Below, one piece after another: positions 1 to 64,000 of a stretch of 64,000 bases of DNA. How positions within the stretch are numbered: position 1 is the first letter of the stretch; every line of letters begins with the position of its first letter. The stretch comes from Zygnema circumcarinatum SAG 698-1b. Lineage: Eukaryota; Plantae; Zygnematophyceae. Under the pieces are notes generated by a model. That model ran no database searches. It saw only the letters and a program-made list of their open reading frames with translations, and had not been told where the DNA came from. The DNA lies in the NCBI GenBank assembly GCA_037447605.1, contig CM074807.1, positions 3,360,829 to 3,424,828 of the forward strand. Direction: 5' to 3'. Position numbers and translations under genes: made by a program.

Positions 1-130
1 CACACACACAGGCACACAATGTCAAACCATTGCTCTCTCTCTCTCTCCCTCTTTCCCTCCCTCCCTCCGTCCCTCCCTCCCTCCCTCTCAGCACACACTC
101 ACAGACGCAATCTCTCTCTCTCTCACACAG

Positions 131-17742
<17,612 letters not shown>

Positions 17743-20700
17743 CGAAGACCCGAACCCTAACCCTAACCCTAACCCTAATTTCATGCTGGAAAGGAGGACG
17801 AGGGCTACGCGAAGGTAGTAGTTATTCCATGGGCGGGAGGGAGAGGGAGAGGGAGAGAAAAAGAGGGAGAGGGAGAGCGGGAGAGGGGGAGCGGGGGAGA
17901 GGGAGGGAATGGGACGGAGTGGGAGAGGGAGACGAGGAGAGGGAGGGACTGGGAGCGAGTGGGAAAGGGAGAAGGGAGAGAGACTGCGAGAGGGAAAGGG
18001 AGAGGGAGAGTGCTTTATGGTTCAGGATTTAGGGTTCCGGTTTGAGGGCTTTGGCGGGAAACGAGCTCCGCTGCATTCGAAACTTCTTGAAATGAATCTG
18101 TTTGTCGTTTAGGTCACTCGGTGACCGTTGCCGGTGTTACGAGGATCCAATCCACGCGTGCTAGGTAAGCGTTAGACACTGCGGAACTAGATACGATTGG
18201 CGCAGTTCTTACAGGAAATACGTAACTGAATTAGTTAGATCGAGCCAGCATGTGCACCGTAAACTGTGAACGTAACTGGAAGCCCTATTATTGTTTTCCA
18301 GATGTTTTATGTCCATGTTATATTTCAGTTTCAAAGTACGGCGCGCTTGCTGTGTTGGCAATTATTGTACAATCAAAACGCAGCGAATATCGTTCGGAGA
18401 TTTGTAGTTCAACAGTGGCAGTACATGGAGCGCCTATTTCCAATACATAGAAACAGTCCCGGTATAGTAAAGTCCGCAAAGTCTCAATTTCATATTTATA
18501 GAAAAAAAAAATCTGATTCGTACCGTATGAATGGTACGATTCGTGACCGACTTTTGCGATGATCCCGCGAAAGGACTGGGACTGTACCAACGCGTATCCA
18601 ACGCTGTAGGGCATTGTACGAAATCTTACGCAACTGGCGTCATCTTACGACAGCGACAGCCAAACGTTCCCAAACCCACGTCACGCGGTTTTGAAACTTC
18701 CTCGCCAAAAGTTTGCAAACCTACCGCCACCGTACAGACGAACGAGCATTTTGTCGTTCTCCCACGCGGCTCGTATTGATTGGAGAGTCGCCAGAAAAAG
18801 ACGGCAGTCGTACGGACGTGCAGTTGGACAGTAGTGTGTTCGTACATCTCGTCAGTCCCGCCCGGGTGCCGTCGGGACACGTGGCGACCGGATGACGACA
18901 AGAGGGACGCAAGAGTCAGCCACGTGGTAATTTGACCGCCGCTTGCGGACAAATAACTGTAGTCGGTCATAATTGGCCGGCAAGGTCCGCCAGATACGCG
19001 GCAAAAAACCACTTTTATAGATTGAACCAATGGTTGGCCACCACATGGGACCGAATTTTTGAAAAAATTGAACCAAATATCTCCTTAACCGCGGGGCGAC
19101 CCGTGGTCGTTAAATTCTCGGTGGTGCGCACCTGTACGGACGATCTGAGAAATGTACGAACGGAACGTCCCAAAATTCGGCGGCTGGACACGTGGCAGCG
19201 CACAGTCAGTGAGGGAGGCGACTGTTGACGGTGTTCGTACGTTTTTCTGTACGGGTTGACCCTGGAAAAGTCCGGGAGACAGTGGCGGCACATGGAGCAC
19301 CGACACCTGAAATCCGTTAAACGGCCGTCGGTCTCCCGCCCGAGACTGCTTTTTTCTTGGAAGATTAAAAAGAAAAAATTACAGTTTGGAATATTTTGAG
19401 CAAAAACATTTCGAAAGCGACAAGACGGGCAGCGCAATCTTCGAGGACGGACCCTGCTAGACGTTTTCGCCAATCAGTTCTCACCACGTGTCAAATATCG
19501 AACGACCTGGCGGTCACTCAAAAATTTTAATCGGAATAAATTTGAAAATGCTTACATACATATATCGATGTGAAAAAAGTGTCCAATTTCTCCAATTTCT
19601 AATTTGTTTTTCCTGCCCGCGCGCGTGCCCGCCTGCCCAACCGCGCGCTGCCGTCCGGCTACGCGTCACGGCAGCGTGGGCGGGCGGCACTGGCGGAGAG
19701 ACCGTACGGCCCGCGTCCCCAGATCAACCGACGGATCAACCTTCTTAACCCCCGTCATTTCTAACTCAATATCAGGCCGATCCACCAAGAACAGCTCAAA
19801 TCCACCATGATTCCCTCTAAAACTCAACCCTTGACTACTAAATCCACCATCGACCCCCGATCTTGAACTGCTGTCGAGTGCACGTGGATCCCGCATGTCA
19901 ACGGTGGATCCCTGCAGCAGGGCGGCTGTTTGGCAGGCGGCAGTGGTCCTGTGCGGTTGCTCTGCCGGAGAGGGCCTTCCCCGCACGTGCGAGCCTGCAG
20001 GCCATGGCGGAGCCCTGGTTCAGGGCCGGGGCCGGGGCAAGCCGGGGCTTCAGCTGAACTCTGGCGCTGGCGGGGGGTTTGGAAGGGGAAGGGGGACCTT
20101 GGCAGGGTTTTGGACGGCGGGATTGGACGGGAGGCCGGGCAAAGGGGCTGTTTGGTAGTGCGGGGGGAGGTGACACGTGGCGGGCTATTGGAGGAAGGAG
20201 GGAGAGGGAGTGAGGAGGGAGGAGGGAGGGAGGGAGGGCGGGAGGGAGAGAGAGGAGGAGGAGGAGGAGGAGGAGGAGGAGGTGGAGGAGGAGGGTCAAT
20301 GGCGGCGACAGCTGGCGGGACTGGAGGTAGAGAGGGTTAGGTGGATGGAGGAGGCGCATTTTTAGCTTGTTATGATCAGTTGATTGTTTAGAATAGGGGA
20401 TAGAGAGTGAGGTAGAGTTAGCGAGGAGGAGGAGGGAAGAAGGAGGTAGGTTGGAGTCGTGCAAGGGAGCTCAGCATGGAGACTCTGTTGCGTTGCAGTT
20501 GAACGGCGCAGTGTTTACATGCTGCTGGACAGGTAAGGTAGTTGGCGCCTGGAAGGCGGGAGTGCAATGGACGGAGGGAGAGGGGGAAAGGAGTGAAGAG
20601 GAGTGATGGAAGATGGGAGAGGGGCGGGAGAGAGAGGTCAACGGAGTCTGGGGAAGCGAGAGAAAGAGATGTGAGCTCAGTCAAAGTGTAATGTGAGGGT

Positions 20701-21708
20701 ATTGGGGGTTGCTTCACTAGGAAGGAAGAATGTCACGTCTTCATTTGTGTTGGAATAATTCAGTTTGAGTGCAAGTAGAGCCCTTCAGGACGTTCTGTTG
20801 TTCAAAGAACATCGACTTTATGGTCTATCTCATTCTGTTCTTGTCTTTCTGCGTTTCCCCCCACCTCCCCCCAGCATACTAAGTTCGTACCTGGTAGGTA
20901 GACGGGAGGATAAGAAACAAAGAAGAGTAGGCATTTTTGGTCGAATTCAAATTGAGGAGCTTTTCCCAGTTGAAATCTTGGAGAAGAGCTGGAGTGCTGT
21001 CGCTGCCTGCTTAGGGGATGAAGGGCATGTTTCAGCAATACTTGGAGCACACAGGTTTCAGTCGTTCCAGTCTTGAGCTTCTTCTGCTCAGCTGCTCAGA
21101 GTTACTCCGTTGCGTGAACACGGGGTTACTGCATTCAGTTAGCTGTGGTAACTTTTGAGTCCCTTGTTCCTTGAAATTGGTGAGGACTTAGCTACTGCAG
21201 AATCTGCAGTCTTCTGAGCTGATTTCCTAAAGGATTGTAGCACGAATCAGTGAGAATAACTCGTGTTAGCTTCATTGGCTAAGTTTGCTACGGAGTGACA
21301 ACCCATCATTCCAGTCGTACAGTTGGAACCACCTGAAAATTAAGGAACTTTTGTTCTGACTACTTTTCCGACTCCTGAATCCTGTTGATGAACAACACTT
21401 CTTGTAGGCGAAGGTCGTATGTTGACGGTACTTCAGTTGTGACTGCAGAGCTTTGAATTACATTCTACAGCTCCTATTTTTTCTACAGGATGAGTAGGAG
21501 ATGTGAGTGCTGAACTGTAAAAGGGACCTGTTTAAGGTGTGATAATGGAGAGAAATAAGGATGAAGCTTCTGCATATTTGAGCTGCCCGAACAAGAGCTC
21601 TGACCGTTCATTTGGTCGGAGATTTGCTGTTCAGGTGGCTTGAAGAGCAGCCTCCAGACCCTTAGAAACTATCGAGGATTGAAAGACCCCGAAGTAATCT
21701 CCACTGCT

Positions 21709-24700
21709 ATGGCAGGGGCTGCAGTAGAGAGCCTGCAGTATGGAAGAGACATGCTACATACTATGACCGGAACTAAGCTTCAGGAAAACATGGAAGACAA
21801 CCTGCAGCGGAGTGATGCTGTACAGCAGATGGAGGAGGAGGAGCAGCATCAGCACGAGGAGGGAGAGGGAGTTCGGGAGGAAGAGAGAGAGGGGCAGCCA
21901 AGTGAGAACGGAGTTTCAAGCAGCTGTGTTCGATCCGAGGAGGAGGGAGAGGCGGATGTTCTGGATATGAAGGCAGAGGGGCAGGAGAGTGAGATGTCCC
22001 GCTCACATCTATGCAAAATCTGCAATAGAAATTTTCTGTCTGGCAGAGCTTTGGGAGGGCACATGAACACACATCGGGCGGAGCAAGGGGAGACTGAGGG
22101 AGGGTCCCATACAGAGACTGCAAAAAATGCATTCGGTCAGTGTGATGCTAAGCCCTCTATAGTGATTCGGCCTGCAAGTACTCGAGTTCGGACTGTACGT
22201 CACAATCAAACTCTTCTAGCTGGAGAAGGTGCAGAAAACGACAATGCAGGCTTCAGGGGAGTGAGAGTCAACGGATCTGGCTCTGGAATTGCGAAGAGTG
22301 AGGGAGAGGAAAAAATGGTAGATGAGCGGAAAGGTGGAAAGTCGCCTTCAGCTTCAAAGTCAGGGGAGGGGTCTCCCTCTTTCGACACTGATGCAGGGGT
22401 GCTGCAGGTGAAGGAAGAAGAGCAAGGGAAGGAGGGAGGGGCTCACGTGGGAGAGGAAAATGACTCAAAATGGAGCGGCGATAGCAGTAAGGTCCATGAA
22501 TGTAAGTCCTGTTTTCGGCATTTCCCTTCTGTGAGGGCTCTCAGAGGGCATATGCGCATACATAGCGCAGCAGGGGAGGGGCTGCCTAAGGTCTCAGATG
22601 CCGAAAGGAGGCCGGATGTTTCGGAGTACGAATGGTCAAGTGGGTCGGAGCGATTCTCAGGTGAGAGAGAGCGGAGCCCTCCCTCTCTAAAAGGTGGGCA
22701 TGAGTGGACCAAGAATGCTTCAGAGTGTGGAGGAGGACTGGGAGGAGAGGTTGGAGCGGATGCAGGAGCAGTCGGCTTTGTTAAGTTTCGGAGTGGGAAG
22801 CAGTTGTTTCAGTGCCGGGTCTGTGAGAAGGAGTTCATCTCCGGAAGGCTTCTAGGGAGGCATATGAAGAGGCAGCATCCGAGGGGAGTGGAGTCTGAAC
22901 GGGGTAGTGGGGAAGGTAGTGAGGGTATGGGAGGAGAAGGAGAGCGGACGGGCGAGCTTGGGGGGTCGTCGGAGTCACGGGAAGACAGAGGAGGGAGTGA
23001 TGCCGAAGGCGATAATGAGATGGGAGAGGCTCCGCGTGTGAGAGTGCATGTCTGTAGCGGATGCAGGCAAGTGTTCACCTCTAGGAGAGCTTTCTGCGAT
23101 CATAGAAAGCAGCATGATGGTGAAGGTCGCAGAAGACAGAAAAGGACCGGATCGGGAGTGGGAGGCTTAGCAGAAGCCCTTGCTGGTCAAGTGCATGTGA
23201 ATTCGGTGGAGGGGAATTTGGAGCACTCTTCAACGGCACGGAGACTGCCTGTTGGTCTCAATTCAACGGAGTGTATCTGCTCAGAATGTGGAAAAGAGTT
23301 CAACTCTTGCAAGGCCCTCTTCGGGCACATGCGATGCCATCCTGAGCGGGAATGGAGGGGGATTCAGAGGCCGGGGGAGACTCCTATTGTGAATAACAAT
23401 AATGCATCAGGAGGAGGAGGAGGAGGAGGAGGAGGTGGTGGAGGAGGAGGGAGGAGCGTGCTGAAAGGAAGGAAGAGTCAGGGGCATGAATCGGAGTCGC
23501 AAATAGGTCCACAAACGGAAGGAGAGATCATTCAACACAATCCCAATGGTGCCTTAGGATCTGACTCGGAAAGTGCTGAAAGCATTGAAGCTGCGTATGT
23601 GAACACACAGAAAAGCGTGGAGATAGGGAGTTGGATGACCGGAAAGAGGTCGAAAAGACCCAGAGTGGCTGTGAGAGCGATTCAGATACCCCCTCATCTC
23701 CTTCCTGAGAGTGGAGCAGTAGAGACTCCCTTGGCAGTTCGACAGGAAAGGCAGGAGAGGGATACTGCTGACTGCTTAGTCATGCTTGCAGCTGCAGCCG
23801 GAGTGGGGGGGCCTTCTCTTTTTCCGGAGGAGGGAGAGAGAGGGAAAGAGGGACAGGAAACGTTTGACGAGGAGAAGGAGGAGGAGATGCAGGAGCAGGA
23901 GCAGGAGAGTGGTACGGAGGAGATGGATGAGGGGGCGGAACAGGATGAGAAAGAAAGGGAGGAAATGGAGGGATTGGAGGAGACAAGCAAGATGGAGGTG
24001 GTTGAGGAGCTGAATGAAAATGAGCTGGAAAGTTCGGAGCACAACGAAGGGGAGGAAGAGATGGCAGATGTGGGGAAGCGGAGTTCAGAGGCGATGCATG
24101 AAGAACAGAGACATGGTGAAGTGATGCAGGTTGGGAGTGGAGCAGAGGAAGTGGAAGGCAACTTTGGAGAGGATGCTTCAAAAAGGAGAACTTTTATGGC
24201 AGAGGATGGAGGGAGTGGAGCAGAGCAGGGAGAGAGTATGATAGTGGAGATGCACTCGCCTCAAGTTGTGGGAGGGTTGGGAAGGAAGAGGCAGCGGAGT
24301 GATGAAACTGTGTTGCAGAGTGAAACGAAAAATATGACTGAAGACAAGCAACCCCTCCGTACATTAAAAGGGGACGAAAGCAGCGGACCCGGAACTTCAG
24401 TTGTTGCCAATAATGACTCAACCAGAAATGCTTCTCAAAGGAGGGGCTCAGAAGCTTCAGAAGATAAACTTTTAAGTGGGTGTGATAAGTACATTTGTTC
24501 CACCTGCCATAAAGTTTTTAAGTCACATCAAGCTCTTGGTGGGCATCGCGCGAGCCACCGAAAAGTTAAGGGAGTTCTCTTCCCTAAGAAACTTCTCACT
24601 GAAGGCTCTGTAACCTCTATGGTAAGTGTCCATTGCGTTCCAAGAGAGGGAGCCATTTCCTTGCAGGAGGGTGGGAGGGAGGGAGGTAGCGCTCCCTTCA

Positions 24701-26739
24701 GCACACTCAGCTCAGTCGCTATATCCACTATCCTCGGAGAGACAGAAAAGGCCAAAACTCAAGGGGATGAAGGGAGAGAGGACGTAGCGGGGCAAGTCAA
24801 GCAGGAGGAGGATGGGAGAGAGGTTGTGATAGCAGAGAAGATGGAGGAGGCGAGTAGAGAGTGGCGACTATCTGCTAACGCAGGTGTAAATCGAACAGAT
24901 CGAAGCGTTGTAGGAGGAGGTAGTGAGGGGGCTGCTTTGCCTGTGATCAGAGCAAAAGGAGAGACTCTTCTTGAGAAGGTAAAGGTGGAGACAGATGTGG
25001 GAGATGAAGCGTCTTCTCTGCATATAGCGGAGACCCGAATTCCTTTAGCACTTACGGGGAATGCGATGTCTGCTGGAAGCTCGGGTGGGAGGAAGAGGAA
25101 TGTGGGTCAGAAGGAGGGAAACTGGAAGGGAGAGAGGGCAGAGGAAGGCTCAGAGGGAGGCTCTAGTGGTGGAGGAGGGCTTGGTCTGAGAGTTCTCCTT
25201 AGAGGGAAAGGGCATGTTTGCACCATTTGCCACAAAGTGTTCTCCTCTGGTCAGGCTTTAGGTGGCCATAAGCGGTGCCATTGGACTGGGAATACTGCCA
25301 ATGATCCGGTTAATGCTAGTCCAGAACCCAGCAGCATTAGCATAGAGAATGGGCCTGCAGGGAATGAAGTGGGAGGAAACCACGCTCCGTTTGCTTCCAT
25401 TCTCGCTAAAGTAAATGGGGTGAAATCATCTCGCCAGGAAAGGACCTGCAAGGAGGAGTTTCTTGACCTAAATCTTCCCGCTCCGGAGGAGGAAGTTGGT
25501 GCGCCTATCCGCGAAGGAGGAGGAGCTCCTTCCCCACAGAATGGTATGTGGCAAAGTGGGCCCTCTAACATGGGAGGAGGAGGAGGAGGAGGAGGAGGAG
25601 GAGGAGGAGGAGGAGGAGGAGGGAGCGGACAGGGATCGAGAGTGGGGTCTCCTTCACAGATGAGTTCAGTGGAGACAGGGGTAGGAAATGCAAACAGTAG
25701 AGGCCCCTTCAGCAGCAGCAAATTGGGAGTCAATGGCTTCTCTCTGGTTGGAGTTCAAGTCCCCAATTCAAAGCCGCTGGGGATTGTCCCTCGCTCTCCA
25801 GTCTTGAACTATGGAGGAAATCAGGGCCACTCTGTATCCTCCACTACCACTCCGTCTACCTCCACTGCTACCACTCCCGCTACCACTACAACGTCTGCAA
25901 TGGATTCACCAAGTCAAGTCTCTCGCCAGCAGACCCTTCTTGAGCCTCTGACTTGTCAGAGGGGAAGCTCAGCCCGCCTTCCTCGAATGAGTCCCTTAGG
26001 AGGCCGACCCCTCCTTCCAAACCCCATGTATTCTTCCTTAGGAATGCAGGAGGAAGAAATTAAGCGTGTTGGTTTCCATTGGCTCTCATCCGGAGCTTTG
26101 GGGGGGGGGCGACTTCTCAACCCTCACAATGATGGACTGCAAAGCAGAGGCATGGACGCTCCCTCATCTCTCCCTACCCACCAAAACTCGATGGGAAAAC
26201 AGTTAGAATGGGGCTCCTCCAATGCAGGCTCTGCATCTGAAACTTCTCCCAAAAACTTGCTCGCAGCAGCAGGTTTTCAATCCCCAAGTGGAGCCCTTCC
26301 ACAGGGATGGCATCCAAACCTCACAGCTATGGGGCTTCAGCAAACTCTCTCCCCCCAAATAGCTGCCTATAATCTTCAGCAATCTTCTCTCTCTGTGGGA
26401 TCCCATCGAAACCTGCAGCAGGGGCAGCTTTTTAGCAGGCCTGCAGCTCCCGGGATGCAGCTCGCTAACCCTAATTTCAGACCAGTGGAATTCAGCTTTC
26501 GAGATGCTTATACTTTGGGAGATTCGGGAGGGAAGGGACCTTCTCCAAGGGGACTCGTACAAGGAAGATCGATGGAGCTTCGAGGAGGTTCACCTCCCTC
26601 AGGGAGCAGTCCTGTACCCTCATATGCTTGCCAGTTGTGTAAGAGAGATTTTCTCTCTTTGGGAGCTTTGGCAGCCCATGAACAGGGACAACATGGGCAG
26701 TTCCGAATGCATCCCGAATGCACCGTCACCTCCGTATAA
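21709..26739 (+). CDS. DAZ1: DAZ1/DAZ2 (ZAT2/ZAT3)-like C2H2 zinc-finger repressor with 8 fingers and an EAR motif, single exon
   Basis: Open frame 21640-26739; the track start is TTG and the first ATG is at 21709. Fingers include [29 protein letters not shown] (~23278), [21 protein letters not shown] (~24496) and [22 protein letters not shown] (~25219). It also has an L-box-like ADCLVMLA and the EAR motif DLNLP at 25465. The symbol indicates the clade; orthology is untested. Confidence 0.85.
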
Positions 26740-28840
26740 TATTCATGTTCTGACCTATGTGGTTATCAATTCTCGATATTTCCCTGATTCGGAAACTGGA
26801 GAGGGCTCTGTTTCTGTTGACCAGACGATGTCGGCAACCTGAGTGCTCTCGTGCGCTCTCTCTCTCTCTCTCTCTCTCTCGCTCTGAACCTGCAGGAGGG
26901 AGGAGGAAGGGCTGTGAGGGGAAGATGGTTGCAGGGACGATGTTCTTGTTAATAGCTCGGAGGATTGCTTTGATCTCTTAAGAGTTGTACAGAGTTTGGA
27001 ACTCGAAACGGGGAATGTCACATGGCCATTTTAATACGATATGTTGGGAAGACAAGTCCAGAATGTAGTAGTAAAGACGTCTAAAGATGTAGTGGGTATG
27101 CAGCCGCTTTTAAGAGTCTTTCGAAGGCTGCTGCTGTATATAATTGCTGCATGGGAGCACAAGCATGAAAGGCTGAAGCTCTGCAGTTGCTTGTGATGGG
27201 AGAGAAGAGTGGGAGGGCCTCAGGGAAAGAGATACTGTGGGTTATATATGAAGGCTATCCTGTATCTTTTCGGTAGGACAGCTATACAGGGGAAGGAGTA
27301 GGAGAGGGCCGAACCCTAATTGCAGCCTGCAATGAAACTTTCTACTTGGTCGCCCTCATGAAAAGTAGGTTCAAGTTGGATACAACTCCTTTAGCAGCTA
27401 GACAGTCGCAGATTTAAGCGGAGTTTTGGACTTTCTCTCGCTCTCTCTCTCTCTCTCTCCCCCTCCCTCTCTCTCCCTCTCGCTTTTGCCAAATAGCTCT
27501 AGGGGTATCGTACAAATCTATACATTGGCTAAGTATGTGTGATAAGGGGCAGTCCTATAAAGACGGGTTTCCTTGTGTACATAGTGAGGGTGGATGTGGG
27601 AGGAGCTTCCCTCTGTAGCGAGTGAGACCAGAAGAAGCACACATGTGTGATGGAGCCTCTCCCTTTGTACATGTCATCATTTTCTTACTTTCTGTGTGAA
27701 ATCAATTTTATGGCTTGGTATGTCGAATGATACTGCATGGCATAGCATGATGTGACACGACATCTTGGCATTTATGACATGGTGTAAGCCATAGTCTGTG
27801 GCATGGTAATACAAATCGAGATGTTTGAGTGTGTGTCTCCATTGTGGGTTATTCTTAATTCACCAACTTCCAATGACGAGTAAATGAAGGCATCCATGAA
27901 GTATCTAAATTATTTTCTCAGTTGAAATGTATGAAAACCAAACCAAACCTGCAGCCGAGACATCACCATCATCAGAAGATGCAGATGAACTTAATTATAT
28001 GCTTCCCTGTAGACCTGCCGTTCAGAGCACAGGGCAGCTCCGGCTGCGAAAATTACGCCACAAAGCAATCTACGCTGAAGTACAAAAGATTCTGAAGCAG
28101 AGAAACTGCGCCAATTCATGCCTTTAAGAGAGAAGTGGCATTGGTTAAGGCCCTTCTAAGGATCCCCTTCAAGGCATGTAGTGTAATGTAATGGGCCATG
28201 TGATGTTTCCGAGGCCATGGCCCATAGTATCTCGGCATGCCATACATTGAAAAATGCGCGAGTCATGCTCGGTTTATCTTGCCCTCAACCACAGAAGAAC
28301 TCGAGGGTTTGGAGGAGAAAAGGAATAAGAAATGGTTTTCCAAAGGCTGTTGAGCATGTTTTAGGGCTAAGAAAAAGGCAACATACTTCAATGGGCCTAC
28401 TTCAATGGGCCTGCTCTGTGTTGACGGAACAGAGGATGCAGAATGAAAACGGACGAGAGGGAGAAAAAAAGTGAGAGAGGAAGATGCACAAAATTTAAAA
28501 TTTTGCTTCAAACATCACGTCGCATGACGTATCAAGTTACTTTTTTTCAAGATAAAACATCGTTGACATTGTTACCGAAACGGTCGAAGTCTAAAAAGAA
28601 GCTACACACTTGTGGCATTTATTTAGCTTCTCCTCACACAACAAGAGAACAAAACCTATACCCTGTCAAAGAGGTCAAACTTCTCTTCAAAATTAAAGGA
28701 AAGAGAAGGCCAAACACCGCCGTAACCCCTTGAGCTTCCGGGTAGAAAAAACTGTGACACATTCCTGTTCCCTTCCATGTCGAGCTTGTTCAGTTCAGTG
28801 CAACTAACTACTGTACAACGGTAAGAAACAAAATTCTTGG

Positions 28841-28920
28841 ATGAGTTCCGGCATGGATCAAGAAGCAGCCCCTCCCTATGAGAGTTGTGGCTGCCTCCTT
28901 CATATAGCGGAACACTCACA
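28841..28920 (-). promoter_or_regulatory. Eukaryotic form-II SECIS element
   Basis: Minus strand reads GUUCCG-cuau-AUGAA-GGAGGCAGCC-ACAA-CUCUC-AUA-GGGAG-G-GGCUGCUUCU-UGAU-ccaugc-CGGAAC. This gives helix I GUUCCG/CGGAAC, a UGAA/UGAU non-Watson-Crick core, a fully paired 10-bp helix II, an unpaired AA and an apical mini-helix CUCUC/GGGAG. Confidence 0.88.
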
Positions 28921-29326
28921 TAGACGGTGCCTCTCTCTGCCGTGAGAGGGAGACAGAGAGAGAGAGAGGGAATACTCCCTCTCTTACCTACAAAACATGC
29001 CCCGAATTCCGCCGTAGAGCATGCTCGTGACAGCACCCTCTGACATCCTGCCAAGGCCCCAGAAGCACAATTTCACATTTTGAGTGCGCAAACATGCGAA
29101 GAAGTATGACCCCTAACGTATTATTCAGTATCAGATCTAATAAAATGTACATAATAATTTTTTTTTTTGCCAAAAACATACAACATTTTGTGCAAACACA
29201 ATGCAAACTATGGATTATTTCAATGTAATGAAATAAAATAAAATAAAGTAAACAATATACGACTAGAATTTCTATGAAGTATTCGACAATACAAACGCAA
29301 AGCATACCCTCTAAGTCGCCCTCTCC

Positions 29327-30349
29327 TTAGCTCGTTTCAACTCGGAGGTGCAGAACACTGTGAAGAGGAGGTGGGGGCGCCTCGGAGGGTTCTTTGGGCT
29401 TCCGTCCGAACATCTGTAGAACCAGAAAATGAACTGAACGGAGTGAGCATGGAAGCAGTAGAGCCCAAAAAAGGATGATGTCTATTCTTGTTGCTTTCCT
29501 CACGTCCTTACTTTGGCCTGTCCGTGAGACATTACATCATGGAACAAGTTATGGGTCATAGAACTGAAATTAGTTTGGTTTCCTCTGTAAGCCACAAAGA
29601 TCAAACCGCTGCAGCGATCACGAATAAACAAATTTGTTGAACGTTTTGGGAGGCGACTTCGCTCCTACAGTTGAATTAATGACAAGTTAAATCAAGCTTA
29701 AGTAACCGTTAGGGAAAGAACGTGGCTATTAACCTGAAGTCTCCCTCTCTTCTCCTCTCTCCTTCTCCTCTGTCCCTCCCAATTCCCTTCTCGCACTCCC
29801 TCTTTCCTCGTCCCCCCCTCCCCCTCCTCAACTCCCTCGCTCTCCTTCTCTCCTCCCATCCCCTCCCCTCCCCTCCCCCACTCCCACTCCCTCCCCCTTC
29901 CCCCTCACTCTACCTCCTCCTCCACCCCTTCTTTTCCCACCTCCCCCTCCCACCCTCCCTCCTATCCATCTCCCCCCCCCCCCTCTCGCCCTCTCCCCCT
30001 CTCCCCCTTTCCCCCTCTTCCCCACTCCCCCTCTCCCCCTCTCCCCCTCCCCCCCTCCCTCTTTCCCCCTCCCCCCCTCCCTCTTTCCCCCTCCCCACCT
30101 CCCCCTCTCCCCCTCTCCCCCTCTCCCCCTCCCTCCCTCCCTCCACCCCTCCCGCTCTCCCCCCCTCCATCTCTCCCCCTCCCTCCCCCTGCCCTCCAAG
30201 CCCACCTTCCTGAGCGTGTTCTTCAATCAGGCGGAGTGCTCCTCCGGCGACGCGCGCAGAAACTCCTTCGCGTGCTCACGCAGTTTCCCGACCGCTGACG
30301 TGGGCTCGGGCCGCCCGCACCCTCCCTCCCCGCCCGCCGCCCCCGCCAT
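29327..30349 (-). CDS. Candidate 76-aa selenoprotein (TGA41 = Sec) of an uncharacterised small plant-type family
   Basis: Exon 1 is 30206-30349 (ATG to AAG|GTGGGC) and exon 2 CDS is 29327-29413 (ctacag|ATG to TAA), joined by a phase-0 intron. Product: MAGAAGGEGGCGRPEPTSAVGKLREHAKEFLRASPEEHSA(U)LKNTLRK|MFGRKPKEPSEAPPPPLHSVLHLRVETS. The in-frame TGA is at 30229-30227 and a SECIS lies downstream on the same strand. Confidence 0.8.
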
Positions 30350-30615
30350 GGATCCTCCCTTATGCGATCTCCCTGCGAAGGGGCAAAAAGAAGAGGGGGG
30401 GGAAAGCTTCTAGAAGGACGGCCGGTTCTTTCTTTTAGCCAATGGGAAGTCGTCACGTGGACACTTTGCCCACGTGGCGAAGATGTTTAACTTTAAGTCA
30501 ATGTACGAATATGTTGAACCAAGGCGACATAACTGTCCGGACACAAAGGCTGGAGGCGCAGCACACTCCTGGAGGCACTACCCAAATTTCAAAACAGCCA
30601 TAGGAAAGTAGATTG

Positions 30616-32045
30616 ACATGCTACGTGGCACAGTTTCATTGGTTCAAACTGAGGCTAGGTACACAGCTGCCACAAAACAGCCGCTGGAATTTGTCGTATT
30701 AACCACCTGTCGCGCCGACACCTTCATGTCGGCGCATTCAAAAAGACAAGCACATGTACTGTAGAGTCAAAGAAACAGACAAAACAACATTGTACGTTAC
30801 ACCCAAAAAAAAAAGGAAAATGATACAGCGGCCCCACATTTTGGATATCGGCGCCCCCTTTTGGGAAAAATTGTACTTTTTTTTTTGGCTAATCACCCTC
30901 CCCTTGGATCTTTCGGGAGGAGAGATCTTGTAGACAATCGGACCCCGCGCCTCGCGCGCAGGATCCGACCGTGCACCAACGTACGACGCCGCGCATCGCG
31001 GCGTGGCCCGCGAGATGCGGCGAGCCTACGGAAAAGTTGTCCTCACCTGACCCGTTTGGGTCAGAGGTTGCCACGTGGCAGTCTGCCATTGGCCATCCCT
31101 GCTGCCGGTCCCCCATGCCGATACAGTGGACCCCCACCTTGTACAGTGCGTCCCCAAGAAATTTGCCCCGATTTTGCCGAAACCACCTTTTTGTACGGTA
31201 ACTCAATGTTAACGTATTAGGGGTGTTAACCTAACCTGAACTATTCTCCAATACAAAATTTGTTAATCGAAACGGATTTCAAACATGGGTCACGCTTTTA
31301 CGCTGTACGGTTAATACGAATAAAATCTCTGAGTCGTACGATATACGTACGGCACCAATAGGAGATCGTGTATCTAAATCACGGTACGATACGATACGAT
31401 ACGATATATACGAACAGACATGAACTCTAACATAATACCGCTCGCCTATTGGTAACACGGACCTTATATTTGCAAATTACAATATTTTCGCCCAGTATTT
31501 GCCGAAACCATGGCGAAAATATTATGGGGGTCCACTGTATCGGCATGGGGGACCGGCAGCAGGGCTGTCCAATGGCAGACTGCCACGTGGCAACCTTTGA
31601 CCCAAACGGGTCAGGTGAGGACAACTTTTCCGTAGGCTCGCCGCATCTCGCGGGCCACGCCGCGATGCGCGGCGCCGTACGTCGGTGCACGGTCGGATCC
31701 TGCGCGCGAGGCGCGGGGTCCGATTGTCTACAAGATCTCTCCTCCCGAAAGATCCAAGGGGAGGGTGATTAGCCAAAAAAAAAAGTACAATTTTTCCCAA
31801 AAGGGGGCGCCGATATCCAAAATGTGGGGCCGCTGTATCATTTTCCTTTTTTTTTTGGGTGTAACGTACAATGTTGTTTTGTCTGTTTCTTTGACTCTAC
31901 AGTACATGTGCTTGTCTTTTTGAATGCGCCGACATGAAGGTGTCGGCGCGACAGGTGGTTAATACGACAAATTCCAGCGGCTGTTTTGTGGCAGCTGTGT
32001 ACCTAGCCTCAGTTTGAACCAATGAAACTGTGCCACGTAGCATGT
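30616..32045. repeat. Long inverted repeat: arms 30616-31135 and 31526-32045 (~520 bp each, few mismatches) with a ~390-bp spacer; possible foldback or non-autonomous DNA element
   Basis: For example acatgctacgtggcacagtttcattggttcaaac at 30616 is the reverse complement of the sequence ending at 32045. The right arm ends at a 10-N gap, so the true termini and any TSD are not visible. Confidence 0.88.
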
Positions 32046-32055
32046 NNNNNNNNNN

Positions 32056-33075
32056 GGATATTAGCCAAAAAAAAAAAGTACAATTTTTTCCCAAAAGGGG
32101 GCGCCGATATCCAAGAGGTGGGGCCGCTGTATCATTTTCCAAAAAAAACAAACGAAAGTACGGACGTACTGGCTCTACGGTTTCCATGTTGGCGTAGCCG
32201 TGAACGGAACTGCGGACGGAGGGCTCCGCATGGAGCGGGCGGGCGCGGTCATGGCGGCATGAGGGCGGTCGTGCAGCGCGTGACGCGCGCCAGCGTCAAG
32301 GTTTTAGGGTTTAGGGTTTAGGGCTTGGGGGTTTAGGGTTGGGGGTTGTAGGGTTTAGGGCTTGGGATTTTAGGGTTGGGGGTTTAGGGTTTTAGGGTTG
32401 GGGGTTTTAGGGTTGGGAGTTTTAGGGTTGGGGGTTTTAGAGTTGGGGGTTTTAGGATTGGGAGTTTTAGGGTTGGGGATTTTAGGCTTGGGAGTTTAAG
32501 GGTTGGGGGTTTTTAGGGTTGGGGAGTTATAGGGTTTAGGTTTTGGGGTTTTAGGGTTCGGGGCTTTAGGGTTTAGGGCTTGGGGTTTTCGGGTTTAGGT
32601 TTAAGGTGTTTGGGATTTTTCACGAAACGCTGTCGAAGTTTGACTCTTTTTTCCTTTCCTTTTTATTAATATATGTTACTTCTTTTTTATGTATGCATTC
32701 CTTCATGTTTTTTGAATTCAGGTTGATGGAAAAGTGGTGTCGGAGATCGGGCCGGGGCTGTGCGTGCTGGTCGGCATCCTCGAGTCCGACTCCGACAGCG
32801 ATGCGGAATTCATGTGAGCACGGACATGAATGAATTTGGGTGCGGAATGCGGAATGCGGAAAACGGAATGCGGAATTTGGGTTGAAGTATTTGACGTGCG
32901 GAAGAAGAAGGGGCGGACTTGCGCGCATGAAAAGAGTCGAAAGAAGAAATGAATGAGGATGAGAGTAGGGCCCGAAAAGTGGAAATGGCAGATGTGGGGG
33001 CTGGTTGGTGGCTGCTGAATGGGGCGAAGGAGGGGATGGAGGGAGAGGGAGAGTCGCTCTCTGTCTCCCTTGTTC

Positions 33076-33115
<40 letters not shown>

Positions 33116-34431
33116 GCGCTCTCTTTCTCCCCGCCCTCCCCTCTTTCTACTCTCTGTATGCCTGTCTCACTCGCCCCCTCTCCGTCACTCTCCTCTCCCG
33201 CGATGTCTATATATTTCTGCCACTCCGTACCCTCTCCCCGCTCGAACTCCTCTCTCTCTTCCTTCGACCTTCCATGCCATCGATGCTTTCCTCCCCCAGA
33301 GAGAGCGAGAGAGAGAGGGAGAACGAACGAGAGAGAGAGAGCGCGAGAGAGCGAGAGGGAGCGAGAGAGAGTGAGAAAGAACGAGAGAGAGAGCGCGAGA
33401 CNNNNNNNNNNGGATATTAGCCAAAAAAAAAAAGTACAATTTTTTCCCAAAAGGGGGCGCCGATATCCAAGAGGTGGGGCCGCTGTATCATTTTCCAAAA
33501 AAAACAAACGAAAGTACGGACGTACTGGCTCTACGGTTTCCATGTTGGCGTAGCCGTGAACGGAACTGCGGACGGAGGGCTCCGCATGGAGCGGGCGGGC
33601 GCGGTCATGGCGGCATGAGGGCGGTCGTGCAGCGCGTGACGCGCGCCAGCGTCAAGGTTTTAGGGTTTAGGGTTTAGGGCTTGGGGGTTTAGGGTTGGGG
33701 GTTGTAGGGTTTAGGGCTTGGGATTTTAGGGTTGGGGGTTTAGGGTTTTAGGGTTGGGGGTTTTAGGGTTGGGAGTTTTAGGGTTGGGGGTTTTAGAGTT
33801 GGGGGTTTTAGGATTGGGAGTTTTAGGGTTGGGGATTTTAGGCTTGGGAGTTTAAGGGTTGGGGGTTTTTAGGGTTGGGGAGTTATAGGGTTTAGGTTTT
33901 GGGGTTTTAGGGTTCGGGGCTTTAGGGTTTAGGGCTTGGGGTTTTCGGGTTTAGGTTTAAGGTGTTTGGGATTTTTCACGAAACGCTGTCGAAGTTTGAC
34001 TCTTTTTTCCTTTCCTTTTTATTAATATATGTTACTTCTTTTTTATGTATGCATTCCTTCATGTTTTTTGAATTCAGGTTGATGGAAAAGTGGTGTCGGA
34101 GATCGGGCCGGGGCTGTGCGTGCTGGTCGGCATCCTCGAGTCCGACTCCGACAGCGATGCGGAATTCATGTGAGCACGGACATGAATGAATTTGGGTGCG
34201 GAATGCGGAATGCGGAAAACGGAATGCGGAATTTGGGTTGAAGTATTTGACGTGCGGAAGAAGAAGGGGCGGACTTGCGCGCATGAAAAGAGTCGAAAGA
34301 AGAAATGAATGAGGATGAGAGTAGGGCCCGAAAAGTGGAAATGGCAGATGTGGGGGCTGGTTGGTGGCTGCTGAATGGGGCGAAGGAGGGGATGGAGGGA
34401 GAGGGAGAGTCGCTCTCTGTCTCCCTTGTTC

Positions 34432-34471
<40 letters not shown>

Positions 34472-34757
34472 GCGCTCTCTTTCTCCCCGCCCTCCCCTCT
34501 TTCTACTCTCTGTATGCCTGTCTCACTCGCCCCCTCTCCGTCACTCTCCTCTCCCGCGATGTCTATATATTTCTGCCACTCCGTACCCTCTCCCCGCTCG
34601 AACTCCTCTCTCTCTTCCTTCGACCTTCCATGCCATCGATGCTTTCCTCCCCCAGAGAGAGCGAGAGAGAGAGGGAGAACGAACGAGAGAGAGAGAGCGC
34701 GAGAGAGCGAGAGGGAGCGAGAGAGAGTGAGAAAGAACGAGAGAGAGAGCGCGAGAC
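32056..34757 (+). repeat. Direct duplication 32056-33401 / 33412-34757 (offset 1356), probably an uncollapsed contig overlap
   Basis: The two copies appear identical (same ORFs in the track), and copy 1 is bounded on both sides by 10-N gaps. Confidence 0.9.
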
Positions 34758-34792
34758 AGAGAGAGAGAGAGAGCGCGAGTGATGGAGAGGGA

Positions 34793-34823
<31 letters not shown>

Positions 34824-36010
34824 CCTTGAGCGGGCCCCTCCCCTTGCTTGCAGGTGCAGGAAGGTGCTGAGCATGCGGATGTGGCCGGGGGAGGGCGGGG
34901 CCAAGGCGTGGGACCAAAGCGTACGGCTCTTTTGTCGTCTTTACCCTCCTCTAAGACATACCTCTCTCCAGTTTTTTTTTTTTGAAGTGTTAGAGAGAAT
35001 GTCTAGAGTGTGTGTGTACCCTTTGGTCCCTTTTTGATGTTTTTTTCTTTTTTGTTTTTTTTTGGTTTTGGTACCCTTGGGGTGTGCAGGTGGTGCAGAA
35101 GGAGTATGAAATTCTTTTGGGTGCAGCGCTGAACCCTAAACCCCTTGAAGCCTCTGCCGCCTCTTGAACTGAAATTTCTGACTTAAGCTAATTGTTTAAT
35201 TTTACTATTATTTTATTTCATTTCATTTCTTTATTGGATTTATCCATTTTTATATTTATATTTATATTTATATTTATATGTATATTTTTTGTTGTTGTTG
35301 GGTGTTTGTCCAGTGAGCCAGTTCACCCTGTACGGACAGCTGAAGGGCAGCAAGCCTGACTTCCACCTCGCGATGGCGCCCCAACGCGCCCGCCCGTTCT
35401 ATGCGGCGCTGGTTCAACGGATTGCGTCGGCCTACAACACGGAACGGGTCAAAGGTTCGAACCTTGCGCCCGCTCCCTTCTTCTTCTTCGTCTTTCCTCT
35501 CGTGCCCTTCATTTGTTTGGAAGAATCTTTGGAGCATGGTGATGCGAACAAGGAGAAAGTGATGTTTTTCGATGTCAAAAGTGATGCAAAGTGATGTGAA
35601 GATGATGTCGAATGGGTGTGAAGTGATGTTGCTGATGTCAAAAGTGATGTCGTGGGGCGGCGGGCAGATGGGATTTTTGGAGCGATGATGGAGGTGCCTG
35701 CCCCCCCTTCTCCCTCTCCTCCCCCAATTTTTATGTTTGGGCCTCGTGGTTTTCCTTTCTTGGTTACTTTGTATGTTGAAATTTCATGTTTTTTTGATGT
35801 ATGGCGGCCCGAGTGTGCTGATTGGTTCGTTTCTTTATTTTCGTCGACAAATGTGCGAACATGGCATGGCATGGCATGGGAGCGATTTCATGTGTCCTTC
35901 TTGTACGGTCAATGTACGGACGGCGGCAGGTGAACATTGTGAATGACGGGCCGGTCACGTTGCAATTGGACTCAAAGAAATTCACATACGAGGAGGACAG
36001 AAAGGGATAG
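33615..36010 (+). CDS. DTD: D-aminoacyl-tRNA deacylase (DTD1 type), 7 exons, 159 aa
   Basis: Exons 33615-33656, 34078-34169, 34854-34920, 35090-35120, 35314-35454, 35668-35693 and 35930-36010 are all phase-compatible (480 nt). Motifs MRAVVQRV, SQFTLYG, KPDFH, FGAMM and NDGPVT (Gly-Pro motif) are present. Exons 1-2 are repeated at 32259-32300 and 32722-32813 in the duplicated block. Confidence 0.96.
33657..33962 (+). repeat. Degenerate telomere-like (TTTAGGG/TTAGGG/TTGGGG) array in DTD intron 1 (duplicate at 32301-32606)
   Basis: Starts gttttagggtttagggtttagggcttggggg and continues for ~300 bp directly after the donor. Confidence 0.9.
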
Positions 36011-36880
36011 AGAGGGAGAGGGAGAGGGAGAGAGCGAGAGAGAGAGAGGGAGAGAGCGAGAGGGGGAGGGAGAGTGGAGAGCGAGAGAGTAAGGGAGTCC
36101 ATATAAAATATTACGCCCAAAAAAAGTTCAAATAGGGGTGTCAATCATTACTTGTAGAAAGGCTACTTCATTTTTTACCTCAATATCGAACAACATTTTG
36201 AATCCACACAGTGAAACTTGCCGTGGTTGTCAATAACCGTCCGATGAGTGTCCACCCCTCCCTCCGTGCCACGTGGCACACATCGGCGCCCTTGGCAGGT
36301 GCCCCTAGAGCCGTGCTGTTGTTGGCGGCCTCGAAGCAAACCTGCGCCCATGGCTCTTTCCATTCGTTCCTAGGCCATTGTTGTGAACGGGTTGGTTCCA
36401 CGTGGTTCCCCATGTTGTTGTTGTTGTTGTTGTTGAACATGCACCCACCTTTCATGTACCTTTCGCCATACGTGAGACCAATGCCAGATCCATTCCTTTT
36501 CACTTTCCAACCACCAAACAACAAATTCATGCTCTCACATGCCTTGGACCATGTCCTATTGTTCAACAACTTGCCTACATCAAACATTGCAATTCTTTGG
36601 GAGTGCTTCATATGTTTGGTCTGCCCAGCACTAGCCAATGCCGAGGCTCCTTCTCACAAACTGCTTCCCTAATTTCAAATCACGCTGTATTCCGCACATT
36701 TACACGACCCATGTTCATATTTCTAAGTTCCAATATACCAATTCCTTATACTCTATATTCTATATTCCTTATACCAATTTGCAATCTTATTCTCCACTGC
36801 TCGAAATACAATGTCCTCCAACCCCCTAAAGTCCTAACCCTCTAAAACCCTGAACCCCAATGACCCCTTCCCATGCCCAC

Positions 36881-38751
36881 TCATTCCCCCCCCAGCTCCC
36901 TCCGCACCATCGCCTGCAGCAGCCCCTTGGCGCCTTGCACCGGCGCCACCATGTGCCCCGCCACGAGCGTACGGAAGGGCCACCCCTCCGCGACCCGTAC
37001 GGCGCGGCGCAGGCGCGGGACCTCCCGCCGCTTGCCCGCGCGCAGGGCCAATGGGAGGAGCCCGCCGACCTGCTCGTACAGCCCCGCCAGCCGCATCGTC
37101 CATCGGTTGAACGGGAACCTGGACACGTGGCAGACCATGGGTGGGCGGGGGGTTGGCACACATGGAACAGGCTTGGGAGGGTTTCTAGGGCATTTTAGGG
37201 TTTCTAGGGTTTTTTAGGGTTTCAGGGTTCACAAAGAGTTTCTAGCAGTGAGAGGTTGTAGGGCTCATGGGGTTTCTTTGGGGTTTTATGAGGGCATCCT
37301 TAGGGTATCTTCGCAAGTTCCCCAACAAGTTGTTGTTGACATATGAGGAGAGCGCACAACAACAACGACGATGAATGGCGGAGTAACGGGCAACGGAACT
37401 GACTTGACCATGGAGTCGTCCCCATAGAACAGCGCGTCGGAGCATAGCAGCACTCCGCTCGCGCGGTGGAAGAAGAGGCCCTCGACGGGGAGGGCGGCCT
37501 GCACCTCGCGCAGGTCCAGGACCACCTGCCACGTGGCACAATAACAAGGAAGGAAGGGGAACTTTAAATCAAGTTCAATTAAATCAAATTACATCAAATC
37601 AATTCAGAGCAACAAACATTGTTATAAGCAGTAAACGACAATCCAAAATTTCTTTGATTGCGAGTTGTCATATTGGAACCCCACTCCAAACTTTGACCAA
37701 AACCTGCACCAACACTGCGACGAAGACCAACCCAAACCCTAATTCCCAAACCAAACCCTAATTCCGTCCGTACAGTACCTGCTCTATGGCCCCGCCCCAT
37801 GCCTGCGGCGGAGCCTCGTTTCGGAGCACCTCCGCCTCCTTGAGCCCCCATCGAACCGCCAAACTGAGCTCCTTCAAAGGCAGCGACGTGTACAGTTTGG
37901 CGGCGGGATACCTCTTCATATATTGCCGCGCAAAGACGCCATGTTCGGGTGCGCTGCTGCCGACCACCACATGGGCGATGGGGCCAAGTTCGGCCAATTT
38001 TAGGTTAACTTGGTCGGTCAAGTTGACCGGGTCGTGCAGCCAGACGCCGCCACCTGGCAGTTTGATCGCCGTCATACGGAGAACTGGAACGGGCACATGG
38101 AGAAGCAGGGGGGAAGGAAATTAGGGTTTTGGGGTTTGGAGGGTTTTTTGAAAATGGAGGGAGGTAGGGAAATTGGGGACAATAGACAGATTAGGGTTTA
38201 GGAGAATCAGCTTATAGTGGGTCTCTTTTTGGGGGTTCAGGGGAAATAGAAGCTTAATGGTAAAGAGTTTAGTAAGAACATAAACAAAATGATGATGATA
38301 GGATAAGTAAATAAACAAAGAAAGAAATGTTATGATTAACACTGAATAGATAACGGATTAAATGGGCAGTTAAACAAGCCTAGGTTTAGATCAACTCACG
38401 TGGATCCAATCCGAGCGAGCGCAGCCCGAGCGACTGCGTGAAGGTCCACACGCCCTCTGCCACTTCCAGAATCTCGATTCCACCGGATCCATCGGAGACC
38501 TCGGGAACCAATGCCTGGCTGCCATCTGTCACGAGGGCGCTCCGAACGTTCAACGAACTGTTCAACTTCTGAGTGGAATTGGATCCACTTTGGCTCCTCT
38601 CTCTGAGCAGGGAAGGGGAGGGCCAACCATGGCTCGTCTTTGGTCGCAATCGGACGGCGGAGAAGTTGACTCGTGGCAGCCTCTGATTGGGCGGAAGTAG
38701 GCTCGAGGGAGAAGCCGCCAATGGGAGGAGGAGGCTCTGGGAAGCTGCCAT
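36881..38751 (-). CDS. DUF4336-like (metallo-hydrolase-like fold) protein with a probable plastid transit peptide, 4 exons
   Basis: Exons 38400-38751, 37779-38083, 37404-37525 and 36881-37118 have consistent phases. Motifs RMTAIKL.GGGVWLHDPV, EH.VF, FFHRASG.L...DA and GH near the C-terminus; Ser/Arg-rich N-terminus. Confidence 0.8.
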
Positions 38752-40353
38752 GTGGCAACCCCGGATTGGCGGAGAGAAGGAAAAATGGGGTAGGGGGGTG
38801 GCACCTGCATGCAATGCACAAGGAAAAAAAGGGTTTCATAATTTTTGTTTAGTTTTCTTATTTTTAGGTTTGAAAGTATGCAGTAATTGGCTCTTTATTC
38901 CTTTTGGGATTTTGGGTTTAAGCAGTTTAAAGGGGGAGCGGGAGGAAGGGGTTCAGAGCAAAAGATTTTTCTTTTTGAAGTATGGAGGCGCGTGCTCGTT
39001 TAGCTCCATTGCGTAAAGCATAAGGGTAGTAATTTTATAATGAACAAATAAATAAATGGAAGAAATGAAAAAGATCGATCAAATGTGCCGCAAATTAAAA
39101 AATAAAAATTAAAAATGAGTCCAATCTTCATTCCTTTGTGTTTTCATGTTTTTAATGTTTTTTTTCCTCCTCGCTGCGCCCACCACCAGTCAGGCCCTCC
39201 CTGCCTCACCTTCGCCTTCACCTGCGCAAAGCGAAGGGCTCAAAGGCGCTCTCGAGGGCTACGATTGCAACGACTATTCTTTATTTCCACTTTGAAAAAA
39301 AAAATACTGACGTTGACCTCTGATAAAATTGGCGCTGGGCGCAAAAAATGCCACCAGGGGGGATGGGGGGGAGGACGACACGTGGCAAACTCCAACTGGT
39401 TCGGCTACGCTTCACTCCCATTCGTTAACTGCCACGTGTCGACATCCCATTCGCGGAATTTCAAGACGGCAACTAGTCAGTCCACGTGCTCAGCAGCCAT
39501 TGGGCGATGGTTCATATGACGTATCGTGGCGTATTTCTGGCCAATTGTGGGACGTGCGAGACTTGCGGGCTGGCCGACCGCGCAACCTCGGAAAAAGTTG
39601 ACCGGCGGTCACCGCGGTTCGATGGCGGGCAGCATGGCCATGCATGCAATGGGGGGGCACCGACGAGACGTGACAGCGCACGGAACACGCCACCGCGTTC
39701 TTGTGCGACGAGGCGTGAAACTGACCACTACGTAAGACCCAGAAAAAGTAAGAAAATTGGCCGTGACGGAACACGGCGGCGCGTTGAACTGGACGCGGAA
39801 TCACCGCATGGAATCCCGCTTCGTCTGCCCCACTTCCAGCGACTGTGGATGGCGCCAATGGTTGGTTCCACAAGACCAACGGTTGAACGAAACAAAAGCG
39901 AAGGGGAATCGCTCTCTCCTCGCATTTCAATTTCTAAGTTGAGTTCAAAATACAGTGAAATGGTTCGCCGTTCCTCCAGCGACCACACCATAGCGGCGGC
40001 CCCTATCTGTACGTGAGCTATAATGAACTATAATGAGTGAGAAGGTGGGTCCTCATGAAAAAGCTGCGCCAACCTACTCGGCTAAATGCAATGAATAAAC
40101 AAAATGCGCCCTTTTAACGCGTACAAAAAAAGCATGAGAAAATGCAGGTGGTTTGCTCCTGAACATGGTTGGCATACCGAGGTTGACATGAAAGCCACCA
40201 TGCGCAAAAGCAGGACCCATCGCCATTTGAACTATTATGGCTCGAACTATGCAGCGGGCGGCAGGAGTGGGCAGCAGCTACGCCTTGGAGCGGAAATGGA
40301 CGTGAGAGAGAAACGGGAGCTTGCTGAAAAGCCATCCAAAACCCTAAACCCTT

Positions 40354-42517
40354 CTACGAACTCATCCCTGCGATCCAGTCTGAATATCGAGCGATGAACG
40401 ACGCGATGACGCCTTCGTGAGTTGGCTCAAACTCCTCCAGCCGCACCCCTCCGCTTGCTTGCGCGTCATCTCGAGTGTGCGCCTGAAAGTCGCATGCATG
40501 CAAGGGGTCAGCTCCCGCTCCCCTCTTCCCTCTCATCTTTTCTCTCCTCTCTCCCTTCTCTTCTCATTTCTCCTCTCCTCTCTTCTCTCTTCTCTCTCCT
40601 TTCTCCCTCGCGTCTCTCCTCTCTCCTCTATCCTCTTTCCGCGCTCCTCTCTCCTCTCTCTCTCTCTATCTTCTCTCTCCTCTATCCTTTCTCCAATCCT
40701 CTCTCCTCGCGCCACTCTCCTCTCTCATCGCTCCTCTCTCCTCCCTCTCTCTCCATTGCCCTCTCTCCTTTCTCCTCTTCCCCCTCTCCAGCCCCTCCCT
40801 CCCACTCCCCCTCCCCTCCCCTGCCCCTCCCCCTTCCCCTTCCTTTCTATCTGTCCATCTCTCCCTATCTCACAGTGAGGGGAATTCAATCTGGGAATGT
40901 CAAGAGTGTGGCAGGATCGCCTAGTGACGTTATGACATCACAAGAACATTCTCATTCAAAGATTGTTCCTTTCCTTCACATGTCACGACGACGGACCTGG
41001 ACGAAAATCGGCCGTTGCTGGTTTTTCGAAATCACTGCTTTTCTCAATGCGACGAATTCGGACGAGACCGTCGTTACCTGTACGGCAAAGCCCCTCCAAA
41101 CAAAATGTGAGCAGTAAAGTCAATAATTATACTGCCAATATGAACAGTAGCGAAAGTCAAAATAACAACAAAAACAAAAAAAAGAATGCAACAAATTAAA
41201 GACAATAAACAACAACAACAACGACATGATGATACGATCCAACAATTTATTCATGTATTGTAACAGTAACCATGTGCCAACAACAACACAATGGGGGCTT
41301 GAAGACTTCGTTCCCCATATGCGATCCAAAATTGCTCGTTACGGTTTACTCCCGAACGATTCTGTCCAAGGTCAGAACGAGTAGCCAGCAACTTAAAATT
41401 CTAAAACGGGAACCTCCGTCTGAAACCTCCGCCCACTTGCAAGGCCGTGCATGCGCCGGCGATCGCGCACCTCCACAAAGAGGCGGCGGCCCGCGGCGGC
41501 GTCGGCGGTGGCGCGGTAGACCTGGAGCCGCCGGAGGAACGCGCGCAGGGCGGGTACGCCCACAGCGCGGATCTTGGCGCGGCTCAAGCGGAGGGAGAGG
41601 GAGGAGGACCCCGCCGCCTCTCCCACTCCCCTCGTCGTCTCCACGAGGGGACGGAATACGCCTCTCTCGCCCTCCTCCCTCCCTCCCACACTCCCCTCCC
41701 CTCCACTCCCCCACTCACTCTCGCCCTCTCTCGCCCTCTCTTCCTCGCTCTCCCTCACCGACTCCGCTCCATTCGCTTCGCGGTCCTGCTCAGAGGCTCT
41801 CAGCAGCACTTGAAGTATGGCGAAACGAGCCTGCACTGGACAGGACCCACCTTCCGTAAAAAAGTGTACAAAATTTCTACGGAAGCTTTCGACTACGGAA
41901 CTTCCGGCAGCGAAAAATTGATTTCATTCCTCCATCAGGGCAAAGGTTGTGCCGGCTTCTAGTGTATTGAGCACAGAGCTTTGATTCAAGAAAAAAGCAG
42001 CAGCTTTCCTGCAGTTCAGAAACACAGGCATCTTTCAAGCAGCGATCCAATTATTCACAAACTAAGTACAGTAGAACTCCAAACAACACGTCGTCCTGGT
42101 CACCTCCACAATGGTCGAGCATTTGACCTCAACAAGTTGAGAGTTTGCATGTAAAGTGAACGGCGAGAACCATTCAATAGGTGAAGGGCTTACCCGCATG
42201 TGTGCTTGCCGCCACGTGCGAGTCTCTGGAGAGTAAAACTCGAGCGCTAAAAGGCCCGCCCGCACCATGAGGAGCCAATTGACGTACATCATGTTTTCAG
42301 CAGCCTCTCCGTTGTGCCCGAACACGGACAGCACCTGTAATGAACCACGCCTTTGCACGACAAATAGGCTCACGTTACACCTTGCCATATTCTAATTTAA
42401 ATATAGTGTGAACGTGTGTGTAAGAGAGAGAAAGTGTGGGTGAGAGAGTTCAGAGAATGCACTTGAGAGAGTGAGGGATCGACTGTGTGTGTGTATACGT
42501 GTGATACGAAGAGAGAG

Positions 42518-42576
<59 letters not shown>

Positions 42577-45500
42577 TAATAATCGAGGTTGTTCCCTAGA
42601 GTGAAGAATACGAGACGGCGCGTACCAACGGGTTTGTGCATAGGAGCATGCCCACGCATTCTGCCCGGCACTCCTCATACGCCGAACTGATGGTTCCAAA
42701 CACGCTGTCCCAAGTCTGGCCCGGGAGGTAGCACGCCACCGGAACTTGGCCCGTGTACGGATGCCTCACCTGACCACAAGGGCTCTAGGGTTAGGGTTTT
42801 GGGGCCTTCAAAAGCATAAATAGATCACAATTTGCCAACACTTTGCTTTATGTGGGTGGAAGTAGGGCAGAGGATTGCACCCCCTGCCGGTCGTAGTTGA
42901 AGGACCCGTCCTTAGAGAGCATGAAGAGCTTGCCCGAGCCATGGCCGAAGAGCTCGTGGCAGCACACTTGCATTTCAAACGCTTTGGATTGGAGGGACTT
43001 GAAGAGCGTCTGGTCCTCCTCTGCTATGAGAGAGACCTGCTCGGAAACCACGCAACTTGCCTTTAGGTCGCTGAAAGCTGCACGAATTGTTTCCGTCTTG
43101 GAGGGAAGGGTCCTATGGCACCTAGGAGATAAGGGTGAGGGGCGAGGGGGGAGAGAGAGGGGGGAAGAAGGGAAAAGGGGGGAGGGGAGAAGTGGAGAAG
43201 GAGGAAAATTCTAGGATGTGGTGATCAGCGGAGGGACAGGGAAGGGAAGAAGAAGTGGGCGTGGGGAAGGTGGGATTGTCAAGGAAGGGAGACTGAAGGG
43301 GAGGAAAGATAGGACGGAAAGGGGCGAGAAGGGAGGGAGACGGAGGGGCAGGGATAAGGGAGGGGAGGGGGAGGGGGAGGGGAGGGGGAGGGGAGGGGGA
43401 GGGGGAGGGGGAGGGGAGGAGGAGGGGGAGGGGGAGGGGGAGGGGGAGGGGGAGGGGGAGGGGGGAGACGGAGGGGCAGGGATAAGGGAGGGGAGGCGAA
43501 GGGGAAGAGGGAGGGAAGGGGGAGGGGGAGGGGGAGGGAGAGCGAGGGGGAGGGGGAGGGGGAGGGGGAGGGGGAGGGGGACGGGGAGGGGGGGAAGGGA
43601 GAGGGGGAGGAGGGAGGGAGGGAGAGGGGGTGGGGGAGGGGGAGGGGGAGGGGGAGGGTGAGGTCGACGGGGAGAGGGAGGGGAATAGTGAGGAAGGGAG
43701 CGGAGCGGAGGCGAGGGGAGGATGCAGCAAATTTGTGGTCCGAACTGCTTAGAATATGAACAGAATAATTCTGAAACTTTATCATGACTTCTGTGAACGA
43801 GTCGCGCACCTGTTCCCCAGTGTCTACCGCCGAGAGAACATTGCCAAGTGCAAAATTCTTGAATCCTTCCGTCTGCAGCAAAGCATCCCAAGGAACGAAT
43901 CATCGTTTGTCATGCAATGGTGATTTTCTCTCTGTTAGCTGAAGGCAAGCACGACCTACAAACGAAGGAATTTACCTGTCTAACGTCCTCGTAGTTTGGC
44001 ATGTTGATTCCTGCAGGTATGCCACTCGATGCGAAGGTGATGACCTGTTCGTATCATCGATGGGCCAAAGCTTGGTCTGTGGGTGAGCGTGAGACACTTG
44101 TTCGTTGAGCAATAAATAATGTTTGGTAAAAACTGTATGGACGACCAAAAAACGCACTGCACTTTGTGCTTTATCCTTATAAAGTAGGCCGTGGTGGTTA
44201 AGGTGTTACCTTGACCTTTAAACTTAAACCTTGCCTTGACTAGACTCGTTTAGCTGACTAGCAACGCAATTTTCTCACTTCAAGACAAGTAAAGTTCGGG
44301 CTGTGGAGGACGTCCTTTTCAAACTCTCGGGGCCATGGAAGTGTATCCAACAACGCTGCTCCGACTGCCACTAAGGCAGCGAACTTGGCACTCCTCTCCT
44401 GCTTTCCGCCATTGAAACATGAAGCTCCACTTCATGCTACTTTCTTGAACATTAAACCTTAACCCCATAAAGTCAACATAGGTCATGTATTGACTATACA
44501 TTGACACAGGACTTTCGAGATGGCACTCTCGGAGTCAAGCCTTTGGATTTGGTACGCCTAACAGCTGCAAACTGTGGTAATGCATTTCACATTTCGACGA
44601 AACGCGAAAGAGAATAGGCACGATATAGCAATGACTGTTGGAAAGAAGCGAGTGATGGTATCAAATGAGTGCTCATGTGGGTGATCCTTTAGGTGAGGAG
44701 GATCATCCAATCGGAAAAGCATAAACTAGGAGGAGAAACAAACCCACTTGGTTTACCACTGCTACCAGTCCTTCAAACTCGGCTCGACTTCCCATTGGAT
44801 CTCGGTACGTCTCAATGAAGCTGCAAGAGCACACAAAACTGAATAAAACATCGAAAGTTGTGAGAATTCGATTGAGAAAAGTAAAGTTCTGAATAAAGAA
44901 AGAGAGGCTTCCACCTCCAACATTACTTTGCGCATTGTTGCTAAGTGTACAGAGTACATATTCGCGCATGCATCTAGCCTTCACACATTTATGAAGTGCA
45001 TGCGCTGGTTGCCTGATCGGATACCTTTTTCGATTTGAACGGAACGTCAAGAGCGAACCTCATACTTCAGGCTCTCCACTATCACTATTTTATTTATTTA
45101 TTTATTTATTATTATTATTTTTTTTTAATTTTTTGTTATTTTTTTAAATATATTTTTTATTTATTTATTTATTCATTTATTCATTTTTATTTATTTTTGC
45201 TTCTTTATTTTTTTTAAAATTTTTTGGAGAACTATATACGGCCCCCCTTTTTGGCTATCCCGCCCCTGTTTTTTGAAAATCCCACTCTCCCATTTTGGCT
45301 ATTCCGCCCCCTCCCATTTTGGGGTATCCCGCCCCCTACTTTGGACATTCCCCCCTTGTTTTCTCCTTCTCACACATCAGCGCAACGTCCGTAAAGACAT
45401 TCGCAAAGAGAGAGCAGAGCAGAGAAGAGAGGGAGAGAGAGAGCTCTCTCTCTCTCTCTCGCCCTCTCTTCTCGGCTCTCTCTCTCTTCCTCTCTCTCTT

Positions 45501-48500
45501 CCTCTCTCTCTGTCTCTTGAAGAGCAGAGGAGAGAGAATGAGCAGAGGAGAGAGAGACTAGAGGTGAGAGCAGAGTGAGAGCCGAGGAGAGAGAGTATAG
45601 AGGAGAGAGGGAATGAGAGAGCAAAGGAATGAGAGCAGAGGACAGAGAGCAGAGGAGAGAGAGAATAGAGGAGAGAGCAGAGGAGAGAGAGAGAGCAGAG
45701 GAGTGAGACTAGAGGAGAGAGCAGAGGAGAGAGCAAAGGAGCGACAGAGAATGAGCAGAATCTCCTCCCGAAATATCCAAAAAGGGGGGATAACCAAAAT
45801 GGGAGGGGGGCGGAATAGCCAAAATGGGAGTGCGGGATTTCAAAAAAACAGGGGCGGGGTAATAAAAAAGGGGGGCGGTATATAGTTCTCCTTTTTTTTT
45901 TTAATTTAAAAAAAAATTCTTATTTTTTATTTTTTATTTAGTTTTATTTTTTTTCACTTCCCCTCACCTCGCCTTTGCTTCCCTCCCTCTTCTTTCCCTC
46001 CCATCCCCTTTCCCTTCCCCTCCTCCCTCGGCCTCCCGCACATCCCCATCCCTTCTCCTTCACTGCAGCTGCCCTCTCCTACCCTGCCCTGTCCTGGCCT
46101 GCCCCTGCTCTCATTCCACCCCTCCCTTTCACTTCCTTCCCAATCCCTTCCAATCATCCCCTCGCCTCCTCCTCTCCTTTCCAATGCCTCTTTCTTTCAC
46201 TACCCGTTCCCTCCCCTTCCCTTCCCATCCCCTCCCCTCCCTTTCACTCCCCGTGCACTCCTTTTTCCATCTCCTACCCTAATCTCTCCCACTGCCATCC
46301 CTCCCCTCAACCTTACCCCCTCCCCCCTTTCCTCCTCCCTCCCTCCTTGTATTCTCTTCCCCCTCCTTCCCCTCCCTCCTCTCTTTATTTTCCCCTCTCC
46401 CCCCCTCTTGCCTCCACTCCCCTACCTCCCCGCCCCCTCTCCTCCTCCTCCTCTCCCTACCCGTCCCCTTCCCTCACTTCCCCTCCCTTCGGCCTGTCGA
46501 CCAGTTCATTCTCCTTTCCTCCCCAGAAAAGGGGAAGACAAGGTACAATATCAGAAAGGTTAAGAATGAAAGAGGATACAGTAGTCTCATCAACTTGTGT
46601 ACGATCTGCAGTCATCTTACCCAATGTTGGTTTCCACTATAGGCGACCGGTCTCGGATCCAATACCGCTGGGAATTCTTGTGCGCCTGTATAGATCCCGT
46701 TTCAAAACATCTAATGTACCTGTTCACATTACATAAAATTCGTGAAAGTGACAGGAGGATGAATTGGATATGGAGGGAATGGCTAAAATTCTGGACAGGG
46801 AGAGGGAGCGAGAGAAACGGGAAGTGAGGGCGAGTTGTAGACAAACATGGAGGTTATGGAAGAGGTGTGGGAGGAATCATAGGGCTATGCATGCGATTGA
46901 AGTGGTGATGGCGGGAGGAGAGAGAGGAGTAGGGGGGGAGAGAGGTGTACTCGGATATCATGGCGGTCTGGTTTGCATTGGCGGCATAGAGGCGAGCCTT
47001 CTCTAAGTGCTGCACAACCTCCCTCAGCTCCACCTGGTGGTCTCCGTAGACAATGTGAATCTTGCACGAACCCTTCCTCCATTCAAAATTTCCCCACTCT
47101 CCCACGAACCCAAGTTAATAAGCAGCCTTTGAAGCTTCAAATTTATGTCTTGCAATTGATCTTTTGACGGTGACTCGATACCTGCAACTCTGTAAGTCAA
47201 GACATAGAAGACAGCAATTTCTTTGAAGACAAAAGGCCCACGAATTCACTCCCTATCAGCATTCACTCCGATGTGCGCATAACTCTATAAGTTGTGTTCA
47301 GCTGAGCAGTTCTTGCAATAAAAGAACCAAAGTGATCGGCTGCGCAAATCCTCAGCTGAAAAAGGTGCAGAGCAAGAGAGACGGGGGAAGTGAGAGAGGA
47401 AGAGAGAGGGGTAGAGGCACACCTTGTGTGTGTTAGTCTCAGTGGGGAGCGTCTGCGCGGAGGCTACTCGCAGCTCATACTCTGCAAGGGCTGAACACTC
47501 TGTTTCGAAAGAGGGAGTGGGAGAGACACGGAACAGTCGTGTGTTCCACGTTTCCATTCCCTCTTGCTGCATCCAATCCTGCGACCAAAGCACCTCCACC
47601 CGTTTTGATTTTTCAATGTTTTGGAGACATATGTGGTAGTCAAATTTAGCTAGTTACTGTCAAATTTGCAAACGGCTAGTGCCAATGCAAGAATATGGTC
47701 ATAACAATGACTGCCAGCCCTTTCCGGGAGAAAGAGGGAGAGAAGGTGAAGGGAGAGAGGACACAAGAGAAAGAGGAGAGAGAGGAAAGGGGAGGAGAAG
47801 GGAGGAGAGGGAGTAAGGAGGGATGGAAGAGGAAAAGCACTGCGAGGGATTGAGGAGAGGGCTGCACGAGGGACAGAGGAGAGGAGATGAAGGAGAGACT
47901 ACAGAGAGAAAAGAGAGAAAGTAGAGGAGAAACGAGGGACAGGGAGGAGCGGGAGACGAGAGAGCGAGAGATAGAGAGGAGCTCGAGAGAAGCGGGAGAG
48001 AACAAAGAGGAAGAGAGGAGAGGGAACGAGCGAATGAGAACGGAGAGGGGAAGCGACTAGAAGAGGACAAAGTACAAAGAAGCGGAGTGACAAGTGGGAA
48101 AGACAAGGGACAGAAGAGAGGGGAGAGGGACAAGAAAAGCGTGAATGAGTAGAGGAAAGGAGAAAGCAGGGAACAGACCGAGGGGAGGGAGAGCAGAGGG
48201 ACAGAGGGCAGAAGATGGTCAGGGTTTGATGAGAACAGGAATAGACAAGAGTAGAGGGAGAGAAGAGAAGAGAGGGCATGAAGAAAGAACAGGAAGTAAA
48301 AAGAGAGGAGAACAGGCGGAGAACAGTGGAAGAAAAATAGGGGGGGAGAGAGCGGGGAGATGCAAAAAACGATGAGGAAGAGGGAAAAAGACGAGAGGAA
48401 AGGGAGAAGTGGAGTGCCTGCACGAGGTCAATCTCGGCAGCGGTAATCCCCCGCGAGTAGTATCCACAGACTCCCCGAGGATGGAGGCCCAACTGCCGCT

Positions 48501-50338
48501 CACCTGTCACCCTCCGTGTGCCGCGCTCTGCTTCAATTCCCTCCCTCTCCCCCATCCTCACCAACGCCCCTCAACCTCCCCCCTCCCCCAAACACCCTCC
48601 CCAACCAACTTCTCCTCTCCCACCTTCCCCAACCCCAAACCCCACTCCCGCCTACTCCCTCCCCCTCCCCCCCTTCCCCCTCCTCCCTCCACCCTCCCCA
48701 ATACCCTTTCCCCATTTCCCTCTCCCCTAATCCCTGACCCACTCCCCCCCCCTCCCCCTATCACACCCTCAACAAGTATTTAACCCCTCCCACTGCCTTC
48801 TCGCTCGCCATTTACCCCCTACCCACTCTTCCTCCGCCTCCCCCATAATCACCCACACCATTCTTCCCCCCCTCCCCCTCTCCTCCCCACTGTCCCAACC
48901 AAACCTCCACCCCTCGCCCCCCCCCCCTTTCCCCGTTCTCCGATTCCCTCTTCTCCCGCCTCAACCCTGCCCCCCCAGAACTCTGCCCTCCCCTCTCCAC
49001 CATCCCCCACCCCTCTCTCCAGTCCCCCCCTCCTCGCACATCCATTCCCCACTCCCACCTCCCGGCTTTCCCACTCTCCCCCTCCGAACTTCCCCCGTCC
49101 CCAGTTCCCCCTCCCACATCCCCCCTCCCCCCCTCTCCCTTCCCCCCTCCCCCCTCTCCCCACTCCCCTGTCACCTCTTCTCTCTCCCCCCACACCCGCC
49201 CCACCCTTTCCCCTCCCCCCAACTTCCCTCCCTTCCAACTCGTCCCTCCTCTTCTCCATTCCCCTCTCCCCCCCCTACCACTCAACTCCTATCCTTGACC
49301 CAACTCTAGCAAAGCAGGTACCGCAAGTTCAAAGCACGTGGCAGATCTGGAAAATAGTGTTCTGTCACCTGCTATTTTCCTTTTATTGCTATGTTATGTT
49401 GTTTTGTTATGAGCAGACATGCTGTACCCGGATGAAGCGAATACACGGCTTCTTGCACTCCCTTCCATAACCTCTCCAGTGACTTCCGCCTGCTACCCTG
49501 TATCCCTCCCTCCCCCCTCCCCCCACATCTTTCCCCCTCTTATCTGCTCACAATTTCGTGGTTCCATCAAACAACCATTCCAGGAACTCTCTCCCACCCC
49601 TTATCAATATGAAAACAAGGGAAGAATTGAAAGATTAGGATGAAATTCCGCACCTTTAGGGCACAGCTTTCAATGACTTTGCCAAAATCTTCGGCCGAGA
49701 TCCCCGGCACGATCTTGCAGTCCCCAAAGCTGAGGTAGTTTCCTGCAGGACAGAGAAAGTGAGAGAGAGAGAGGCGCCCTCCCGCCAACACAACTACCAC
49801 ACAGATCGCTCCCACACACTCACCCTCCCACACTCCCACTCCCACTCCCACTCCCACTCCCACTCCCACTCCCACTCCCACCCGAACAAGGCCCCTCCCA
49901 TGCCTCCCATCTCCCAAAAAGGCAGCATCTTGTTGCTCCTCTCTCACCTAAGTTGGCAAGAAAGCAGGCGGAGTAGGAGAGGAGGTAGCGCCAGTTGGTG
50001 GGAGAGACGCTCCTTGAGGCGGAGGCCTCCCTGAGGGAGGGGAGGGGCTGAGCGGAGAATAGAAGCAGGAGCAGTTGCAGAATGGCGGGGCTCTCCTGCA
50101 CATACGTCCGCCATGGCCGGCTTCAACAGACCACTCACTCACTCCCTCCCTCTCTCCTCCCTAATTTCTCTTCCTCCCTCTCCCTCACCTCTTCGAAGTT
50201 CTTACCCTATCTCACATTTCACTGGCCCCGCCATGGCCGGCGCTTTCGGAAGCTCCCAAACCCTTGTCAGAATCCAACCACCGGTGAGGGAGGGAGAGGG
50301 AGAGACTCCCTAAGCGATTGGTCTCTCCCTCTCTCTCT

Positions 50339-50380
<42 letters not shown>

Positions 50381-50785
50381 GAGTGCAGCAGACCAGACCC
50401 ATCATCTGTGGTAGTGGAATGGGGGGGTGGGGTGTGCCCTTACCTCCGAGCTCTGACGTGCGCATATCCTCGCCCCCGTCCACGAGGCCGCAGAGAAGTG
50501 GTGCACGTAGCGGCGCTCTCTCTCTGAGAGGTGCGCCCAGGCTTGGCGGCAGTCCAAACGGCACACCGGAAGGTATAGGGGCACCACGTGGGCGCGCCGC
50601 TCCTTCCGAAGGGGGGTGCGCGAAGGACCGTCCGACTCGTTCACTCCATCTCCAACGCTCTCTCTCTCTCCCTCTCGTACTCTCTCTTCCTCACCCTCTC
50701 CCACTCCCTCCCTCTCCTCCTCTCCCTCTCCAACCTCATCCGGCCGCCGCCTCTTCTGCAGACGGTGCAAGGAGGGGAGCTCCAT
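40354..50785 (-). CDS. DPP3: Dipeptidyl peptidase III (peptidase M49, animal/fungal type), copy A, 18 exons, ~823 aa
   Basis: Exons 50444-50785, 49948-50095, 49654-49742, 49428-49497, 48418-48503, 47423-47578, 46951-47096, 46621-46719, 44748-44820, 44279-44398, 43976-44044, 43810-43872, 42881-43036, 42626-42769, 42194-42334, 41471-41830, 40997-41077 and 40354-40482 total 2472 nt in frame. Motifs LDC, GNYLSFGD, NTRLF, GFIETYRDP.GSRAEFEG, SGIPAGIN.PNY, HELFGH (42941-42958), EECRAE and QAHM. The start codon and the exon 7 acceptor are uncertain. Confidence 0.93.
45226..45891. mobile_element. MITE-like element (~666 bp, ~120-bp imperfect TIRs) in DPP3 copy A intron 8
   Basis: Termini GGAGAACTATATAC...GTATATAGTTCTCC; the arms continue as inverted ggctattccgcccc/ggggcggaatagcc. 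The interior is GA/CT microsatellite and the flanks are poly-T, so no TSD can be resolved. Confidence 0.75.
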
Positions 50786-51241
50786 TTCGGGGGAATGTAG
50801 AGGGAGGGAGATCTGAGGAAATTCGGGGGGGGGGGNNNNNNNNNNGGAGGGAGGTAGGGAGGGAGGAAGGGAGGAAAGGAAAGAGGGAGGGAGGGAGGGA
50901 GGGTAGAGGGAGGGAGGGAGGGAGGGAGAGCGAGAGAGGGCGGCAGGGCAGAGGGTGGCGGGGGAGGGCGAAGGCGGCGGCGGCAAAAAGTGAAGGATCG
51001 CAAAAAGTGCAGGTCTCGGCGCGCAATGGGAGCTCGGCGTCGCACGCGCATCCAATCGGCGGCGAGAAAACGATTCGTGGCGGAGCGCGCCCGCGGACGG
51101 AGAGGCCAAAAGTCGCCCGCGCCAAGGACGAATATCTGACGGGCTGATGCCACGTGGCGCATCCAGCGCGATCGGATCTGTACATCTTTTTTACTGTACT
51201 TCTAGGCTCTTCTACTGGCTGATTAAGGACCAGTTGATTTA

Positions 51242-52557
51242 GGGAAGTGCTATTCACAGAGTCCTTTTTCTGAATGTAGTCACTTTTTCGACGGGCAGCT
51301 CGTACAAAGGATATTTTCTGCGAAAAATGCTGTTTCATACTTTTCAGAATAGATACAGTATAGACCTTATTTCGACTGTGTACGGATGGTGATTTGAATG
51401 TACGAAGCGCGCGCGTCTACAAGATATAAGGGCGCAACACGATGATTGATCGCGGCAACATCTGACGTGACAAGTATGTTTGGGACCGTGACGTGACGAA
51501 ACGAGACGCGACAAAAGTGGAGTCCGCGGATGGTAGTCGGAAATGGCGGGAAAAAAACTGACAGACTTTTAAAACTCATTTTAGGGTTTTTGAGTGCGTC
51601 TGCCGCACCTCCTTTGTACAGCACCTCTTTTGTGCACTTCGAGCAAGGCAGCAAGAGATAGAGTTCGTTCACCATTGCCTCAATGGCACTGCTGCCCTTT
51701 AACTCTTCCGTTCGAGCAGCCGCAAGCTCATTATAGATGTCTTTTGCTGTGGAGTGGCTATTTGCAAACTCCTTATGAAGGATACAGATAATATCCTTTG
51801 GCTCCAAGCCTAACCCAGCTAGCTCTCGCACTTTCGCCTTTTCTAACTTGCCTAAGCGACGAGTGATTGAATGGCCTGCCAGGTTCAAAGCCACCTTGTG
51901 GTTGTGATTGCCGGAGATTTCCTGATCTGCCCACAAACCCGTCACGGAGGTGCAAGCGATCTGAAACTTACAGCCTGTTTTCACGTCGTCCTTTGGCGTG
52001 TTCCATCTGCCAGGTTTAGTGCATTTCTATACTCCCCACCTCGATCACAGTTGAACACCACCCGTTTCATCATACTACTCGTGATGGTGAGGACAACTCC
52101 TTCCTGTATATACCTCTTCCTGACATCTTCAATGAACTCCTCCCGCGTAACGAACTCCATATCCTGCTGCCTTGCGCGAACTGTACAAGGGAGGTGCGGC
52201 AGACACACTCAAACACCCTAAAATGAGTTTTAAAAGTCTGTCAGATTTTTTCCCGCCATTTCCGACTGCCGTCCGCGGACTCCACTTTTGTCGCGTCTCG
52301 TTTCATCACGTCACGGTCCCAAACATACTTGTCACGTCATATGTTGCCGCGACCAATCATCGTGTTGCGCCCTTATACCTTGTAGACGCGCGCGCTTCGT
52401 ACATTCAAATCATAATCCGTACACCCGACGAAAAAAGGTCTGTATCTATTCTGAAAATTATGAAACAGCATTTTTCGCAAAAACTTATCCTTTGTACGAG
52501 CTGCCCGGCGAAAAAGTGATTACATTCAGAAAAAGGATACTGTCAATAGCACTTCCC
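51242..52557 (-). mobile_element. Non-autonomous Mutator-like element (MULE) with ~380-bp TIRs and a frameshifted FAR1-type transposase fragment
   Basis: Termini GGGAAGTGCTATT...AATAGCACTTCCC; flanks ttgattta/ttcattta (7/8 match, putative TSD). The interior reads FNCDRGGEYR..RQRTT / KTGCKFQI..W..GNHNH..RRL..KDIYN across two frames. Confidence 0.85.
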
Positions 52558-54018
52558 TTCATTTAAATTGCTGCTTTGGGATTGTGATGACGTGGCGCGG
52601 TCTGGTCCACTCGGAGGGGTCCGTGGGCATAGCCCTGATGAGCCCTGCGAAAGTACTTTCGACGGCCTCGATGACGTCGATAAATGTCGCAAGACGTCGT
52701 CAGCTCCATCGTAGGTTTTGAGGTCATTGGCGACGAGTCGGGCGATTCCTCTGCGACTGTTTCAGGCTCTGTCCACATGCGAAGCACACAGCCGAAATGT
52801 GGTACGGAAATGTTTTCTCAAGGTTGTACTGTACAGTACAGTTTTTAGGCACGGCACTTTTTCTGTACGGCTGGAAAGAAGCGCACATCCCAGAAACTAC
52901 TTTTATCCGGGTCATGCGGAAGCAGGTCCCGACAACAACACGTGGCGACCCGTGACTGCCTGAGAGATAGTGAAACACCGGGGTACGGTTTGATTGTGTA
53001 CAACAAAAGCAAACTGTACAACGATCTAACCTACAATCGAAGAAAAATCGAAGTGGACGGTAAAGAATGCTCGATGAAAGTCCCGTGGTAGCGACACGTG
53101 TCAAGTCTTTCGCTCCCAAGGTTTACATTTTGTCGGTTAGTGGTTAAATATGTGCCCCACCACTGACAAGCAATTGGTCGGTTTGAACGTAGACTGAATT
53201 TAAGTATGCCTGTGGTAGTACTTAACCGGTTGACCTGGAACAAAACCCACGTCTGTACCCTAAAGTCACAATTACAAATACGACAAACTGTACCGCCCCA
53301 CCACAGTCCCGAACCCACGTGCCTTGACCCCACTAACGTCAGATCGCCATCAAATCGCGGCCTCTCATTGGCTTCCACGAGATTCGGCCCAGCGAATCAG
53401 ATACTAGCAGGTTGCGCACTCACTTAAAGACAAAACAATACGACGTCATATATCGATGGCTACGTCTGGAAGTTAGTCTACTAACCGTCCGATTCAAGCC
53501 TATGACCTCATAAGACGTCACATCTGCAATATCTTGTGCCGCGGCAGGGCTTAATCAGGGTTAGGCCAGCGGCCCCTCCAAGTGGACCAGATTGCGCCAC
53601 GTCAGCACAATCGGGCGAAATGAAACAAACCTGGTCCTAGCACGCCAATAGGCTCTCGCCACGTGTACTCAAAGTGTACAAACCAGATCGACCTGGGTGC
53701 GCCACGTGGCATTCAGACGGCCGATATTCGTCCATGGCTGCGGGCGACTTTTGGCCTCTCCGTCCGCGGGCGCGCTTCGCCACGAATCATTTTCTCGCCG
53801 CCGATTGGCTGCGCGTGCAACGCCACGCTTCCATTGGCTGCCAAGAGGTGCAACTTTTTGGGATCCTTTCCTATTTTTCCGCTGCCGCCATCGCTCGCCG
53901 CCGTCGCTCGCCCCCGCCACCCTCCGCCGCCGCCTTTCGCTCTCACTCCCTCCCGCCCTCTCTCTCTCTGCCCCCCCCAACATTTCCTTTCATCTCCCTC
54001 CCTCCACATTCCCCCGAA

Positions 54019-54412
54019 ATGGAGCTTCCCTTCTTCCACCGTCTGCAGAAGAGACGGCGGACGGAAGTGGTGGGAGAGGGCGAGGGGGAGAGACAGAGGG
54101 AGGGAGAGGGAGACGGAGAGGGAAAGGGAGAGAGGGTTGGAGATGGAGTGAACGTGTTGGAGGGCCCTTCGCGCATCCCCCTTCAGAAGGAGCGGCGCGC
54201 CCACGTGGTACCCGTATACCTTCCGGTGTGCCGTTTGGACTGCCGCCGAGCCTGGGCGCACCTCTCAGAGAGAGAGCGCCGCTACGTGCACCACTTCTCT
54301 GCGGCCTCGTGGGCGGGGGCGAGGATATGCGCAAGTCAGAGCTCAGAGGTAAGGGCACACCCCACTCTCCCATTACCACTACCACAGATGATGGGTCTGG
54401 TCTGCTGCACTC

Positions 54413-54454
<42 letters not shown>

Positions 54455-57400
54455 AGAGAGAGAGGGAGAGACGATCGCTTAGGGAGTCTCTCCCTCTCCC
54501 TCCCTCACCGGTGGTTGGATTCTGAAAAGGGCTTGGGAGCCCAAAAGCGCCGGCCATGGCGGGGCCAGTGAAATGTGAGATAGGGTAAGAACTTCGAAGA
54601 GGTGAGGGAGAGGGAGGAAGAGAAATTAGGGAGGAGAGAGGGAGGGAGTGAGTGAGTGGTCTGTTGAAGCCGGCCATGGCGGACGTATGTGCAGGAGAGC
54701 CCCGCCATTCTGCAACTGCTCCTGCTTCTATTCTCCGCTCAGCCCCTCCCCTCCCTCAGGGAGGCCTCCGCCTCAAGGAGCGTCTCTCCCACCAACTGGC
54801 GCTACCTCCTCTCCTACTCCGCCTGCTTTCTTGCCAACTTAGGTGAGAGAGGAGCAACAAGATGCTGCCTTTTTGGGAGATGGGAGGCATGGGAGGGGCC
54901 TTGTTCGGGTGGGAGTGGGAGTGGGAGTGGGAGTGGGAGTGGGAGTGGGAGTGGGAGTGTGGGAGGGTGAGTGTGTGGGAGCGATCTGTGTGGTAGGTGT
55001 GTTGGCGGGAGGGCGCCTCTCTCTCTCTCACTTTCTCTGTCCTGCAGGAAACTACCTCAGCTTTGGGGACTGCAAGATCGTGCCGGGGATCTCGGCCGAA
55101 GATTTTGGCAAAGTCATTGAAAGCTGTGCCCTAAAGGTGCGGAATTTCATCCTAATCTTTCAATTCTTCCCTTGTTTTCATATTGATAAGGGGTGGGAGA
55201 GAGTTCCTGGAATGGTTGTTTGATGGAACCACGAAATTGTGAGCAGATAAGAGCGGGAAAGAAGTGGGGGAAGGGGGGAGGGAGGGATACAGGGTAGCAG
55301 GCGGAAGTCACTGGAGAGGTTATGGAAGGGAGTGCAAGAAGCCGTGTATTCGCTTCATCCGGGTACAGCATGTCTGGTCATAACAAAACAACATAACATA
55401 GCAATAAAAGGGAAATAGCAGGTGACAGAACACTATTTTCCAGCTCTGCCACGTGCTTTGAACCTGCTTTGCAAGAGTTGGGTCAAGGATAGGAGTTGAG
55501 TGGTAGGGGGGGGAGAAGGGAATGGAGAAGAGGAGGAAGGTGTTGGAAAGGAGGGGAGTTGAGGGGAGGGGAAAGGGTGGGGCAGGTGTGGGGGGGGAGG
55601 GAAGAGGTGACAGGGGAGTGGGGAGATGGGGGAAGAAGGGAGAGAGGAAAGAGGAGGGGGAAGAATGGAGAGGGGCGAGGGCGGAGGGACGAGGGGGCAG
55701 GGGGTAGGGGGGAGGGGGGAAGGGAGAGGGGGGGAGGGGGGAGGTGGGAAGGCTGGAGTAAGGAGTAGGGAGGGAGAAGGGGGAAGGGAGAGGACGGAGA
55801 GTAGAGTGGGGAAGTTGGGAGTGGCGGGAGGTGGGACGGGGGGGGAGGAGGGAAGTGGCGAAGGCGGTAGTTGGGAGGGGGGGAGAGTGGAGGGATGAAA
55901 TGATTGGGGTAAGGTGGGAAGTTCGCTGGGGGAGGGGGGAGTCGGAAAGTACGAGGAGGGTAGGTGGAAGCGGGGGAGGTGGGAGGAGGGGAGGCTTGAA
56001 GGGTGAAGGGGGAGAGGAGAGCATTCCAGCGTGGGCACGGTGGAGGATGAAGGGTTTGGGTGAAGGTGGAGGAGGGGTAAGGGGGAAGTGGGAAGTGCGA
56101 AGGGGGGAGAGGGGAAGGGGAAGGTGGGAGAGGGGAGTGGGAGCGGTGAATGGATTGGGGTTAGGTGGGAAGTTGGGAGGGGGAGGAGGGTGTGGGAAGC
56201 GTGGAAGGGGGAGCGGGGAGAGGGGATGGTTGAATGTGATGAGGGAGGGTGAAGGGTATGTGTGCGGGTGGGGAGACGTGAAGGGAGGGGGGGCGGGAGG
56301 GGAGATGTGGTGAGTGGGGAAGGGGGACGTGTGGAGGAGGGTGGAGGGGAGATGGGTGGGAGAGGGCGACGGCGGCAGGGGGAGGAGAATGGGCAGGGGT
56401 GAGGTAAGAGGGGGAAGGGGGGAGGGGGGAAGTTGGGATTTGGAGAGTGGGAAAGTTGGGAGGGCGGAGGGGTGAATGGAGGTGAGAGGAGGGGGGAACT
56501 TGGGAGGGGCGTGGGGGATGCTGAAGAGGGGAGGGGAGAGTTCTGAGGGGGCAGGGGTGAGGCGGGAGAAGGGGGAAGTGGAGAACGGGAACGGGGAAGG
56601 GGGAGAGGGTTGCAGATTAGGTTGGGGCAGGGGGGAAGGGTGGGGGGGAATGGTGTGGGTTAATGTGGGGAGGTGGAGGAAGAGTGGTAGGGGGGAAGTG
56701 GCGAGGGAGGAGGCAGTGTAAGGGGGAATTGTGAAGTGGGGAGGGGTTAAATACTGGGTGAGTGTGCGGTAGGGGGAGGGGAGAGGAAGTGGGCCAGGAT
56801 TTAGGGGAGGGGGAAATGGGGAAAGGGGATTGGGGAGGGTTGAAGTGGATATGGGGGGAGGGGTGGGATTGGGAGGGGTGGAATCTTTGGGCGGAAGGCG
56901 GTTTGAGGGAGGATGGGGAAGGTGGGGAGTGGGAGGGAGTAGACGTTGGATGTCGGGGAAGGTGGGAGAGGGGACGGGGGTTGGGGAGGGTGTTTGGGGG
57001 AGGGGGGAGGGTGAAGGGCGTTGGTGAGGATGGGGGAGAGGGAGGGAATTGAAGCAGAGCGCGGCACACGGAGGGTGACAGGTGAGCGGCAGTTGGGCCT
57101 CCATCCTCGGGGAGTCTGTGGATACTACTCGCGGGGGATTACCGCTGCCGAGATTGACCTCGTGCAGGCACTCCACTTCTCCCTTGCCTTTAGTCTCTTT
57201 TCCTTCTTCCTCGTTTGTTTTTGCATCTCCCCGCGCTCTCCCTCCCTTCGTTCCTTCCACTGTTCTCTGCCTGTTCTCCTCTCCTTTCTCTTCCTTTCCT
57301 TTCTTCATGCCCTCTCTTTTCTTCACTCCCTCTCCTCTTGTCTATCCCTGTTCTCATGAAACCCTGTCCACCTTCTGCCCTCTGTCCTTCTGCTCTCCCT

Positions 57401-59772
57401 CCCCTCGGTCTGTTCCCTGCTTTCTCTTTTTCTCTACTCATTCACGCTTTTCTTGTCTCTCTCCCCTCTCTTCTGTCCCTTGTCTCTCCCACTTGTCACT
57501 CCGCTTCTTTGTTCTTTGTCCTCTTCTAGTCGCTTCCCCTCTCCGTTCTCATTCTCTCCCCTCTCGTCGTTCCCTCTCCTCTCTTCCTCTTTGTTCTCTC
57601 TCCGCTTCTCTCTAGCTCCTCTCTATCTCTCGCTCTCTCGTCTCCCGCTCCTCCCTGTCCTTCGTTTCTCCTCTACTCTCTCTCTTTTCTCTCTGTAGTC
57701 TCTCCTTCATCTCCTCTCTTGTCCCTCGTCCAGCCCTCTCCTCAATCTCTCCCTGTGCTTTTCCTCTTCCCTCCCTCTTTACTCCCTCTCCTCTCTTCTC
57801 CCCCCCTTTCCTCTCTCTCCTCTTTCTCTTGTGTCTTCTCTCCCTTCACCTTCGCTCCTTCTTTCTCCCGGAAAGGGCCTGCAGCCATTGTTATGACCAT
57901 ATTCTTGCATTGGCACTAGCCGTTTGCAAATTTGACAGTAACTAGCTAGATTTGACTACCACATATGTCTCCAAAACATTGAAATATCAAAACGGGTGGA
58001 GGTGCTTCGGTCGCAGGATTGGATGCAGCAAGAGGGAATGGAGACGTGGAACACACGTCTGTTCCGGGTCTCTCCCACTCCCTCTTTCGAAACAGAGTGT
58101 TCAGCCCTTGCAGAGTATGAGCTGCGAGTAGCCTCCGCGCAGACGCTCCCCACTGAGACTCACACACACAAGGTGTGCCTCTACCCCTCTCGCTTCCTCT
58201 CTCACTCCCCCCTCCTCTCTTGCTCTGCACCTTTTTCAGCTGAGGATTTGCGCAGCCGGTCACTTTGGTTCTTTTATTGCAAGAACTGCTCAATTGAACA
58301 CAAACTAGTGGAATTATGCGCGCATAGGAGTGAATGCTGATAGAAAGTGAATTCGTGGGCCTTTTGTCTTCAAAGAAATTGGTGTTTTCTATGTCTTGAC
58401 TTATAGAGTTGCAGGTATCGAATTATCGTCAAAAGATCAATTTGAACAAGACATGAATTTGAAGCTTCAAAGGCTGCTTATTAACTTGGGTTCGTGGGAG
58501 AGTGGGGAAATTTTGAATGGAGGATAGGGTTCGTGCAAGATTCACATTGTCTACGGAGACCACCAGGTGGAGCTGAGGGAGGTTGTACAGCACTTAGAGA
58601 AGGCTCGCCTCTATGCCGCCAATGCAAACCAGACCGCCATGATATCCGAGTACACCTCTCTCCCCCCCTACTCCTCTCTCTCCTCCCGCCATCACCACTT
58701 CAATCGCATGCATAGCCCTATGATTCCTCCCACACCTCTTCCATAACCTCCATGTTTGTCTACAACTCGCCCTCACTTCCCGTTTCTCTCGCTCCCTCTC
58801 CCTGTCCAGAATTTTAGCCATTCCCTCCATATCCAATTCATCCTCCTGTCACTTTCACGAATTTTATGTAATGTGAACAGGTACATTAGATGTTTTGAAA
58901 CAGGATCTATACAGGCGNNNNNNNNNNNNNNNNNNNNNNNNNNNNNNNNNNNNNNNNNNNNNNNNNNNNNNNNNNNNNNNNNNNNNNNNNNNNNNNNNNN
59001 NNNNNNNNNNNNNNNNNTTGTTATTTTGACTTTTGTTGCTGTTCATATTGGCAGTATGATTATTGACTTTACTGCTCACATTTTGTTTGGAGGGGCTTTG
59101 CCGTACAGGTAACGACAGTCTCGTCCGAATTCGTCGCATTGAGAAAAGCAGTGATTTCGAAAAACCAGCAACGGCCGATTTTCGTGCAGGTCCGTCGTCG
59201 TGACATATGAAGAAAAGGAACAATCTTTGAATGAGAATGTTCTTGTGATGTCATAACGTCACTAGGCGATCCTGCCACACTCTTGACATTCCCAGATTGA
59301 ATTCCCCTCACTGTGAGATAGAGAGAGATAGAGAAATAGAGAGGGAGGGGGAGAGGGGGGGGGGGAGAAAGGAGAGAAGAGAGGAAAATGAGAGAGAAGA
59401 AAGGAGAGAGGGAAGAGGAGAGAGGGAGAAAGGAGAGAAGAGAGAGGAGAGAGACAGAGAGGAGAGAGGAGGAGAAAGGAGAAAGGAGAGAAAGAGAGGA
59501 GAGAGACAGAGAGGAGAGTGAAAAAAGGGGAGAGGAAAGAGGAGATAGGAGAGGAGGAATGAGAAGAGAGGGGAGAGAGGAGAGGAGAGAGGAGAGGGAA
59601 GAGGGGAGCGGGAGCTGACCCCTTGCATTCATGCGACTTTCAGGCGCACACTAGCGATGGCGCGCAAGCAAGCGGAGGGGTGCGGCTGGAGGAGTTTGAG
59701 CCAACTCACGAAGGCGTCATCGCGTCGTTCATCGCTCGATATTCAGACTGGATCGCAGGGATGAGTTCGTAG
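54019..59772 (+). pseudogene. DPP3: DPP3 copy B (inverted duplicate); +1 frameshift in exon 7, middle hidden by a 100-N gap
   Basis: Exons 54019-54348, 54695-54842, 55048-55136, 55293-55362, 57082-57167, 58017-58172, ~58503-58649, 58881-gap, 59109-59189 and 59644-59772. An extra T at 58525 (aggaTagggt versus aggaagggt in copy A) shifts the frame; this could be a consensus error. Confidence 0.7.
58918..59017. other. 100-N assembly gap (10-N gaps also at 1944, 2964, 32046, 33402 and 50836)
   Basis: Runs of n in the sequence. Confidence 1.
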
Positions 59773-61299
59773 AAGGGTTTAGGGTTTTGGATGGCTTTTC
59801 AGCAAGCTCCCGTTTCTCTCTCACGTCCATTTCCACTGCAAGGTGTAGCTGCTGCCCACTCCTGCCGCCCGCTGCATAGTTCGAGCCATAATAGTTTAAA
59901 TTTCGATGGTCCTGCTCAAGCGCATGTTGGCTGTCATGTCAATCTTGAACCATGTTCAGGAGCAACCCGCCTGCATTTTTTCATGCTTTTTTTTTGTACG
60001 CGTTCAAAGGGCGTATTTTGTTTTTTCATTGCATTTAGCCGAGTAGGTCGGTGCATCTTTTTTATGAGGACCCACCCTCTCATTCATTATAGTTCATTAT
60101 AGCTCACGTAGAACACAACAAGGGGCGCCGCTGTAGTGTGGTCGTTAGAGGAACGGTGAACCATTTCACTGTGTTTGGAATTTAACTTAGAAATTGAAAA
60201 TGCGAGGAGAGGGGGAACCTCCCTTTGCTTTTGTTTCGTTCAACCGTTGACCTTGTTGGAGGCAACCATTGGCGCCACCTTTAGTTGCGAAGTGGGGCAG
60301 AGGAAGTGGGGTTCTATGCGGTGATCACGCGTCCAGTTCGACGCGCCGCCTTTTTGCGCCACGGTCAAATCTTTGACATTTTTGTATCGGAGGGAGCGGT
60401 CAGATTCACGCTCCGTTGCACAAGAACGCGGTGGCGTATTTCATGCGCTGTCACTTCGATGCGGTGGACGCACAGGCAAACCAGAAACCAAAAACCGAAA
60501 ATAAAAAACCAGAAACTTGCACTGAAAAACTTGGGACCGCCCCGAAAACAAAAAAACACAAAAAATCGGCAAATGAAGCAACGAATTGTAACTGGACACG
60601 TGGTCGAAATAGCAGCAATGCGACAAATTAGAGACCACCACGTGGCTTCGGGCTGCGGCGGGCGTACGGGCAGTTTTGGACGGTTTCGGAGCACTTTGTA
60701 ATTCCTAACTCCACATGTGACTCGGCGTAGAGTTAGGATTCGACAATTAATCAAAATACAAAAAATAAGTACTCAATTGAAATGGCAATAGAAACAAAAA
60801 ATATTTAGCACAAGAGTACAAGAGTACTCCTTTTGAAGACGCTTCCAGTTTTACTGCGAAAGAACGGCCGCTCGGTAGCTGCGGGTCTGACAGGCCTCCA
60901 CATGGAACTGGAGCCGTACCGTTTCCGATGTCGGCATGTCGGCGCAGTCCGTACACTTTCAGGCGCCGTCGGAGTGCGGACTTACCGAACATCGCAGAGC
61001 GGAGGGCGAGGTGGGGGAGGAAGAGGGAGAGGGAGCGGGAGAGAGAGCGGGAGAGGGAGCGGGAGAGTCAGAGGCTGAGGGGGAGGGAGAGGGGAGAGTG
61101 GAGAGGGAGTGGGAGAGAGTTAGGGACGAGAGGGAGTGGGAGAGAGTGAGAGACGAGAGGGAGTGGGAGAAACTGGAACATGGGACATAACGGACACATA
61201 TGAAGAATTAAACCCGCGAGAGGGAGACGAAGAGTGCGAGGGAGAGGAAGCGAGGGAGGGGGAGGAGGAGGAGGAGGAGGAGCAGGAGCGGAACCCGCC

Positions 61300-62867
61300 A
61301 TGGCTGCTGCCGGCGAGTCTCCTTTTGGGCCGGCCATGGCGGCGCACGAGTCCGGGCGGGCGCGTCACGTCACGTGGGCTGACGAGTGGGGCGGAGAAGG
61401 GGGCGGCCCGCGGCTGACGAAGGTCCTATCAAGGCCCGCCACGTGGAGCCTCTACAAGAGGGACGCGGGCACGCTGGGGGGCGCCTTCCTGCTCGTGTTC
61501 ATGGCCTTCAGCGCCACGCAGAACCTGGAGAGCAGTCTGAACAGGGTCAGGACTCGCCCCCTCTCTCTATCTCTTGCTCTCTCTCTCTCTCTTTCTCTCT
61601 TTCTCCCTCTCTCTCTCTCGTGCGCACTCTTTCTCGCTCCCCTCTTGCTTGAGTGCCCTTTCTTTGTTTTCTCTCGCTCTCTCCCCTTCCCTTTTCTGTT
61701 TCTCCCCCCTCTTTCTCCTTGGCCCTCCCTCTCTCTCCCCCTATCTCCTCTCGTACCCTTGCTCTCTCCCTCGCTCTCCCCTTCTTCCTCTCTCTCTCTC
61801 TCTTTTCCCCCCTTCGTCCTTTCTCTGTTTCGCCTCCCTGTTCTCTCTTGCTCTCCTACCCCCCCTCCCCACCCTCCTCTCTCTCTCCCTCCTAGCCCTC
61901 TCCCACCTAAAGCCCGGTATAAATACCCCAAATCCTCAATACTCGAACCCTCGAACTCATTCCTTTTTTTAACCTTCAAATCTCCACACTCCGTGTGCCT
62001 TTCGCGTACACCTTATGCCTGCATATGTTCCATGTCAGTTGCACTGACTCCGTTAAACTGACGTTCCATGCAAGCGATTCGCAGGACGAGGGTCTCGGCT
62101 CCCTCTCTCTCGGTCTGCTCTACAGCTGTCTCACCTTCTTCTCTTTCGGAGCGCCAGCTGTCGTGCGGAGATTGGGCGCAAAAAATTCGATGCTGTTTGG
62201 CCTTTCAGGTTACTGGCTCTATGTGGCGGCGAATCTGTTACCCTCATGGTAAGCCCTTCCATGTGGAGTAGTTAAACGGGAGGAGGAAGGGACAGGGAGA
62301 GACGGGACGAAGGAGGGAAGAGGGAGAGAGAGGAAGGGGGAGAACGATGGGGAGATTCTTGGGCTTACTTGTCATTCTTTATGTCTGAGTGATTTTTAGT
62401 TGAATTTCAGGGAGGCGTGTCTGCAGGTACACTTTGGTCCCAGCTTCAATATATTTGGGATTTTGTGCTTCTATTTTGTGGGTTGCGCAGGTACCTCCCC
62501 ATCCCCCCCCCTCTCTCTCTCTCTTGCTCCCTTTCTCTCCCTCTCCCTCTCTTCCGCTTTGCTTCTCTCACTCCTTTTTTGTTATTTTATGCCTCTCTTG
62601 TTATGAACGCAGGGCGCGTATTTGTCGTTTGTGGCAAAGGGCCACGCGGGGCTATGTCATTTGTCAGAGGAGGCCACAATTGGTTCATTTAACGGCCAAT
62701 TTTGGAGCCTGTTTGCAGCAAACCAGGTGCTTTTTCTTAAGTTCATGTTAGGGTTTTAGGACCTAAGTATTCCAGAAAGCATGGTTTTTCAACCAAGCGA
62801 AACTAAAAGTACTCCACAAACCTCAATCGATTGTCAAAGAATCGGCGGAACTCATCGAATAACTTGT

Positions 62868-62927
<60 letters not shown>

Positions 62928-63808
62928 TGAGGGAGAACTAAAGTACCCACATACTTGATTCCCTAATTGCTCAAACTCCAATCACCCCATCATTTTCGAC
63001 CTTTGCAGGTGCTGGGAAACGTGGTAGTCCTCGTTATATGTCTTCTTCTTGAGCACAGTTCCGTAGATCCGTCACACGTGTCCAGTTCCACGCAACGGAT
63101 TCTGTTCGGAGTCCTCTTATTGAGTCTCACAGTGGGAACAGTCCTTGTCTTTTTTATTCGGAATCAGAGCCGGCGGCAGGTCTTGCTTGTACTAGGGGAG
63201 GAGGGAGGGTGGGAGGAGGAGGAGGAGGGGGAAGAGGGAGGGGAGGGGGGAGAGAGAGAGGGAGGAGGGGCAGGGAAGCTTTTGAAGGAGGCAGTAGCGC
63301 TATTGGGGGAGCGAAAAATGGTGTTTTTGGTGCCTTTATTGATTTATTCGGGGCTCCAACAAGCCTTTATTTGGTGAGTAAAATCTGAGAGGGGAGACAG
63401 TTTAGCTTGAGTTACGCATTGGCAATTTAGAGGAACATTTTACATTTAAGAAGGGGGGGGGGCTCTGGGTTTTAGGGGTTTTTTTTCGTTTGGGGAAGGG
63501 GAAAGTGGGGGAATGAAAAGCATTATGAGGAGACCCATGAAACGATGTAAAGCCTTTGTGTCATGGTAAATCTGACTCTTTCTCTCTCCTCCGCCCCCCT
63601 CTCTCTATCTCCCTGCTCTCACTCATTCTGTCCCTTTCTTTCTCTCTCTCTCTCTCTCTCTCCCTCTCTCTCTCTCTCCCTCTCTGTCTGTCCCATCCCC
63701 TCCTCCCAAAACTACAGGAACGATTTCACAGCGAGTCTTGTGGCTCCAACTTTGGGAGTTGCATGGATCGGCGGAGTGATGGCCATTTACGGACTGTCCG
63801 ACGCAGTG
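61300..63808 (+). CDS. UNC-93-like MFS membrane protein (plant UNC93-like 3 type), first 6 exons, continues beyond the window
   Basis: Exons 61300-61545, 62085-62248, 62427-62490, 62613-62726, 63009-63373 and 63718-63808 have consistent phases. Motifs FLLVF.AFSATQNLES, LG..SLG.LY, GYWLYVAANL.PSWYTLVPAS.YLGF.ASI.WVAQG, FNG.FW and YSGLQQAF.W. Confidence 0.93.
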
Positions 63809-64000
63809 GTGAGTACTGCATAGAAACTTGACAATTGAAGGAGCCATTCAGCCCAAGCCCATGTGGTGTTGGTCATGCATGCATACATGCATGCATGCAT
63901 GCATGCATGTGATGTATGTCAGTATATGACGTGACGTGACGTGACGTGACAGTCCTCGGCCGTGGCGGGGCGGCTCTCCGCGGGAGAGCGGTCCATCGCA

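Follow-up and report, generated by a model that had tools for sequence, protein, structure and literature searches.

A form-II SECIS-like hairpin downstream of a small UGA-containing reading frame in Zygnema circumcarinatum may mark a new small selenoprotein

The window analysed here, the whole 64,000-nucleotide stretch of Zygnema circumcarinatum SAG 698-1b contig CM074807.1, is plant-like eukaryotic DNA, and a short locus on its minus strand carries promoter-like boxes, an open reading frame, an in-frame UGA, a SECIS-like hairpin and an AATAAA in that order, a coherent arrangement on one strand (Table 1). Converging on this locus from the plus strand is a 1,711-codon uninterrupted frame (21604-26736), whose product has long runs of Gly and Glu and several C2H2 zinc fingers of the plant QALGGH type. 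On the minus strand a multi-exon DUF4336 gene occupies about 38120-36960 (Pfam E 2e-12 for one exon), the final coding exon of which seems to stop at a TGA near 36960. An inverted repeat (30616-31136 and 31525-32045) lies directly upstream of the promoter of the candidate gene; its 521-bp arms are of 99% identity and 388 bp apart, it ends exactly at the N gap that begins at 32046, and it is a foldback element or else an artefact of the assembly. Beyond it, two 1,346-bp copies of 100% identity (32056-33401 and 33412-34757), each directly after a 10-N gap (32046-32055 and 33402-33411, respectively), look like a product of assembly or scaffolding rather than biology, and the assembly upstream of 30616 is unreliable. 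At the other end of the window a 3,750-bp tract (6663-10412) is pure C and T when read on the plus strand, largely as (CT)n, and is unusually long for a pure-pyrimidine microsatellite.

Table 1. Features of the candidate selenoprotein locus, listed in minus-strand order; model B is the two-exon gene model preferred in the text.
Feature	Coordinates	Strand	Basis
Promoter-like cluster: CACGTG 30476-30471, CACGTG 30459-30454, CCAAT 30443-30439	30439..30476	(-)	sequence
Candidate exon 1: ATG 30349, 40 codons, TGA, 7 codons, donor AAG/GTGGGC 30206/30205	30206..30349	(-)	sequence, periodicity
In-frame TGA, candidate Sec codon, residue 41	30227..30229	(-)	sequence, periodicity
Inferred intron, model B: mainly a GA-rich low-complexity tract, no periodicity	29434..30205	(-)	GT..AG sites; inference
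Candidate exon 2, model B: acceptor CAG/TTC 29434/29433, 40 codons, stop TAG 29313-29311	29311..29433	(-)	GC3 contrast, splice sites
Possible 3' UTR intron: donor AGG/GTATGC, AT-rich body, pyrimidine tract and CAG acceptor 28937/28936	28937..29307	(-)	inference
Extended lower stem GUGAGU / ACUCAU, lengthening helix I	28841..28919	(-)	MFE and centroid structures
SECIS-like form-II hairpin	28846..28912	(-)	Rfam SECIS_1 match, folds, sequence
AATAAA, candidate poly(A) signal, about 225 nt past the hairpin	28618..28623	(-)	sequence

Read on the minus strand (sequence of 28700-29100), the hairpin consists in order of helix I, an internal loop, an AUGA/UGAU quartet, helix II, an unpaired AA, a mini-helix and an AUA loop. 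AUGAA occupies 28903-28899, and its first four residues (28903-28900) stand opposite UGAU (28860-28857) directly below helix II, the position expected of the tandem sheared G.A quartet of a kink-turn. Helix II pairs GGAGGCAGCC (28898-28889) with GGCUGCUUCU (28870-28861) and, once A28899-U28860 is added, comprises 11 contiguous pairs (28899-28889 with 28870-28860), two of them G.U. Above its 5' side ACAA (28888-28885) is unpaired, and of these residues A28886 and A28885 are unpaired in both the minimum free energy (MFE) and centroid folds, the AAA of the Rfam SECIS_1 model being their counterpart in the alignment. The apical mini-helix is formed by CUCUC (28884-28880) and GGGAG (28876-28872), five base pairs closing the three-nucleotide loop, and the lower helix by GUUCCG (28913-28908) and CGGAAC (28850-28845). 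The element thus has the quartet, a helix II of about one helical turn, the unpaired AA(R) and the mini-helix of a form-II SECIS. Every one of these parts, from the AUGAA and ten consecutive pairs through the ACAA, mini-helix and UGAU to the lower helix, was found on the minus strand where the first-pass annotation of this DNA had placed it.

Folding agrees with this anatomy. A 90-nt segment adopts all of the helices in both its MFE and its centroid structure (-33.6 kcal/mol, z -2.5), a fold equalled by 4 of 200 shuffles. Within its 231-nt context the hairpin is retained in both structures, and there no shuffle folds equally well (z -4.3). The complementary plus strand folds poorly (-25.2 kcal/mol, z -1.0) because the G.U pairs turn into A.C, and as it is weaker than the minus strand the structure is specific to minus-strand RNA.

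Rfam SECIS_1 aligns end to end (model positions 1-64) with 28912-28846 at 32.6 bits, and no non-standard pairs are flagged. The gathering score of this family is 35, leaving the hairpin 2.4 bits short and absent from a gathering-threshold Rfam scan; that cut-off is set by curators and does not itself describe anything biological. Searched in 4 kb, the match has an E-value of 0.00088; for both strands of the whole window and all 4,227 families the value is 0.014, which for SECIS_1 alone amounts to about 3e-6 per window and therefore, under the model's null, to well under one such match per gigabase. There is no second SECIS_1 match in the window among the 150 listed of 173 matches. The earlier description of the element as textbook is slightly generous for a score below the cut-off; its parts and spacings are canonical, and the assignment to form-II SECIS elements is itself well supported by the anatomy, the near-threshold covariance match and the strand-specific fold.

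A hand-written SECIS descriptor (quartet, helix II of 9-13 bp, AA no more than 4 nt above helix II, helix I of 5 bp or longer), composed post hoc with the candidate already seen, matches this site alone in the window, and dinucleotide-shuffled windows average 0.07 matches. By itself the descriptor is not specific genome-wide, and the covariance-model score is the stronger statistic. At the scale of the window the hairpin exceeds chance.

The other high-scoring Rfam matches in the window are miRNA models on low-complexity palindromes. Near-perfect palindromic or low-complexity hairpins at 45405-45560, 10370-10460 and 6540-6720 attract dozens of sub-threshold matches to unrelated miRNA models on both strands, and are probably simple-repeat artefacts. 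A plant miRNA precursor was considered for the SECIS-like hairpin too and rejected: there is no duplex of about 21 nt with few mismatches, as the AUGA/UGAU core forms a 7 x 7-nt internal loop that breaks the stem, and the Rfam miRNA families give no match overlapping 28846-28912 with E up to 10.

The UGA-containing reading frame lies upstream of the hairpin on the same strand, as had been claimed. A pyrimidine-rich leader separates its ATG at 30349 from the promoter-like boxes, whose CACGTG (G-box) and CCAAT motifs (30476-30439) suggest a plant promoter. In candidate exon 1 the GC content at the three codon positions is.67/.58/.88. This periodicity begins at the ATG and is absent upstream, and the third-position signal (0.93) continues over the TGA up to the donor. 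The seven codons after the TGA have G or C at all seven third positions and at 3 of 14 first and second positions, a contrast reached by 8 of 39,844 random 21-mers of the window in fixed phase (about 2e-4), and the level of the 28 codons spanning the TGA is reached by 184 of 39,542 random pieces; both figures, like those for exon 2 below, come from a periodicity statistic that was picked after the pattern had been noticed. Two confident neighbouring genes have little GC3 contrast, and the signal is therefore peculiar to this gene, not one that marks coding sequence across the genome. Codon-position periodicity is thus independent support for a frame that continues past the UGA. Two further coding measures were of no use here, a codon log-odds model trained on two neighbouring genes giving no decision with exons this short, and a position-specific GC likelihood being discarded as confounded by overall GC.

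The encoded N-terminus is of low complexity over its first 16 or so residues and G-rich like the adjoining tract. Around the candidate Sec (..EEHSA-U-LKNTL..) the 10 residues to each side include no Cys, nor was a redox motif of the CxxU, UxxC or CxU type found there. The locus is single-copy within the window.

Further downstream the GC-rich phase is that of a frame open from 29481 to 29314, which the acceptor at 29434/29433 would link to exon 1 in phase 0. The exon 2 so delimited (model B) has a GC3 contrast of 0.28, equalled by 291 of 39,410 random pieces in fixed phase and by 843 of 39,410 when the best of three phases is taken. The first-pass annotation had used a different second exon (MFGRKPKE..., model A, 76 aa), in whose frame the contrast is -0.04 and coding periodicity is absent; the acceptor 20 nt upstream fits better, and the frame chosen for that second exon was probably wrong. 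Model B accordingly gives the most likely product, a putative orphan protein of 88 aa encoded by 30349-30206 and 29433-29314, with Sec at residue 41, its splice sites being predicted and ambiguous. Two other arrangements were tried and rejected as they have no periodicity, namely an alternative donor at 30279 with the frame that carries a TGA at 29339-29337, and a mid exon at 29664-29512.

The 3' end of the candidate gene can be drawn in more than one way. An AGG/GTATGC donor-like site lies 3 nt past the model-B stop and is followed by 371 AT-rich nucleotides, the possible 3' UTR intron of Table 1. With this intron spliced, the SECIS would begin 27 nt past the stop and 171 nt past the UGA; with the intron retained, these distances would be 398 nt and 542 nt. 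All of these spacings (27-398 nt from the stop, 171-542 nt from the UGA) are workable. The AT-rich stretch 29300-29100 could instead be the terminator region of the small gene. The SECIS stem has a consensus GTGAGT donor (28919) at its 5' base, followed 109 nt downstream by a pyrimidine-rich, CAG acceptor-like site (28810), and use of this pair could make the hairpin intronic. In a search of sequencing runs, the three runs guessed to be RNA contained no words of the locus, and the seven runs that carry the stretch look like DNA, with a share of about 0.7, intron included. On the sequence, then, the hairpin may belong to the mature mRNA of the UGA gene, in a putative 3' UTR.

Searches with the candidate protein returned no relative. 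Pfam at E up to 1 gave no family for any of five locus pieces, families of the SelK_SelG, Rdx, Sep15_SelM and GSHPx type included. Exact-ORF look-ups returned no record for four ORFs of the locus or for the zinc-finger ORF next to it, a word-indexed homology search found nothing for the 60-aa stretch before the TGA or the 55-aa downstream frame, and the ESM Atlas gave no usable neighbour for pieces of the candidate protein. Three matches from an exhaustive phmmer search were rejected, two (P0001 and P0003) as tandem-repeat translations whose E-values are summed from short stretches, and the third (P0002) as it offers no matched stretch to inspect. The sole match of a metagenome scan (L001) was likewise set aside: its similarity is limited to PKNPPRRP, stops surround it, and it lacks a SECIS. 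The downstream exon shares with SelK the five-residue word NPPRR, which we regard as a lead, not a test; a SelK reading was rejected for want of a Pfam SelK_SelG match. The word-indexed protein collection also has no match at E up to 1e-20 for the 1,676-aa neighbouring protein, indicating that the lineage is poorly covered and that the lack of a homologue is therefore weak evidence of orphan status.

Three alternatives have to be weighed against a working SECIS that serves this reading frame. The hairpin could be a chance structure, the nearby ORF and its TGA coincidental in a repeat-rich, low-complexity region, and the TGA either the ordinary stop of a 40-codon ORF or part of no gene at all. 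This view draws on the SECIS_1 score under the gathering cut-off and on the descriptor, whose rate in shuffled windows would yield many sites genome-wide; it would also account for an ORF without homologues or domains, for the resemblance of its N-terminus to the adjoining G-rich tract and for the lack of locus words in the RNA-guessed runs. Yet chance sits poorly with the single-family E-value, with a fold confined to one strand, with a periodicity that crosses the TGA, and with the coherent succession of promoter, ORF, UGA, hairpin and AATAAA on one strand, and we regard it as unlikely.

Less probable still is a real SECIS that belongs to a different gene model, with another Sec codon whose exons were lost in the misassembled region upstream, are micro-exons below the size that can be detected, or use another frame or acceptor. 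The inverted repeat and the exact 1,346-bp duplication abutting N gaps leave room for such a loss upstream of 30616, and strong acceptor-like sites are present at 30372, before the ATG, and at 28936, just before the hairpin. However, Pfam recognises no family in 20 minus-strand stop-free segments between 30727 and 36653, and no known selenoprotein gene with exons of at least 40 aa claims the SECIS. The start of periodicity at the ATG and not upstream, the promoter-like motifs directly before that ATG, and the lack of periodicity from the donor at 30279 and in the frame with the TGA at 29339-29337 likewise argue for the present model.

That the element and ORF are relics, which a lineage shedding its selenoproteins keeps from a decaying selenoprotein gene but neither expresses nor uses any more, is improbable: it would suit desmid transcriptomes with none, one or two selenoproteins (PMC6627142), the silence of the RNA-guessed runs and the orphan ORF, but no pair is broken in any model helix of the hairpin, and the ORF frame is intact before and after the UGA and has kept its periodicity.

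We therefore favour, with moderate confidence, a working form-II SECIS in the 3' UTR of a small gene whose UGA (30229-30227) would be read as Sec. Transcription of the minus strand from near 30400 would place the hairpin in the 3' UTR of that gene, where the tandem G.A pairs of AUGA/UGAU would form a kink-turn bound by SBP2. SBP2 would then recruit eEFSec with Sec-tRNA to the ribosome, and the UGA would be decoded as selenocysteine instead of terminating translation. The more specific proposal, that the SECIS recodes UGA-41 of the 88-aa protein and that this protein, having no homologue, domain or CxxU, represents a new lineage-restricted selenoprotein family, is put forward tentatively, as a prediction that is plausible and still rather less probable than its contrary. 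The element itself is ordinary and of a well-known kind; the interest lies in the new small selenoprotein that it may mark, as judged from one sequence.

Land plants as a whole have lost selenocysteine, and the Zygnematophyceae are their algal sister group. Form-II SECIS elements occur in most animal and green-algal selenoprotein mRNAs. The Zygnematophyceae and other streptophyte algae are reported to have Sec machinery and a few selenoproteins (PMC6627142, PMC7539508), and a SECIS in this window is therefore expected biology. If the ORF is translated through its UGA, it would represent an undescribed selenoprotein family in a lineage with only a handful known, one adjoining the point at which land plants abandoned selenocysteine. 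It would also mean that scanning for the SECIS first recovers tiny genes that are missed by homology- and ORF-based annotation.

Compared with the form-II elements of Rfam RF00031 (SECIS_1), the hairpin shares the AUGA/GA quartet, the 11-bp helix II, the 5' unpaired AA, the mini-helix and a helix I below the internal loop. It departs from them in an extra C-G pair that splits ACAA into A, C-G and AA, in an unusually long lower stem and in its score just under the family cut-off. Among orphan selenoproteins the closest likeness is to SymSEP of Symbiodinium (PMC7539508), as the candidate is recognised only because a UGA occurs together with a SECIS, has no known domain and is of narrow taxonomy; orphan families of the SymSEP type comprise several sequences with ESTs, whereas the candidate is a single locus. 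Like proteins of the SelK and SelS type, the predicted product is short and has neither CxxU nor a thioredoxin-like redox motif. Its putative Sec is central (residue 41 of 88), in contrast to SelK and SelS, in which Sec lies near the C-terminus.

Follow-up and report, generated by a model that had tools for sequence, protein, structure and literature searches.

A small gene with an in-frame UGA in Zygnema circumcarinatum as a candidate member of an apparently undescribed selenoprotein family of green algae

The decoding of UGA as selenocysteine (Sec) with the aid of a SECIS element is the standard mechanism of selenoprotein synthesis in eukaryotes, and most of the known selenoprotein families are thioredoxin-fold oxidoreductases that have Cys-form relatives. 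New eukaryotic selenoprotein families are, to our knowledge, rare. In a stretch of 64,000 nucleotides from the alga Zygnema circumcarinatum SAG 698-1b (hereafter the window, meaning the whole stretch of DNA that was analysed), a small frame on the minus strand is interrupted by a single TGA, beyond which it stays open and can be spliced in phase to a second exon. The locus thus raises the question of whether this TGA ends a peptide of about 40 residues or specifies Sec in a longer protein, and, in the latter case, whether that protein belongs to any family described so far. In this paper, we conclude from the conservation of the sequence that this small nuclear gene very probably encodes a 76-residue selenoprotein in which UGA-41 is read as Sec with the help of a downstream type-II SECIS. 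Under this reading, translation would start from the first AUG of the minus-strand gene, and the SECIS in the 3' UTR would recruit SBP2, eEFSec and Sec-tRNA for the decoding of UGA-41.

The gene model and the SECIS element in the window

The ATG at 30349 is the first one downstream of a promoter-like stretch on the minus strand, and reading by eye found no ATG between ~30420 and 30349 on that strand. According to the scripted translation, 40 sense codons run from this ATG to TGA 30229-30227, which is codon 41, and are followed by 7 open codons (LKNTLRK) up to the end of exon 1 at 30206, where the GT at 30205-30204 begins the donor sequence GTGGGC. Exon 1 has a length of 144 nt, which gives a splice phase of 0. 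The acceptor of intron 1 reads ...TTCTACAG, exon 2 opens with ATGTTCGG... at 29413, and its frame (MFGRK...VETS) is closed by TAA 29329-29327, giving a spliced product of 76 aa. As read from these letters, the locus is a two-exon gene for a 76-residue protein, and the exon, TGA and splice coordinates, as well as the product, that the preliminary description had given were reproduced both by reading the sequence and by scripted translation. Other donors for exon 1 and other frames for exon 2 (including one with a second TGA, in frame 3) were considered and ruled out, as the homologues fix both the frame and the junction. The features of the gene, in the order in which they would be transcribed, are as follows.

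30400..30650, minus strand: putative promoter-like region, read by eye
near 30642 and 30444, minus strand: CCAAT/ATTGG boxes, read by eye
near 30476-30454, minus strand: two CACGTG boxes, read by eye
30206..30349, minus strand: coding part of exon 1, 48 codons (Met-1 to Ala-40, Sec-41 and LKNTLRK), from translation and N-terminal homology
30227..30229, minus strand: in-frame TGA, predicted selenocysteine codon 41, with TGA in 12 of 12 fetched loci
29414..30205, minus strand: intron 1, 792 nt, GT...AG, phase 0, from the sequence and from 8 other genomic loci with a phase-0 intron at this place
29327..29413, minus strand: coding part of exon 2, MFGRK...LHSVLHLRVETS, and TAA stop, with conserved [MF]F[GS] start and HSV[LFM]R[LC][RQK]V motif
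28913..29326, minus strand: 3' UTR from the stop to the SECIS, with two candidate introns from splice-site reading
28846..28912, minus strand: predicted type-II SECIS, with AUGA at 28903-28900, unpaired AA at 28886-28885 and UGAU at 28860-28857
28618..28623, minus strand: AATAAA, possible polyadenylation signal, read by eye

The same-strand SECIS reported in the preliminary description was recovered with the Rfam SECIS_1 model, which matches 28846-28912 on the minus strand with 32.6 bits, just below its gathering score of 35 (E 8.8e-4, for a 4-kb stretch searched against all 4227 Rfam families). The unpaired AA precedes the mini-stem, and the fold has an energy of about -33 kcal/mol with a z-score of -2.9 to -3.6. 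The distance of about 200 nt from the UGA to this element that had been proposed stands in part: the start of the SECIS lies 521 nt past the UGA in the once-spliced mRNA, and 211 nt past it only if two more putative introns are removed from the 3' UTR, i.e. GT 29307...AG 29048 and GT 28987...AG 28937, both from splice-site reading. The stretch of the first of these candidates (29326-29048) has a GC content of 33%, against 48-71% in the exons. Furthermore, the SECIS begins 423 nt past the stop codon in the window, compared with ~45-165 nt in the relatives described below, and this shorter distance in the relatives makes two further 3'-UTR introns plausible in the window gene.

Some other properties of the region may be recorded here. 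Intron 1 consists mostly of a degenerate GA-rich GGGGAGA/GGGAGG low-complexity array (29745-30200, minus strand), which, when read in frame, would add ~125 residues of G/E/R repeats and was treated as non-coding; the opposite strand of the array holds a 163-aa Pro/Ser-rich ORF. Exact protein look-ups with the 40-aa N-terminus, a 105-aa ORF of the 3' UTR and a 96-aa antisense ORF gave no match, and there is no tRNA in the window. Tail-to-tail with the gene lies a 1699-codon open frame on the plus strand (21640-26739); the encoded protein has numerous zinc-finger motifs of the C2H2 type (C..C...H...H) scattered along it, as well as long runs of Gly and stretches rich in Glu. A pure (CT)n array of 3.7 kb occupies 6674-10412 (1869 copies, 99% matches), with GC and AT skews of -1 over 8-10 kb, and a perfect tandem duplication of 1356 bp, rich in CT low-complexity sequence and in internal periodic repeats of 8-15 nt, occupies 32046-34800 (32046-32345 equals 33402-33701, and 33053 corresponds to 34409, at 100% identity).

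Homologues in public sequence sets and the novelty of the family

An exhaustive phmmer search of 1.84 billion representative proteins with the 40-aa N-terminal piece matched P0001, a protein of 46 aa, with E 1.3e-8, and P0003, one of 92 aa, with E 6e-5; the two sequences stop exactly at the column of the window's TGA. Profile searches of 5.8 billion proteins, reaching E-values of 1e-17 and 1e-38, returned 15 relatives, and then 62 with a wider profile at E <= 10. Since separate rows for the post-UGA fragments misaligned, these profiles were built mainly from N-terminal rows together with one full-length member; the profile with 15 matches includes the KMFG block. In ~60 relatives, the sequence either ends at H-x-x, the column just before Sec, or has W at the Sec column. 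The latter holds for 4 relatives, where the W is the gene caller's rendering of TGA as Trp and the protein continues WLKNTF.K.... The pattern of homologues ending at one and the same column is far beyond chance. Neither Cys nor any ordinary residue other than the caller's W occurs at the Sec column in these ~60 relatives. One relative, P0032, runs on as ...EEHK-VRIL... rather than ending. In that lineage an intron may therefore lie one codon ahead of Sec, unlike in the rest of the family.

An additional locus of the same layout (L004) was found in metagenome contigs with a degenerate nucleotide pattern that spans the UGA. A word-indexed search had no matches for the 76-aa product with X in the Sec position, and an N-terminal alignment search found nothing in metagenome contigs or viral contigs. 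Pfam gave only noise, both on the 76-aa product and on 16 members, as did a profile search of the PDB, which detected no relative. These results, together with the lack of a CxxU motif, agree with the earlier statement that the product matches no known selenoprotein family.

The members with a species name come from Tetraselmis chui, T. astigmatica and Tetraselmis sp. GSL018 (MMETSP), and the remaining ones from JGI, ENA and Logan assemblies, with GC contents from ~42% to ~66% and with one of them on a contig of 3.45 Mb. Database copies of the family are truncated, and are unnamed or called "hypothetical protein". Two members, P0062 and P0064, are very rich in GC and in Ala/Gly, one of them being present in NCBI, JGI, Logan and ENA. 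Their likely source is a Chlamydomonas-like or other high-GC chlorophyte, and should this be a model alga, the curated set of its selenoproteins would lack one gene.

One may ask whether the family has been described before. An algal selenoproteome survey of 137 species, including MMETSP transcriptomes, lists 42 families and also gives three novel ones, and the family described here is in neither group. By sequence comparison it is also distinct from MSP and from the Ostreococcus hypothetical proteins 1-3, and neither its literal motif strings, looked for in 8.4 million papers, nor any description of it was found in the open full-text literature. The genes of the 137-species survey are stored in a web database, however, and it is conceivable, though we think it the less probable case by a good measure, that the family is already recorded there or elsewhere, e.g. 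in SPDB, SelenoDB or a subscription paper, so that the window gene would be a missed annotation rather than a new family. Besides the absence from the survey and from the open literature, the lack of a Pfam family and the state of the database copies speak against an earlier record. It thus appears that we are dealing with an undescribed selenoprotein family of green algae.

Conservation at and beyond the UGA

The DNA of the Sec column could be compared in 12 fetched loci, i.e. the window and L001, L002, L004, L016, L022, L023, L025, L026, L027, L028 and L030. Its codon is TGA in all 12 of them, and never TAA or TAG. The other sequences fetched from the groups L016-L021, L023/L024 and L028-L030 likewise show TGA. 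Beyond the TGA, the sequence L-K-[NS]-[TS]-[FL]-x-K is invariant or conservatively substituted in the fetched loci. In L001, for instance, ...SPEEHKK is followed by TGA and, in frame and with no intron, by LKNTLNK-MFGRR...LRSVLTLRVE...; this contig is cDNA-like, with a SECIS-like hairpin on the same sequence as the UGA and exon 2. In L002, ...MEDHKK, TGA and LKNTLGK are separated from MFF...NVLNLRVE... by a GT-AG intron of 60 nt in phase 0. Taken over the 12 loci, the intron position is shared by 9 (all in phase 0), two loci are intron-less and one is the cDNA-like sequence. In most of the loci, the exon past the intron opens with [MFL]F and has an HSV[LFM]R[LC]xV motif further on; L001, L002, L022, L023, L026, L027 and L028 keep both the [MF]F[GS] start and the motif in the form HSV[LFM]R[LC][RQK]V. 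Two separate small ORFs, the second of which would start from its own Met in exon 2, were rejected, because in most relatives the first residue of exon 2 is Phe or Leu.

The spelling of the post-UGA codons varies among the loci (Leu as TTG, CTG or TTA, Lys as AAG or AAA, Asn as AAC or AAT, Thr as ACG or ACC). Over the 7 post-UGA codons of 8 loci, pairwise differences number 41, 16 and 75 at codon positions 1, 2 and 3, respectively, and the same set contains 64 synonymous versus 37 non-synonymous codon differences. The close pair L028 and L030 shows 4 synonymous and 0 non-synonymous changes over 37 post-UGA codons, and their introns are identical at just 72 of 89 positions, with indels.

Elements of the SECIS type accompany the gene in several relatives. 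Downstream on the sense strand, SECIS_1 has matches in five lineages, among them the window, L002 (26.3 bits, ~125 nt past its stop), L023 (27.5 bits) and L027 (25.4 bits), the window copy having the highest score in the family, and a strict SECIS pattern scan recovers the window, L002 and L023. By eye and by folding, AUGA...GA hairpins are seen in L001, L022 and L025, which SECIS_1 does not match at E <= 1; that of L001, of the form AUGA...UGAU, begins 60 nt past the stop. At the same threshold, SECIS_1 has no match in L004, L016, L026 or L028 either. The elements of the family have the core and the architecture in common, and their helix sequences differ so that they are not alignable beyond the core. 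Divergence of the helix sequences is expected of SECIS elements. In two intron-less marine members, L025 (2862-3000) and L016 (1375-1460), the sole well-flanked AUGA/UGAA pair encloses ~110 nt, roughly double the size of a normal SECIS, which may reflect an expanded apical region.

These observations support the main claim of the preliminary description, that of a selenoprotein gene which ORF calling had overlooked, in that the UGA, the post-UGA frame, the intron position and the SECIS are conserved among the relatives, and we regard the selenoprotein reading as strongly supported by this conservation in many lineages. Against it count the SECIS score under the gathering threshold, the lack of a SECIS_1 match in several relatives, and the S-A that the window has before Sec in place of the usual K-K. 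This S-A also bears on the possibility that the family is real and the window copy is a non-working one, being unexpressed, decaying or transcribed into an mRNA unlike our model. The long span from stop to SECIS and the long, repeat-filled intron 1 would fit such a copy as well. We nevertheless consider it improbable, as the frame of the window copy is intact, all the invariant residues and canonical splice sites are present, its SECIS scores best in the family, and the promoter-like boxes and the context of the first AUG are preserved; moreover, small-assembly sequencing runs hold 40-68% of the words of the locus, which is compatible with transcripts and is no proof of them.

If the UGA simply ended translation, the gene would yield a peptide of ~40 aa and the hairpin would be a coincidence. 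Gene callers do end the protein there, and an ORF of 40 aa is possible in principle. However, an ordinary stop could have become TAA or TAG in some of the 12 loci, none of which has either, and it would explain neither the SECIS_1 matches in the window and several relatives nor a post-UGA frame that is conserved across a phase-0 intron into exon 2; the synonymous bias of the changes past the UGA excludes it in our analysis, and its probability is therefore put very low. Equally improbable is readthrough of the UGA in which a near-cognate tRNA for Trp, Cys or Arg takes the place of Sec-tRNA. This is a case which the downstream conservation alone cannot separate from Sec decoding, but against which stand the 3'-UTR SECIS of the window and several relatives and the failure of any sense codon to become fixed in ~60 relatives, although such fixation should have occurred if Trp or Cys sufficed.

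The predicted protein, its origin and its comparison with known selenoproteins

Members of the family are 70-100 aa long and share the signature H-[AVW]-K-E-F-x-x-A-[ST]-P-E-E-H-x-x-U-L-K-[NS]-[TS]-[FL]-x-K, followed by the phase-0 intron and then by [MF]F[GS], which a variable linker rich in Pro and Lys separates from HSV[LFM]R[LC]xV. In the numbering of the window protein, His-26, Phe-30, Ala-33, Glu-36, His-38, Sec-41, Leu-42, Lys-43 and Lys-48 are invariant or nearly so, and His-26, His-38 and Sec-41 are invariant across the family. Sequence varies over the first 15-30 residues, which are acidic or rich in Gly. In most members this part includes one Cys, often in a start of the form MSC... 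or MGC..., and the N-terminus is free of Cys in several subgroups (MPDD..., MGEE..., MGRED...), so that a Cys-Sec redox pair is not general in the family.

An AlphaFold2 model of the full-length member P0010, computed with the family alignment, has a disordered N-terminus, a helix at 28-41, a break at A-S/T-P and a helix at 44-88, with H-x-x-U in the second turn of the long helix; its confidence is low (pLDDT 59.8 overall and 70-77 in the core, pTM 0.28). The fold is thus predicted to be a helix-turn-helix. In such a structure, Sec-41 would lie one turn past His-38 on the same helical face, and His-26 on the preceding helix. Our tentative picture of the protein, rather doubtful at present, begins with a disordered arm, after which come one helix, the S/T-P-E-E cap and a second, long helix. 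His-26, His-38 and Sec-41 might then make up a single-Sec centre for redox chemistry or metal binding, assisted by the N-terminal Cys. Where present, the N-terminal Cys could be a resolving thiol or, in view of the MGC.../MSC... starts, a lipidation site.

As for the origin of the family, it had been suggested that land plants carry a descendant with Cys at the Sec column, and a homology search had been proposed accordingly. The search showed the TGA and the post-UGA sequence to be kept in other loci, and it brought up no Cys form. No embryophyte Cys form is among the 62 (E <= 10) or the 15 profile matches in 5.8 billion proteins, a search that short divergent forms below ~31 bits would escape, and a land-plant Cys family is hence unsupported. 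A feature search of the ESM Atlas with full-length P0010 ranked three Streptophyta clusters at the top (91-102 aa, scores 0.88-0.90, 204-214 shared features); these clusters serve as a lead. In the same resource the conserved core alone had no match, and P0001 gave nothing useful.

If the placements of the Tetraselmis members and of the window alga hold, the family would predate the split of chlorophytes and streptophytes. On balance, we lean somewhat towards the view that this is an undescribed and apparently Sec-only family inherited from an ancestor at least as old as that of chlorophytes (Tetraselmis) and streptophytes, which would occur plentifully in environmental sequence from eukaryotes and escape annotation, since every gene caller stops at the UGA; which would hold, in its His...His-x-x-Sec helix-turn-helix, a new selenium active site or metal site; and which would have been lost without replacement when land plants dropped Sec. 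A protein of ~8 kDa that is strictly Sec in ~60 database clusters, with invariant His residues near the Sec, points to a chemistry in which sulfur cannot replace selenium, and selenium biology would gain in this family a new target that is small and tractable. If the reading is true, it adds one gene to the selenoproteome of the algae nearest to land plants and sharpens the picture of what embryophytes lost together with Sec, and the public protein sets hold dozens of truncated "hypothetical protein" copies of one selenoprotein.

Among the known selenoproteins, SelK and SelS resemble the window protein in several respects: they have fewer than 200 aa and no thioredoxin fold, carry a single Sec without CxxU, are largely disordered, have few or no Cys-form homologues and depend on a type-II SECIS for decoding. 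In contrast to the window protein, which has no hydrophobic segment and places its Sec at position 41 of 76, in a mid-protein helix past the S/T-P-E-E cap, SelK and SelS possess a transmembrane helix, and their Sec lies within a Gly-rich tail, 2-3 residues before the C-terminal end. Neither the window product nor the members match the Pfam families SelK_SelG, Selenoprotein_S or Rdx. The Rdx family (SelW, SelH, SelT and SelV) is likewise small, occurs in both algae and animals and has its Sec in the N-terminal half; its members have a thioredoxin-like fold with CxxU, whereas the family described here has H-x-x-U and is predicted to be all-helical. MSP, the Ostreococcus hypothetical proteins 1-3 (PUB, PITH and 'Hypo') and SymSEP are unrelated to it in sequence and differ from it in their Sec contexts or domains, the MSP and Ostreococcus proteins having a C-terminal CUG or CUGR, a GLUNIAQAG motif or two Sec in a membrane protein, and SymSEP having a Trx-like domain and CxxC homologues. 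They are similar to it in the way they came to light, i.e. solely through the combination of a UGA, a SECIS and conserved flanks, and, like the window family, they are confined to unicellular algae and protists and have no function assigned.
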